A stretch of 64,000 nucleotides of DNA from Gemmatimonadales bacterium (GCA_035553475.1 DATNDQ010000054.1:6478-70477), one strand, 5' to 3'. Counted from the stretch's first letter, positions 1-64,000 are shown. A program made the numbers and translations. The notes: generated from the sequence alone by a model not told the origin.

Positions 1-148
1 CCACGGCGCCCGCCGCGGCCGCCCACTTGCCATAGTGTACGGCCGCGTGCTTCCACGCCGCCCGCGGAGTCGAATCGACCAGAGAGGTCTGTGCAGAGCC
101 GGTGCGCGCGGCCAGAGCGCACGCCATGAGCACGACGGTCGTCCTCAC
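1..148 (-). CDS. hypothetical secreted protein, N-terminal fragment (continues beyond window start)
   Basis: Reverse-strand reading from GTG at 148..146 gives VRTTVVLMACALAARTGSAQ..., a signal-peptide-like N-terminus. The GTG overlaps the TGA stop (147..145) of the upstream gene, the same GTGA coupling seen at many junctions here. It is absent from the ORF track because it runs off the window. Confidence 0.3.
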   Translation of the reverse strand, partial: MRTTVVLMACALAARTGSAQTSLVDSTPRAAWKHAAVHYGKWAAAAGAV

Positions 149-1245
149 TGGTACGACACCACCTCTCCACGTCCGGCGACGAGAATGAGCCGGCCTCCCC
201 ACACCAGGGGAGGCTGCTCGACGGGTCCGGCCACCGTCACGCGCCACCGCTCCGCGCCGGTGCCCGGGTCGACGCAGCGGACCACGCCACCCACATCGAC
301 GACCAGGACGCCATCGGCGAGGGGCGTCGGCCCGGCGACGGAGACGAGGTTGAGCTCCACGCTTTTTGCCGACGCCGGAGCGTCGAGCGGGACACGCACC
401 AGGCGGCCCGCGCGCGTGAGGACAAAGAGCGTGTCCCGGGCGATGGCCGGAGCACCGTAGACACCCGACCCGACATCTCGTGTCCACACGGTGTCGAGGG
501 TCGCGGCGTCGACGCTCGCGACCGTGCCGGTGACCGTCGCGAAGTAGACATGCGCGCCGTCCGTGGCCGGGGTGCCGAGGACCGCGCCCGGCGTCGGCGT
601 GCGGCGCACAATGGCTCCCGTCGCCGGGTCTACCAGGTACAGGGAGTCGGCCGTAGTGGCGACGACGAGGCCGGCGGTGGTGGAGACGGGGGCCACCTGA
701 ATTGATCCGCTCAGGTGGCGGCGCCAGCGAATGCCGCCGGTATCCGGATTCAGGGCCATCAGCACTCCGGTCTCGGAGCCTGCGAAGAGCCCATCCTTCG
801 TGAGGACCATCGCCGCGGCCACGCCACCGGTCTTCTCGTCCCACACGGTCTTGCCGGTTCGCATTTCGAGTGCATACACGCGGCCGCTCGGGGTCTCCTC
901 CGTCGCGACGTAGACGCGATTGTCGGTGAGCAGGGGGCCGCCACGGATCGTCCCGGCGAGGCGGCGGTCCCAGAGGACCTGTCCCGAGTCGGTGCCGAGG
1001 AGGGCGACCACCCGGTCGGTGGTCCCGACGGCGAGCACGCCCTTTCCGGCCGCGGCCGCGCCCCGGATCTCCCGTCCCGGGTTGGCGCGCCAGGCGGGTT
1101 TCGGGGTCGCATCCAGGCGTTCGGTAGCGTCGATGTCGTGCGCGGGGCTGCCCAAATACACCGGCCAGGTGACCGGCTGGCTCTCGGGTCCGTGCCGGAT
1201 GACCGGTGCGCACGCGATCGCGTTGACAGTGCACAGCACGGTCAC
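145..1245 (-). CDS. PQQ-like beta-propeller repeat lipoprotein (BamB-like)
   Basis: C-terminal 366 aa of the 787-aa ORF 145..2508. Repeated 'G.VYA.d..tG...W' beta-propeller blades are present (RVYALEMRTGKTVWD, LMALNPDTGGIRWR, VRCVDPGTGAERWR). An in-frame GTG at 1245 gives MTVLCTVNAIACAP, a short signal with a lipobox-like AIAC. The upstream part of the ORF is antisense to asnS and therefore spurious. Confidence 0.7.
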   Translation of the reverse strand: MTVLCTVNAIACAPVIRHGPESQPVTWPVYLGSPAHDIDATERLDATPKPAWRANPGREIRGAAAAGKGVLAVGTTDRVVALLGTDSGQVLWDRRLAGTIRGGPLLTDNRVYVATEETPSGRVYALEMRTGKTVWDEKTGGVAAAMVLTKDGLFAGSETGVLMALNPDTGGIRWRRHLSGSIQVAPVSTTAGLVVATTADSLYLVDPATGAIVRRTPTPGAVLGTPATDGAHVYFATVTGTVASVDAATLDTVWTRDVGSGVYGAPAIARDTLFVLTRAGRLVRVPLDAPASAKSVELNLVSVAGPTPLADGVLVVDVGGVVRCVDPGTGAERWRVTVAGPVEQPPLVWGGRLILVAGRGEVVSYQ

Positions 1246-1260
1246 TAGTATGCCGCGCCT

Positions 1261-2559
1261 ATGCCGGAACAGACGCGCATTGAAGCGTTGGCCGACCGCG
1301 TCGGTCAGACGGTCACCGTTCGCGGGTGGGTGATGACCACCCGCTCGAGCGGCAAGATCGCGTTCGTCACGCTGCGGGACGGCACGGGGTACCTGCAAGC
1401 GGTGCTCTCCAAGAAAGACGTGTCCGAGGCCGCCTGGGAGGCGAGCGGACGGCTGACCCAGGAGACTTCCATCGCGGTCACCGGTGTGGTCCGCGCCGAT
1501 GCGCGTGCCCCGGGGGGCGTGGAGCTGACGGTGCAGGATCTCGCGGTCCTGGGTGCGTCGGCCGACTTTCCGATCACGCCCAAGGAACATGGCACCGCAT
1601 TTCTCTTCGAGCACCGCCACCTCTGGCTGCGCTCGCGGCGCCAGGTCGCCATCGCGCGCGTCCGCACCGAAGTGATCCAGGCCATCCGCGACTTCTTCTA
1701 CGAGCGCGGCTTCACGCTGGTCGATACGCCCATCCTTACGGGATCGATCGGCGAGCACGCCGGGACGCTCTTTTCCACCGAATACTTCGATCTCGGCAAG
1801 GCGTACCTGGCGCAGACCGGGCAGCTCTACGTCGAAGCCGCCGCCGCCGCGCTGGGCAAGGTGTATTGCTTTGGCCCCACCTTCCGCGCCGAAAAATCCA
1901 AGACGCGCCGGCATCTGACCGAGTTCTGGATGGTGGAGCCCGAAGTTGCCTGGAACGACTCGAACGACAATATGCAGCTCCAGGAGGACTTCGTCTGCTA
2001 TATCGTCAAGCGCTGCCTCGAACGCCGGAAAGCTGAGCTCCTCGAGCTGGAGCGGGATCTCGCGCCACTCGAAGCGGTGCGCCCGCCGTTTCCCCGGGTT
2101 TCCTACACCGAGGCTGTAGAAAAGCTCAAGACCCTCGGCGCCGACATGGAATGGGGCCGGGACCTGGGCGGAGACTCCGAAACCCTCCTCGCCAAGCAGT
2201 ACGACCGTCCGGTGATGGTCTACAACTATCCGCGGGAGGTGAAGGCCTTCTATATGAAGGAGAACCCGGCGGATCCGCGGACCGTCCTGAACAACGACTG
2301 CCTGGCGCCCGAGGGGTATGGGGAAATCATCGGCGGCAGCCAGCGCGAAGACGACTACGACAAGCTGCTGGGACGCATCCGGCACGAAGGGCTGCCCGAA
2401 GAGGCGTACGGCTGGTATCTGGATTTGCGGAAGTATGGGACCTTCGTGCACGCCGGATTCGGCCTCGGCGTGGAGCGGACCGTCGCGTGGATTTGCGGCA
2501 TCCCGCACATCCGCGAGGCGATCGCCTTCCCGCGGACGCTCTACAAGCTCTGGCCCTGA
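1261..2559 (+). CDS. asnS: asparagine--tRNA ligase
   Basis: The 432-aa ORF has an N-terminal OB-fold (VTVRGWVMTTRSSGKIAFVTLRDGTG), class II aaRS motifs (FRAEKSKTRRHLTEFWMVEPE) and the typical AsnRS C-terminus (GFGLGVERTVAWICGIPHIREAIAFPR). Confidence 0.93.
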   Translation: MPEQTRIEALADRVGQTVTVRGWVMTTRSSGKIAFVTLRDGTGYLQAVLSKKDVSEAAWEASGRLTQETSIAVTGVVRADARAPGGVELTVQDLAVLGASADFPITPKEHGTAFLFEHRHLWLRSRRQVAIARVRTEVIQAIRDFFYERGFTLVDTPILTGSIGEHAGTLFSTEYFDLGKAYLAQTGQLYVEAAAAALGKVYCFGPTFRAEKSKTRRHLTEFWMVEPEVAWNDSNDNMQLQEDFVCYIVKRCLERRKAELLELERDLAPLEAVRPPFPRVSYTEAVEKLKTLGADMEWGRDLGGDSETLLAKQYDRPVMVYNYPREVKAFYMKENPADPRTVLNNDCLAPEGYGEIIGGSQREDDYDKLLGRIRHEGLPEEAYGWYLDLRKYGTFVHAGFGLGVERTVAWICGIPHIREAIAFPRTLYKLWP

Positions 2560-3308
2560 GCCTTCACTTCATCCCAGAGCCGGTCGAGGACTTCGAGTCC
2601 GGCCTGGGCCAGATCGATTCCACGTTCCTGCGCCAGTCTCTCCACGCCCTCAAATCGCGTCTTGAACTTGGCGTTGGCTCTTTCCAGAGCCGCACGGGGA
2701 TCCACACCGAGCTTGCGTGAGAGGTTCACGACCGCGAAGAGCAGATCGCCTACCTCGCTCTCCAGCGCTTCCCGCTTCCCACTTCCCGCTTCCCGCTCCA
2801 CCTCTCCCAGCTCCTCCTGCACCTTCTCCGCCGGTCCCTTCGCGTCAGGCCAATCGAATCCGACGCCGGCCGCGCGCTCCTGAAGCCGATACGCCATGAG
2901 GAGCCGGGGCAGGGTGGGAGGGAGTCCGGCGAGAGTCCCACGTTTCCCGCCTCCCTCGTCCCGCTTCCCCTGCTCCCACGTCTTCGGCTTCTCGCCAAGT
3001 CCGAAGAGATGCGGGTGCCGCCGCCACATCTTCTCTTCGAGTCCCCGCGTCACGTGCTCGGCTCCGAACCAGCCGCGCTCCTCCGCAATGACGACCTGGA
3101 AAGCCAGGTTGAGGAGGAGATCGCCGAGCTCCGCCTGGATATGCGGAACGTCGCCGGCGCCAATGGCTTGATCGAGCTCGAGAGCTTCTTCGACGAGATA
3201 GGGCCTGAGGGATTCCGGGGTCTGCGCCCTGTCCCAGGGGCAACGGGCTCGCAGGTCGCGGACAAGCGCGAGGGCGCGGCCGAGTGAGGCGTCAGCGTCG
3301 TTCGCCAT
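2541..3308 (-). CDS. mazG: nucleoside triphosphate pyrophosphohydrolase MazG
   Basis: The 255-aa ORF carries tandem MazG motifs: CPWDRAQTPESLRPYLVEEALEL, ELGDLLLNLAF, GFDWPD and EVGDLLFAVVNLSRKLGVDP. Confidence 0.85.
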   Translation of the reverse strand: MANDADASLGRALALVRDLRARCPWDRAQTPESLRPYLVEEALELDQAIGAGDVPHIQAELGDLLLNLAFQVVIAEERGWFGAEHVTRGLEEKMWRRHPHLFGLGEKPKTWEQGKRDEGGGKRGTLAGLPPTLPRLLMAYRLQERAAGVGFDWPDAKGPAEKVQEELGEVEREAGSGKREALESEVGDLLFAVVNLSRKLGVDPRAALERANAKFKTRFEGVERLAQERGIDLAQAGLEVLDRLWDEVKAQGQSL

Positions 3309-3373
3309 GGCATAAACATAAGCCCTTTTTAGTCTTGCCTTCAGGTGACGCGATTCATATCATTCGCGCGCCC

Positions 3374-4480
3374 GTGAGCTCCCAGAGCCATCTCCCCTCC
3401 AGCGATCGACACCTTCAACACCGTGCGTGGGTGGAGGTGGACTTCCGTGCGCTGGTGGAAAATGCCCGTACGGTAGCCCAGGTCTCGGGAGCGCCACTGA
3501 TTCCGGTCATCAAGGCGGATGCCTACGGATTGGGGGCGGTCGGCGCAGCGAAGGCGCTCGAGGCACTCGATCCCTGGGGATACGCCGTCGCCACGGTGGA
3601 AGAGGGGGCCGCCCTCCGCGCCGCGGGAATCAACCGCCCACTCCTCGTCTTTTCTCCGGCGCACCCGTCGCTCTTCCCGGAGCTCGAACGTCACCAGCTG
3701 ACCCCCGTCTTCGATCATCTCCCCGCGCTGCGCGAGTGGCGGGTGCGCGGGAACGCGCCATTCCACGTCGAACTCGACACCGGGATGTCCCGCACGGGAG
3801 TGCGGCCAGAGGATCTCGGTGAATGGCGGGAGGCGCTCGACACTCCCGCGTTCGAAGGCTGCTTCACCCAGTTTCACTCGGCCCACAAGGATGTTGACGC
3901 GACGACCGCGCAATGGGAGAAACTGTTGGAGGCGGTCCGCGCCATGCCCCGGCGTCCGACCGTAGTGCACGCGGCGAACAGTGCCGGAGCGCTGCGCGGC
4001 ACGAGCTACGCCGGGGACGCCGTGCGTCCCGGGATCTTCCTCTACGGTGGTGATCCCGGAAAAGGATTGCCGGAAGGGAAGCCGGTCGCGCACGTGCGGT
4101 CGCGAGTACTGAGCGTGCGGCGCATCGCGGCCGGCGATAGTGTGGGGTACGGCGCCACGTGGCACGCAGCGAAGGCGACGACCATCGCGACTCTTGGCAT
4201 TGGCTACGCGGACGGCGTGCGTCGTTCGGTGGTGAAATCGGGGGAGGCGTACGTTCTGATGAAGGACGCGCGGTACCCGTATGCGGGCGTCATCACGATG
4301 GATCTAACGATGATCGACGTCGGTGACGCCAAGGTGGCGCGGGGTGACGTCGCTACCCTGCTCGGCGCTGATGGGACAGAGCTCATCACGCTGGCAAAAC
4401 ACGCGTCCTGGTGTCAGGAGAGTCAGTACGTCATCCTCACCGGCCTGGGACCCCGGCTTCCGCGGGTGCCCGTTTCGTGA
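3374..4480 (+). CDS. alr: alanine racemase
   Basis: ORF 3284..4480 has the PLP-lysine region PVIKADAYGLGA, followed by GYAVATVEEG and a typical Alr C-terminal half. I prefer the in-frame GTG at 3374 because the ORF-track start at 3284 overlaps the divergent mazG start. The start is uncertain. Confidence 0.82.
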   Translation: MSSQSHLPSSDRHLQHRAWVEVDFRALVENARTVAQVSGAPLIPVIKADAYGLGAVGAAKALEALDPWGYAVATVEEGAALRAAGINRPLLVFSPAHPSLFPELERHQLTPVFDHLPALREWRVRGNAPFHVELDTGMSRTGVRPEDLGEWREALDTPAFEGCFTQFHSAHKDVDATTAQWEKLLEAVRAMPRRPTVVHAANSAGALRGTSYAGDAVRPGIFLYGGDPGKGLPEGKPVAHVRSRVLSVRRIAAGDSVGYGATWHAAKATTIATLGIGYADGVRRSVVKSGEAYVLMKDARYPYAGVITMDLTMIDVGDAKVARGDVATLLGADGTELITLAKHASWCQESQYVILTGLGPRLPRVPVS

Positions 4481-5646
4481 CGGCCCGCCGCGCGGGGATC
4501 ATCGTCCTCGATGGTGTGGGTATCGGCACCGCGCCGACGACGGCGGCCTACGGCGATCTCGGGAGCGACACCCTCGGAAATGTCGCCAGAACGGTGGGAG
4601 GCCTCACGCTCCCGAACCTCGAGCGGCTCGGCCTCGGTCTCTGCCGGCCGCTCACCGGGATCGGCCGTCCGAAGTCCCCGGGGGCCGCCTATGGGGTCGC
4701 CTTGCCGGCCTCGGCGGGGAAAGACAGCACGACGGGTCACTGGGAGATCTGCGGCGTGCTCCTCGAACGCCCCTTCCGCACCTACCCGAAGGGCTTTCCG
4801 ACGGCGCTGCTGGATGAGTTCAGCAAGCGAACCGGCCGGGGGTGGCTGGGGAACAAGGCCGCCTCAGGGACAGCCATCATCGCCGAGCTGGGTGCCGAGC
4901 ACCAGCGGACGGGGCACTGGATCATCTATACGTCAGCCGACTCGGTGTTTCAGGTCGCGGCGCATGAAGAAACGGTGCCCCTGGAGGAGCTTTACCGCGC
5001 CTGCCGGGTTGCCCGGGAGCTTCTGGTGGGGGAGGAGGCCGTCAGCCGGGTGATCGCGCGGCCCTTCAAGGGGGTCCCGCCCGCCTACGAGCGGACTGCC
5101 AACCGGCGGGACTTCTCCATTGAGCCTCCCCAAGCGACCTTGCTTGACCGTTTGGCCGACCGGGGGGTCCCCCGGGTGGGGGTTGGGAAGGTCGATGACC
5201 TGTTCGCGGGCCGGAACATCACCAGCGAGCACACCCCGACCAATCCGGACGCGTACCGGCTGATCGAACGGGCCCTCGAGACGATGGATGCCGGCTTCCT
5301 GTTCGTGAACGTCATCGAGTTCGACCAGAGCTGGGGGCACCGAAACGACGTGGCGGGGTTTCACTTAGGGCTTTCCGCCCTGGATGCGTGGATCCCACGG
5401 TTCCTGGAGCGGCTTCTGCCCGACGACCTGATGATATTGACCGCGGATCACGGGAACGATCCGACGACGAAGTCGACGGATCACTCGCGTGAGGCGGTGC
5501 CGGTACTGGTGTGTGGTCCGAAGATCAAGCCGGTCGGCATCGGGGAGCGGTCCACGTTCGCGGACCTCGGCGCCACGGTAGCGGAACACTTGGGGTTAGG
5601 TGGGATCGGGGCCGGGACGTCGTTTCACCGGCAGGTGTGGGCGTGA
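4477..5646 (+). CDS. deoB: phosphopentomutase
   Basis: ORF 4411..5646 contains IIVLDGVGIGTAPTTAAYGDLGSDTLGNV, GHWEICG, FDQSWGHRND and LTADHGNDPT, the metal-binding motifs of phosphopentomutase. The GTG at 4477 overlaps the alr TGA (GTGA). Confidence 0.88.
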   Translation: MTARRAGIIVLDGVGIGTAPTTAAYGDLGSDTLGNVARTVGGLTLPNLERLGLGLCRPLTGIGRPKSPGAAYGVALPASAGKDSTTGHWEICGVLLERPFRTYPKGFPTALLDEFSKRTGRGWLGNKAASGTAIIAELGAEHQRTGHWIIYTSADSVFQVAAHEETVPLEELYRACRVARELLVGEEAVSRVIARPFKGVPPAYERTANRRDFSIEPPQATLLDRLADRGVPRVGVGKVDDLFAGRNITSEHTPTNPDAYRLIERALETMDAGFLFVNVIEFDQSWGHRNDVAGFHLGLSALDAWIPRFLERLLPDDLMILTADHGNDPTTKSTDHSREAVPVLVCGPKIKPVGIGERSTFADLGATVAEHLGLGGIGAGTSFHRQVWA

Positions 5647-6047
5647 CCACCGACGCGGCAGCCACGGAGCTGGTCCGCCGGGCGCGCGAGGCGATGCGGA
5701 ACGCGCACGCGCCCTACAGCAAGTTTCACGTCGGCGCCGCGATCGAAGCCGGAGATGGCACGATCTACGTCGGCTGCAACGTCGAGAGTGCTTCGTACGG
5801 GTTGACGATCTGCGCCGAGCGCATGGCGTTGGGCGCGGCGGTCGCGGGCGGCGCGACGCGCATCGTTCGCGTGGTGGTGACGACGGAGGTCGACCCGCCC
5901 GCGGCACCCTGCGGCGCGTGCCGGCAGTTGTTGGCGGAATTCGGACTGACCATGGAGATCAGGGCGGTGGGTCCCGCCAGCGAACGTCGCTGGACGCTGG
6001 GCGCACTCTTGCCCGACGCATTTACGAGGGAGACACTGGAGCAATGA
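5643..6047 (+). CDS. cdd: cytidine deaminase
   Basis: ORF 5511..6047 has HAPYSKFHVGAAI, the zinc-ligand motifs CAERMAL and PCGACRQ. The GTG at 5643 overlaps the deoB TGA. Confidence 0.88.
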   Translation: MTTDAAATELVRRAREAMRNAHAPYSKFHVGAAIEAGDGTIYVGCNVESASYGLTICAERMALGAAVAGGATRIVRVVVTTEVDPPAAPCGACRQLLAEFGLTMEIRAVGPASERRWTLGALLPDAFTRETLEQ

Positions 6048-6048
6048 G

Positions 6049-7350
6049 TTGAGGATCGGACGCCGGACCCTGCTTGCACTCGGGCTGGCCGCCACCCTGG
6101 CGGCTTGCACCGAGGACGCCACCGCGCCCGGGAAGTGTCCCGCCTTCTGCCCGCCGGGGCAGGTCCAGGTGGTGGACACGATCCTCCACGTGATTTCGCG
6201 GGATTCGAGCTTCACGGGGTATGTGCAGCCCGACAGCGCTCAGGTGATGCTCGCGGCCAACGTGAATGGCCTCGACAGCCGCCCGATTTTCCTGCTGGGA
6301 CCGGTGGGCAACCGGGTCCTGCTCAATCCTCAGTCCACCAGCGACACGACCACCGTCGCGGCGACCTCGGTGGATTCGGCGACGCTGGTCCTGCAGATCA
6401 CACGCCGGGACACACTGGCCTCGAATCTCCGCATCAGTCTGTACCGGCTTCCGCAGACCATCGACAAGAACTCGACGCTGGCGGGACTCGCGGGCCCCTT
6501 CACGGACTCGTTGGTGCGGTCGATCAACGTCGACAGCGTTCTGGCTCTCCCCGGTGGCGTCGATTCGACGGCTGGGGACTCCGTGGCGACGATCGACACG
6601 ACCCACATCGGGTTGAAAATCAAGGTGACCCTCGACTCCGCGCAGGCGCGCTTCATCGCGGCGGATTCGGGGCGCCAGGCGTTCGGCATCCGGATCACCG
6701 CGGATTCGCTCGCCAGCGTGGCCTTCACGTCGGTGCAGGGCGGCGGTGGACCGATCTTCACCTGGTGGGGCACCTTCGACTCGGCCGGCACGGCCGTGCA
6801 CCGGGTCATGGCGATCGCGAACAACTCCTTCAATTCGTTCGTGAGCAACGCGGCGCCGCCGACCCTCGATTCGAATCTGGTCATTGGCGGCGTGCCCTCG
6901 GCGCGGGCGCTCCTGCGGTTCGCGATTCCGCGCCTGATCCGGGACTCGTCGCAGGTGGTCCGGGCGACCCTCTACCTGGTGCCGGTGACCGCGCCGGTCG
7001 GCGTTCCCTCGGACTCGGTAGTGATCACCTTCTCGCGGGTCAGCACGGACATCGGCGCGAAGTCTCCCTGCGTGCCTGACGTGCTGGCGAGCGGGTGTCT
7101 GGCCTTGGGGGATTCGGCGTTCGTGGTTTCGGCGACGGCGCCGATGGGCCACGCCGATACCATCGCCACGGACATCACGCAGATCGTCCGGGGGTGGGCC
7201 GTCGATACGATTTCTCCCCAGACGCTGATGCTGCGCCAGTATCCGGAGGGGGGAAACCTGGTCTACCTGCGAGTCTATTCGTCCCGCTCGGCATTCCAGC
7301 CTGCGCTCCACATCACGTACGTGCCCCGCTACTCCTTCGGGAATCCTTGA
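6049..7350 (+). CDS. hypothetical lipoprotein
   Basis: The 433-aa ORF starts with TTG and has the lipoprotein signal MRIGRRTLLALGLAATLAAC. The Ser/Thr/Asp/Val-rich composition looks coding rather than like a GC shadow. I recognise no family motif with confidence. Confidence 0.6.
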   Translation: MRIGRRTLLALGLAATLAACTEDATAPGKCPAFCPPGQVQVVDTILHVISRDSSFTGYVQPDSAQVMLAANVNGLDSRPIFLLGPVGNRVLLNPQSTSDTTTVAATSVDSATLVLQITRRDTLASNLRISLYRLPQTIDKNSTLAGLAGPFTDSLVRSINVDSVLALPGGVDSTAGDSVATIDTTHIGLKIKVTLDSAQARFIAADSGRQAFGIRITADSLASVAFTSVQGGGGPIFTWWGTFDSAGTAVHRVMAIANNSFNSFVSNAAPPTLDSNLVIGGVPSARALLRFAIPRLIRDSSQVVRATLYLVPVTAPVGVPSDSVVITFSRVSTDIGAKSPCVPDVLASGCLALGDSAFVVSATAPMGHADTIATDITQIVRGWAVDTISPQTLMLRQYPEGGNLVYLRVYSSRSAFQPALHITYVPRYSFGNP

Positions 7351-8450
7351 TGCGCCGCGCGACGATCTGGTGCGTGCTGATGCTGGCGGGCGTGGACGCG
7401 CTGGCGGCGCAGGACTCGCAGTTCGGCATTCGCGGGCTCGGGGCGCCTGGCACGTTCGCCAGCGTGCGCGCCTGGGCCACGGGCGGTGCCTTCGCACCGT
7501 TCGACGGCATGTCGGCGCTGACCGATGCCTCGTTGACGGAGGTCGTGCGTCTCACGGCCGCCGCCACCGAGGTCAGCGACTACCGCACCGTCAACGATGG
7601 GACGAACTCGAGCTCCCTGCGGAGCTCCCGATTCCCGATGCTGCAGGTCGCGGGCCCGGTGGTGGGCCACCTCGTGATCGGGGGTGGGTTCTCGACGTAC
7701 CTGTATCGCTCGTATTCCGTCCAGGTGCCGGGCAGCATCGTCATCCGCGGGGTGCCGGAGAGCTACGTGGACCAGCTGGGAAGCGATGGCGCGGTGACCG
7801 ATCTCCGTTTGGCGGCGGCCTGGCAGTTCAGTCCGCGGCTGTCGGTCGGCGGCGGCGTCCACATTCTCACGGGCTCGAGCAGCCTCACGGCGACGCGGCT
7901 GTTCACGGACTCCGCCATCTACAAGAACGCGTCGCAGACCGATCAGGAGAGCTACGACGGGTTCGGCGTCTCGCTCAGCGTCCTTGCCACCCCGGTGTCC
8001 GGGCTGCGAGTTTCCGGATTCCTGCAGTCCTACAACCACCTGCGGGCCGAAGTGAACGGATTCCAGAACGCCCAGAACGAGCTCCCGACCACGCTCGGGG
8101 GCGCGGTGCAGTGGTCCGTGACCCCGGAGGTGAAGCTCGCCGGCAGCATCACCCACGCGAACTGGTCGGTATCCAGTGCCGCTGGGACCGCGTTCAACAC
8201 GACCAACTGGGCGGTGGGCGGAGAACTCGGACGGGCCATTCCCTTCCGCATCGGACTCCGAGGGGGCCAGATGCCGTTCGGGCCGGGTCCGACTGCGCCG
8301 ACCCAGCTCGGCATTTCCGCCGGAACGGGGTTCACCTTCTCGCAGGGCAGGGGCATTCTGGACTTCGGGATCGAGCATCTGCGGCGAACGGGGGGCGGAC
8401 TCACCGAGAATGGCTGGAATCTGCTGGCCGGACTGACCGTCCGCCCCTGA
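7350..8450 (+). CDS. putative outer-membrane beta-barrel protein
   Basis: An internal ATG of ORF 7095..8450 gives the signal peptide MRRATIWCVLMLAGVDALAAQ. Alternating amphipathic beta-strand-like segments follow (LRLAAAWQFSPRLSVGGGVHIL, GFGVSLSVLATP, LGISAGTGFTFS). The ATG overlaps the upstream TGA (TGATG). Confidence 0.55.
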   Translation: MRRATIWCVLMLAGVDALAAQDSQFGIRGLGAPGTFASVRAWATGGAFAPFDGMSALTDASLTEVVRLTAAATEVSDYRTVNDGTNSSSLRSSRFPMLQVAGPVVGHLVIGGGFSTYLYRSYSVQVPGSIVIRGVPESYVDQLGSDGAVTDLRLAAAWQFSPRLSVGGGVHILTGSSSLTATRLFTDSAIYKNASQTDQESYDGFGVSLSVLATPVSGLRVSGFLQSYNHLRAEVNGFQNAQNELPTTLGGAVQWSVTPEVKLAGSITHANWSVSSAAGTAFNTTNWAVGGELGRAIPFRIGLRGGQMPFGPGPTAPTQLGISAGTGFTFSQGRGILDFGIEHLRRTGGGLTENGWNLLAGLTVRP

Positions 8451-8479
8451 GGGCGTTTCTTCCTCTATCTTTACCCGCT

Positions 8480-9799
8480 GTGAAAACGCGCGGCGTCTAC
8501 ATCGAGACCTACGGGTGCCAGATGAACGTGTCGGATTCCGAGCTCATGCTCGGTCTGCTGACGCGGGAAGGCTTCGCCCTGGTCGATACTCCCTCGGATG
8601 CCGACGTGCTCCTGGTGAACACGTGTGCGGTGCGTGATCACGCCGAGCAGCGTGTGCTGTCGCGCATGGGTGAACTCAAGGCGTTCAAGCGGCCTGGCGG
8701 AGTTCTGGGAGTTGTGGGCTGCATGGCGCAGCGCCTGGGACCACGGCTCCTCGAGCGGGTGCCACAGGTGGATCTGGTCGTCGGCCCCGATGGCTACCGG
8801 AACCTGCCGGAGCTGATCGCCCGTGCCACCCAGGGCACCCGCGCAGCCGACGTCGAGTTTCGTGGGTGGGAGCACTACGAGGACGTACCGGCGCAGCGCG
8901 CCGATGCCGTTTCGGCGTACGTGACGGTGCAGCGGGGCTGCGATTATCGATGCACGTTCTGCATCGTTCCGATGACGCGTGGACCGGAGCGCAGCCGTAA
9001 GTTGGCCGACGTGGTGGACGAGGTTCGCCGGCTGGCGGCGGGCGGCACCACCGAGGTCACGCTCCTTGGGCAGACGGTCAACAGCTACACGGATGGCACG
9101 GCGGACTTCGCCGATCTCCTGCGCGCCGTGGGCGCCGTGGACGGCATTCGCCGCGTCCGGTTCACGTCGCCGTACCCGACGGACTTCACGGAGCGCGTGC
9201 TCGTGGCGATGGCCGAGACGGCCGCCGTCTGCGAACACGTGCATCTGCCGGTGCAGAGCGGGTCGAACGCCGTGCTCAAGCGGATGCTCCGTCGCTACAC
9301 CCGGGAACGGTACGTCGAGGTGGTCGAGGCGTTGCGTCGCGCCCTGCCGGGCCTCGGTCTCACGACGGACATCATCGTCGGGTTCCCGGGGGAGACTGAG
9401 GCTGATTTTTGTGAGACCCTCGATCTGGTGGAGAGGGTCGGCTTCGACGACGCGTATACTTTCAAGTATTCGCCCCGCGAGGGCACGCCGGCCGTACGGA
9501 TCAAGGACGCCGTGCCCGACGACGTCGCGGGAGAGCGGCTGGAGCGGCTGGTGGCAGTGGTGCGGCGCCTCGCGCGCACCAAGAACGTCGGACTCGTCGG
9601 CACCGTGCACGAGGTGCTGGTCGAAGGGTTTGCGAAGCGCGGCGGGCTGCTGCAGACCCGCACGCGCGCGAACAAGGTCGTGCTCGTCGAGGGTCCCGAG
9701 TCGTGGATCGGGACCTACACCAGGGTGCGTCTCACCGGGACCACCGGCTCGACGTTCACCGGATGGCCGGTGGCGCGGGAGTTGTCCGTCGTGGGGTAA
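8480..9799 (+). CDS. miaB: tRNA (N6-isopentenyl adenosine(37)-C2)-methylthiotransferase MiaB
   Basis: This is the C-terminal 439 aa of ORF 7370..9799. Motifs: N-terminal cluster YIETYGCQMN...LVNTCAVR, radical-SAM motif CDYRCTFCIVP, and a TRAM-like C-terminus. The in-frame GTG at 8480 lies just after the upstream stop at 8450. Confidence 0.9.
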   Translation: MKTRGVYIETYGCQMNVSDSELMLGLLTREGFALVDTPSDADVLLVNTCAVRDHAEQRVLSRMGELKAFKRPGGVLGVVGCMAQRLGPRLLERVPQVDLVVGPDGYRNLPELIARATQGTRAADVEFRGWEHYEDVPAQRADAVSAYVTVQRGCDYRCTFCIVPMTRGPERSRKLADVVDEVRRLAAGGTTEVTLLGQTVNSYTDGTADFADLLRAVGAVDGIRRVRFTSPYPTDFTERVLVAMAETAAVCEHVHLPVQSGSNAVLKRMLRRYTRERYVEVVEALRRALPGLGLTTDIIVGFPGETEADFCETLDLVERVGFDDAYTFKYSPREGTPAVRIKDAVPDDVAGERLERLVAVVRRLARTKNVGLVGTVHEVLVEGFAKRGGLLQTRTRANKVVLVEGPESWIGTYTRVRLTGTTGSTFTGWPVARELSVVG

Positions 9800-9807
9800 C
9801 GAACGTG

Positions 9808-10077
9808 ATGTGGGAAATGGCGCAGCGGGAATACGACCTGTTGCGCCCTCAGCTCCCCCAGTTCTGCGGGTGCGACACCTGCCGGGGGGACGTGCTGGTA
9901 TTCGCCCTCAACCGGCTGGATCCCCACTACGTGTCGACGCGGCAGGGCGAGGTGCTGACGGGTCTCTCCCTCTCGACCGATCAGGCGCGGGCGAAGACCG
10001 ACGTCGTGCTGATGGAGGGATTCCGCAAAGTCGCGATTGCTCCCCGCTGCGGCGCGACACCGGTGCAGTTGCCCTAG
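9808..10077 (+). CDS. ComFB-family (late competence development protein-like) small protein
   Basis: The last 89 aa of ORF 9703..10077 read MWEMAQREYDLLRPQLPQFCGCDTCRGDVLVFALNRLDPHYV. The C.C..C....A.ALN.L.P.Y pattern is typical of ComFB. The gene lies immediately upstream of comEC. Confidence 0.6.
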   Translation: MWEMAQREYDLLRPQLPQFCGCDTCRGDVLVFALNRLDPHYVSTRQGEVLTGLSLSTDQARAKTDVVLMEGFRKVAIAPRCGATPVQLP

Positions 10078-10097
10078 CGAGCCGCTGAAGGGCGCCG

Positions 10098-12326
10098 GTG
10101 CGGGCGCCCATCGTTCTCTTCGCCTTGGCATTCGGGGCCGGCCTCACTGCCGGCCTCGTTCCGTTTCTCGATCCCCGAAGCATCCCCATTACGCTCGTGG
10201 CGGCGGCAGTCCTCGGTACCGCCGCGTGGCGGTGGTACGCGCGCGCGCCGCGGCTGGCGTTGGTCGGAGTGGTGACGGCGGCGGGAATACTCTGGGGTGC
10301 CGGAGCGCAGCGCGAGCAAGTGTGGACCTGTGCCGGTCAGTGGACCGGGAGCACGGCCACGCACGCCCTGGTCGTGCGTCTCCTCGACCCCGTCTCACCG
10401 GGCGGGGAAGTGGTGGGCGCCGATCCGCTCGATGCGGGGTGCGAGGGAGAGGTCCCCGTGCGGTGGCCCGCGGACAGCGTCGCCCAGGGCGGGACGACAT
10501 GGCTGATCACGGGCCGGTGGCTCAGTGAGGGAGATGGAGCGCGGGGCGTTCTCAGGGTACGCCTTGCCCGTGTCCTCGACGGGACCCCTCGCGGCCGGGG
10601 CGGACTCCGCGACGCGGTGTCGAGACGGATACACGCCCTCTTCGGGAGCCGGGCGCCACTCGTGGATGCGCTCGTGATTGCCCGGCGGAACGCTCTCGAC
10701 CCGGACGTGCGCGAGCGCTTCGCACAGGCGGGTCTCGCCCACCTCCTGTGTGTGGCGGGATTGCACGTGGGCTTTCTGGCGGGGTGGCTGGCCGTCCTGC
10801 TCCGCCGGCTGCCTCTCTCGCCGACGGCCCGGTACCTCGCGGGCGCTCTCCTCGTGCTGGGGTACGTCTGGTTGCTGGGGTTTCCCCCGCCGGCCACCCG
10901 GGCCGGCGTCGGCCTCGCGGTCGCCGGCTACGCGCGCCTGCAACAGCAACTGGTCCCGCCGCTGGCCGTGCTCGCGTTGACCGCGCTGATCCTCCTGCTG
11001 TTCGATCCCTTCTCGGCGCACTCGGTCGGTGCGTGGCTTTCGTTCGCGGCGGTCGGCGCGGTTTTCTGGGCGGTCCGGGCGACCACGGGAGCGCCCTGGT
11101 ACCTCCGGTTGGTGTCACCGGGAATCGCCGCCACGCTCGTAACGGCCCCCATCACCGCGTTCGCCTTCGGTACGGTGGCCCCGATCGGAATTCTGGTGAA
11201 CCTCCTTGCCATCCCGCTCGCCGGGGTCGCGATCCCCGGTGCCATGCTCGCCCTGGTCGTGACCCTGGTGTTGCCGCCCATCGGGGCGATGCTGGCGCGC
11301 GGGGCAGGGCTGGGGCTCGCCTTGCTCGATGCGTTGGCGGGCGCGGGAGACCGGGTGCCGTTCGGGCACCTCGTCATGGCCGCAGGCCCGCCGGCCGCGG
11401 TGACCTGGTTGGTCGTGTTGGCGGTCGCGTGGTGGCTGTGGCGGGCACCGCGCCGGCGGTGGGTCATCGGTGCCCGCGTGTTGTTCGTGGCAGCCATCTT
11501 CGCGTGGACCGCGGCCTTTCGCGCGCAATCACTCGACGATTGTCGTTGCCTCGCCATATCTTTCCTGGACGTCGGGCAGGGTGACGCCGCGGCGCTCCGG
11601 ACACCGCTGGGGCAGTGGATCGTGATCGATGGCGGCCCGCGCGCTCCGGGGAACGACGCGGGGCGGCGGGTCGTGGTCCCGTACTTGCGGCAGCATGGCG
11701 CGCACGGCCTCGCGCTGATGATCTCGACCCACTCGGACGCGGATCACCTGGGCGGATTGCCGGCCGTCGTCGCCGCTTTTCCACCCCGGCTGGTGATCGA
11801 GCCCGGCGAGCCCCTGGCGCGGCCGCTGTACTTCGAATTCCTGGCGGCGGTGGAGGAGGCGGGCTCACGGTGGCGACCCGCGCGGGCGGGGGACCGGATC
11901 ATCCTGGACAGCGTGATCGTCCAGGTCCTGAGTCCCGACGAGGACTGGATGGGTGTACCGGTCGACGTCAACGATCACGGCGTCGTCGTGCTCGTCACGT
12001 ATGGAACGACCCGCGTGCTGTTTCAGGCCGACGCGGGGGTGCCGGTGGAGGAGCGGCTCGCGGGAACGGTGGGGCACGTGGATCTGCTGAAGGTGGGACA
12101 CCACGGATCCCGCAGTGCGAGCTCGGAAGATTGGCTGGCGGAGCTCTCGCCGCCGGTGGCCGTGATCAGCGTCGGCGCGCGGAACCGCTATGGTCACCCC
12201 GCGCCTGAAGTGCTCGAGCGCCTCGCGCGCCGCGGCATCCGGGTGCTCCGGACCGACCAGCGCGGTACCATCACCTTCACCAGCGACGGTCACCATGCAC
12301 CACGGGACATCGGTCATCACGATTGA
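10098..12326 (+). CDS. comEC: DNA internalization-related competence protein ComEC/Rec2
   Basis: The 742-aa ORF has a polytopic membrane core (many Leu/Ala/Gly TM segments; [16 protein letters not shown]). A C-terminal metallo-beta-lactamase domain follows ([32 protein letters not shown]). Confidence 0.85.
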
Positions 12327-13316
12327 GCGGTTCATTGTGGACCAGGAGCGCCTGCACCCCGAGGCGACCGGTGAGCTGTCCAACCTCCTCTACGATCTCG
12401 CGCTGGCGGGGAAGATCATTTCCCGGCAAGTCCGGAGCGCCGGACTGGTCGACATCTTCGGGTCCGCCGAGTCCGTGAACGTGCAGGGGGAGATCCAGCA
12501 GAAGCTGGATATCTTCGCCAACGAGACGGTCCGGCACAGCGTGCAGCATACCGGCCGGACGTGCGTGATGGCGTCCGAGGAGGACGAGCTGCCGGTGCCC
12601 GTGCCGGAGGGCAAGCCGTTGGGCAAGTACGTCCTCCTCTACGACCCCCTGGATGGATCGAGCAACATCGACGTGAACGTCCCGATCGGGACCATCTTCT
12701 CGATCCACCGGCGCCGCACCCGCGCGGGAACTCCGGGCACGCTGGATGACTGCCTCCAGCCCGGGTACTCGCAGGTGGCCGCCGGGTACATCGTGTATGG
12801 GTCGAGCACCATGCTGGTCTACACGACGGGCCAGGGGGTGCACGGCTTCACGCTGGATCCCACCATCGGCGAGTTCCTGCTCTCCCACCCCGACATCCGC
12901 AGCCCGGGCGTCGGCAAGTATTACAGCGTGAACGAGAGCAACTGGAACCGGTGGCCTGATCCCGTGCACCGCGTCGTCGCGGCCTTCAAGACCGGTGAAG
13001 GACCCATTCAGGCGCGGAACGCCCGGTACGTCGGTTCGCTCGTCGCGGACTTCCACCGGAATCTGCTGTCGGGTGGGATCTTCCTGTATCCGGCTGACGC
13101 GAGGAGCCCCCAGGGCAAGCTGCGGCTGCTCTACGAGGCGTGCCCGCTGGCGATGGTGGTCGAGCAGGCGGGAGGCGCAGCGACCGACGGGCGCCGGCGG
13201 ATCCTGGAGGTGGAGCCACGTGAGCTGCACCAGCGCACGCCCCTCATCATCGGATCCAAAGAGGACGTGGAGTACGCGACGCATGTGCTTTCCACTGAAG
13301 GGGCCGGAGCGCGGGC

Positions 13317-13320
<4 letters not shown>
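12295..13320 (+). CDS. fbp: class 1 fructose-1,6-bisphosphatase
   Basis: ORF 12190..13320 contains [43 protein letters not shown] and [19 protein letters not shown]. The ATG at 12295 gives [13 protein letters not shown]. It overlaps the comEC 3' end by 32 nt. Confidence 0.9.
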
Positions 13321-14840
<1,520 letters not shown>

Positions 14841-14849
14841 GAGGGGACA

Positions 14850-15080
14850 ATGACCGAACGGCGCCGCCAGACTTTTCAAGCGAATGGGGTGGAGGTCACC
14901 TTCGATCCCGACGTGTGTCGCCATACCGGCGTCTGCCTTCGAGGGTTGCCACTGGTCTTCGACATCAAGCGCAAACACTGGATCAGACCCGAGAACGCGA
15001 GCCCCGACGACGTGATCGCACAGGTGGCACGCTGCCCGAGCGGAGCACTGCAGGCCCGCCGCCTGGAGGAGGGGAAGTGA
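14850..15080 (+). CDS. small Fe-S-binding protein (YjdI / divergent 4Fe-4S mono-cluster-like)
   Basis: The 76-aa ORF has spaced Cys residues (DVCRHTGVCLRG ... VARCPSGAL). Size and pattern fit the YjdI-type proteins. Confidence 0.55.
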   Translation: MTERRRQTFQANGVEVTFDPDVCRHTGVCLRGLPLVFDIKRKHWIRPENASPDDVIAQVARCPSGALQARRLEEGK

Positions 15081-16849
15081 ACCTGCGTCGCGCGTTCGAG
15101 ACGGCCCGCTGGGCCGTTCGCGCCTATCCGGGATCCACCGCACTCCTTGCCGGCGCGTCCGCCGTCACCGTCGGTGTCACGTTGCCCACCCTCGCGCTCG
15201 GCGCCGGACGGCTGGCCTTGCCACCCGCGACCGATCCCGGCCTGCCGTTCGGTTTCTCTGCCTTCGCGGGAACTCCGGCAACGATGCAGGCGCAGGGCAT
15301 CGACGCGATCGCCGGGCTCCTGGTGGCGCTGGGGATCGCGGCCCTCGCAGTCGGCATCGTGACGGCGGGATCCCTCGCGGTGGGACGCGCGGCCGGGCGC
15401 CGGTCCGAAATCAGCGTGCGGCGCGCGGTCGGAGCGGCACGGTCGAGTCTCCGCCTGAGCGGATTCGTCGAGGGAGTCCTCCTGGCCCTCGGTGCCATCG
15501 GTGTGGGCCTGGTTCCCGCGGTGGCAGCTGCCCGGTGGGCGGTCGTCACCTGGCCCGGAACCATCCTGCCGGCACTGGTGGGGGCCGTCGCCGCGATCGC
15601 CGCCGTGGGCGGAGTGCTCCTTCTGGGCGCACTGTTTGGTGTCCGCGCACCTGGCGGGACCAGGGTCCCACACCCCGGTGCATCGAGCCACGGCCTCGTA
15701 ATTCCCGCCGCTCAGTTCGCCATCTCACTCGCCATCCTGACGGGGGCCGCCCGGACCGGAACGCGGGCCACCCAGATCCTCCAGAGCGTGGACCCGCACG
15801 GGACCGCGGCCCGTGCCGAGTCGGTGGTGGAGATTGATAACGAGGCAAGTGTGTCCGTCCGCGCGACCAGCTACGAGCGTCTCATTCGGCGGCTCAAGGC
15901 CGATCCCGGATTCGGTGTGGTAGGTCTGTCGAGTGCCGGTGCACTCATGGGCATGGGGCCCGTCGATTTCGTAACCACTGACTGCGGCCAGTGCCGCGAA
16001 GGATTCATCTACACGCCCTTCCGTCCCGTACCAGCCATGATTACGGCGATGACCGCCGATACCTTCCGCGCCGCCCACTTGGTGGTCCTGAAGGGCCGGG
16101 GCCTCGCCGACACGGACAGCTGGACCGCGCCCCGGGTGGCGGTGATCAGCGCAACGTTGGCGGCCCGTGACTACAAGGACGGTGTCGCCGTCGGCCGGAA
16201 GATTTTCGTCGGCCGGGGAGCGGGGAGCGGCTGGTACCGGGTGATCGGCGTGGTGCCTGACCGAATGGCCGAAGGGATCGGTGGCGCGCTCGCGCCGGCG
16301 AAGGCGGTCTATCTGAGCGCGCTCCAGGCACCACCGGCGCGCGCCGAGCTTCTTACCGACGCACGTCCCGACCAGACCATCGTCGCCGCGGCGGGCCGCG
16401 TTACGGGTGAGACGTCGTTCGCGGAATTGCGAGCGCGGGAGGCGTCGGTCATGGGGTGGTTCGGCCGACTGACCCGAGCGGCGGGGTGGGCCGTCATGAT
16501 CATCGCGCTGGCGGGAATGGTCGCGGTGATGGAGCGCTGGGTGACCGCGGTTGCTCCCGAGCTGGCCATACGTCGAGCGGTCGGTGCCCGTCGGTGGGAC
16601 GTGGTGCGATTCATTCTGGCCCGGGCCTGGTTGGTCTGTACCATCGGCGCCGCAGGGGGCTTGTGGCTCGCCATCCTCGTCTCCGGCTCATTGGCCGACG
16701 CGTTCCCGGGGCTGCCGGCCTGGTCCTGGGCGGCGGCACTCGCGATCGGCGGTGCGTTGCTGGTCGCCACCGTCGTGGGGGCGATGGTTCCCGGTTGGCG
16801 GGTCGTGGCGGTGCCGCCGGCCGCGAAACTGGGAGCGCTCGAGGGCTGA
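15077..16849 (+). CDS. ABC transporter permease, duplicated FtsX/MacB-like
   Basis: This is the C-terminal 590 aa of ORF 14771..16849. Two FtsX-like segments are present (ISVRRAVGAARSSL... and AIRRAVGARRWDVVRFIL...), each followed by TM helices. The GTG at 15077 overlaps the upstream TGA. No ATPase gene is adjacent. Confidence 0.6.
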   Translation: MNLRRAFETARWAVRAYPGSTALLAGASAVTVGVTLPTLALGAGRLALPPATDPGLPFGFSAFAGTPATMQAQGIDAIAGLLVALGIAALAVGIVTAGSLAVGRAAGRRSEISVRRAVGAARSSLRLSGFVEGVLLALGAIGVGLVPAVAAARWAVVTWPGTILPALVGAVAAIAAVGGVLLLGALFGVRAPGGTRVPHPGASSHGLVIPAAQFAISLAILTGAARTGTRATQILQSVDPHGTAARAESVVEIDNEASVSVRATSYERLIRRLKADPGFGVVGLSSAGALMGMGPVDFVTTDCGQCREGFIYTPFRPVPAMITAMTADTFRAAHLVVLKGRGLADTDSWTAPRVAVISATLAARDYKDGVAVGRKIFVGRGAGSGWYRVIGVVPDRMAEGIGGALAPAKAVYLSALQAPPARAELLTDARPDQTIVAAAGRVTGETSFAELRAREASVMGWFGRLTRAAGWAVMIIALAGMVAVMERWVTAVAPELAIRRAVGARRWDVVRFILARAWLVCTIGAAGGLWLAILVSGSLADAFPGLPAWSWAAALAIGGALLVATVVGAMVPGWRVVAVPPAAKLGALEG

Positions 16850-16899
16850 AGGCGCGTTCGCCTTGATTCGAGCCGCCGGCGCGGCTAAGATGTTGTGAG

Positions 16900-17163
16900 A
16901 TGCCCACCTACGAATACCAGTGCCCATCCGGGCACGTGTTCGAAAAGTTTTCGCCCACGATGACGAGCGCCAAGACCGCGACCTGCCCGAAGTGCGGCAA
17001 GCGCGCCAAGCGGCTCATCTCGGGGGGCGCCGGCCTCGTGTTCAAGGGGTCGGGGTTCTACATCACCGATTACAAGCGGGCAGGCGAAAAGAAGCCGGCC
17101 GAGTCGACGCCGGAATCCAAGCCCGAATCGAAGCCTTCCAAGACCCCTTCGAACGACAAGTGA
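16900..17163 (+). CDS. FmdB-family zinc-ribbon protein
   Basis: The 87-aa ORF starts MPTYEYQCPSGHVFE and continues ...ATCPKCG...GSGFY, the signature of the FmdB/CxxC_CxxC_SSSS family. It ends in a Lys/Pro/Glu/Ser-rich tail. Confidence 0.8.
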   Translation: MPTYEYQCPSGHVFEKFSPTMTSAKTATCPKCGKRAKRLISGGAGLVFKGSGFYITDYKRAGEKKPAESTPESKPESKPSKTPSNDK

Positions 17164-18767
17164 ACGCCCCGGACCTCATCCGTGCGGCATTGATGGAAGC
17201 CGCGCGCCGGCTGGGCGCGCCCGTGGACGACGTCGTCCTCGAGCGGCCCAAGGACACGAGCCACGGGGATCTGGCCACCAATCTGGCGCTGACGCTCGCC
17301 AAGACGCTCAAGTCAAAACCGAGGGACGTCGCGCAGAAGCTGGCTGACACCCTCGCGCTGACTGCCGGGGTGGTCCGCAAGATCGAAATCGCCGGACCCG
17401 GGTTCATCAATTTCTTCCTGGCTGAGCAGGCACTGGCTTCGGTGATTGGGGTCGTGATCGAAGCGGGGGTGCGCTATGGGCACAGTACGGGTGCTGGCCA
17501 TCCGGTGAATGTCGAGTTCGTCTCTGCGAATCCGACGGGGCCCCTTCACGTCGGCCATGGCCGGCAGGCGGCTCTGGGGGACGGGATCGCGTCGTTGCTC
17601 GAGTGGACCGGTTGGAAGGTCAGCCGGGAGTTCTACTACAACGATGCCGGCGGCCAGATCGAGCGGCTGACGCAGAGCGTGTTGGCCCGCCTGCAGGGAC
17701 AGGAGCCGGCGGAAGATGGGTACCACGGCGCGTATATCCAGGACGTGGCGGAGGCCTACGGCTCCCGCCCTCGGACTCCCGAGGATGTCCGCCGCTTCGC
17801 GGTTGACTATCTCCGGAAGGAGCAGGATCAGGACTTGCAGGCGTTCGGCGTGAAGTTCGACACATACTTTCTGGAGTCGTCGCTCTACACGAACAAGGAG
17901 GTCGACGAGACCCTGAAGACCCTCGAGCGCGCCGGCCATACGTACCAACAGGATGGCGCGCTCTGGCTCAAGACCACCGACTTCGGGGATGACAAGGACC
18001 GCGTACTGGTCCGCAGCGCCGAGAAGGGCGGGGAGCCGACGTACTTCGTGCCGGACGTCGCCTACCATGTCGACAAGTGGAAGCGCGGCTTCCATCGGGC
18101 CATCAACGTCCAGGGAGCGGATCACCACAGCACCGTGACCCGCGTGCGCATCGGGCTGCAGGCGCTGGACATGGGGATCCCGCAGGGCTACCCGGAATAC
18201 GTGCTGCACCAGATGGTGACCGTCATGAAGGGGGGCGAGGAGCTGAAGGTCTCAAAGCGCGCCGGCTCCTACGTGACGCTGCGGGATCTGCTGGACGAAG
18301 TCGGCCGCGACGCCATGCGGTACTTCTTTCTGATGCGGAAGAGCGATTCGCATTTCGTGTTCGATGTGGATCTCGCCAAGCGGCAAACCGAGGAGAATCC
18401 GGTCTACTACGTGCAGATGGCGCACGCGCGGATGAGCGGCATTTTCCGGGTGGCGGGCCGTGAGCCCGCGAGTGCCAGCCCCGACGGCGTGGATCTCGCC
18501 GTGCTCACGCAGCCGGAAGAAGTTGAGATACTGAAGGATCTGGCCGAATTTCCGGCGGTGGTGCAGGGGGCGGCGGACGCCCTGGAGCCGCACCGCATTC
18601 CCGGGTATCTCGAGTCGCTCGCCCGGATCACGCACGCCTGGTACCACAAGTACCGCGTGCTCGGCGAACCAGAGGAGGCCGCGCGGCTGGTGCTGGCGCG
18701 CGCGGTGCGGCAGGTGCTGGCGAACGGACTCTCCCTTGTGGGCATCACCGCCCCGGATCGGATGTGA
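17160..18767 (+). CDS. argS: arginine--tRNA ligase
   Basis: ORF 16920..18767 has the HIGH-type motif SANPTGPLHVGHGR and the DALR anticodon-binding C-terminus (NPVYYVQMAHARMSGIFR). The GTG at 17160 overlaps the upstream TGA. Confidence 0.92.
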   Translation: MNAPDLIRAALMEAARRLGAPVDDVVLERPKDTSHGDLATNLALTLAKTLKSKPRDVAQKLADTLALTAGVVRKIEIAGPGFINFFLAEQALASVIGVVIEAGVRYGHSTGAGHPVNVEFVSANPTGPLHVGHGRQAALGDGIASLLEWTGWKVSREFYYNDAGGQIERLTQSVLARLQGQEPAEDGYHGAYIQDVAEAYGSRPRTPEDVRRFAVDYLRKEQDQDLQAFGVKFDTYFLESSLYTNKEVDETLKTLERAGHTYQQDGALWLKTTDFGDDKDRVLVRSAEKGGEPTYFVPDVAYHVDKWKRGFHRAINVQGADHHSTVTRVRIGLQALDMGIPQGYPEYVLHQMVTVMKGGEELKVSKRAGSYVTLRDLLDEVGRDAMRYFFLMRKSDSHFVFDVDLAKRQTEENPVYYVQMAHARMSGIFRVAGREPASASPDGVDLAVLTQPEEVEILKDLAEFPAVVQGAADALEPHRIPGYLESLARITHAWYHKYRVLGEPEEAARLVLARAVRQVLANGLSLVGITAPDRM

Positions 18768-18768
18768 G

Positions 18769-19683
18769 ATGAGTCTCCTCGTCGTGGGCTCCATCGCGCT
18801 CGACTCGGTGCAGACTCCTTTCGGCGAAACCGCCGACGCGCCGGGTGGCTCCGCCGTGTTCTTCGCCGCGGCGGCCGCCGTCCTGTACCCGGTGCAGGTC
18901 GTGGGCGTGATCGGCTCGGACTATCCGCTCGGCGTCCTGAAGGAGCTGACGGCGCGCGGCGCGGACCTGGCGGGCGTGGAGCAGGTGACGGGCGAATCCT
19001 TCCGGTGGAAGGGCAAATACTCCTACGATCTCTCGAGCCGGGAAACGCTCGAGACCAGGCTCGGTGTGTTCGCCGACTTCCGCCCCAACATCCCCGAGAA
19101 GTTCCGCGCGGCCCAGTACGTGTTCCTCGGCAACATCGACCCCGGACTTCAGCTGAACGTGCTCGACCAGGTCCGGGCGCCGAAGCTCGTCGCCTGCGAC
19201 ACCATGAACTACTGGATCCAGTCGCGGCGCGAGGTGCTGCTCCAGGTGTTGCGCCACGTGGACCTCGTGATGGTGAATGACTCGGAGGCGCGGGAGCTGT
19301 CGGGCGACTGGAACGTGTATCGCGCGGCGCAGTGGATCCTCGAACATGGACCCCGCTACTGCGTCATCAAGCAGGGTGAGCATGGGGCGTTGCTGGTGGG
19401 GAAGGACGAAACCTTCAAGGTCCCCGCGTATCCGCTGCAACAGGTCTTCGATCCGACCGGAGCGGGAGACTCGTTCGCGGGCGGCTTCATGGCGCACCTC
19501 GCCGCGACCGGTGATATGTCGAAAGAGAATCTCCGGCGGGCCATGGTGTACGGTGGCGCGATGGGATCGTTTGCGGTCGAAGCGTTCGGCGTGCAGGGAT
19601 TCGACAAGGTGACCCCGGCGGATGTCCGTGCCCGGGCGCGCGGGTTCCAGGAGCTGGTGCGGTTCGATCTCGGAGGGGATTGA
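18769..19683 (+). CDS. PfkB-family carbohydrate/nucleoside kinase
   Basis: MSLLVVGSIALD...GGSAVFFA forms the N-terminal Gly-rich motif. DPTGAGDSFAGGF is the PfkB signature 2. Substrate cannot be assigned from sequence alone. Confidence 0.8.
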   Translation: MSLLVVGSIALDSVQTPFGETADAPGGSAVFFAAAAAVLYPVQVVGVIGSDYPLGVLKELTARGADLAGVEQVTGESFRWKGKYSYDLSSRETLETRLGVFADFRPNIPEKFRAAQYVFLGNIDPGLQLNVLDQVRAPKLVACDTMNYWIQSRREVLLQVLRHVDLVMVNDSEARELSGDWNVYRAAQWILEHGPRYCVIKQGEHGALLVGKDETFKVPAYPLQQVFDPTGAGDSFAGGFMAHLAATGDMSKENLRRAMVYGGAMGSFAVEAFGVQGFDKVTPADVRARARGFQELVRFDLGGD

Positions 19684-20709
19684 GTGACCGATCGGTATGG
19701 GGCGGCAGGGGTCCGGCTCGACGTCGCCGAAGACGCCAAGCGGCGCATCGGCGCGCTGGTGGCCACGACGCGCACCCCCCTCGCGCTCGGAAAGATCGGC
19801 GCGTTCGGCGGCATGGTGCGCGTGCCGGCGGGCTTCCAGAAGCCCGTGATGGTGCTGTCCACGGATGGGGTGGGGACCAAGGTGCTGGTCGCGGCCCAGG
19901 CGGGGATTCACCACACGGTCGGTGAGGACCTCGTCAATCACTGCGTCAACGACATTCTGGTGCACGGGGCGACGCCGGTCGCGTTTCTCGACTACATCGC
20001 GGCCGGTGTGCTCGACGCCACCGTGGCGGCCGCGCTGGTCGAGGGGATCGCGCGCGGGTGCCGGTCCCATACCATGACCCTGGCGGGCGGTGAGACGGCG
20101 CAGCTGCCCGACCTGTACGCCGCGGGGCACTACGATCTGGCAGGCACCATCGTCGGCGTGGTGGATGAAGACCAGGCCCTGCACGGCGACCACGTGGCTC
20201 CCGGCGATGTGTTGATCGGCTACGCGTCGAATGGACTCCACACCAACGGCTACACGCTGGCGCGCCGCATCGTGTTCGATGAGATGGGACTCGGGATTGA
20301 GGACCAATTCCCGGAGACATCCGAGCCTGTGGCGCAGGTCTTGCTTGCCGTACACCGCAGCTACGCGGCGGCCGTGATGCCTGTCATCGCCCGGATCCAC
20401 GCGCTGGCGCACATTACAGGCGGCGGGATTCCCGGCAATCTGATCCGCGTGTTGCCCGATGGCTGCGAGGCTCTGGTGGAGTCGGGAGGGTGGGAGTGGC
20501 CGCCGCTGTTCCGCGTCCTGATGCGGGCGGGGAAGGTGTCCCTCCCGGAGATGCGGGACGTGTTCAACCTCGGCATCGGGATGATCGCGGTCGCCGGGCG
20601 GGATGAAGTGGAGCCGGTGGTCGCGGCGGCGGCACGGGTCGGCATTCCGGCATGGGTGATCGGCGAAATTCGGCCCGGCCAAACGGGCGTGCAGTTCTCA
20701 CAGCGGTAA
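19684..20709 (+). CDS. purM: phosphoribosylformylglycinamidine cyclo-ligase (AIR synthetase)
   Basis: The 341-aa ORF contains YGAAGV, GAFGGMV, VLSTDGVGTKV, HCVNDILVHGA and GGETAQLP, all typical PurM motifs. Confidence 0.92.
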   Translation: MTDRYGAAGVRLDVAEDAKRRIGALVATTRTPLALGKIGAFGGMVRVPAGFQKPVMVLSTDGVGTKVLVAAQAGIHHTVGEDLVNHCVNDILVHGATPVAFLDYIAAGVLDATVAAALVEGIARGCRSHTMTLAGGETAQLPDLYAAGHYDLAGTIVGVVDEDQALHGDHVAPGDVLIGYASNGLHTNGYTLARRIVFDEMGLGIEDQFPETSEPVAQVLLAVHRSYAAAVMPVIARIHALAHITGGGIPGNLIRVLPDGCEALVESGGWEWPPLFRVLMRAGKVSLPEMRDVFNLGIGMIAVAGRDEVEPVVAAAARVGIPAWVIGEIRPGQTGVQFSQR

Positions 20710-20728
20710 CCTTACTGGAGGCTCGGCT

Positions 20729-21643
20729 ATGCGTCGTATCGGAATCCTGCTGGGGCTGGTGCTTGCGGCCGGCGCGCCGCTGGCGGCCCAATGCAATACG
20801 GACTGCCAACGCGCGGAGGACGCACTCAAGTCCTTCCACCCAGTGGCCGGGCTGATCGTCAGCGGCGGCAATCCGGTCCTTGGATCGGGCGGCACCCTTG
20901 GCGGGCTGGGGCACTTCTTCATTTCGGCTCGTGTGAATGCCGTGAAGGTGGCGCTTCCTTCCACCAGCTCCACCGATACGGCGGCGACCTCGGCCGTGGT
21001 TCCCGCGCCCGTCGTCGAAGCGGGCCTCGGTATCTGGAACGGGCTCGGCGGCGGATTGCTCTCGGTCGACGCTCTCGCGTCGGCGACGCTGCTGCCGACG
21101 ACGCAGGTCGCGAACCTCAAGGTGGATTCCAGCGCCACGAAGGTCGGGTCCCTGGCGCTCGGCCTGGGCTACGGACTGCGGGTCGGCATTCTCAAGGGAT
21201 CCTTCTTCGTGCCGTCCGTTTCCGTGAGCGTCATGCGCCGCACGCTGCCGCGCCTGACGTACGGGACGCTCGGGGCCGTGCCGTCGACCGACAGCGCGTT
21301 TTCGTTCGATACCGATCTCAAGGCCACGAACTTCCGAGTCACGGCGGGCATGCACCTGCTGCTGCTCGACGTCGCGGCGGGCTTCGGGTACGACATCTAT
21401 ACGTCGAACGCGCACGTCGCGTATTACAACTCTCCCGTCACCGTCGCGCACGATACACTGAATCTGAACAACAAGCGGGAAGTGATCTTCGTGAATGCCG
21501 GCATGAACCTGTTGCTGGTCAAAGTGGTCGGCGAGCTGGGCTATCAGACCGGGAAAGACCAGACGCTGTCGACCAACTACCAGGGTCTCGACCCCAAGGC
21601 GGGACATGTCTTCGGTGGAGTCGGCGTCCGTATCAGCTTCTGA
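20729..21643 (+). CDS. hypothetical outer-membrane beta-barrel protein
   Basis: The signal peptide is MRRIGILLGLVLAAGAPLAAQ. Alternating beta-strand-like segments follow, and the C-terminus GGVGVRISF ends in Phe, a typical OMP beta-signal. Confidence 0.5.
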   Translation: MRRIGILLGLVLAAGAPLAAQCNTDCQRAEDALKSFHPVAGLIVSGGNPVLGSGGTLGGLGHFFISARVNAVKVALPSTSSTDTAATSAVVPAPVVEAGLGIWNGLGGGLLSVDALASATLLPTTQVANLKVDSSATKVGSLALGLGYGLRVGILKGSFFVPSVSVSVMRRTLPRLTYGTLGAVPSTDSAFSFDTDLKATNFRVTAGMHLLLLDVAAGFGYDIYTSNAHVAYYNSPVTVAHDTLNLNNKREVIFVNAGMNLLLVKVVGELGYQTGKDQTLSTNYQGLDPKAGHVFGGVGVRISF

Positions 21644-22736
21644 CGTCGCGGGCGATACCGCCGCGATGACCCGCGCCCTCGACCTCGCGTTGCGAGGTTG
21701 GGGGCGTGTGGCTCCCAACCCCATGGTGGGCGCGGTGGTGCTCCAGAACGGCAAGACCATCGCCGAGGGGTGGCACGCGGAGTTCGGGGGACCGCACGCG
21801 GAGGTGGCCGCACTCAACACCGCGGGAAGCCAGGCGCGCGGCGGTACGCTCGTCGTGAGCCTCGAGCCGTGTCGCCACACCGGGAAGACGCCTCCCTGCG
21901 TGGACGCGATCCTCGCGGCCGGAGTGCGGCGCGTGGTGGCCGCGATTTCCGATCCCGACCCGCAGGCGGGTGGCGGTCTCGAGAAATTGCGGCTCGCCGG
22001 GGTTGATGTAGCGATGGGAATCGAAATCGAGCGGGCGGCTTCACTGAACGCGGCCTTTCTCCATTCCCGCACCGATCACGAGCGGCCCTTCATCGCGCTG
22101 AAGCTCGCGACCTCCGTCGACGGCCGCATTGCCGATCACGCCGGACGCTCGCAATGGGTGTCCGGCGAGGAGGCGCGGGACTACGTGCACTGGCTGCGTG
22201 CCGGGCACGATGCGATCGCCGTCGGCGGCACCACGGCTCTGCGCGACAATCCCCGGCTTACCGTCCGTGGCGCCGTGACGCCGCGGAAGCCGCCGGTGCG
22301 CGTGGTATTCGATCGGCGGGCGATGCTGAATCCCACCGTCACCCTGGTGCAGACGGCGCGTGAGATCCCGACCTGGGTCATGGCGTCCCCCGATGCACCG
22401 GCGACCAACGCCTCGGTGCTCGATGCCAACGGCGTCCGGGTCTTCCGTCCACTCGACGTGCCAGCCGGCCTCAGGGAGCTCCGGGCCGCCGGGATCCAGT
22501 CGGTGTTATGTGAAGGGGGAGGGGCGCTGGGAGCGAAGTTGCTCTCCCTGGGGCTGGTGGACCGGCTGTACTGGATTCAGGCGCCATTGTGGCTCGGGGA
22601 TGACGGCGTTCCAGCCTTTCCCGGCGTGGCGAACGTGGACATCGACCAGGCTCCGCGGTGGATTCCCGTGGAGCGTAAGGCGTTGGGGGCCGATACGTTA
22701 CTCGTCTTGGACCGCAGGCTATGTTTACCGGAATAG
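21606..22736 (+). CDS. ribD: bifunctional diaminohydroxyphosphoribosylaminopyrimidine deaminase / 5-amino-6-(5-phosphoribosylamino)uracil reductase
   Basis: Deaminase motifs are NPMVGAVV, HAEVAAL and EPCRHTGKTPPC. A reductase half follows (KLATSVDGRIA, CEGGGALG). The start is uncertain; an alternative ATG at 21666 gives MTRALDL. Confidence 0.88.
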   Translation: MSSVESASVSASDVAGDTAAMTRALDLALRGWGRVAPNPMVGAVVLQNGKTIAEGWHAEFGGPHAEVAALNTAGSQARGGTLVVSLEPCRHTGKTPPCVDAILAAGVRRVVAAISDPDPQAGGGLEKLRLAGVDVAMGIEIERAASLNAAFLHSRTDHERPFIALKLATSVDGRIADHAGRSQWVSGEEARDYVHWLRAGHDAIAVGGTTALRDNPRLTVRGAVTPRKPPVRVVFDRRAMLNPTVTLVQTAREIPTWVMASPDAPATNASVLDANGVRVFRPLDVPAGLRELRAAGIQSVLCEGGGALGAKLLSLGLVDRLYWIQAPLWLGDDGVPAFPGVANVDIDQAPRWIPVERKALGADTLLVLDRRLCLPE

Positions 22737-23329
22737 TCACCGCCCTGGGGCGGGTGAAGGCCGGGAAGCGGGAAGCGGGAAGTGGGAAGCGTGCGGCCGG
22801 CCTGACGCTCACGATTCTGTCGCCCTACCGAAGCCTCCGGCGGGGTGAGAGCATCGCAGTCAATGGGGCCTGTCTGACGGTCGAGAAGGTGGTGAAGGGC
22901 GGGTTCACGGTGCACGCCATTGCCACGACGCTCGATCGGACCCTGATCTCGGAATACGCGGCGGGCCGGCCGGTGAACCTCGAGCGTGCGCTGAGGGCGA
23001 GTGACCGGCTCGGTGGCCATATCGTGCAGGGGCACGTGGACGGGGTGGGCCGGGTGATTGCCATCGCCGATCGCGACGACGCCCGGCTGCTCGATCTGGA
23101 AGTGCCCGGCGACGTTCGCGAGGTGACGGTGCCGCACGGGTCGATTACGGTCGACGGCGTCAGCCTCACGGTGAACGATCTGCCGCCGTCCGGAGTGGTG
23201 CAGGTGTCGCTCATTCCGTTTACGCGTACCCATACCACGTTGGGTGCCGCGAAAGTGGGCGACCGGGTCCACGTGGAAGGGGACGTCCTCGGGAAGTACG
23301 TGAAAGCACTATGTCGCACGAACTCGTAG
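22721..23329 (+). CDS. ribE: riboflavin synthase
   Basis: The N-terminus is MFTGIV. The lumazine-binding repeat is duplicated (GESIAVNGACLTV and GSITVDGVSLTV). Confidence 0.88.
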   Translation: MFTGIVTALGRVKAGKREAGSGKRAAGLTLTILSPYRSLRRGESIAVNGACLTVEKVVKGGFTVHAIATTLDRTLISEYAAGRPVNLERALRASDRLGGHIVQGHVDGVGRVIAIADRDDARLLDLEVPGDVREVTVPHGSITVDGVSLTVNDLPPSGVVQVSLIPFTRTHTTLGAAKVGDRVHVEGDVLGKYVKALCRTNS

Positions 23330-24516
23330 AACAGGCGATCGCGGACATCCGCGCGGGCAAGCTGGTCATCGTCGCGGATGACGAGGATCGGGAAAACGAA
23401 GGCGATCTGGTCGGGGCGGCCGCTCGGGTCTCCCCGGAGATGATCAATTACATGGCGACCCATGGGCGAGGCCTCATCTGCCTGACCCTGACGCCTGACC
23501 GCTGCCAGGCCCTCGGTCTGTCGCAGATGACCGAGCACAACACCGAATCCCGCGAAACCGCGTTCACGGTGAGCGTCGACGCCGCGACCCGTTTCGGCGT
23601 GACCACGGGCATCTCCGCGGCCGATCGCGCGGCCACGATTCGCGTCGCCATCGATACGGCTTCGGAACCGTCCGACTTGCGCCGTCCCGGTCACGTGTTC
23701 CCTCTGCGCGCGCGCCCCGGTGGGGTCCTGCAGCGCGTGGGGCAGACCGAGGCCTCGGTGGACCTGGCGCGGCTGGCGGGACTCTATCCCGCCGGGGTGA
23801 TCTGCGAAATCCTGAATGCCGACGGCACGATGGCGCGGCGGCCCGAGCTCGACCGCTTCTCGGCCGAGCACAAGCTCACGTTCATCACGGTCGCTCAGCT
23901 GGTGCAGTACCGGCTGGCCAAGGAGCGGTTGGTGCATCGGGTGGCGAGCGCCCGGCTGCCCACCGCCGCGGGCGAGTTCAAGATCATCGGCTATCGGAAT
24001 GACGTGGATGACGCGGAGCACGTCGCGCTGGTGTACGGTGACGTCGGCGGGCAGCCGGCCGTCATGGTCCGCATGCACTCGAAGTGCCTGACGGGGGACG
24101 TGTTCGGCTCCCAGCGGTGCGACTGCGGCTGGCAGCTCGAGAGCGCCATGCACACCATCGCCCGTGAGGGCCGCGGCGTGATCGTCTACCTGGACCAGGA
24201 GGGCCGCGGCATCGGCCTCTTGAACAAGCTCAAGGCGTACGAGCTTCAGGATGCCGGGAACGACACCGTCGAGGCGAACGAAAAGCTCGGGTTCAAGCCC
24301 GACCTCAGGAACTACGGCATCGGCGCGCAGATCCTGCTCGACCTGGGACTGTCGTCCATCCGCGTGCTCACCAACAATCCGAAGAAGCTGGTCGGGCTCG
24401 AAGGCTACGGTCTCGAGATCGTCGAGCGCCTGCCCATCGTGCCCCCGCCGTCCGACGAGAATCGCGCCTATCTGGACGTAAAGCGCGACAAGCTCGGGCA
24501 CCTGCTCACCCACTGA
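23311..24516 (+). CDS. ribBA: bifunctional 3,4-dihydroxy-2-butanone-4-phosphate synthase / GTP cyclohydrolase II
   Basis: The DHBP synthase half has DDEDRENEGDL. The GCH-II half has RMHSKCLTGDVFGSQRCDCG and YLDQEGRGIGL. Confidence 0.92.
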   Translation: MSHELVEQAIADIRAGKLVIVADDEDRENEGDLVGAAARVSPEMINYMATHGRGLICLTLTPDRCQALGLSQMTEHNTESRETAFTVSVDAATRFGVTTGISAADRAATIRVAIDTASEPSDLRRPGHVFPLRARPGGVLQRVGQTEASVDLARLAGLYPAGVICEILNADGTMARRPELDRFSAEHKLTFITVAQLVQYRLAKERLVHRVASARLPTAAGEFKIIGYRNDVDDAEHVALVYGDVGGQPAVMVRMHSKCLTGDVFGSQRCDCGWQLESAMHTIAREGRGVIVYLDQEGRGIGLLNKLKAYELQDAGNDTVEANEKLGFKPDLRNYGIGAQILLDLGLSSIRVLTNNPKKLVGLEGYGLEIVERLPIVPPPSDENRAYLDVKRDKLGHLLTH

Positions 24517-24517
24517 C

Positions 24518-24997
24518 GTGACCGAATTCCGTGGAACTCCGCGCGCACCGGCCACGCGGCGCGTGGCGCTGGTCGTGAGTCGCTACCACGAGCTGATCAC
24601 CGGCAAGCTGCTGGAGGGCGCCCGTGCCTGCTGCCGCGAGCATGGCGTGAAGGACGACCACGTCGACGTGCTCTGGACCCCCGGAGCATTCGAGCTCCCG
24701 GTGGTCGCCGAGGCGGCGGCGTCGAGCGGGAGATACGCCGCGATCGTCGCGCTCGGCTGCGTCATTCGGGGCGAAACCCCGCACTTCGACTACGTCGCCG
24801 GCGAGGCGGCCCGCGGGCTCGGAAACGTCGCCCTGGCCCACCAGGTGCCGGTGGGGTTCGGTGTTCTCACCGTCGACACCCAGGATCAGGCGGAAGCCCG
24901 GGCGGGCGGGAGCGCGGGGAACAAGGGGTTCGAAGCCGCCGAGGCGGCGCTCGCAACGGCAGACCTGCTGGCGCAACTCCCTCGTGCTGCGCGCTGA
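24518..24997 (+). CDS. ribH: 6,7-dimethyl-8-ribityllumazine synthase
   Basis: The 159-aa ORF contains VALVVSRYHE, VPGAFELP, GCVIRGETPHFDYV and GVLT. Confidence 0.9.
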   Translation: MTEFRGTPRAPATRRVALVVSRYHELITGKLLEGARACCREHGVKDDHVDVLWTPGAFELPVVAEAAASSGRYAAIVALGCVIRGETPHFDYVAGEAARGLGNVALAHQVPVGFGVLTVDTQDQAEARAGGSAGNKGFEAAEAALATADLLAQLPRAAR

Positions 24998-25397
24998 AAC
25001 CAAGGCCAGGGCCCGCGCCCTCCAGATCCTGTACGCCTGGGATCTGTCGGGGAGGCCGTCCGTCGAGGCGGTAGTGGCGCGTCTGGGCGTGGCCTTCGGT
25101 CACGAGCCGGAAGGCTACGACCGGGGTGCTGACCTCGCGGCCCGTGCCGCCGCGGCGACCGAAGACTACGACAGTCGCATGGCCGACGCCGCGGAGCATT
25201 GGCGGCTCGAGCGGGTCGGCGCCGTCGAAAAGAACATCCTGCGGATTGCCATGGCGGAGCTGGACGAAGGGGTCACCCCGCCCAGGGTCGTGATCGATGA
25301 GGCCGTGCGGCTCGCGCACTGGTTCGCGGGCCCCAAGGCGCCGGGCTTCGTGAACGGCGTACTGGACGCCGTGGCCCGCGAGCAGGGCCTGTTGTGA
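24984..25397 (+). CDS. nusB: transcription antitermination factor NusB
   Basis: The C-terminal part of ORF 24861..25397 reads KARARALQILYAWD ... ILRIAMAEL ... VVIDEAVRLA ... FVNGVLD. The in-frame GTG at 24984 lies near the ribH stop. The start is uncertain. Confidence 0.8.
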   Translation: MLRAETKARARALQILYAWDLSGRPSVEAVVARLGVAFGHEPEGYDRGADLAARAAAATEDYDSRMADAAEHWRLERVGAVEKNILRIAMAELDEGVTPPRVVIDEAVRLAHWFAGPKAPGFVNGVLDAVAREQGLL

Positions 25398-26521
25398 GAA
25401 TCCTGCTGGTCAACTGGAATGACCGGGAAAACCCGCAGGCCGGCGGAGCCGAGATCCATCTGCACGAGATTTTCGGACGGCTGGCGCGCGCCGGGCACCA
25501 GATCGACCTCGTCGCGAGCGGGTGGGCGGGCGCGAGCGCTGAGGCGACGGTCGATGGAATGCAGGTGCATCGGGTGGGGACCCGGAACACCTTCGCCGCA
25601 CTGGGACGCGGAGCGGCCCGTCGCCTGCTCGTGACCAACGCCTACGACATCGTGGTGGAAGACATCAACAAGCTTCCACTGTTTCTCGCCTCGGCGACGA
25701 GGCTCCCGTTCTGTGTGATCGTCCCGCACCTCTTCGGCACTACGGTATTCTCCGAGGCCAGCTGGCCGGTGGCCGCCGTCGTCTGGGCGGCGGAGCGTCC
25801 CGTTCCCTGGGCGTATCGTCGTGCCGCATTTCACGCGATCTCGGACAGCACCAAGGCCGACCTGGTGGCGCGTGGTGTGCCGGCCGAACGGATCGAAGTC
25901 ATCTATCCGGGTGTCGACGCGAATTGGTACCGGCCCGATACGTCGGTGCGGCGCGCGGCGCGCCCGACGTTCCTGTACGTCGGTCGCCTCAAGCGTTATA
26001 AAGGAGTGGAGTACGCGTTGCGCGCGGTGGCGGCGGCGCGCGCCCGGGGCTCGGACCTTCGGCTCGATATCGCGGGCAAAGGGGACGACCGCCCCCGGCT
26101 CGAACGCCTGGCGGGCGAGCTGGGCTTGATGGATGCGGTGCGATTCCTCGGCTTCGTGGATGATGAGACCAAGCGCCGGCTCCTCCGCGAATCGTGGGCC
26201 GTCGTCTTTCCGAGCCCGAAGGAAGGATGGGGCATCACCAACGTCGAGGCGGCGGCGTGTGGCACGCCGGCGCTCGCCTCCGACAGCCCCGGCCTGCGGG
26301 AATCGGTGCGGGACGGCGCAACGGGCTATCTGGTGCCGCATGGCGACGTGACTGCGCTCGCCGACCGCTTGCTGGCCCTCGCGAACGATCCGCGCCGGGT
26401 CGAGACCCTGGGCGCCGCGGGGCGGCGCTTCGCCGAAGGGCTCACGTGGGACCGCGCGGCGGAAGCAACGGGGCGGCACCTCGAACGCGTTCGTTCATCG
26501 CCTGCTGGGGAGAATCGCTAG
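25394..26521 (+). CDS. glycosyltransferase family 4 (GT-B, RfaG-like)
   Basis: The 375-aa ORF has GGAEIH near the N-terminus. Its C-terminal motif is FPSPKEGWGITNVEAAACGTPALASD, the E(x7)E region of GT4 enzymes. The GTG overlaps the nusB TGA. Confidence 0.8.
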   Translation: MRILLVNWNDRENPQAGGAEIHLHEIFGRLARAGHQIDLVASGWAGASAEATVDGMQVHRVGTRNTFAALGRGAARRLLVTNAYDIVVEDINKLPLFLASATRLPFCVIVPHLFGTTVFSEASWPVAAVVWAAERPVPWAYRRAAFHAISDSTKADLVARGVPAERIEVIYPGVDANWYRPDTSVRRAARPTFLYVGRLKRYKGVEYALRAVAAARARGSDLRLDIAGKGDDRPRLERLAGELGLMDAVRFLGFVDDETKRRLLRESWAVVFPSPKEGWGITNVEAAACGTPALASDSPGLRESVRDGATGYLVPHGDVTALADRLLALANDPRRVETLGAAGRRFAEGLTWDRAAEATGRHLERVRSSPAGENR

Positions 26522-27489
26522 TGGCGAATCCCAAAGTTCGTGATCTCCTGGCGCGAAAGGCCGAGCCGCTACAGCTCGAGGCCCTGACCGGGGAGATCGG
26601 GTTCGACCGGGAGATTCCCACGCCCGAAGCATCGAGTCCGGGACTGGTCCTCGCCGGGTATACCGCGCGCTTCGTCGGCAACCGCATCCATGTCCTCGGC
26701 GAGACCGAGATCAGCTACCTCTCGTCGCTCGAGTCGGCTGCCCGCCGGGGGTGTCTCGAGAATCTTTTCAAGTTCGAGCTGCCGGTCGTCGTCATCACCA
26801 AGGGCCAGTCGCCCCCGGCGGAGCTCCTCGAGCTCGCTCAGGCACGCGGCGTGGCCCTGGTGCGGACCCAGCTGAAGACCTCGGAGTTCTACCGGCGCCT
26901 CAAGCCGTTTCTCGATGACGCGTTCGCTCCGACCACCACGACGCACGCGTCGCTCGCTGACGTCTTCGGTGTGGGCCTTCTCTTCATGGGGCGCTCCGGA
27001 ATCGGCAAGAGCGAGTGCGTGCTCGATCTCGTTGAGCGCGGCCACCGCCTGGTTGCCGACGATGTCGTCCACGTCACCCGGCGAGGGAACGACGTGCTGA
27101 TCGGACGTGGCCACGAGCTCTCGCGGCACTTCATGGAGATCCGGGGGGTGGGGCTGATCGACATCCAGGCCCTCTTCGGGATCCGGGCCGTCCGCCAGCA
27201 GAAGCGCATCGAGGTGGTGGTGCAGCTCGAGGATTGGGACGCGAATCGGGAGTACGACCGGACCGGGCTGGATCGCCAGGAAACAACGCTTTTGGGCGTT
27301 TCTCTGCCCCTCGTGACGGTGCCCTTGAACCCCGGCAAGAATCTGACGGTTATTTGTGAGGTGGTGGCCATGAACCACCTCCTGCGATATGGCGGCGTAG
27401 ACTCCGCCAAGGAATTCAACGACCGGCTCATGCGCACCATGCGGCAGCGCCGGGACGTCGGCACGTATCTCGAGGAAGACGATGAGTAA
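26521..27489 (+). CDS. hprK: HPr kinase/phosphorylase
   Basis: The C-terminal 322 aa of ORF 26194..27489 carry the Walker A-like GRSGIGKSE, then LVADD and EIRGVGLIDI, the HprK signature. The GTG at 26521 is at the GT4 stop. Confidence 0.88.
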   Translation: MANPKVRDLLARKAEPLQLEALTGEIGFDREIPTPEASSPGLVLAGYTARFVGNRIHVLGETEISYLSSLESAARRGCLENLFKFELPVVVITKGQSPPAELLELAQARGVALVRTQLKTSEFYRRLKPFLDDAFAPTTTTHASLADVFGVGLLFMGRSGIGKSECVLDLVERGHRLVADDVVHVTRRGNDVLIGRGHELSRHFMEIRGVGLIDIQALFGIRAVRQQKRIEVVVQLEDWDANREYDRTGLDRQETTLLGVSLPLVTVPLNPGKNLTVICEVVAMNHLLRYGGVDSAKEFNDRLMRTMRQRRDVGTYLEEDDE

Positions 27490-27865
27490 CACCCTGCGGG
27501 GCGTCGTGGTCTCCCACGCCGGACTCGCGCAGTCACTGGTCGGGGCCACTGAAACCATCTCGGGGGTCGCGGGCGCGCTCGTGCCGGTGACCAACGAAGG
27601 ATGCGACGGCGGATCGCTGAAGGCGCGCATCGGCGAGGCCATCGGCGATGGCCCGGCCGTCGTCTTCGTGGATCTGCCGGGCGGCTCGTGTCTCGCGGGC
27701 GCGGTGCGGATCGCGCGGGACCAGGGCCGCGGCATCGCCGTGGTCACCGGCGTGAACCTCGCCATGCTCCTGGACTTTGTCTTCCATCGGGACCTGCCGC
27801 CGGCTGAGGCCGCACAGCGAGCCGTCGACGCGGGGGGGCGCGCCATCCGGATCCCGCCGGCGTGA
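27482..27865 (+). CDS. PTS mannose-family EIIA component
   Basis: The 127-aa ORF has GVVVSHAGLA (phosphorylatable His near the N-terminus) and VFVDLPGGS, typical of EIIA-Man. Confidence 0.8.
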   Translation: MSNTLRGVVVSHAGLAQSLVGATETISGVAGALVPVTNEGCDGGSLKARIGEAIGDGPAVVFVDLPGGSCLAGAVRIARDQGRGIAVVTGVNLAMLLDFVFHRDLPPAEAAQRAVDAGGRAIRIPPA

Positions 27866-28338
27866 GTCTCGCGGTGGTGCGGGTGGATGACCGCCTCATC
27901 CACGGGCAGGTGGTGGTGGGGTGGGGCCAGCCGCTGGGGTTGGGCTTCATCGCCCTGGTTGACGACAAGGTGCGGTCGAGCGACTGGGAGCAGGACCTCT
28001 ACCGCATGGGCGTGCCCCCCGGCATGGAAGCGATCTTCGTGTCGGTGGACGAGGCCGCCCGCAGGTACGACGACTGGGTGAAAGAACCCCGAGTCGGACT
28101 CGTCCTCACCGGTGACATCGCGACCGTCATCGCCCTCAGCGACAAAGTTCCCAAGCTCCGCCGCGTCACCCTCGGCGGCATCCATCACAAGCCGGGCCGC
28201 TCCGAGCGCCTGCGGTACGTCTATCTCACCGACGAGGAGGTCGCCCAGCTGCGCGAGCTCGCGAAGCGGGGGATCGAGGTCGTCGCGCAGGATGTCCCCA
28301 CGGCGCGCGCCGTTCCCCTCGCGGAATTCGCCAAGTGA
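27862..28338 (+). CDS. PTS mannose/sorbose-family EIIB component
   Basis: The 158-aa ORF has VRVDDRLIHGQVVVGW, the EIIB-Man active-site His motif. Confidence 0.85.
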   Translation: MSLAVVRVDDRLIHGQVVVGWGQPLGLGFIALVDDKVRSSDWEQDLYRMGVPPGMEAIFVSVDEAARRYDDWVKEPRVGLVLTGDIATVIALSDKVPKLRRVTLGGIHHKPGRSERLRYVYLTDEEVAQLRELAKRGIEVVAQDVPTARAVPLAEFAK

Positions 28339-29009
28339 TGCCGCACTGGTGGGGACTCCTGGCCTTCGGCGCCATCGTCGGACTCGACCTGGTGTCCTTC
28401 CCGCAGATGATGCTGGCGCGCCCCATCGTGGCCGGCGCCGGCGCGGGGCTGCTCCTGGGAGACGTCGGCGCGGGGCTTCGCCTCGGCGTGCTGTTCGAGC
28501 TCTTCCAGTACGACATCCTCCCCGTCGGCGCGACGCGCTACCCCGAGTATGGGCCCGCGACGGTGATTGCAGTGGGTGCCGCACACGCCTTCGCGCTGCC
28601 GTTCGGTATCGGGCTCGCCACGGTCGTCGGGCTCTTCACCGCGATGATCGGCGGCATCTCGCTCCAGATCCTGCGACGCCTCAACACGCGCGCGGTGACC
28701 GCGGCTGCGCCCGCGTTGGAGCGTGGAGACGTCCGCGCCTTGTACCGGCTGCATTTCTCCGGTGCGGCGCGCGACCTGCTGCGCGCGGCGCTCGTCACCG
28801 CCTTCGGCCTCGTGCTGGTCGCCGTCACCAGGGAGTTCGTGGTGCCGGCGCTCTCGCATCGTGGTGAGCGGCTCCTCTCCGTGGCTGCCACCGGTGCCGG
28901 CCTCGCCGCGGGTGCCGCCGGCACCCTGCGCCTGGTCGGACTTGGCACGCACCTCAAATGGCTCGCCGCGGGATTGGTGGGTGGGATTGTGCTCGCATGG
29001 ATGACGTGA
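28335..29009 (+). CDS. PTS mannose-family EIIC component
   Basis: The 224-aa polytopic membrane protein begins WWGLLAFGAIVGLDLVSFPQMMLARPIV, which resembles EIIC-Man. It sits between the IIB and IID genes. Confidence 0.7.
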   Translation: MMPHWWGLLAFGAIVGLDLVSFPQMMLARPIVAGAGAGLLLGDVGAGLRLGVLFELFQYDILPVGATRYPEYGPATVIAVGAAHAFALPFGIGLATVVGLFTAMIGGISLQILRRLNTRAVTAAAPALERGDVRALYRLHFSGAARDLLRAALVTAFGLVLVAVTREFVVPALSHRGERLLSVAATGAGLAAGAAGTLRLVGLGTHLKWLAAGLVGGIVLAWMT

Positions 29010-29743
29010 AGGCTCCTCCCCGGTCGCGGCTCGCGATCGCTTTCCTGCGCCTGTTCACCGTCCAGGCGTCGTGGAACTACGAGCGCCTCATCGGCGTCGG
29101 CACCGGCTTTGCGGCTGAGCCGCTCCTCCGGGGCCTGGACGCCGATCGGTATCGCGCGGCGTTGGGCCGGGCGTCCCGCTATTTCAACTCCCATCCGTAT
29201 CTGAGCGGGGCCGGGGCGGGCGCGCTGGCACGTGCGGAAGTGGACGGCGTTCCGGCCGAGCAGGTCGAGCGTCTGCGCGGGGCGCTGGCGGGCCCGCTGG
29301 GGTCGATCGGCGACCGCCTCGTCTGGGCGGGGTGGCTGCCGATGCTCTCGGCGTTGGCACTCACCGGGGTGGCGTGGGGCCGCGGGCTCACGGCCGTCGC
29401 CTGGTTCCTCGTCGTGTATAACCTGGGTCACGTGGCTCTGCGCTGGTGGGCCCTGCGCGCCGGGTGGAACTATGGTCCCCGCGTCGCGACGGCGCTGCAG
29501 GAGCCGTGGATGCGCCGGGCGGGGCAGTATCTCGGTCCCGCGACGGCGTTGGCTTTCGGCCTCGCACTGCCGATGGTGGTGCAGTGGTCGGGAGACGCGT
29601 TCCGGGGGTGGGCCCGCATCACGCTGGCGGTCGCCGCGGCGGTAGCGTTCGGGTTGCTGCGGTGGCGCCCCGATATCCTCAGCGGACTCCGGCTGGGACT
29701 CGTACTCGTCGTGATCGCCCTGATCGCGGGGATGCTGTGGTGA
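28997..29743 (+). CDS. PTS mannose-family EIID component
   Basis: An internal ATG of ORF 28958..29743 gives MDDVKAPP...FLRLFTVQASWNYERLIGVG and FNSHPYL, which are EIID-Man motifs. Confidence 0.7.
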   Translation: MDDVKAPPRSRLAIAFLRLFTVQASWNYERLIGVGTGFAAEPLLRGLDADRYRAALGRASRYFNSHPYLSGAGAGALARAEVDGVPAEQVERLRGALAGPLGSIGDRLVWAGWLPMLSALALTGVAWGRGLTAVAWFLVVYNLGHVALRWWALRAGWNYGPRVATALQEPWMRRAGQYLGPATALAFGLALPMVVQWSGDAFRGWARITLAVAAAVAFGLLRWRPDILSGLRLGLVLVVIALIAGMLW

Positions 29744-30018
29744 TCGAGCGCGAAGCCCTGATCGTGAACCCGCTCGGTGTGCACGCGCGCCCCGCGGCCG
29801 AGTTTGTGAAGACCGCGAACCGGTTCTCCGCCGCCGTCGAAATCCGGCGCGGGGAAATGTCCGTAAACGGCAAGAGCATCATGGGCGTGATGATGTTGGC
29901 CGCGGAACAGGGCGCGACCGTCGTCATCAGCGCCAATGGCGACGACGCCGAAGCCGCCGTGGACGCGCTGTGCGCCCTGGTGGCGGCCGGCTTCAATGAA
30001 ATGGACCTTACGGAATGA
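29740..30018 (+). CDS. ptsH: phosphocarrier protein HPr
   Basis: The last 92 aa of ORF 29446..30018 carry GVHARPA (the His15 site) and NGKSIMGVMML (the Ser46 site for HprK). The GTG at 29740 overlaps the IID TGA. Confidence 0.85.
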   Translation: MIEREALIVNPLGVHARPAAEFVKTANRFSAAVEIRRGEMSVNGKSIMGVMMLAAEQGATVVISANGDDAEAAVDALCALVAAGFNEMDLTE

Positions 30019-31814
30019 GCGAACGCACACTGCGGGGCATCGGAGTGTCTCCCGGCATCGCCATCGGTCCGGCGGTATCGGTGCAGACCACGCTGCCGGA
30101 GGTGCCGCACCGCGTGGTGCCGCGCACGCAAGTCGAAAAAGAGGTCCGTCGCCTCCGCGCGGCGGTCCGCGACGTGCGCCGTCACCTGACGGAGCTTCGC
30201 AAGCGCGCCGAAGTCGAGGCCGGTGCCGACGAAGCCCGGATTTTCGATGCCCAGATCCTGATGCTCGAGGACAAGGCGTTCATCGGTTCGGTCGAAGAGC
30301 TGATCCGGAAAAACCACCTCACGGCCGAGAAAGCGTACGAGTACCAGGCGCTCGAAGTACGGGACCTCTGGGCGGCCTCGACCAGCACCCGGCTCAAGGA
30401 ACGTCTGGCCGACCTGAACGGCGTCACCATCCAGGTGGTCCGGCACCTCCTCCACAAGGGTGACCTCGTGGCGGGCGGCATTCGCGAGCCGTCAATCCTG
30501 GTGGCGCACGAGCTCGGACCGGGTGTCACGGTGCAATTCGGCCGGGATCGGGTGCTCGGGCTCGTGAGCGAGGAGGGCACGAGGACGTCGCACGCCGCGA
30601 TTCTCGCGCACTCGATGGGCATGCCTGCGGTGATGGGACTGACCGGCGCCCTGGAGCGCATCAAGTCGGGAACCATGCTGATCGTGGATGGCACCCGGGG
30701 CGTCGTCACACTCGATCCCAGCAAGGACGAAATTGCCGCCGCGCGTGCGATGGACACCCGTCGCAAGCAGATCGCCCGCCAGGCGGAAGAGGGCGCGAAC
30801 CTGCCCGCGGTGACCACCGATGGGATTCACATCAACGTCCGCGGAAACGTCGACCTGCCGGAGGAGATCAAAGCCGCCAAGGAGCATGGCGCCGAGGGCG
30901 TGGGACTCCTGCGCACCGAATTCCTGATCACCGGACACACCAAGCTTCCGACGGAGGACGAGCAGGCGAAGTATTTCAGGAAGGTGGGGGACGCGTTCCC
31001 TGGCTATCCGATCGTGATCCGGACCTACGATCTGGGGGGCGACAAATTCCCCGCGCCCTTCCGCGCGCCGCCGGAGGCCAACCCGTTCCTGGGATGGCGC
31101 GCGATCCGGGTGTGTCTCGATCAGCCCGAGATGTTCCGGGTGCAGATCCGGGCCGCGCTCCGCGCCGGAGCCCATGTTCCCATTCACCTGATGATCCCGC
31201 TCGTCACCCGGCTGTCCGAGGTGGAGACGACGCGCCAGATGGTGGCGGAAGAGGGTCAGCTGCTCAAGCAGGCGGGCGTCCAGGCCGCGGAGACCATTCC
31301 GGTGGGCGTGATGGTGGAAACGCCGGCGGCCGCGGTGATGGCGGACCGCCTTGCCGAGATATCCGATTTCCTGTCGGTGGGGACGAACGACCTGACGCAG
31401 TACACGCTGGCGGTGGACCGGAGCAATGCGCGTCTCGCGAATCGCTTCACACCTCACGACCCGAGCGTCCTGCGCCTGCTGAAGCTGGTGGCCGAGGCGG
31501 CACGGGCCGCGGGCAAGCCCGCGAGCGTCTGTGGCGAGATGGCGTCGGAGCCGATTTCCGCGTTCCTGTTGATCGGGTTGGGCTACGAAACGCTGTCGGT
31601 GGCCCCGCCGGCGCTGCCGCTCATCCGCTGGCTGGTTCGACAGGTGAGTCGCGAGCAGGCGATGTCGGCGGCGGCGGCGGCGCTGGCCGCTCGGTCGGCG
31701 GACCTCGCCCTCGACATCTTGCGCTATGCGTTGGCGGAAGCGGTGGACATGAAGCTCCTGGATCCCGACGCGCGGTTGCCCGGGGCGCGCACCTCGGCTA
31801 GCTTGCCCAGCTAA
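30015..31814 (+). CDS. ptsI: phosphoenolpyruvate--protein phosphotransferase (PTS enzyme I)
   Basis: The 599-aa ORF has [19 protein letters not shown] (active-site His), GLLRTEFL and [10 protein letters not shown], plus the C-terminal Cys region SVCGEMA. Confidence 0.92.
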
Positions 31815-31830
31815 AGGGAGACGCACCTAC

Positions 31831-34370
<2,540 letters not shown>

Positions 34371-34380
34371 GCCAACGCAA

Positions 34381-34902
34381 ATGAAAGAAGTCCGCGTCGC
34401 CAATCTCGGTCTCGACCGGACCAACAACACCCCCGTGGTGATTCTGCGGGAGTCGGACGGCGAGCGGGTGCTCCCGATCTGGATCGGGCCGGCCGAGGCG
34501 AGCGCGATCGCGATGGAGCTGGCAGGGGTGAAGTCGTCCCGTCCCCTGACGCACGACCTCCTGAAGCAGGTCATCGTCGGTCTGGGCGCCGAGCTGCGGA
34601 AGATCATCATCACGGCGGTGAAAGACAGCACCTACTACGCCGAGCTGCACCTCTATCGGGGCGACCAGGTGATCCAGATCGATGCCCGGCCATCCGACTC
34701 GATCGCGCTCGCCCTTCGGCTGCAGGCACCGATCCTGACGGCCGACGAGCTCCTCCAGCACACCGTGATCGAAACCACCGACACCATCGGCGAAAGCACG
34801 GGCCCCTCCGGGGAACGGACCAGTGGCCCCCTCGACGCCGACGCCCTCAAGACCTACCTCCAGAACCTCGATCCTGAAGATTTCGGGAAGTTCACGCCGT
34901 AA
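34381..34902 (+). CDS. bifunctional nuclease family protein (DUF151/BFN-like)
   Basis: The ATG at 34381 gives MKEVRVANLGLDRTNNTPVVILRE...VLPIWIGPAEASAIA and RPLTHDL, typical of the bifunctional nuclease family. Confidence 0.72.
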   Translation: MKEVRVANLGLDRTNNTPVVILRESDGERVLPIWIGPAEASAIAMELAGVKSSRPLTHDLLKQVIVGLGAELRKIIITAVKDSTYYAELHLYRGDQVIQIDARPSDSIALALRLQAPILTADELLQHTVIETTDTIGESTGPSGERTSGPLDADALKTYLQNLDPEDFGKFTP

Positions 34903-35863
34903 CGCCCTCCTCCTGGGCCTGTGGGTCCTGGGAGGGGGAGCCGGAGCCGCGAGCGCACAGTCGGTCACCCTGGCCGGTGCCGTCACGCTCGGCTATGCGC
35001 ACCCACGTCCCCTCGCCGGCGCCACCGTCATCCTGCATCGGGTGACGATGCTGGTGCAGGGCCCCGTCGACTCGGCCCGCCTGGACGCCCGGGGTCAATA
35101 TCGGCTCCGCATCCCGGTAGTGGACTCGACCGCCAACTACCTCATCAGTGTGCTGCATGACGGAGTCGGCTATTTCTCCGAACCCATCCGGCCGCTGCAC
35201 TTCGTGCCGGGGCAGGGGTTGAACGTGGATACGCTGAGGGTCTACGACACGTCGGTCGATGGACCGCCGCTGACCGTGACCAAGCGGCTCATCTCCGTGG
35301 CGTCGGCGAAGGGGGACGGGTCACGGGAGGTTCTGGAGATTGCGGTGCTGTCGAATCCCGGCGAAAAGACCCGGATCGCGGCCGACACCCTGCACCCCGT
35401 GTGGACGGGGTTGCTGCCCACCGGGGCGCTGCAATTCTCCGTGGGGCAGGGGGATTTCTCCGCTGACGCCGTGGCCCGGCATGGCGATACCGTCGCCCTG
35501 TACGGCGCGGTCCAGCCGGGCAGCGGACGCCAGTTGGCGTTCAGCTATCTCATCCCGCGCGGTTCGTCACGGTTCATGGTGCCCGTCACTCATGCTCTCG
35601 ACGACATGATGGTGCTGCTCGAAGACACCACGGCACGCGTGACCGGTCCGGGACTGCGCGCCCTCGGCGTCCGCCTGCTCGAAAGCCGCCACTTCGCCGA
35701 GTACCAGATCGACAACCTGAAGGCCGGCGCACTCGTCGCCATCGACTTCCCCCATGGTCCGTTCCGCATTGAGTCGCTGGTGCCCTTCATCGCCGTACTC
35801 GCGGGCCTGGTTCTTGGGGGCGGATTCTGGCTCGCGTTGCGACGGCCGCGCCCGGCGGCCTGA
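34823..35863 (+). CDS. hypothetical exported/membrane-anchored protein with carboxypeptidase-regulatory-like beta-sandwich
   Basis: A signal-like segment (RRNALLLGLWVLGGGAGAASAQ) is followed by GATVILHRV....DARGQYRLRIP. A C-terminal TM segment LVPFIAVLAGLVLGGGFWLAL precedes RRPR. The start is uncertain: the ORF-track GTG at 34823 overlaps the upstream gene by 80 nt. Confidence 0.5.
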   Translation: MAPSTPTPSRPTSRTSILKISGSSRRNALLLGLWVLGGGAGAASAQSVTLAGAVTLGYAHPRPLAGATVILHRVTMLVQGPVDSARLDARGQYRLRIPVVDSTANYLISVLHDGVGYFSEPIRPLHFVPGQGLNVDTLRVYDTSVDGPPLTVTKRLISVASAKGDGSREVLEIAVLSNPGEKTRIAADTLHPVWTGLLPTGALQFSVGQGDFSADAVARHGDTVALYGAVQPGSGRQLAFSYLIPRGSSRFMVPVTHALDDMMVLLEDTTARVTGPGLRALGVRLLESRHFAEYQIDNLKAGALVAIDFPHGPFRIESLVPFIAVLAGLVLGGGFWLALRRPRPAA

Positions 35864-35921
35864 CCGGTCACTTGCTTGCTCTTTGAGCCGCACTCCGCTA
35901 GCATAGCCTCGTAGTCAAAAA

Positions 35922-36062
35922 CGCGAACGCGGGATTTACGGAAGCCGGTGCAAGTCCGGCGCGGCCCCGCCACTGTAACGGGCAGCAGCTGTCGGCTCAC
36001 GCCACTGGGAAACCGGGAAGGCCAGCCGAAACGCCCGAAGCCAGGAGACCTCCCCGTTCGCG
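35922..36062 (+). promoter_or_regulatory. cobalamin (B12) riboswitch aptamer
   Basis: Conserved core GGAAGCCGGTGCAAGTCCGGCGCGGCCCCGCCACTGTAA, B12-box-like GCCACTGGGAAACCGGGAAGGC and AAGCCAGGAGACC are all present. P1 is closed by CGCGAACG (35922-35929) pairing with CGTTCGCG (36055-36062). The element lies directly upstream of a B12/iron-chelate ABC plus TonB operon. Confidence 0.88.
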
Positions 36063-36122
36063 CCACCTGCAATTCCCTCGCGGGAGGGATGGTGGCGCTG
36101 CGCACTCAGGCGCAGTCGCTCG

Positions 36123-36154
36123 CCCATCTCTGGTCCGCCGGGGATGGGTTTTTT
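36123..36154 (+). terminator. intrinsic terminator (riboswitch expression platform)
   Basis: The hairpin CCCATCTCTGG / CCGGGGATGGG (36123-36148, about 11 bp including G-U pairs, loop TCCG) is followed by TTTTTT (36149-36154). This is 5 nt before the btuF-like start. Upstream GGGATGG (36086-36092) could pair with the 5' arm as an antiterminator. Confidence 0.7.
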
Positions 36155-36159
36155 GATTC

Positions 36160-37035
36160 ATGCGTCGATCGGTACTGCACATCGGACTGCTCTTGCTGTT
36201 GGCGTGTGGGCGAGGACGCCCCCAGGCGCCCAGCGCGCTGTCAGTCACCGATGACGCTGGCCGCACGGTGTCCCTGTCGGGAGCCGCCCGCCGGGTGGTT
36301 TCCCTCGCTCCTTCGTCCACCGAGCTGCTCTTCGCCGTAGGGGCTGGTCCCCAGGTCGTGGGACGGACCACCTGGTGCCGGTATCCGGCGGCGGCCTTGG
36401 CCGTCCCTGTGGTGGGGGACGGGCTGGATCCCAACATCGAGGCCGTGGCCGCCACCCATCCCGATCTCGTGGTCCTCTACCGGTCTCCCTCCAACGGTAC
36501 GGCCATCACGCAGTTGGATCAGCTCGGCATCAAGTCCGTCGTGTTGCGGCAGGACCTGTTGGTCGATGTCGCGCGGGACGCAGGGCTCCTGGGAACGCTG
36601 ACCGGTCACCAGGTCGCCGGGGACTCGATCGCCCGCGTGCTCGACTCGCTGAGCGCGTCGCCGGCCGCTTCCGTCCGCGCACGCGTGGCGATCGTGGTCT
36701 GGGACAACCCTCCCATCGTGATCGGGGGCGGGTCCTTCCTGGACGAGCTGGGCAGGCTCGCCGGTGCTCAGAACGTGTTCCACGACCTGCCGCAGGCGTC
36801 CGCCACCGTGTCCCTCGAGAGCATCGCCTCGCGCAATCCCGACTTCATCGCCGTCGTTGACGACTCGAGCGCGTCCAATACCCCGTCGTTCGCCCGGCGT
36901 CCGGAATGGCGGGCGGTCCCGGCGGTGCGCGCCGGGCACATCATCCACCTGCCAGGCACGCTCTTCGGACGCCCCAGTCCGCGGGCAGCTGAGGCCGTTG
37001 CGGCTTACGCGCGCCTTCTGAACGGGACCAGGTGA
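36160..37035 (+). CDS. btuF: cobalamin/iron-chelate ABC transporter substrate-binding lipoprotein (BtuF-like)
   Basis: The lipoprotein signal is MRRSVLHIGLLLLLAC. RVVSLAPSSTELLFAVGAGPQVVGRT is a typical class III periplasmic binding protein motif. The gene is under the B12 riboswitch. Confidence 0.78.
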   Translation: MRRSVLHIGLLLLLACGRGRPQAPSALSVTDDAGRTVSLSGAARRVVSLAPSSTELLFAVGAGPQVVGRTTWCRYPAAALAVPVVGDGLDPNIEAVAATHPDLVVLYRSPSNGTAITQLDQLGIKSVVLRQDLLVDVARDAGLLGTLTGHQVAGDSIARVLDSLSASPAASVRARVAIVVWDNPPIVIGGGSFLDELGRLAGAQNVFHDLPQASATVSLESIASRNPDFIAVVDDSSASNTPSFARRPEWRAVPAVRAGHIIHLPGTLFGRPSPRAAEAVAAYARLLNGTR

Positions 37036-37979
37036 AGAACGCCGGGTTGGTTGCGCTCTCGGTCATCGCGCTGGCTCTGGCGGTGATCCTCGGGCCGACG
37101 AGCGTTCCCCTCGGCGATCTGATTCATTCGCCCATCGTCCGGGATCTCCGGGTACCGCGCGCACTCCTGGGACTCCTTGTGGGCGGGGCGCTTGGCGTCT
37201 CCGGTGCCGGACTGCAGGCGCTGGTTCGCAACCCGCTGGCCGACCCCTTCCTGATGGGACTGTCCGGGGGAGCGGGACTCGGCGCGGTCGGGGCCATCGC
37301 GCTGCATCTCTCCGGTCCCTGGGCCCTCCCGCTCGCGGCCTTCCTTGGCGCTCTGGCGGCGATGGCCCTGGTCTACCGGTTGGGGCTCGTCGCGGGCGCG
37401 ACGCTCGATCCCCGCATCCTGCTCCTCGCCGGTGTCGTCGTCGGATCATTCGCGGCGGCGATCTCCACCGCGATTGTGTCGCTCTCGGAAGCCGAACAGC
37501 TGCGGAACGCGATGCTGTGGTTGTGGGGCGGACTGTCCGGCGCGTCATGGACCACGGTACTGGTGATGCTGATCTACCTGCCGGTGCCGCTCGTCATTCT
37601 CGTCGCGGCGGCCCGGCCACTGGACCTGATGGCCCTCGGCGATGAACCCGCCTCCTATCTCGGTGCGGACGTGGCCCGCGTGCGCCGGCGCGTTTACCTC
37701 GCGGCGTCCATGCTCACGGCGGCGGCCGTCGCGGTCTCGGGCGTGATCGGGTTCGTCGGCCTGATCGTGCCGCACATCGGGCGCCTGATCTGGGGTCACC
37801 GGCATCGCGCCCTCATCCCGGTGTCGTTCCTGGGCGGCGGGATCCTCCTCATGCTGTCGGACACCCTGGCGCGGACCGTGGTGGCCCCACGCGAGCTGCC
37901 CGTAGGGATCGTGACCGCATTGATCGGCGTGCCCGCGTTCGCGGTGCTGCTGCGCCGGTGGGTGGGTGCCCGCGCATGA
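37032..37979 (+). CDS. btuC: FecCD-family ABC permease (BtuC-like)
   Basis: The 315-aa ORF contains LRVPRALLGLLVGGALGVSGAGLQALVRNPLADPFLMGLSGGAGLG and GIVTALIGVPAFAVLLRR, which are FecCD motifs. Confidence 0.85.
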   Translation: MKNAGLVALSVIALALAVILGPTSVPLGDLIHSPIVRDLRVPRALLGLLVGGALGVSGAGLQALVRNPLADPFLMGLSGGAGLGAVGAIALHLSGPWALPLAAFLGALAAMALVYRLGLVAGATLDPRILLLAGVVVGSFAAAISTAIVSLSEAEQLRNAMLWLWGGLSGASWTTVLVMLIYLPVPLVILVAAARPLDLMALGDEPASYLGADVARVRRRVYLAASMLTAAAVAVSGVIGFVGLIVPHIGRLIWGHRHRALIPVSFLGGGILLMLSDTLARTVVAPRELPVGIVTALIGVPAFAVLLRRWVGARA

Positions 37980-38773
37980 TCCTCGCCCTCGACCACGTGC
38001 ACGCCCGGTATCCGGGAACGGAGCGCGACGCGCTCGCCGACGTCTCCCTCGGCGTCTCGCCCGGGGAGCTCGTGGCGGTGCTGGGACCCAACGGATCCGG
38101 AAAGACCACCCTCGTACGGGTGGCCCTCGGCACCCTCGCGCCCACCGCCGGCTCAGTGGTCGTGGCCGGCAGGGGGGCGGGGGAGTGGGACCGGCGGGCG
38201 TTGGCCCGGGTGGCCGCCGTCGTGACTCAGCGGGAGGAGATGACCTTCCCCCAACGCGCTCGTGAGTCCGTCATGCTCGGCCGCTACCCGCACCTCCCGC
38301 CATTCGCCGCTCCGCGACGCGCCGACCACCAGGCCGTTCGTGACGCGCTCGAGGCGTGCGACGCGCTGGGACTCGCGGACCGGTGGCTCGAGACCCTGTC
38401 GGGCGGCGAGCAGCAGCGAGTGCGCCTCGCGCGCGCGCTCGCCCAAGAGCCTCAGCTGCTGGTGCTCGACGAACCGACGGCCTCCCTCGACGTGAAGCAC
38501 GAGATGGAGCTCTTCGAGCGGGTGCGCGCGCTGGTCGACCGCCGCAAGCTGGCCGCGGTGGTGATCACTCATCAGGTGAACCTCGCGGCTCGCTTCGCCG
38601 ACCGCGTCCTCCTGCTGTCACGGGGAGCGCCGGCCGGATCGGGGCCCGCGCGCGAGGTCCTGACGCGAGAGACCGTCGAACGCGTATTCGAGTGGCCCAT
38701 TGCGATTCAGGCTTTTGATGACCGTCCGCAGATGATTCCTCTACGTCGCGAACTTCCCACGGATCGGAGTTAG
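37976..38773 (+). CDS. btuD: ABC transporter ATP-binding protein (BtuD/FecE-like)
   Basis: Walker A is GPNGSGKTT, the signature motif is LSGGEQQRV and Walker B is LLVLDEPT. The ATG at 37976 overlaps the btuC TGA (ATGA). Confidence 0.85.
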   Translation: MILALDHVHARYPGTERDALADVSLGVSPGELVAVLGPNGSGKTTLVRVALGTLAPTAGSVVVAGRGAGEWDRRALARVAAVVTQREEMTFPQRARESVMLGRYPHLPPFAAPRRADHQAVRDALEACDALGLADRWLETLSGGEQQRVRLARALAQEPQLLVLDEPTASLDVKHEMELFERVRALVDRRKLAAVVITHQVNLAARFADRVLLLSRGAPAGSGPAREVLTRETVERVFEWPIAIQAFDDRPQMIPLRRELPTDRS

Positions 38774-38775
38774 GA

Positions 38776-40668
38776 ATGCGTGTCGTTGTCCTGCTGGCTT
38801 CGGCAATCGTCGTTGGTTCGCTGTCCGCCCAAACCCCGAGCGACACGTTCAAGCTGGCCCCGGTCGTTGTCACGGCCACCGGGATCCCCACCCGCGCCGA
38901 CCAGCTGCCCGTGTCTGTGACGGTATTGAAGGGGGCCGATCTCGCGGCCCGGGGGATTCGGACGGTCTCGCAGGCGCTTCGGCTGGTGCCGGGGGCGGCG
39001 GTGGTGGAGACCAGCTCGTTCGGCTCCCAAACGTCGCTTTTCCTCCGCGGCGGCGAGAGCGACTACGCCAAGGTTCTTGTCGACGGTGTGCCGCAGAGCC
39101 AGCCTGGCGTGGGATTCGACTACGCGAATCTCACGACCGACAACATCGACCGCATCGAAGTGGTGAGCGGGCCGGTGAGCGTCTTGTACGGCTCGGATGC
39201 CGTCACCGGCGTCGTGCAGATCTTCACGAAGACCGGCCAGGGAGGGGCCCACGGGACCCTGTCGGCACATGCCGGTACGTATGGGAGCGCCGACTACGCT
39301 CTGTCGGCTGGGGGAGGGAACGAGCGTGCCAGTTGGTCGCTGTCCGGTTCCCGCTTCACGTCGGACGGATCGCTCCCGGTGAACAATCACTACCGGAACG
39401 GCGCCATGAACGGCCGGCTGGTCCTCCGGCCCGGGGATAGCACGGAGGCAGCCCTGTCGGTCCGATATGACGACGGTTTGTACTTCTTTCCGACGACGTA
39501 TCCGGGAGCGCCCCTGAGCAACAACCAGCACGACCTCGATCGTGGTCCCTCAGTAGGACTCGACATGAGTCACGGATTCAGGGCGGTGAGTGTGCACCTC
39601 ATCGGCACCTGGCATCGAGACAATCTCCAGTACGCCATCGGTCCTAATGATTCGACCGACTCCTTCAACCTCCCGTTCTCGAGCAATGACTGGATCACCC
39701 GCCAAAGTCTCGAAGGGCGTGCTGAGGTTCACCTCTCGGGTTCGGACGTGCTTACCGCTGGTTCGTCGTTCGAGCATCAGCGGATGGAGGGCACCACGCT
39801 TGGCCAGGTGCGGACCCGCGACGACGGCTCTGTCTTCGCAGAGCTGGTCACGGGCTTTGGCCGGCCCCTCGGTGTTACCCTCGGTGCACGGATGGAAGAC
39901 AACCAGCGCTTCGGTACCTTCGGCACCTATCGTGCGGGCGTATCGTACCGCCTCAGCGGGTCCACGCGGGTCCTGGGGTCGTTGGGTAGCGCGTTCAAGG
40001 AGCCCAGTCTCTTTCAGAACTTCGCGCAGGGCTTCATCACGGGGAATGAGAACCTCAAGCCCGAGCACTCGTTCAGCTGGGAGGGCGGTGTCGAGCAGGA
40101 CCTCGGATCAGGGGTGGCGGTGCAGGCGACGTACTTCGATCAGCGCTTCCGCAATCAAATCGCGTATTCCTCTGATACGGTCCCGAACTACCAGAACATC
40201 GATGGTTCGACGGCCCGCGGCATCGAAATCTCCCTCCATGCGCCGCTTGGTGCCTGGGGAGCGCTGTCCGCCGGGTACACCTATCTGGCTACCAACGTGG
40301 TCCAAGGGGACACGACACCTGGCAGCGAGTTCCAGACCGGGCACCCCCTCATTCGACGCCCGGCGCACTCCGCGACGGCGAGCCTCAGCGCGGCTTTGCC
40401 CTTTGGCGGGAGCGCCGGCGTGGCGGTGAGCTACGTGGGCCGCCGGGACGACATCGACTTCAATCCCTTTCCCCCCCAGCGCGTCTCGCTGGCTGCCTAT
40501 GGGCGTCTGGACCTCTCGGCGCAAGTTCCCGTTCGGCTCGTACCAGGGCTTGCCATCGACGCCCGCGTCGACAATGCCCTCAACGCCGGGTACGATGAAG
40601 TGGCGAGTTTCCGCGCGCGGGGTCGCACCATAGTTTTCGGGGGTTCCTGGACCGTCGGATCACACTGA
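38776..40668 (+). CDS. btuB: TonB-dependent receptor (BtuB-like)
   Basis: A signal peptide is followed by the TonB-box-like DTFKLAPVVVTAT. Plug-domain motifs (IRTVSQALRLVPG, LFLRGGESDYAKVLVDGVP, IDRIEVVSGPVSVLYGSDA) precede a long beta-barrel. The gene is in the riboswitch-controlled operon. Confidence 0.85.
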   Translation: MRVVVLLASAIVVGSLSAQTPSDTFKLAPVVVTATGIPTRADQLPVSVTVLKGADLAARGIRTVSQALRLVPGAAVVETSSFGSQTSLFLRGGESDYAKVLVDGVPQSQPGVGFDYANLTTDNIDRIEVVSGPVSVLYGSDAVTGVVQIFTKTGQGGAHGTLSAHAGTYGSADYALSAGGGNERASWSLSGSRFTSDGSLPVNNHYRNGAMNGRLVLRPGDSTEAALSVRYDDGLYFFPTTYPGAPLSNNQHDLDRGPSVGLDMSHGFRAVSVHLIGTWHRDNLQYAIGPNDSTDSFNLPFSSNDWITRQSLEGRAEVHLSGSDVLTAGSSFEHQRMEGTTLGQVRTRDDGSVFAELVTGFGRPLGVTLGARMEDNQRFGTFGTYRAGVSYRLSGSTRVLGSLGSAFKEPSLFQNFAQGFITGNENLKPEHSFSWEGGVEQDLGSGVAVQATYFDQRFRNQIAYSSDTVPNYQNIDGSTARGIEISLHAPLGAWGALSAGYTYLATNVVQGDTTPGSEFQTGHPLIRRPAHSATASLSAALPFGGSAGVAVSYVGRRDDIDFNPFPPQRVSLAAYGRLDLSAQVPVRLVPGLAIDARVDNALNAGYDEVASFRARGRTIVFGGSWTVGSH

Positions 40669-40680
40669 CGAAGGGCGGGG

Positions 40681-41676
40681 ATGCGCGGAGTCCGGCTCGC
40701 TGGAGTGGCACTCGTGGTGGCGGCGGTGGCCTGCTCGGACGCGTTGGAGCAGACCACGCCCGTCGGGCAGGAGATCGTCATCCTGGATGGGCAGTCGAGC
40801 TCCCTCACACTCGTGAATGCGGGGGACTTCTCCGCGACATCACTGGCGTTGGCGTTTCCCGTCACGGGCGCACCCCAGATCGCGGGCCGTGGATCGATGG
40901 TCCTCGTTCCCGGTGGCACGCGCGACTCCCTCCAGATCCTCACGCTGGGCGGCTCCGCGAAAGTGGCATCGACCAAGCACCCCGTTGGAGCCGCCTTTCA
41001 GGACGACACGCTGGCCTGGGTGGCCGATTCCGCGTTCGACTCGTTGGCGCAGGTGAACGTGCGGGCCGGCCAGCAAGTGTTGGCGCGTCCCCTGAGTGGC
41101 CCGGCCGTCGGCGTCGCCGTCACCGACAGTCAGGTGTTCACGGTCCACACCACGTGGCTGACGTCGGTCAACATGGTGGGCCCGCCGGTTCCCGATTCGA
41201 TTCCCCTCTCGGGGGTCAACGCCCATTTCGTCGTAATCGGCGATGATTCGCTGCTCTATGTCATCTCGCGCGGGGACAGCGGGAAGGCGAACGGCAGGTT
41301 GTCGATCGTGGACCCCGTCGGTCATGTGGAGACGGTGGTCATCAACGGACTGGGAGAGCGACCGGGGCCCGGAGTGTTTCATCCGACCGGCCGGCTGCTG
41401 ATTGCATCGCCCACGAACGGAATTCTCGAGGTGAACGCCCTGACGCGGTCGATCACGCGGGGACCCAGTGACGCCATCAAGCCCGGTGGGAAAGGAGTCC
41501 TGTCCCTGTCCCTCGACGCGCGCGGCCGGGTGTACGCGGTGTCGAGTACGGTGTGTGGGAGTGGCCCGGGCACCCTGTACGTGCTCTCGCCTCCCCCCGA
41601 GTATCGCGTGATCACGACCGTTCCGCTCGGGACGTGTCCGGTCGCCTCGGCCGTGGCCGAGATGCCGGCGCAGTAA
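40681..41676 (+). CDS. hypothetical lipoprotein, beta-propeller-like
   Basis: The lipoprotein signal is MRGVRLAGVALVVAAVAC. About 40-residue segments recur with V/I-rich strands and Gly/Asp turns (LLYVISRGDSG...LSIVD, RLLIASPTNGILEVN, RVYAVSS...GTLYVLS), suggesting a YncE/YVTN-like propeller. It is the last gene after btuB. Confidence 0.5.
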   Translation: MRGVRLAGVALVVAAVACSDALEQTTPVGQEIVILDGQSSSLTLVNAGDFSATSLALAFPVTGAPQIAGRGSMVLVPGGTRDSLQILTLGGSAKVASTKHPVGAAFQDDTLAWVADSAFDSLAQVNVRAGQQVLARPLSGPAVGVAVTDSQVFTVHTTWLTSVNMVGPPVPDSIPLSGVNAHFVVIGDDSLLYVISRGDSGKANGRLSIVDPVGHVETVVINGLGERPGPGVFHPTGRLLIASPTNGILEVNALTRSITRGPSDAIKPGGKGVLSLSLDARGRVYAVSSTVCGSGPGTLYVLSPPPEYRVITTVPLGTCPVASAVAEMPAQ

Positions 41677-41684
41677 CTTCCGGG

Positions 41685-42455
41685 ATGCCCCTGGTCTCCA
41701 CGCCGGCGATCGTCCTCCAGACCTACCGGTACAGCGAAACCTCGAAAGTCGTCCGGCTCGCCACGCGCGATCTGGGAGTGCAAAGCGCGATCGCGAAGGG
41801 CGTGATGCGCCCGAAGAGCAAATTCGGAGCGGGGCTCGAGATCCTTGGGGAGGGCACCGCCCAGCTCTATTACCGGGAGACCCGCGAGCTCCAGACCCTC
41901 GGTGAGTTCGAGCTCGAAGTACTGCGCTTGGATCTGGCGCGGGATGTCGCCCGGTTTGCCGGTGCGACCGCGCTCGCCGAGGTGATGCTCAAGTCCGCGC
42001 CCCCCGCGGCGCTGCCGGCGGCGTATGAGGCGCTTGTCGCCGGGCTCGACGCCCTCGTGGCGGCGTCCGCCTGCGACATAGACGCGGCCGCGGTCCGCGC
42101 CCTCTGGCACCTGCTCGGCGTGCTGGGATTCGAGCCGGCCCTGACCAACTGCGTTCGGGATGGCACGCCCCTCGATCCGGATCCCACCACCCCGGTGCCG
42201 TTCTCCTCCGCCGAGGGGGGCGCATTCTGTCCGGCGTGCGCGCCGGCACGGGCGCCAACCCAACTGCCACCGCAGGCGTACCGGGATCTGGTGGCCCTGG
42301 GGTCGGACGGGGGACCACTCCCGTCGCTGGACGCCGCTCACGCGGCGGCGCATCGGCGGCTGGTCGTCCGTTTCGCCCGTCACCACCTGAGCGAGCCCAA
42401 CAAGCTGCCCGCCCTCGACTTCTGGGAGCACCATCGGTGGTCCGTCACGTCGTAG
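41685..42455 (+). CDS. recO: DNA repair protein RecO
   Basis: The ATG at 41685 gives MPLVSTPAIVLQTYRYSETSKVVRLATRDLGVQSAIAKG, an OB-fold N-terminus typical of RecO. A zinc-finger-like FCPAC lies in the C-terminal half. Confidence 0.85.
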   Translation: MPLVSTPAIVLQTYRYSETSKVVRLATRDLGVQSAIAKGVMRPKSKFGAGLEILGEGTAQLYYRETRELQTLGEFELEVLRLDLARDVARFAGATALAEVMLKSAPPAALPAAYEALVAGLDALVAASACDIDAAAVRALWHLLGVLGFEPALTNCVRDGTPLDPDPTTPVPFSSAEGGAFCPACAPARAPTQLPPQAYRDLVALGSDGGPLPSLDAAHAAAHRRLVVRFARHHLSEPNKLPALDFWEHHRWSVTS

Positions 42456-44326
42456 TCGGCACCGCCGGGCACATCGATCATGGCAAGACGGCGCTGGTGA
42501 AAGCACTCACGGGCGTCGACACCGACCGCTGGGCCGAGGAACAGCGGCGGGGCATCACCATCGACCTCGGATTCGCTCCCCTTCTACTCGATCACGAAAC
42601 GCAGGTCAGCATCGTGGACGTGCCCGGACACGAGGGGTTCGTCCGGAACATGCTGGCGGGCGCGACGGGCATCGATGCCGCTCTGCTGATCATCGCGGCG
42701 GACGAAGGCATCATGCCGCAGACCGAGGAGCACCTCGCCATCGTCGAGCTCCTGAGGGTCCGGCGCGGCGTGCCGGTACTCACCAAGCGCGATCTGGTGG
42801 ACGACGAGTGGTTGCAACTCCTCAGTGCCGAGGTGGCGGCTCGCCTGTCCAGGAGCCCCATTCGTTGGGAGCCTCCGGTGGCAACGTCAGCACGGACGGG
42901 CGCGGGGTTGCCCGAACTCCGCGAGGCCGTCGGACGGGTTGCCGTCGATGTGGCGGACCGTGTGGAACGCGACCTCTTTCGGCTCCCCGTGGACCGGGTG
43001 TTCACGCTCAAGGGCGCGGGGACGGTGGTCACCGGATCGACGTGGAGCGGCACGGTACGAGAGGGCGATACCGTTCGACTGCTTCCCCTTGATCGTGAAG
43101 TGCGGGTTCGCTCCATCGAGGCCCACGGGAGCACGCAGGCGCAGGCCATCCCCGGCAGGCGGACGGCGCTGGCATTGGTGGGTGTAGGGCACCAGGAGCT
43201 CGCGCGTGGACACGTGGTCGTGACGGGGAACGGATGGCGTCCGACACACCGCGTCGACGCGGCGCTGGAGCTCCTTCCGTCCGCACCGCGACCACTTACG
43301 GCGCGCACCCGCGTCCGCGTGCATTTGGGAACCGCGGAGGTGTTGGCGCGGGTCACACCAGTGGAAGCGGTCGCCCCCGGAGGCCGGGGAGTGGTTCGCC
43401 TTGCTTTCGAGGGACCACTGGTCGCTCGCGGCGGGGACCGCTTTGTGATCCGCTCCTACTCTCCAGTCGCGACCATCGGCGGGGGATCGATCATCGACCC
43501 GTATCCACCGGAAGCTCCGCGCCGTCTGCGGCAGCGCCGGCTGCCCTTCGAGTCGAGTCCGGGGGAGCGGCTGGCGGGGTGGGTGAAGGAGGCCCGTCTG
43601 TCCGGGCTCGCCACGAGCGACCTCCCGGTCCGCCTCGGCATCACTCCGGATGGGGTCGCCGAAGTCATCGCGCTGGCGGGGAAGAACGTACTTGAGACCG
43701 GAGATCGACTGGTATTTCGGTCCGCCGCATCTCGAGAAGCGGAGCGGCTCGGCGGCGTACTGGACTCGCATCACGCGTCGCACCCCCTCGACGCCGGGAT
43801 GTCACTGCAGGCGTTGCGCTCGAGTGTGGGGAATGGCGTGGCGACCGGCGACGCGGTGACCGATCAGGTCATCGATCTCGCACTCCGCAAGGGGATTCTT
43901 GAGATCGACGGGAGTCTGGCAAGGAGGCCAGGTTGGCGGGCTGCCGTGGCGGCGAGGGCAGACGGCGACGCCGGTCGCATTTCGGCGCATCTGGCGGCAG
44001 TCGAGTGGCGCATCCCGACTGTGTCGGAGTTAGAATCAGAGTTCGCAGGGCTTCCGGTGCGCGCTTTGCTGGCGCACCTCGTGCGTGGAGGTGGGGTAGT
44101 ACAGGTGGACCAGGAACGGTTTGCGGGTCCTGAAGCGCTCGAGCGCTTCCAGCGGACACTGGAGGGGGTGATCCGGGAGGTGGGGCCGGTGACACCGGCG
44201 GTACTTCGGGACCGGCTCGGGCTGACCCGCAAGTACTTGATACCGCTGCTTGAATGGGCGGACCGGCGGGGAGTTACCCGTCGAGAAGGGGACACCCGGG
44301 TTCTGGCCCGCTTGACACCCGGCTGA
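42437..44326 (+). CDS. selB: selenocysteine-specific translation elongation factor SelB
   Basis: The GTG at 42437 gives [26 protein letters not shown] (G1), then [15 protein letters not shown] and TKRD. EF-Tu-like domains II/III follow, then a long C-terminal winged-helix region ending [21 protein letters not shown]. Confidence 0.85.
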
Positions 44327-44435
44327 AACGTCCTCTAAGTTCTTACGTAGCTGTACATTGAAGTGTCCGGTGGAGCAATTCCGTCATCCAAAGGAGTAGG
44401 GTCTAACGCGCCTTTCTCGTTCGATAGGAGTTTTG

Positions 44436-44879
44436 ATGAAGCGGTATGCCTGGGCAGTGATGGGGCTCGGGCTGTGTACCATCGCAGCGGGGAGTGCTTG
44501 GGGTCAGGTCCCAGTCCCGAGTCAGGGGATGTCAAAACCCCCCGTGGAGTTGCGACAGAATTACCCGAACCCATTCAACCCGGCGACCACGATTCCCTTT
44601 ACGCTGGGCGGGAATCTGTTCGCAAATGGTCACCGGCCAAAAGTCTCGCTGAAGATTTACAACGTCCTCGCTCAGCTGGTTGCCATCCCGATTCTCCAGG
44701 GGACCGGCCAGCGGCTCGAGGAGGTGCAGGTGGATTGTGCGAACCCTCAGGGGTGCTCATTCACCGCGTACTGGGACGGGAACGTGAGGACCGGCCAACA
44801 GGCCTCCTCCGGTGTCTACATCTATCAGTTGGTGGTGGATGGACAGCGGTACACCAAGAAGATGCTGATCATGAAATGA
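44436..44879 (+). CDS. small secreted protein consisting essentially of a T9SS type-A sorting / FlgD-Ig-like C-terminal domain
   Basis: The RBS TAGGAG lies 5 nt upstream of the ATG at 44436. The signal peptide is MKRYAWAVMGLGLCTIAAGSAWG. Next comes LRQNYPNPFNPATTIPFTL...VSLKIYNVLAQLV...SGVYIYQLVVDGQRYTKKMLIM, the classic Por_Secre_tail/FlgD-like pattern. Confidence 0.7.
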   Translation: MKRYAWAVMGLGLCTIAAGSAWGQVPVPSQGMSKPPVELRQNYPNPFNPATTIPFTLGGNLFANGHRPKVSLKIYNVLAQLVAIPILQGTGQRLEEVQVDCANPQGCSFTAYWDGNVRTGQQASSGVYIYQLVVDGQRYTKKMLIMK

Positions 44880-44895
44880 CGTCGCACGGAACGAC

Positions 44896-44928
44896 AAAGG
44901 GGGCGCCTTGGCGCCCCCTTTTGTTTTT
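44896..44928. terminator. bidirectional intrinsic terminator
   Basis: AAAGGGGGCGCC-TT-GGCGCCCCCTTT forms a perfect hairpin (44896-44921). It is followed by TGTTTTT and preceded by an A-rich run. It lies between convergent genes ending at 44879 (+) and 44941 (-). Confidence 0.75.
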
Positions 44929-44940
44929 CGGCTCCTGCCC

Positions 44941-46956
44941 TTAGTGCCCGCGGTTCAACACCACGTACTTCACGTCGTCGGCCCCGATGCGCTTCAGCCA
45001 ATCCACGAGCACGCCGACCTTGTCGGGTGCCTGGATGCCGGGTGCACCAACCAACCGCCGCGTGATTCGAAGCACCCGACCATCCTGACGGTACTCGGCC
45101 GTGTAGCGTCCGAAGACACTGGAGGCTTCCACGTTCGGCGGGAGCTGCGCCGTCCACCCGACGGGGAGTGTCACTTCGAGGGAGGACGACTCCTCGTGGG
45201 GCGCGCCATCCCGGCCCCAGAAGTCGATGGGGAAGCGGCGTGCCGGACGTCCTGCGAGATCGGTGACCAGCTTCGGCGTCGCGTAGTCGTGCAACGGAAG
45301 CGTGAGAATGTCAGTCGCCCCCGCCATCGCCGCCGGCTTTCCACCGTGGAAAGTCAGCTGCACGTACGGCCGCGCTTTCCAATCCCGTCCATCGAAGATC
45401 TGGAGCGAATCGGGAACGGCATCGGGCACGATCTCGCTCGCGATGCGCTGAGCCAGACGGGACCGGTCGTTGGGATCCAGCTCGTTGGTGAAGGCACCGC
45501 GCAGTCCATACTGACGGGTCCCGGTCTGGAGCTCCGAGTACAGGCCCTGCATGGTTCCGTCGGGAAGCAGCTCACCGACCAGCTGATCGTCATCGCGGTT
45601 CGCGCCGATGGAGTCTTTCGGGAACGTGACCTGCTCCGCGCGTCCATCCGGATGGACCAGCAGCCCGAACTCGCCCTGTTCGGCGGGGGGCAGGGAGCCG
45701 TAGGGAGTGAGGTCGCTCGTCAAGTCGACGAAGAGATAACCGCCCCAGGGGCGCTCGACCGCGGCGATCATGTGATCGAACGCGTCGACTGTCGGGACGG
45801 TACGATCCACACCGCCGACACTCGACAGCAGGACGGGGAATGCCTTGAGTCCCATCTGCCGGGCGAGCGCGACGAACATCGTCGCCTTGTCCTTGCAGTC
45901 ACCGTACTTGGTGGTGAGGACGTCGGCGGGATAGCGGGGCTGGTAGCCGCCGATGCCCAGGGAGAGCGAAACGTACCGGAAGTCCTGGGCCACCCAGCGG
46001 GCCGCGGCGCGCAGCGAGTCGTCCTGCGTCTTGGCCCCCGCGAGCTGCTCGCGGAACGCCGTCACCACCGCTGGCGTAGTCACGAACCGGTCCTTCGAGA
46101 GACCGGCAAACCACTTCGCGATGTCATCCCAATGCAGTGGTGACGCGATTTCGATGGTCTGCACCACGCCATTCGAGTCGGCGGCGAAGGGCTCGCCGTC
46201 CCAGGGCTGCACCTCCGCGGTCGCCCACAGATATACCGCCCGTCCGTTGGCGCGGGTGACCTCGCGCTTGAACGTCAGGTTCCGTTCCTTGATGGTTGGC
46301 TGGAGATCCGCCGGGAGATCGACGAGGTACCGCGAGCGGCGGACCAACCGGCCCGTGGTAACCCTCCACGAGTTCCGGAAGTCCCCGGGCATGATCGGGG
46401 CGATCGTCTGAATGGTGTAACTGTAGTCGACGATCGTGTTGGGCGCGACGCCGCCGAGGGAGACGCGGTGCTCCCGGACGTCGGAGAACACGGGTGCCTC
46501 CTGCGCCACCGGCGCGATCCCTTCCTGTTCGTGCACCGGCTTGTCGCTGATCAGCTTGCCGTCCGCGGAAAGCACCCGGAGCCAGTTGATGGTGAGTCGC
46601 TCGCGGCTCGAGTCGTAGTCGAAGGTCTGTTCGCCGAACTGCTCCGCCGCCTCGCGCGTGAAGACCTGCACCACCTGCCGGTACGTCCGGGATCCCGTGC
46701 CGTCCTTGTTGTACGTAATCACGCCGTCGTCCAGGAGCAGGACGTAGTCCTCTCCCTTGTGGTCCACCGGATTGACGGCCAGCCGGTAGATCGAGTCATC
46801 CTTGACGGACGGATCGCCGGCGGGGGTGATGTGAGGGGCCTGAGCCGCCAGGGGGGCGGAGGCCAGAATTCCCAGGGCCAGCAGGGCGGAAGCACGAACC
46901 ACGAAACGACTCCAAAAGGGATGGTGTGAATTATACGCCGAAGACCCGAAAGGCAT
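44941..46956 (-). CDS. transglutaminase-like domain protein (DUF3857/DUF3858-type architecture)
   Basis: The 671-aa ORF has the signal peptide VVRASALLALGILASAPLAAQA. The transglutaminase-core Cys motif is TTKYGDCKDKATMFVALARQMGL. Long N- and C-terminal flanks resemble DUF3857/3858 proteins. Confidence 0.78.
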   Translation of the reverse strand: MPFGSSAYNSHHPFWSRFVVRASALLALGILASAPLAAQAPHITPAGDPSVKDDSIYRLAVNPVDHKGEDYVLLLDDGVITYNKDGTGSRTYRQVVQVFTREAAEQFGEQTFDYDSSRERLTINWLRVLSADGKLISDKPVHEQEGIAPVAQEAPVFSDVREHRVSLGGVAPNTIVDYSYTIQTIAPIMPGDFRNSWRVTTGRLVRRSRYLVDLPADLQPTIKERNLTFKREVTRANGRAVYLWATAEVQPWDGEPFAADSNGVVQTIEIASPLHWDDIAKWFAGLSKDRFVTTPAVVTAFREQLAGAKTQDDSLRAAARWVAQDFRYVSLSLGIGGYQPRYPADVLTTKYGDCKDKATMFVALARQMGLKAFPVLLSSVGGVDRTVPTVDAFDHMIAAVERPWGGYLFVDLTSDLTPYGSLPPAEQGEFGLLVHPDGRAEQVTFPKDSIGANRDDDQLVGELLPDGTMQGLYSELQTGTRQYGLRGAFTNELDPNDRSRLAQRIASEIVPDAVPDSLQIFDGRDWKARPYVQLTFHGGKPAAMAGATDILTLPLHDYATPKLVTDLAGRPARRFPIDFWGRDGAPHEESSSLEVTLPVGWTAQLPPNVEASSVFGRYTAEYRQDGRVLRITRRLVGAPGIQAPDKVGVLVDWLKRIGADDVKYVVLNRGH

Positions 46957-47036
46957 TCATCAGGTCCTTTTGACTTACGCCCTGCCCATCTGACACCTTT
47001 CTTCCGGTATGGAGGTTGCCTTAACCCCGGACCGAC

Positions 47037-50324
<3,288 letters not shown>

Positions 50325-50382
50325 GGCGTCTCCTTCCATATAGGAGACTGGTACGCCAATCAGGGTGGTGGAGTTTCGGAAA

Positions 50383-51546
50383 TCACCCCCGCACGGTCTC
50401 CGCGAGCGCCTTGAGCGCCTGGTCGAGCTGATCGTCGGTGACGTACGGCGCGGGGCCCAGGCGCAGGATGTCGTGCCGGGCGTCCACATAAATGCCCTTG
50501 GCCCGAAGGGCCTTCGCAAGATCCGTCGCGGAGGGCGTCCGCAAGGCGAGGAATCCCGCGATGCCGTCGAGTCCATGAACGACGCGCGTAATGACCTTGG
50601 GGTCGAGCGCCAGCTCGTCGAAGCCGTGCGCGAGGCGGCTGATCTGCCGCTTGTTGAGCTCGCGCAGCCGCTCCGGCGTCAGCTGCTGGTCGCTGAAGAA
50701 CCGGAGCACCTCGGCGGCGCGGTAATGACTCGTCGGATCGTAGGTCGAGCCCGCGAAGCGCGCCGGACCGCTGCCGTATTGCACCTTGCCGGTGGCTTTG
50801 GATTCGAGGTGCTCGAACTCGCTATACCACCCGGTGACCACCGGTCGCATGTCGGTATCGGAGGGGAACCGCAGAAAGCAGTTGCCTTCGCCCATCTGAC
50901 AGTACTTGTAGCCGCCCCCGAGGATGTACGCGCTGGTCAGCCCGAGGTTCGGAATCGGGAACGGGATGACGTTGACGGCGTGATACGCGTCGATCAGGCA
51001 CTCCACGCCGGCGCCGCGGCAGGCCGCCGCGATGCTCCCGAGACCCGGCACGATTTCGGCGGTCTCGAAGAGCACCGCGGAAAGCAGCACCGCGGCCGTG
51101 CCGGCCGTGATCTCCTTACGCACCCGCTCCGCCAGGCTCGCCACGGGATGGGCGGGGACCCGCACGATGGCGACGCCTTCCTCTCCCAGGCGATCGAGCT
51201 GCCGCCGAAGCGAATGGAATTCGCCGTCCGTGGTGACGAGCCGTCGTTTCGACTTCAGGGGAAGCCCGGAGAGGAACCGAACGAGCAGTTCGTGGGTCGA
51301 GGCGCCGAGGGCGATCTGGTCCGCTTCGTCGTGCAGGAGGCGCGCGAAGCCGCGGCGGACCGCGCCGGCCATCGCGAACGCCCGTTCCCATTTGTCGTCC
51401 ACCAGCTCGGCGGCGTCGATCCAGGCACGCGACTGGCCTTCGAAGCCGTGGTCCGGCCACGCCTGGTGTGAGTGCCCGGTGAGGAGCACGCGTTCCGTGA
51501 CGCGGAACCGCGTGTAATGGCGGGTGAGCGATTTCGGGTCGATCAC
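50383..51546 (-). CDS. kynU: kynureninase-like PLP-dependent enzyme (aminotransferase class V fold)
   Basis: This is the C-terminal 387 aa of ORF 50383..51726. Motifs: LLTGHSHQAWPD, DAYHAVNVIPF, GGGYKYCQMGEGNCFL (PLP-Lys region) and RLGPAPYVTDDQL. The GTG at 51546 overlaps the TDO TGA, so the two genes are translationally coupled. Confidence 0.7.
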   Translation of the reverse strand: MIDPKSLTRHYTRFRVTERVLLTGHSHQAWPDHGFEGQSRAWIDAAELVDDKWERAFAMAGAVRRGFARLLHDEADQIALGASTHELLVRFLSGLPLKSKRRLVTTDGEFHSLRRQLDRLGEEGVAIVRVPAHPVASLAERVRKEITAGTAAVLLSAVLFETAEIVPGLGSIAAACRGAGVECLIDAYHAVNVIPFPIPNLGLTSAYILGGGYKYCQMGEGNCFLRFPSDTDMRPVVTGWYSEFEHLESKATGKVQYGSGPARFAGSTYDPTSHYRAAEVLRFFSDQQLTPERLRELNKRQISRLAHGFDELALDPKVITRVVHGLDGIAGFLALRTPSATDLAKALRAKGIYVDARHDILRLGPAPYVTDDQLDQALKALAETVRG

Positions 51547-52346
51547 AGCTCGGTGCGAATTTCCCAGAGGTCGGGGAAGGCGGGCCGGTTCAGCGTCGTC
51601 GCCAGGTATTCGGCGCCCGCCGAGCCTCCCGTACCGCGGCGGGTGCCGATGGTGCGCTGGACCATCTTTACGTGCCGGTAGCGCCACTCCTGGAGACCCT
51701 CGTCGAGGTCCACCATGCGCTCGCACAGCGAGGCGAGCCCGGAGTCTTTCCGGTAGACCCGGATCAGGACGTCCTGTACAGCTGCGGTTGGTTCGATCGC
51801 AGCGGTGAAGACCCGGCGCTCGGGGACCTGGTGTCCGTTCCGGTTGAGGCAGGCGAGAAAGGCATCCCAGAGCGTGGGATCATGTATCCGTTGCTCGACG
51901 GCCTTTCGCGCCGCACTTCCGGATGGGTAACGGTCGAGAGACTTGGGATTCTTGTTGCCGAGGACGCACTCGAGCTCGCGGAACTGGTGCGACTGGAAGC
52001 CGCTCCCGGACTCCAGACGGTCCCGGAACGACAGGAACTCGAGTGGCGTCATGGTTTCGAGGATGTCGATCTGGGCGACCAGGACCTTCAGGATGGTGAG
52101 GATCCGCTTGAAGGTGTGTCCGGCGCGGGCAAGGTCACTCTCCCGGAGGAGCTTCTGGAGGTAGTCGAGCTCGTGGAGGAGTTCCTTGAACCAGAGCTCG
52201 TAGACCTGATGGATCACGATGAAGAGCATCTCATCATGCTCCGGCCCCTCGGAAAGAGGCTTCTGGAGCGCGAGCAGCTCATCCAGTTTCAGGTAGCTCG
52301 AGTACGTGACTGCCATCCGGGGATTCCGCGTGGGAGATGTGCCCAC
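51543..52346 (-). CDS. kynA: tryptophan 2,3-dioxygenase
   Basis: The motifs YSSYLKLDELLALQKPLSEGPEHDEMLFIVIHQVYELWFKELLHEL, SGFQSHQFRELE and EWRYRHVKMVQRTIGTRRGTGGSAGAEYL are hallmark TDO motifs. The start is either the GTG at 52346 or the ATG at 52317. Confidence 0.9.
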   Translation of the reverse strand: MGTSPTRNPRMAVTYSSYLKLDELLALQKPLSEGPEHDEMLFIVIHQVYELWFKELLHELDYLQKLLRESDLARAGHTFKRILTILKVLVAQIDILETMTPLEFLSFRDRLESGSGFQSHQFRELECVLGNKNPKSLDRYPSGSAARKAVEQRIHDPTLWDAFLACLNRNGHQVPERRVFTAAIEPTAAVQDVLIRVYRKDSGLASLCERMVDLDEGLQEWRYRHVKMVQRTIGTRRGTGGSAGAEYLATTLNRPAFPDLWEIRTEL

Positions 52347-52391
52347 AAACTAGGGAGCACTTCACCCGTAAGCGATAGCCAACTAGTTTGT
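52345..52391. promoter_or_regulatory. 9-bp inverted repeat ACAAACTAG-N29-CTAGTTTGT at the kynA 5' end
   Basis: ACAAACTAG (52345-52353) and CTAGTTTGT (52383-52391) are perfect reverse complements. The repeat straddles the region immediately upstream of, or overlapping, the candidate kynA start codons. It could be an operator or a 5'-UTR hairpin. Confidence 0.3.
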
Positions 52392-52410
52392 AGGCGGCTA
52401 GCGACCAGGC

Positions 52411-52434
52411 AGACGGCTAGACGTCCAGACGGCT
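52411..52434. repeat. distal degenerate 8-mer array A (AGACGGCT AGACGTCC AGACGGCT)
   Basis: Three contiguous 8-mers of the form AGACGNCN. The block begins 72 nt upstream of the proximal array. A near-identical block lies at 52660-52683. Confidence 0.7.
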
Positions 52435-52482
52435 AGCGGTGGTGAGTGTTCAGGATAGAGGACTACCCGAAGGGGCGGTCCT

Positions 52483-52514
52483 AGACGTCTAGACGTCTGT
52501 CCGTCTAGACGTCT
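52483..52514. repeat. proximal tandem 8-mer array A: AGACGTCT AGACGTCT GTCCGTCT AGACGTCT
   Basis: Four head-to-tail 8-mers, three of them the perfect palindrome AGACGTCT. The array ends 9 nt before the tRNA-Ser(GGA) 5' end. Confidence 0.9.
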
Positions 52515-52523
52515 GGTATTTTG

Positions 52524-52610
52524 GGACGGGTGGCCGAGTGGCTTATGGCACACGCCTGGAAAGCGTGTAAACGGGAAACCGTTTCGTGGGTTCGAATCCC
52601 ACCCTGTCCG
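52524..52610 (+). tRNA. tRNA-Ser (anticodon GGA)
   Basis: Manual cloverleaf: acceptor GGACGGG/CCTGTCC (one G-U pair), D stem GCC/GGC, anticodon stem CACGC/GCGTG with loop CTGGAAA. The long variable arm is AAACGG-GAAA-CCGTTT, the T arm GTGGG-TTCGAAT-CCCAC, and the discriminator G. CCA is not encoded. Length 87 nt. Confidence 0.9.
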
Positions 52611-52659
52611 TACTGACATGGAAGTGGGACGGAGACAGCGAGAACCAAGACGGTCAGGC

Positions 52660-52683
52660 AGACGGCTAGACGCCCAGACGACC
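52660..52683. repeat. distal degenerate 8-mer array B (AGACGGCT AGACGCCC AGACGACC)
   Basis: Paralogous to 52411-52434. The shared context is CAGGCAGACGGCTAGACG(T/C)CCAGACG. Confidence 0.7.
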
Positions 52684-52740
52684 AGTGGGTCCTAGGCGGC
52701 AGAGTTACAGGAAGTCATTCTTGGGTGTTTCGTTTTTTCT

Positions 52741-52772
52741 AGCCGTCTGAACGTCTAGACGTCTAGACGTCT
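52741..52772. repeat. proximal tandem 8-mer array B: AGCCGTCT GAACGTCT AGACGTCT AGACGTCT
   Basis: Four head-to-tail 8-mers ending 8 nt before the tRNA-Ser(CGA) 5' end. The last 21 nt (GTCTAGACGTCTAGACGTCTGGTA context) match array A. Confidence 0.9.
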
Positions 52773-52780
52773 GGTAGTTA

Positions 52781-52867
52781 GGACAGGTGCCCGAGTGGCT
52801 GAAGGGGCCGGTCTCGAAAACCGGTAAGCCGGCAACGGTTTCGTGGGTTCGAATCCCACCCTGTCCG
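52781..52867 (+). tRNA. tRNA-Ser (anticodon CGA)
   Basis: Manual cloverleaf: acceptor GGACAGG/CCTGTCC, D stem CCC/GGG, anticodon stem CCGGT/ACCGG with loop CTCGAAA. A long variable arm is present, the T arm is GTGGG-TTCGAAT-CCCAC and the discriminator is G. Length 87 nt. The 3' third is identical to the tRNA at 52524. Confidence 0.9.
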
Positions 52868-52916
52868 TCCGCAGTTCGAGCCGTAGCTTAGGGGCCGTCC
52901 CTCCCGGGAGGTTCTG

Positions 52917-53474
52917 GTGGTCGGCATCGCGGCGTTGTGGCTCCCTATTCTGTTGTCAGCGGTCCTCGTTTTCATCGTCAGCTCCATCATCCACATGATG
53001 TCGCCGTGGCACAAGAACGACTACCCGTTGCTCGCCAATCAGGATCGGGTGATGGACGCCCTGCGGCCGCTGAACATCCCACCGGGGGATTATTTCATCC
53101 CGCGTCCGAAGGACCGGGCCGAGATGCGCGACCCGGCGTTCGTCGAGAAGACCAAACGGGGTCCGGTCGTGGTGTTTACCGTATTTCCCTCCGCGATGAA
53201 CATGACGAAGAATCTGATCGGCTGGTTCGTGTACCTCCTCGTCGTCGGGCTCTTCGCGGCCTACGTCGCCGGGCGGGCGTTACCGGCCGGGTCACCGTAC
53301 CTCTCGGTCTTCCGCTTCGTGGGCGTGACGGCGTTCCTCGCGTACACGCTGGCGCTGTGGCAGATGACGATCTGGTACAACCGGGCGCTGATGACGTCGA
53401 TCAAGATCACCGTGGACGGCCTCATCTACGGGCTCCTGACTGCCGGAATGTTCGGCTGGCTCTGGCCCAAGTGA
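52917..53474 (+). CDS. hypothetical integral membrane protein (about 4 TM)
   Basis: The RBS GGGAGG lies 5 nt before the GTG at 52917. The 185-aa ORF has clear hydrophobic helices ([76 protein letters not shown]). No family was recognised. Confidence 0.6.
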
Positions 53475-53508
53475 AACGAACCTGGCGGCGTAGCGTAGAG
53501 GGACGAAC

Positions 53509-53868
53509 ATGATCCAGACGCCGTTGCCCCCGGAGGGGCTCCCGTTCGACTGGAATCTCTTCGTCAACAACACCCTGGCACCGATCGTGGTGACGGTGAT
53601 CGTCGGCGTGGGGTTCCTCATCGCGCTGCGGATCATCATGAAGTCCCCGGTCGGCGAAGCCTGGGCGGAACGGATCAGACGGAAGACCGTCAAGAGGTTC
53701 GGGGAACCGGGCGCGCTGAGCGGCGAGCAGACCGCCATCCAGCTCGACGAGGTCCACGATCAAATGGGCCGGATCGAGGCGCACCTGGCCGAGGTGAACG
53801 AGCGCCTCGACTTCACCGAGCGCGTCCTCACCAAGAAGGATCCGAACGCCATCGGCCCAGGCCGGTAA
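53509..53868 (+). CDS. hypothetical single-pass membrane protein with C-terminal coiled-coil-like segment
   Basis: The RBS AGAGGGA lies upstream. The 119-aa ORF has the TM segment LAPIVVTVIVGVGFLIALRII, followed by a charged helix LDEVHDQMGRIEAHLAEVNERLDFTERVL. Confidence 0.55.
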   Translation: MIQTPLPPEGLPFDWNLFVNNTLAPIVVTVIVGVGFLIALRIIMKSPVGEAWAERIRRKTVKRFGEPGALSGEQTAIQLDEVHDQMGRIEAHLAEVNERLDFTERVLTKKDPNAIGPGR

Positions 53869-53869
53869 C

Positions 53870-55246
53870 GTGTCGTCGTTGAACGAGGAGGCGCAGCGCT
53901 TCCTCAGGGCCATCATCCACACCCAGCCCGCCGTCGCTCAGCAAATCCTCGACGAGCATCCCGAAATCGCATCGCTCGACGTCTTCACGGCCGCGGCGGC
54001 CGGGGACGTCGAGGCGGTCGCGGCATTTCTGCGCGATGACCCTGCGCTCGCAACGGCGACTTTCGGTGAGATTGAAGCCCCGCCGCTGGTGTTTGCGTGC
54101 GGATCACCCCTCCACCAGATCAGCCACCAGCATGGCATCCGCTTCCGCCGCATCGCCCAGATCCTGATGGATGCCGGGGCGAGCCCGAACAGCTTCTCCG
54201 TATACCCGGAGGGAGACACCAAGGCACCGATCTCGGCGCTCTACCACGCGTGCATGGCGGACAACCGCGAGATCGTTCGCCTGCTCCTCGAGCGGGGGGC
54301 CAAGACTCAGGACGGGGAGTCCATCTACCACGCCGCGCAACACAATCGCGTTGAATGCCTCGAGCTGTTGCGGGAATTTGGCGCGGACTTCTCGTCCCCC
54401 CAGAGCCCGTACGGCAACACGCCGCTCTACTTCCTGGTGGGCCACCGGATCGACCAGGAAGGCCATGCGCCCTGGTTCAAAGGGATGGTGTGGCTCCTGG
54501 ATCACGGCGCCGATCCAAACGTGCCGTCATACCAGAAGGCGGAAACGCCCTTGCAGGGAGTCGCTGCCAGCGTGCCGAAGATGGCCACCGCGCGCGCGCT
54601 CCTGGCTCACGGGGCGGACGTAAATCTGCCCCGCGGAGACGGGAAGACGCCGTACGCCGCCGCCATCCGGCACGGCAACTTCGAGATGGCCGATCTGTTC
54701 CGCCAGCATGGCGCACGCACCGACGTCCTCACCCCCATGGAAGAATTCCTCGGCGCCTGCCTCGCCGCCGACGAGAAGGGGGCCCGGTCGCTACTCGCTT
54801 CCCACGCTGGCCTGCTGGCCTCAATGACGGACGAAGACCGTGGGGCCCTCGGGGACGCCGTGAATCATGAACGCGCCGACGCGGTGCGTCTCATGATCCA
54901 GCTTGGATTCGACGTGGAGGTAGAGCTCGGAGACGGCGGGACCGCGCTGCACTGGGCATGCTGGGAGGGCCGGCTCGAAATGGTGAAGCTGCTGCTCTCG
55001 ATGGGCGCGCCGGTAAACGTCAAGGACAAGATGTTTGGTGGATCATCCCTGGGGTGGGCATTGCACGGGTCGCAATTCAGTCCCGGACATGGCCACGATG
55101 ACGCCTATATCGCCATCGTGGATCTGTTGCTGGATGCAGGAGCCACACGGGAGGCGGCGACCAACAAGCATGGAGAGCGCCCAGAGAGCTTCGCGACCAC
55201 GCGGGTGTTGATGCACCTCCGCGAGCGAGGCTTCGTTCCGAACTAG
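53870..55246 (+). CDS. ankyrin repeat protein
   Basis: The 458-aa ORF has multiple about 33-residue repeats with the ankyrin pattern (EIVRLLLERGAKTQDG, GNTPLYFLVGH, WLLDHGADPNVP, ARALLAHGADVNLPRGDGKTPYAAAIRHGNFEMADLFRQHGA, GGTALHWACWEGRLEMVKLLLSMGAPVNV). Confidence 0.8.
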   Translation: MSSLNEEAQRFLRAIIHTQPAVAQQILDEHPEIASLDVFTAAAAGDVEAVAAFLRDDPALATATFGEIEAPPLVFACGSPLHQISHQHGIRFRRIAQILMDAGASPNSFSVYPEGDTKAPISALYHACMADNREIVRLLLERGAKTQDGESIYHAAQHNRVECLELLREFGADFSSPQSPYGNTPLYFLVGHRIDQEGHAPWFKGMVWLLDHGADPNVPSYQKAETPLQGVAASVPKMATARALLAHGADVNLPRGDGKTPYAAAIRHGNFEMADLFRQHGARTDVLTPMEEFLGACLAADEKGARSLLASHAGLLASMTDEDRGALGDAVNHERADAVRLMIQLGFDVEVELGDGGTALHWACWEGRLEMVKLLLSMGAPVNVKDKMFGGSSLGWALHGSQFSPGHGHDDAYIAIVDLLLDAGATREAATNKHGERPESFATTRVLMHLRERGFVPN

Positions 55247-57495
55247 ATAAACCGGGGCTTGTAGCGGCCCAGGCTCTCGTACTGGTCGGGCCACTCGATC
55301 TCCCACCCGAGCTCGCGCGCGGCGTGGCGGGTCCAGTACGGGTCCCAGAGATGAGCCCGGGCCAGGACGCACAGGTCGGCCCGGCCGGCGGCGAGGATGG
55401 TGTTCACATCCGTGTACGAGCTGATGTTGCCCACCGTCATCACCGGCAGGTCCGCTTCATGGCGAATACGGTCGGCGAATGGCGTTTGATACAGGCGGCC
55501 GTAGACGGGCTGCTGAAAGGGCACCGTCTGTCCCGCCGAGACGTCGAGGATGTCGCAGCCGTGAGCCTTGAGAAGCCGGGCGACCTGGACGGCGTCTTCG
55601 GATTCCATGCCGCCCGGCGCCCAGTCCACTGCTGAGATGCGCACCGACATGGGCTTCTGTTTAGGCCAGACCGCGCGGACGGCGTCGAAGACCTCGAGCG
55701 GAAAGCGCATCCGCGCCTCGAGGGTGCCGCCGTACTCGTCCGTTCGGGTGTTCGTGAGCGGAGAGATGAAGCCCGCGAGCAGGTATCCATGGGCGAAGTG
55801 CAGCTCCAGGAGATCGAAGCCCGCTTCCTCGCTCATGCGAGCAGACGCGACGAACTCGTCCCGCACCTGATCCATGTCGTGCCGGTCCATGGCCTTCGGG
55901 ACCGGGCTGTTCGGATAGTACGGAATGGCCGACGCCGCCATGATGGGCCAGCCACCCGACTCGAGCGGCAGCGAGTCACCCTCCCAGAGTTTCTTGGTCG
56001 ACCCCTTCCTGCCGGCGTGCGACAGCTGCATCCCGATCTTCGCCCGGCTCGCACCGTGGACGAAATCCACGATCCTGCGCCACGCCACGACGTGTTCGGG
56101 TTTGTACATCCCGGTGCATCCGGTCGAGATGCGGCCCTCGCGGCTGACGTCCGTCATCTCCGTCATCACGAGTCCCGCGCCACCGATGGCCCGCGTACCC
56201 AGATGGACGAGGTGCCAGTCATTGGGTGTGCCATCTTCAGCCGAGTACTGGCACATGGGTGAGACGACCGAGCGGTTCTCGAGGACCAGGTCCCGCAGCC
56301 GGTAGGGCGTGAAGAGGGGGGGAGGCACGGGCTCCGCGGGAATCGCGACGCCGGATTGCCTGGCCGCGCCCTTCGCGAACCACGCGTCCACTCCCGCCAT
56401 GAACTTCGGATCTCGCACCTTCAGGTTGTCGTGGGTAATCCGGAGCGACCGGGTGAGGAGATTGAACCCGAATTGCACCGGATCCATGTCCATGTAGCGC
56501 TCCGTGTCTTCGAACCAGGCGAGGCTTACCTGCGCGGCGCGCTGCAGGCTCTCGACCAGTGGACGCCGCTCGGCCTCGTACGCGTTCAGGGCTTTGTCCC
56601 GATCCCCGTGGGTGGCCAGCGAGCGCGCGAGGACGATCGCGTCCTCCATCGCGAGCTTGGTGCCGGAGCCGACCGAGAAATGGGCGGTGTGCGCCGAGTC
56701 GCCGATCAGGACGACGTTTTCGTGGTGCCAGTGGGCGTTCCGGATGGTGCCGAACTGCCGCCAGATGGACCGGTTTTTCTGAAGCCGGTGGCCGGCAAGC
56801 TCCTCGGCGAACAGCTGCTCACAGAACGCGATCGTCTGATCTTCGGTCGCCCGGTCCAGGCACGCGGCGCGCCAGGTCTCTTCACGGGCTTCCACGATGA
56901 ACGTCGAGTGGCCCTTCTCGTACTGGTACGTATGCACCCGCCAAAGCCCGTGCCGGTCGTGCTTGAAGTAGAATGTGAAGGCCGGGAAGGGACGGGTGGT
57001 GCCGAGCCAGACGAAGCGATTGGGTCGGAGGTCGACGGACGGCTGGAAGTGCTTGGCGTAACGCTCCCGAACCATGCTGTTCGCGCCGTCGGCGGCGAGC
57101 AGCAAGTCGGCCTTCAAGTGATCCTTGAGGTCAGTGATGTCCCGGCCGATCTCCACCTGCACGCCCAGGCCACGCGCTCGCTCGGCCAATATCTCGAGCA
57201 TCGCCCGGCGTGAGAGCCCGGAGAACCCGTGGCCCGTCGAGCGGATGACGCCGCCCTTGTAGTGGATGTCGATGTCATCCCAATGCGCCGAGGCCTTGGC
57301 CATGGCGTCGAAGGTCTCGGGGTCGGCCGCCTGGAGGTTTTCCTGAGTGGCCTCGGAGAACACGACGCCGAAGCCGAACGTGTCTTCGAACCGGTTCCGC
57401 TCGACCACCAGAATGTCGTGGGAGGGGTCGGCCTTCTTCATCAGGATGGAGAAGTAGAGGCCGGCGGGGCCGCCCCCTACGCAGACGATCTTCAC
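55243..57495 (-). CDS. fused FAD monooxygenase / Old-Yellow-Enzyme-type reductase (2-aminobenzoyl-CoA monooxygenase/reductase or salicylyl-CoA 5-hydroxylase family)
   Basis: The 750-aa ORF begins with the Rossmann motif [18 protein letters not shown] and carries DGANSMVR and LIGDSAHTAHFSVGSGTKLAMEDA, as in a PHBH-type hydroxylase. The C-terminal half (SPMCQYSAEDGTPNDWHLVHLG, HAGRKGS, FDLLELHFAHGYLL) is an OYE-type FMN oxidoreductase. Confidence 0.85.
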   Translation of the reverse strand: MKIVCVGGGPAGLYFSILMKKADPSHDILVVERNRFEDTFGFGVVFSEATQENLQAADPETFDAMAKASAHWDDIDIHYKGGVIRSTGHGFSGLSRRAMLEILAERARGLGVQVEIGRDITDLKDHLKADLLLAADGANSMVRERYAKHFQPSVDLRPNRFVWLGTTRPFPAFTFYFKHDRHGLWRVHTYQYEKGHSTFIVEAREETWRAACLDRATEDQTIAFCEQLFAEELAGHRLQKNRSIWRQFGTIRNAHWHHENVVLIGDSAHTAHFSVGSGTKLAMEDAIVLARSLATHGDRDKALNAYEAERRPLVESLQRAAQVSLAWFEDTERYMDMDPVQFGFNLLTRSLRITHDNLKVRDPKFMAGVDAWFAKGAARQSGVAIPAEPVPPPLFTPYRLRDLVLENRSVVSPMCQYSAEDGTPNDWHLVHLGTRAIGGAGLVMTEMTDVSREGRISTGCTGMYKPEHVVAWRRIVDFVHGASRAKIGMQLSHAGRKGSTKKLWEGDSLPLESGGWPIMAASAIPYYPNSPVPKAMDRHDMDQVRDEFVASARMSEEAGFDLLELHFAHGYLLAGFISPLTNTRTDEYGGTLEARMRFPLEVFDAVRAVWPKQKPMSVRISAVDWAPGGMESEDAVQVARLLKAHGCDILDVSAGQTVPFQQPVYGRLYQTPFADRIRHEADLPVMTVGNISSYTDVNTILAAGRADLCVLARAHLWDPYWTRHAARELGWEIEWPDQYESLGRYKPRFI

Positions 57496-58652
57496 GACTC
57501 GCCTCGATGCTGCTTGAGGAGCTGTCCCGAGATCACCAGGTGCTGGATCTCCGTGGTCCCTTCGTAGATCCGGAGTGCCCGCACGGAGCGGTAGAGCCGG
57601 TCCACGGGATTGTCGGCCAGCACCCCGCGGCCGCCGAGGATCTGCACGGCGTCATCGATGATGCGCTGGGCGGCTTCGGTCGCGAAGGCCTTCGCCATCC
57701 CCGCTTCGAGCGTGATTCGCTCGGCGCCATGATCCTTCTCCCATGCAGCGCGATACACGAGCAGGCGGGCGGCGGTCAGGTCGGTCGCCATCCGCGAGAG
57801 TTTCTCCTGCACCAGCTGAAAGTCGGCGAGAGGTTTCCCGAACTGCTTCCGGGTCGTCGCGTGGTCGAGGGCTTCACGCAGGGCTCGCGACGCCATGCCA
57901 CATGCCGCGGCGCCTACCGTCGGACGCAAACGGTCGAGGGTCGCGAGTCCGAGGCGGTACCCCTCGCCCTCGGCACCCAGACGCTGCCCGGCCGGGATCC
58001 GGCAGGACTCGAAGGCCATCTCTCCCAGTGGATGTGGGGAGGAGAGGATCAGAGGGCGGAGAAAGCGGCAACCGGCCGTGTCGGCGGGCACGACGAAACA
58101 CGTGATTCCCTTGGTGCCCTTTGAGCGGTCCGTAACGGCATACACGGCGTAGTAGTCCGCGATGCCGGCGTTGGAAATCAGAGTCTTGACGCCGTCGAGG
58201 ACGTAAAACGCCCCATCGCGACGCGCCGTGGTGGTCATGGCAGCTACGTCCGAGCCGGCCTCGGGCTCCGTCATGGCGAAGCCTCCCATGGCGCGCCCCT
58301 TGAGCGCAGCGGTGAGCCACCGCGCCGCCAGGTCGTCGGTGGATCCCATCATGATCGGAAGGGTCCCCAGCGCCTGTAGGGCGAAAACGGCATCTGCGAG
58401 GGGGGACGCGGCTCCGAGGGCTTCCCGCACCAGGCAGCAGGACCGCCAGTCCTCGTCGCCGATGGGCGCGAGCCAGCCACCGGACCCCAGGCGAGTGAGG
58501 ATCTCCTTCGCTTGCACACGGGCGGCGGCGTCGTCGGCGGGTGCCGGCAACGGCGCGATTTCTCGAGCGGCGAACTCGGCGACTCGGGCCGCGAAGTCGA
58601 GGTGCTTCGGATCGAGGAATGCCCGGACGGGCTGGGGATCAGGGAGCATCAC
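57492..58652 (-). CDS. acyl-CoA dehydrogenase
   Basis: The 386-aa ORF contains [33 protein letters not shown] and [10 protein letters not shown], all ACAD motifs. Confidence 0.88.
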
Positions 58653-59449
58653 TGAAATTTCGGCTCCCGCTTGGCCTTGAACGCCTCATACGATTCCCGG
58701 AAGTTGGGATGCTGCATCAGCTCGGCTTGCAGCTTGGCCTCGAGCTCGAGCGCCTGCTCCAGATCCATCGCGGCCTCGCGGTTCAACGCGTCCTTGGTGA
58801 CCGCGAGTGCCTGTGAGGGCCCACGGGCGAGCCGTGCCGCGAACTCTCGCGCTTCCGCCACCACGCGCTCGACGGGCACCACACGATTGTACAGCCCGAT
58901 CTCCAGAGCGCGGGACGCATCGATGAAGTCGCCCGTCATCAGGAGCTCCGTCGCGCGGCCGAGGCCCACCAGCCGGGGAAGCAACCAGGCCGCTCCCATG
59001 TCCGCTCCCGACAGGCCGACCCGCGTGAAGAGGAAGGCGATCTTGGCGGACTCCGCGGCGATCCGGATGTCACACGCGGCCGCGATCACCGCGCCCGCGC
59101 CGGCCACGGTGCCATTCAGGGCTGCGACAATGGGACGCCGGCAGAGCCGTATCGCGAGGATCAGGTCACACGTGAGCCAGGTGAAGTCCAGCAGTCCCTT
59201 CGCGTCCCGGGAGAAGAGCTGGCCGATGATGTCCTCGACGTCACCGCCGGAGCAGAACGCGCGCCCCGAACCGGTGATCACGATGGCCTTGACGCCGGCC
59301 TCCGAATCTAACGCCCGGAAAACATCCCTCAGCTCCTCGTATACCTGGAACGTGAGGGCATTGAGGCGGTCGGGCCGGTTGAGGGTGATGGTCGCTACAC
59401 CGGTCCCGGAATCGACTTCATAGAGGAAGGACTTGGGCAGGATGGCCAT
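58649..59449 (-). CDS. enoyl-CoA hydratase/isomerase family protein
   Basis: The ATG at 59449 within ORF 58649..59851 gives MAILPKSFLYEVDSGTGVATITLNRPDRLNALT. Then VITGSGRAFCSGGD and AALNGTVAGAGAVIAAACDIRIA form the crotonase oxyanion-hole motifs. Confidence 0.85.
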   Translation of the reverse strand: MAILPKSFLYEVDSGTGVATITLNRPDRLNALTFQVYEELRDVFRALDSEAGVKAIVITGSGRAFCSGGDVEDIIGQLFSRDAKGLLDFTWLTCDLILAIRLCRRPIVAALNGTVAGAGAVIAAACDIRIAAESAKIAFLFTRVGLSGADMGAAWLLPRLVGLGRATELLMTGDFIDASRALEIGLYNRVVPVERVVAEAREFAARLARGPSQALAVTKDALNREAAMDLEQALELEAKLQAELMQHPNFRESYEAFKAKREPKFQ

Positions 59450-59451
59450 GG

Positions 59452-59835
59452 TCAGCCGATCACCGCGGTGGCTTCGATCTCGACCACCGCCGCATGGTCC
59501 ACCAGGGCGGAGACTTCGACCAGGGCCATGGCGGGGTAGTGCTTGCCCATCGCCTTCTGATGGACCTCGCCAAGGGTCTGGAGGTTGGCCAGATAGTCGG
59601 CCTTGCTGGTGACGTAGACGGTCATCCGGCCGATGTCGGTGGGCCCGCCGCCCGAGGCGCGCACGATGGACAGGACCTGCCCCAGTGCCATGGCCCATTG
59701 GGCCACCAGCCCACCCGCCTTCGGAGCGGTCTGACCGGCGACGAAGAGCACGCGGCCCCCGGCTGGAGCCAGCATGCCGTTGTTCCAGCCCTTGGGCCGT
59801 CCGGGGGGATCGGGGTTGATGATGTCGAAGCTCAC
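59452..59835 (-). CDS. RidA/YjgF-family (enamine/imine deaminase-like) protein
   Basis: The last 127 aa of ORF 59452..60282 contain FVAGQTA, MTVYVTS, YPAMALVEVSALV and VEIEATAV, the typical RidA fold signature. The GTG at 59835 overlaps the SDR TGA. Confidence 0.78.
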   Translation of the reverse strand: MSFDIINPDPPGRPKGWNNGMLAPAGGRVLFVAGQTAPKAGGLVAQWAMALGQVLSIVRASGGGPTDIGRMTVYVTSKADYLANLQTLGEVHQKAMGKHYPAMALVEVSALVDHAAVVEIEATAVIG

Positions 59836-60596
59836 GCTGGTCCCTTTCCATCGAGGAGCACCGTCGCGCCCGTTTCCGATCCGTTGCATACCGTCATCAC
59901 CGCCCGCGCCACCTCGTCGGGCGTGATCAACCGGTTCTGGCCCGAGTGCGCGAGCACTGCCTCGAGGGCCTCGGCGCGCGACCTGCCGGTGGTCTGCATC
60001 ATGCGCTCGAGCGATTGGTCGGTCATCGGTGTGTCGACATATCCGGGACACACCGCGTTGACCGTCACGCCCGAGCCGGCGACCTCGGCAGCCATCGATT
60101 TGGTGAAACCCACCACCGCGTGCTTGGCCGCGCTGTAGGCCGCGATGTATTTCGCGCCGAAGAGCCCGGCGACCGACGCGAGGTTCACCACCCGGCCCCA
60201 TTTCCGGTCCAGCATGCCGGGGAGAAAGGCCTGGGTGCAGAGAAACGTACTCGTCGCATTGACCGCGAGCAGGCGATTCCATTCCTCGAGCGTCGTCCGC
60301 TTCAGCGGTGCCGAGGAGGACGATCCCGCGTTGTTGATCAGGATGTCGATGTCGCCGAGCACCTCGGTGGCGGTGCGGGCGAGGGCGTTGACGCTCTCGG
60401 GTCTGGTGACGTCCGCGGTGGCGGCGCTGGCGCGGTGTCCTTGCGCACGCAATGCGTTCGCCACCGTCTCGACTTCGGCGTGGGACCGCGCCGCGACGAT
60501 CACGCCGACACCGGCATCCGCGAGTGCCCGCGCGACGGCGGCGCCGATTCCGCGGCCCCCGCCGGTAATCACCGCGCGCTTGCCGGCCAGGCTCAT
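59832..60596 (-). CDS. SDR-family oxidoreductase (3-hydroxyacyl-CoA / 3-oxoacyl reductase-like)
   Basis: The 254-aa ORF has TGGGRGIG (cofactor-binding), NNAG and the catalytic YSAAK, followed by VNAVCPG. Confidence 0.88.
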   Translation of the reverse strand: MSLAGKRAVITGGGRGIGAAVARALADAGVGVIVAARSHAEVETVANALRAQGHRASAATADVTRPESVNALARTATEVLGDIDILINNAGSSSSAPLKRTTLEEWNRLLAVNATSTFLCTQAFLPGMLDRKWGRVVNLASVAGLFGAKYIAAYSAAKHAVVGFTKSMAAEVAGSGVTVNAVCPGYVDTPMTDQSLERMMQTTGRSRAEALEAVLAHSGQNRLITPDEVARAVMTVCNGSETGATVLLDGKGPA

Positions 60597-61333
60597 CGCA
60601 TCACCTCACTTACAGCCTCCGCCAGGATTTCTCCCAGCTTCGCAACCGATTCCCGGCCCTCCGCGGCGGATGCTTCGGCGGGGGCTCCGAAGTAGGCGTC
60701 AGCACCGCCCGCGGCCTTGAAGGTCGTCTGTCCCGCGGCGTGCGCTTCGACCAGCGACCGGTTGTTCGCCGGCAGGGCGGTGCGCAGGGTCTCATGGACC
60801 AGCTCGGGGCGGGCCGCCATCACGATCGAAGTCTCATAGCGGCCGGCATGACAGGCGCCGCTCTGAAACTCCGGCGTCAGGCGTTGCGCCAGAGTGCGGC
60901 GTGTGAGGTCCGGGAAGATCACCGTGGCTTCGGCACCGTGAATCGCGTCCCGGAGTGCCCGGACCTGAACCGGATCGAAGTGCGCGTTGGCGAGTGCCAG
61001 GAACTTGACCCCATGCCGCGAGAGGCTCGAGGCGATTGCCTGAATGGTCGATGTGACCGCGTGCGGGTCGATCGAGATGGTGCCGGGGAAATCCGCGGCG
61101 TAGGGCGCCGGCGCATACGCCAGCGCCGGCAGCAGGAGCGGGTGAATACCCTGGGGGAGGAGGAGCTCCGCGCCGGCTCGCGCCATCGCTTCGGCGATGA
61201 TGACGTCGGTGCCGAGGGGCAAGTGCGGTCCGTGCGCTTCGACGGCACCGAGTGGAAGGATGGCCACGACCCGCGACCGATCGAGCGCCTGGACGTCGGT
61301 CCAGGACAACTCGCTCAAGCAGCGAACTGGCAC
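60593..61333 (-). CDS. creatininase-family metal-dependent amidohydrolase
   Basis: The 246-aa ORF contains AILPLGAVEAHGPHLPLGTD, GHAGRYETS and NAHFDP, which are creatininase/formamide-hydrolase superfamily motifs. Confidence 0.8.
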   Translation of the reverse strand: MPVRCLSELSWTDVQALDRSRVVAILPLGAVEAHGPHLPLGTDVIIAEAMARAGAELLLPQGIHPLLLPALAYAPAPYAADFPGTISIDPHAVTSTIQAIASSLSRHGVKFLALANAHFDPVQVRALRDAIHGAEATVIFPDLTRRTLAQRLTPEFQSGACHAGRYETSIVMAARPELVHETLRTALPANNRSLVEAHAAGQTTFKAAGGADAYFGAPAEASAAEGRESVAKLGEILAEAVSEVMR

Positions 61334-61350
61334 CAGATTCCTTCCATCAT

Positions 61351-62877
61351 ATGGTCTTCGAGCCTCCCGAGCGGTTCAATATCGCCGACTACTTTCTTGG
61401 AGCCCGGATTGCCGAGGGACTCGGGGCGCGGCCGGCGCTGCTGACGGATCAGGGAACGTACACGTATGCGGAAGTCGACCGTCTGGCGAGCCGGTTCGCG
61501 CACCTCTTGCGCGAGGCTCAGGTCTCCCCCGAGCAACGGGTGATCATCGCGCTTCCAGACGGTCCGGCATTTGTGGGTGCGCTGTTCGGCATCCTCAAGA
61601 TTGGCGCCGTGGTAGTGATGGTCAACCCGCAGTTGCCACCGGAGCAGATCGCCTACTTCTACGACTACACGCGCGCCACCGCGGCCCTGGTCGCGGGACC
61701 CTCGGCGCCGGCCTTCGTGGCGGCGGCCTCGGGCGCACGCTCCTTGAAGAGCGTCCTGCGAGTGGATGCGCCCGACGTGACGCGCCGCCTGGATGCGCTC
61801 TCCGATTCGATCGCCACCTTCCCGACGCACCGGGATGACCCCGCCATCTGGCTTTTCTCTGGTGGGACGACCGGCCAGCCCAAGGCGGTGGTGCAGACTC
61901 ACGGGTCGTACGCCAACACGACCGAGTGCTACGCCAAGAACACGGTGGGATACCGCGCCGACGACATCACGGTGTCCGTCCCGAAGCTCTTCTTTGGCTA
62001 CGCCATGGGCGCCAACCTGTTCTTTCCATTCTCGGTGGGCGCCCGGGCCATTCTGTTCGAAGAACCGTCCACGCCGGAGGCCCTCTTCGCCCGCATCGCG
62101 AAACACCGGCCCACGGTGCTGATCAACGTTCCGACGATGGTGAACCGGATGGTCAGTCACCCGGACGCGTCCACGCAAGATCTCTCGAGTCTGCGATTCG
62201 CGACGTCCGCCGGGGAGGCGCTGCCGGTGGAGCTCTACCACCGCTGGAAGGAGACCTTCGGCGTGGAGCTCCTCGACGGACTCGGGACTGCGGAGATGTG
62301 GCACATTTTCCTGACCAATCGCATCGGGGGAGTGAAGCCGGGGACGCTTGGGCAGGTGGTGGCGGGGTTCGAAGTGAAGGCAGCCGACGATGGCGGCACG
62401 GAGGTCCCGACCGGCGAGGTGGGTCTCCTCTGGGTCCGCGGGAATTCACAAGGCCTGGGGTATTGGCAGCTGCAGGAGAAAACGCGGCGCACGTTTCGCG
62501 GCGACTGGGTGGTGTGTGGTGACCTCGTCTCGCGCGACGCCGACGGGTACTTCACGCACCATGGGCGGGCCGACGAAATGCTCAAGGTGTCGGGGAAATG
62601 GCTCTCTCCCCAGGAGGTCGAGGGCTGTCTCCTGCAGCACCCGGCCGTTCGCGAGGCGGCGGTCGTCGGCATCACGGGTGACGGCGGCCTCGTCAAACCC
62701 CACGCCTTCGTCGTCACGCTCGACCGCCGGGCCGATCTCGCGGAAGAGTTGAAGGCGTTCGTCCGCGAACGCCTCGAGCCCTTCAAAGCCCCACGCGAAA
62801 TCTCGTTTGTCGACGCACTTCCACGGACGCACCTGGGCAAGGTTGATCGCGGCCGGCTGCGGCGGGGGGCCGCCTGA
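61351..62877 (+). CDS. aryl-CoA ligase of the benzoate/2-aminobenzoate-CoA ligase family
   Basis: The ATG at 61351 within ORF 61252..62877 gives MVFEPPERFNIADYF. FSGGTTGQPKAV is the AMP-binding motif I. GEVGLLWVRG, GDWVVCGDLVSRDADGYFTHHGRADEMLKVSGKWLSP and PRTHLGKVDR follow. Confidence 0.85.
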   Translation: MVFEPPERFNIADYFLGARIAEGLGARPALLTDQGTYTYAEVDRLASRFAHLLREAQVSPEQRVIIALPDGPAFVGALFGILKIGAVVVMVNPQLPPEQIAYFYDYTRATAALVAGPSAPAFVAAASGARSLKSVLRVDAPDVTRRLDALSDSIATFPTHRDDPAIWLFSGGTTGQPKAVVQTHGSYANTTECYAKNTVGYRADDITVSVPKLFFGYAMGANLFFPFSVGARAILFEEPSTPEALFARIAKHRPTVLINVPTMVNRMVSHPDASTQDLSSLRFATSAGEALPVELYHRWKETFGVELLDGLGTAEMWHIFLTNRIGGVKPGTLGQVVAGFEVKAADDGGTEVPTGEVGLLWVRGNSQGLGYWQLQEKTRRTFRGDWVVCGDLVSRDADGYFTHHGRADEMLKVSGKWLSPQEVEGCLLQHPAVREAAVVGITGDGGLVKPHAFVVTLDRRADLAEELKAFVRERLEPFKAPREISFVDALPRTHLGKVDRGRLRRGAA

Positions 62878-62888
62878 GCGGATTCCCG

Positions 62889-63815
62889 GTGTTCGTTGCC
62901 GCCGAGCTGCGGGAATTGCTGGACCCGTCACGTCTCGAAGGACTCGACGTCACCTGGGTACGTGCCGACGAACCGACGCCGGAGGGAGAGTTCGTCGCCG
63001 CCGTACCGCTCCTCTCGCGCTGGATGGGGGGCACGGAGTTCAAAAGACTCCCGAAGCTCCGCATCGTCGCGAATTGCGCGGTCGGGTACAACAACGTTGA
63101 TCTGGTCGCCGCCGAGATGCGGCGGATCGTCGTCACCAACACGCCGGACGTGCTGACCGCGGCGACCGCCGACCTCACGTGGGCGCTGATTCTTGCCTGC
63201 GCGCGCCGGCTGCTCGCGGGCGTGGACATGGTGAAGACGGGGAATTGGACCGGATGGCACCCGCAAATGCTCCTGGGCCTCGAGCTCGAAGGCGCGACGC
63301 TGGGGATCGTGGGCGCTGGGCGAATCGGACAGGCGGTAGGGAAGCGGGCGTTGGGGTTCGGCATGCGGATCAAATACGCGTCCCGGACACCGAAACCGGA
63401 GTTCGAACGGGCGACCGGCGCGAGTCGTCTGGAGCTGAAGCCGCTCCTGCGGGAGAGCGACGTAGTGACGCTGCATGTTCCGAAGACCCCGGAGACGCAG
63501 GGAATGATCAATACCGACACCCTGGCCCTGATGAAGCCGGGCGCGATCCTGATCAACACGTCGCGGGGCGATCTGGTGCGGGAAGAAGCGGTCGCCGTCG
63601 CACTCGAGGAGGGCCGGCTGGGCGCGGCCGGACTGGATGTGTTCACCGACGAGCCCGACATCCATTCCCGTCTCCGGGCCGCGCCCCGGACGGTGCTCCT
63701 CCCGCACATCGGATCGGCGACCCTGCCCACCCGGCGGAAAATGGCCGAGACGGCCGTGGCCAACGTCCAGGCCGTGCTCGCGGGGGCTCCGCCGTTGACC
63801 CCGGTGGTGCCCTAG
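62889..63815 (+). CDS. D-isomer-specific 2-hydroxyacid dehydrogenase (glyoxylate/hydroxypyruvate reductase-like)
   Basis: The 308-aa ORF has GIVGAGRIGQAVGKRA (NAD-binding), INTSRGDLV and LPHIGSAT, the catalytic His region. Confidence 0.85.
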   Translation: MFVAAELRELLDPSRLEGLDVTWVRADEPTPEGEFVAAVPLLSRWMGGTEFKRLPKLRIVANCAVGYNNVDLVAAEMRRIVVTNTPDVLTAATADLTWALILACARRLLAGVDMVKTGNWTGWHPQMLLGLELEGATLGIVGAGRIGQAVGKRALGFGMRIKYASRTPKPEFERATGASRLELKPLLRESDVVTLHVPKTPETQGMINTDTLALMKPGAILINTSRGDLVREEAVAVALEEGRLGAAGLDVFTDEPDIHSRLRAAPRTVLLPHIGSATLPTRRKMAETAVANVQAVLAGAPPLTPVVP

Positions 63816-63833
63816 TTACCTTTCAAGCTCGGA

Positions 63834-64000
63834 ATGACCCCCACACAAGATCGCAGCATTCTCCTCGACGCCCGTGCCTTTGCGCGGGCGCTTCAGCGTA
63901 TGGCGGTCGAGATTCTGGAGCTCGCACCCGCCGCCGATCAGCTGGTCCTGATCGGTATTCAGCGTCGCGGTGTGGAGCTGGCCGAGCGGCTGGCCCAGAC
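63834..64000 (+). CDS. pyrR: PyrR (pyrimidine operon regulator / uracil phosphoribosyltransferase), N-terminal fragment
   Basis: My own translation from the ATG at 63834 is MTPTQDRSILLDARAFARALQRMAVEILELAPAADQLVLIGIQRRGVELAERLAQ. This matches the typical PyrR N-terminus pattern (ILD...I.RAL.R.A.EI.E......L.L.GI..RGV.LA.RL). The gene runs off the window end. Confidence 0.72.
   Translation, partial: MTPTQDRSILLDARAFARALQRMAVEILELAPAADQLVLIGIQRRGVELAERLAQ

Follow-up and report, generated by a model that had tools for sequence, protein, structure and literature searches.

Why should two serine tRNA genes of a Gemmatimonadales bacterium each be preceded by a tandem array of an 8-mer that reads like the textbook operator of the methionine repressor MetJ? 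Operators of this repressor belong to Enterobacterales and other Gammaproteobacteria, whereas the Gemmatimonadales represent a soil phylum with very little experimental biology, in which, to our knowledge, almost no regulation has been studied. The window considered here is the whole stretch of DNA that was analysed (64,000 nucleotides), and all coordinates are counted from its first letter.

The first-pass annotation of this DNA had reported four 8-mers ending 9 nt before tRNA-Ser(GGA) and four more ending 8 nt before tRNA-Ser(CGA), and both the letters and the positions were reproduced in our analysis. The first array (52483-52514) reads AGACGTCT AGACGTCT GTCCGTCT AGACGTCT and is separated from tRNA-Ser(GGA) by GGTATTTTG (9 nt); the second (52741-52772) reads AGCCGTCT GAACGTCT AGACGTCT AGACGTCT and is separated from tRNA-Ser(CGA) by GGTAGTTA (8 nt). 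The claimed likeness to the met-box consensus, AGACGTCT, also held when the units were scored one by one, with 8, 8, 5 and 8 of the 8 positions agreeing in the first array and 7, 6, 8 and 8 in the second. When the 16-mer dimer was searched for with up to three mismatches, the 64-kb window yielded 9 matches against 0.18 expected (none of 100 shuffles reached 9), all of which are confined to 52411-52772. Similarly, CTAGACGTCTAG with up to two mismatches was found 11 times in the window (1.06 expected). The tetranucleotide CTAG is scarce in this DNA (20 sites observed, 68 expected, a more than threefold depletion), and 13 of the 20 sites fall in 52350-52766. The 8-mer arrays are not chance events.

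Two extra arrays of period 8, overlooked in the first-pass annotation, were identified about 70 nt upstream of the proximal ones. The distal array preceding tRNA-Ser(GGA) (52411-52434) reads AGACGGCT AGACGTCC AGACGGCT, and its counterpart preceding tRNA-Ser(CGA) (52648-52683) reads AGACGGTC..AGACGGCT AGACGCCC AGACGACC. Each distal array forms, with its proximal array, the arms of an inverted-repeat element of 114-123 nt; the window contains two such elements, one in the 5' leader of tRNA-Ser(GGA) and the other in the spacer between the two tRNA genes.

Both elements and both tRNA genes lie on the plus strand. The distal (5') arm of element 1 (52405-52436) is composed of CCAGGC, the three units AGACGGCT AGACGTCC AGACGGCT and a final AG, and it pairs with the proximal (3') arm (52481-52516), i.e. 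the first array with flanking CT and GG. Between them lies a variable core (52437-52480), which opens with CGGTGGTGAG and later contains a small hairpin (GGAC-UA-CCC-GAAG-GGG-CG-GUCC). The gene for tRNA-Ser(GGA), in which CCA is not encoded, follows at 52524-52610 (ARAGORN; Rfam RF00005, 56.4 bits). Element 2 occupies the inter-tRNA spacer (52654-52776); its distal arm spans approximately 52654-52685, with a further degenerate unit at 52648-52655, its core carries a T-run (52731-52739), and its proximal arm (52739-52774) is the second array. The gene for tRNA-Ser(CGA) is located at 52781-52867 (ARAGORN; Rfam RF00005, 57.5 bits). On the minus strand, divergently oriented, is kynA, encoding tryptophan 2,3-dioxygenase (51543-52316; Pfam PF03301, E = 1e-63), whose closest homologues are named Gemmatimonadales; the neighbourhood also includes a kynureninase-like gene, tadA and clpB. 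In the region 52250-52950 only the tRNAs exceeded the Rfam threshold, and the arrays matched no family. At the array loci of Gemmatimonadales, Rfam recognised tRNAs and one TPP riboswitch, and nothing else.

To place the arrays relative to a promoter, about 15 distinct syntenic loci were compared, which were obtained by a metagenome scan with the anticodon arm of tRNA-Ser(GGA) and by look-ups of kynA homologues (their flanking genes are 73-84% identical as DNA, and their KynA proteins 79-93% identical in amino acids). A block of the form CACTTCAC(C/G)-N17-TAnnnT is conserved among the compared loci, with a diverged copy in L244. In the window this is a predicted sigma-70-like promoter of the tRNA-Ser unit (52361-52389, plus strand), defined by conservation among orthologues and not by a mapped start: a -35 hexamer TTCACC (52361-52366), a 17-nt spacer and a -10 hexamer TAGTTT (52384-52389), which would place the start at about 52396. 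A simple promoter scan made no call at the block, because the -10 hexamer fits just three of the six E. coli consensus positions. The distance from the block to position +1 of the tRNA is 52 nt in L167, where no array intervenes, 73-99 nt in five loci with short arrays (L162, L239, L197, L198 and L212), about 165 nt in the window, L019, L210, L236 and L242, and 201 nt in L122, which carries a 35-bp duplication of the distal arm. Since the promoter-like block sits upstream of the distal arm and at a variable distance from the tRNA, it is probably the tRNA-Ser promoter, and the arrays would be parts of the transcribed leader and spacer. The first-pass annotation had stated that the arrays overlap either the core promoter or the leader; the position of the predicted promoter decides for the leader. 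The block could also serve the divergent kynA, which has a -10-like TAGTTT of its own on the minus strand (52352-52347).

The same annotation had proposed, as one of two readings, that a MetJ/Arc/CopG-like repressor binds the arrays and controls tRNA-Ser expression. This reading is not supported: the arrays are found downstream of the promoter-like block and not over it, the orthologues retain the period-8 phasing and the complementarity of the arms while losing the met-box letters, and in related genomes arrays abut stop codons, convergent genes and unrelated genes. A search for MetJ by tblastn, which covered the window and the Gemmatimonadales loci L001-L235, gave no match with an E-value below 1; as a positive control, the same search detected metJ beside four proteobacterial matches of the 16-mer. 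Genuine MetJ operators do resemble the window arrays in their tandem head-to-tail 8-bp units, in the identical AGACGTCT, in the number of units (2-5 per array) and in CTAG at the junctions. In contrast to met boxes, the arrays described here are situated downstream of the inferred promoter or after stop codons, flank tRNA genes and unrelated genes rather than met genes, and occur as inverted pairs with covarying variable positions; moreover, close relatives have AGGCGCCT or AGACGCAC in place of this unit, and no metJ was seen with them. The likeness to the met box is probably that of a palindromic 8-mer in tandem, and not one of shared regulation.

Period-8 arrays precede both tRNA-Ser genes in all syntenic loci, with the exception of L167, whose leader has no array. 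The type of the unit varies between loci: the window has AGACGTCT, whereas L212, L239 and L162 have AGGCGCCT, and L198 has GGCGTCT. Seven orthologous spacers carry a type in which the non-palindromic AGACGCAC of the 5' arm stands opposite GTGCGTCT of the 3' arm. A lack of conservation at orthologous tRNA-Ser loci had been named in advance as an argument against a specific regulatory role; what we found is that the arrays themselves are kept (L167 leader excepted), and that the sequence of their units changes.

The complementarity of the arms was examined in an alignment of 15 elements with an arm helix of 17 pairs. Standard pairs fill 95.9% of the cells, compared with 90.4% after shuffling, and the covariation score is 0.151, compared with 0.074; neither value was reached in any of 500 shuffles, although these figures are to be taken as support and not as probabilities, given that the aligned sequences are related. 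Changes on both sides of a pair were counted in 13 cells (4.8 expected), and controls in which the arms were slid against each other showed 28-41% pairing only. Three pair columns display several Watson-Crick types; pair 37/115 is seen as GC, CG and UA, and pair 29/123 as UA, CG and GC. In eight elements pair 23/129, at the end of the stem, is fixed as a U-G wobble (CTAG opposite CTGG), which is one hint of pairing at the RNA level.

Computed folds of the individual sequences agree with this pattern. The window leader folds with its distal arm against its proximal arm (-56.2 kcal/mol, z = -3.8), and the deviant proximal unit GTCCGTCT is complementary to AGACGG of the distal arm. In the window spacer (z = -2.0) CAGACGGCUAG pairs with CUAGCCGUCUG, and the spacers of the orthologues L197, L162 and L210 gave z values of about -3 to -6.3. 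The second reading of the first-pass annotation, a hairpin in the leader next to the RNase P cleavage site, is therefore borne out in its outline, with covariation behind the pairing, but the predicted fold joins the proximal arm to the distal arm and not the proximal array to itself. A hairpin at the DNA level, or plain inverted-repeat symmetry, fits the data equally well as RNA pairing. The sense strand folds better than the antisense strand in 12 of 16 tRNA-Ser leaders and spacers (these being related sequences), the 36 other arrays are divided 18 to 18, and among the mismatches in the spacer stems G-U and A-C are about equally common.

The elements are not restricted to the tRNA-Ser locus. 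Those of the alignment (99-123 nt), which include both elements of the window and 13 others, were drawn from at least five kinds of Gemmatimonadales locus (tRNA-Ser leaders, tRNA-Ser spacers, a tRNA-Pro spacer, DNA preceding a DEAD-box helicase gene, and the mtnA/ech intergenic region) and can be aligned as one family. The common layout comprises, on the 5' side, (Y)CAGGC, about three AGACGNCN units and AGCGG(G)T, then a variable core, often with a T-run, and, on the 3' side, three or four NNNCGTCT units ending in CTGGTA. In both copies of the window the core contains a small hairpin, and CTGGTA ends 5-6 nt before the tRNA. The inner hairpin of the core is retained with different letters (CCC/GGG in the window, CCCCC/GGGGG in L019). 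A comparison of four species (the window, L019, L122 and L210) showed 97% identity in the arms, compared with 71% in the core and 73-84% in the flanking genes. This excess of identity suggests that the arms are under some selection or homogenisation. An nhmmer profile built from the core only retrieved just the training loci and their orthologues, plus L086 at E = 0.05. A viral origin of the elements was also considered, and was rejected since an exact 20-mer had 0 matches in viral contigs.

In total, at least about 35 loci of Gemmatimonadales or other Gemmatimonadota, several of them from the same metagenome-assembled genome (MAG), carry arrays of 2-7 CTAGACGT units. Approximately 50 arrays in about 35 Gemmatimonadales loci are intergenic according to ORF and GC3-based calls, with one doubtful ORF (L074). 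Arrays end 5-9 nt before genes of tRNA-Ser, -His, -Pro and -Arg and begin 0-5 nt past tRNA 3' ends, and tRNA-His, -Pro and -Arg genes are flanked on both sides; one ends 9 nt before the TPP riboswitch of thiC, and several are followed by start codons at 7-12 nt. At least nine arrays provide the TAG stop codon of the upstream gene (e.g. groEL), and some lie between convergent genes. The flanking genes are varied (topA, rplK, PPDK, DEAD-box helicase, argJ, mtnA and others), mtnA being the only methionine-related one. These stop-codon, convergent and functionally diverse contexts are at odds with an operator that acts at the promoters of a coherent regulon.

The density of the family was assessed in 350 kb of DNA sampled independently of the arrays (the window and twenty kynA-anchored loci). 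Dimers of four unit types, with up to two mismatches, were found there exclusively in the tRNA-Ser leader or spacer, which indicates that the family is low-copy. Each genome may hold from a few copies up to a few tens of them; single MAGs contain at least four to five loci with the exact 16-mer (e.g. L036, L052, L067, L091 and L236 in DATEGY01). Within these searches the repeat family is low-copy and found only in Gemmatimonadales. The first-pass annotation had reasoned that a generic repeat at hundreds of unrelated intergenic sites would speak against a specific role: the spread over unrelated loci was indeed observed, whereas the hundreds were not.

Taken together, these observations lead us to propose that the arrays are the paired arms of a low-copy hairpin repeat of Gemmatimonadales, lodged in the tRNA-Ser precursor, where the hairpins would act as structural punctuation. 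We assign this reading a probability of about one half. Transcription would begin at the conserved block, and, because this start lies upstream of the distal arm, both tRNA-Ser species would be made as a single precursor. The arms would fold into long stems within the precursor. RNase III, or another nuclease specific for double strands, may cut these stems, which could also halt exonucleases or reduce read-through. The tRNAs would then be freed by RNase P and 3' processing. Processing or insulation of the pre-tRNA thus appears to be the most likely function.

In its general architecture the element is a REP/BIME-like or MITE-like structured repeat, built from phased octamers and tied to tRNA genes. 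With the REP/BIME sequences of Enterobacteria and pseudomonads it shares the character of a lineage-specific imperfect intergenic palindrome, often placed past stop codons or between convergent genes, probably transcribed, arranged in inverted pairs with a linker, and possibly terminator-like or stabilising. It differs from them in having arms of tandem 8-nt units, a CTAG foot (GTAG in REP), an apparently low copy number (beyond the tRNA-Ser locus, the 350 kb contained none), a strong association with tRNA genes, and no linked RAYT transposase. Likewise, the resemblance to MITEs such as Correia, ERIC and RUP concerns the size (about 100-125 bp), the terminal inverted repeats around a variable core, the copies at unrelated loci, and the capacity to be co-transcribed into long stems that RNase III could cut; unlike these, the present elements are few, are conserved at orthologous sites across species, and have no target-site duplication or parent transposon that we could find.

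These parallels raise the question of whether the elements have any function in tRNA expression at all. They might be a selfish or mutational by-product, either a mobile repeat of the MITE or REP/BIME kind or a slippage-prone palindromic microsatellite, in which the identity of the arms is kept by template switching or gene conversion and not by selection. The copies scattered over the tRNA-Ser, tRNA-Pro, DEAD-box helicase and mtnA/ech loci are consistent with this, as are the unit counts per array (from 2 to 7) and the variation in presence and size among the orthologues exemplified by the L167 leader and by the duplication in L122. The spacer element of the window, moreover, resembles the leader element of the same window, while the close relative L236 has the AGACGCAC type in this spacer. 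We nevertheless consider a functionless by-product unlikely, since arrays have been kept before both tRNA-Ser genes in all sampled relatives other than L167 (leader), down to 79% KynA identity, and since the arms are far more conserved than the adjacent coding DNA. The low copy number and the missing viral matches also argue against it, and neither direct repeats (target-site duplications) at the ends of the elements nor a transposase or RAYT gene beside the examined copies was seen.

Alternatively, the arrays might act as DNA, with one AGACG/CGTCT unit in every 8 bp recognised by a sequence-specific protein, which would tune the tRNA genes and a few others by forming a roadblock on the early transcribed region or by looping the arms together. 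An RHH protein (of the omega, ParG or MetJ type) is a candidate for this reader, as is some different oligomerising factor. The strict 8-bp phasing and the invariant pentamer are what such binding would produce, and the near-identity of the arms relative to the core, together with the low copy number, point in the same direction. In L212 and L239 the type of the unit has been switched together in the leader and the spacer, which suggests that a reader acts in trans or that the element has been replaced repeatedly. In addition, the leaders of L198 and L197 contain NNNCG(T/C)CT direct repeats with no obvious complementary arm, an arrangement which, in the case of L198, favours binding over pairing. 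On the other hand, covariation between the arms is not expected for units that are bound independently, there is no promoter to be controlled where arrays follow stop codons or separate convergent genes, and the flanking genes do not form a coherent functional set.

Precedents for such binding were found in our own searches. The locus L072 contains a plasmid-like parA and a gene for a 103-aa protein with three flanking arrays of (A/T)GACGTCT-like units, a layout typical of type Ib partition sites, and in other bacteria the same 16-mer is part of true MetJ boxes next to metJ. The arrays of the omega repressor (7-bp heptads) and of ParG (ACTC boxes every 8 bp) are comparable in their short phased units, both direct and inverted, asymmetric, and numbering 2-10 per array; the AGACGTCT-like units of the par-like locus L072 are laid out in this manner. 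Those arrays, however, are located at the promoters or centromeres of their own plasmid operons, and covariation between distant arms is not one of their features. The small protein of L072 had no match in Pfam or among PDB sequences, and to call it an RHH protein is therefore a guess prompted by the order of the genes; the searched Gemmatimonadales loci yielded no MetJ homologue. On balance, a DNA binding array seems to us an improbable explanation of the tRNA-Ser elements.

A third possibility is that the proximal arm and its U-rich tail constitute an intrinsic terminator or attenuator in front of tRNA-Ser(GGA), with the distal arm as the alternative pairing partner that would determine what share of transcription extends into the tRNA. 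A scan called 52481-52516 followed by TATTTTG terminator-like (15 pairs, 6-nt loop), TTTG occurs 3-8 nt after the array in 21 of 126 flanks (as against 1.3% of background 16-mers), and several of the arrays with this tail come after stop codons. The U-tail is nonetheless unconserved at orthologous tRNA-Ser(GGA) genes (CAGTCT in L197, ACTATT in L198, none in L127 and L183) and is missing before the tRNA-His, -Pro and -Arg genes. An efficient terminator before what is possibly the only tRNA-Ser(GGA) gene would be harmful, and there is no clear antiterminator, because the distal/proximal pairing and that of the proximal arm alone both end just before the same U-tract. Attenuation is, in our judgement, very unlikely.

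Two promoter models for the arrays were also discarded. A Bacteroidetes-type promoter, in which the end of the array and TTTG would form the -7 element (TAnnTTTG), had 0 matches in the whole window, and this is thus not a general promoter motif here. The array as its own promoter (TAGACG-N18-TAGnnT) fits only arrays of at least three units, with three independent leaderless-looking cases, and a discriminator would not fit between the array and a tRNA that begins 5-9 nt further on.

Hairpin punctuation of the tRNA-Ser precursor, the reading we prefer, does not account for everything. Neither the strictness of the 8-nt phasing, nor the invariance of the AGACG/CGTCT core, nor the near-perfect conservation of the arms is explained by a stem alone, and it is the phasing, the core and the concerted change of unit type which keep a sequence-specific reader in play. 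A factor of this kind might recognise phased AGACG/CGTCT units, whether the DNA is double-stranded or the stem is folded, with a specificity that co-evolves with the unit type (AGACGTCT, AGGCGCCT or AGACGCAC), and might coordinate the maturation or the output of tRNA genes and of a few highly expressed genes (DEAD-box helicase, topA, the rplK operon). We regard this as quite unlikely; if true, it would amount to a tRNA-centred control system with a met-box-like grammar. Should the arms serve as signals for processing or for binding of a factor, they would give direct access to the study of pre-tRNA maturation or of gene control in this phylum. The literature searched on these sequences and on promoters or repeats of Gemmatimonadetes contained no description of the arrays, and, considering this together with the Rfam results, the repeat family is probably undescribed.

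The locus is also a cautionary case, as the same textbook operator grammar has at least three unrelated uses in public genomes, namely as MetJ boxes beside metJ, as an element in the promoter of a methyltransferase gene that has been transferred widely, and as the hairpin arms of Gemmatimonadales. When one genome per species was considered, the exact 16-mer AGACGTCTAGACGTCT was present at no fewer than 115 loci. In at least 40 of them, distributed over many phyla, it is followed, 30-60 nt downstream, by a conserved N6/N4 DNA methyltransferase gene; in many cases it is placed between TTGACA and a TATTCT-like -10 hexamer, and it looks like a promoter/operator of a mobile restriction-modification system. 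At least four proteobacterial loci (L088, L090, L094 and L104) have a metJ homologue 100-500 bp from the 16-mer, and these four are genuine met boxes. The Gemmatimonadales or Gemmatimonadota loci with arrays described above (at least about 35) and the par-like locus L072 also belong to this list. The remaining loci among the matches listed are mostly from Proteobacteria, including Dyella and other Xanthomonadales-like taxa.

The exact 16-mer AGACGTCTAGACGTCT, made up of two tandem met-box-like 8-mers, was found by the one-genome-per-species scan in several very different genetic contexts. Four of these loci represent genuine met boxes (L088:1883-2626, L090:5612-6186, L094:3187-3605 and L104:927-1269), in which 100-500 bp separate the 16-mer from a metJ homologue whose product shares 55-79% identity with E. 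coli MetJ. The MAGs concerned are assigned to Lysobacterales, Rhodanobacteraceae and unclassified Proteobacteria, and MetJ-type control therefore reaches Xanthomonadales-like lineages.

Another context, represented by at least 40 loci among the matches listed, is the DNA upstream of a conserved gene for a DNA methyltransferase (PF01555, approx. 385 aa), at a distance of 30-60 nt, as in L008:1700-2910; other examples include L005, L009-L011, L014, L018, L021, L023 and L025. The 16-mer is placed in many of them between TTGACA and a TATTCT-like -10 sequence, and the host taxa comprise Nitrospira, Pseudomonadales, Planctomycetota, Chloroflexota, Acidobacteriota and others. The methyltransferase gene of L008 is followed by a convergent gene encoding a 202-aa protein, for which a Pfam search gave no match. 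The loci have the appearance of a restriction-modification system that is mobile and carries GACGTC and TCTAGA sites in its promoter.

The composite element (distal arm, core and proximal arm) was also identified upstream of a DEAD-box helicase gene (L041:600-950 and L032:1000-1340), where it is followed by approx. 200 nt of conserved non-coding sequence and a third array, which stops exactly at an AGGAG Shine-Dalgarno-like motif located 5-6 nt from the ATG. This stretch is possibly a long structured 5' UTR similar to those of cold-shock genes.

In the tRNA-Ser leader, the distal arm is tandemly duplicated at L122:3023-3092 (35 bp, GGCTAGCGATCAGGCAGACGGCTAGACGTCCAGAC...) and the same duplication is present in L243, whereas L242 has a single copy, although the kynA-encoded protein is identical; the arms therefore alter by duplication of whole blocks. 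Comparison of L019:1701-1840 with window positions 52524-52900 revealed that L019 lacks both the spacer and tRNA-Ser(CGA), and that its tRNA-Ser(GGA) is followed by the sequence found 3' of tRNA-Ser(CGA) in the window. Because the 3' halves of the two tRNA-Ser genes are identical, this loss is likely to have resulted from a recombinational deletion between them.

Upstream of the tRNA-Ser unit, the region shared with the divergent kynA gene (window 52342-52394) contains two back-to-back CTAGTTTGT(A/G)GG motifs, one on the minus strand (52353-52342) and the other on the plus strand (52383-52394), which provide the -10-like TAGTTT boxes of kynA and the tRNA unit, respectively. The spacer common to both motifs, GCGATAGCC, is kept in most orthologs and may be a regulator site for kynA. 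The majority of the metagenome matches to the tRNA-Ser(GGA) anticodon arm (L116-L235) appear actinobacterial by sequence (e.g. L121, L137 and L153). In these loci a conserved ...GGCTGGCTAGACTGCCCGGC immediately 5' of tRNA-Ser(GGA) forms a TAGACT -10-like box, 7 nt from the 5' end of the mature tRNA, which implies very short tRNA leaders.

The tetranucleotide CTAG is strongly avoided across the 64-kb window (20 observed versus 68 expected), but is the tetranucleotide on which the repeat elements are based, and a hot spot lies at 52350-52766. An array of at least three CTAGACGT units contains a TAG stop codon in each of the six reading frames, and the TAG within the array serves as the stop codon of nine or more genes in related loci.

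A plasmid-like cassette (L072:140-1180), from a MAG labelled Gemmatimonadales, encodes a ParA-type ATPase together with a small protein of 103 aa (no match in Pfam or PDB), and adjoins genes for a MazF toxin and its antitoxin. It is flanked by three arrays of (A/T)GACGTCT-like units, one of which falls within the N-terminal coding region of the 103-aa protein's gene, a layout that matches type Ib partition centromeres.
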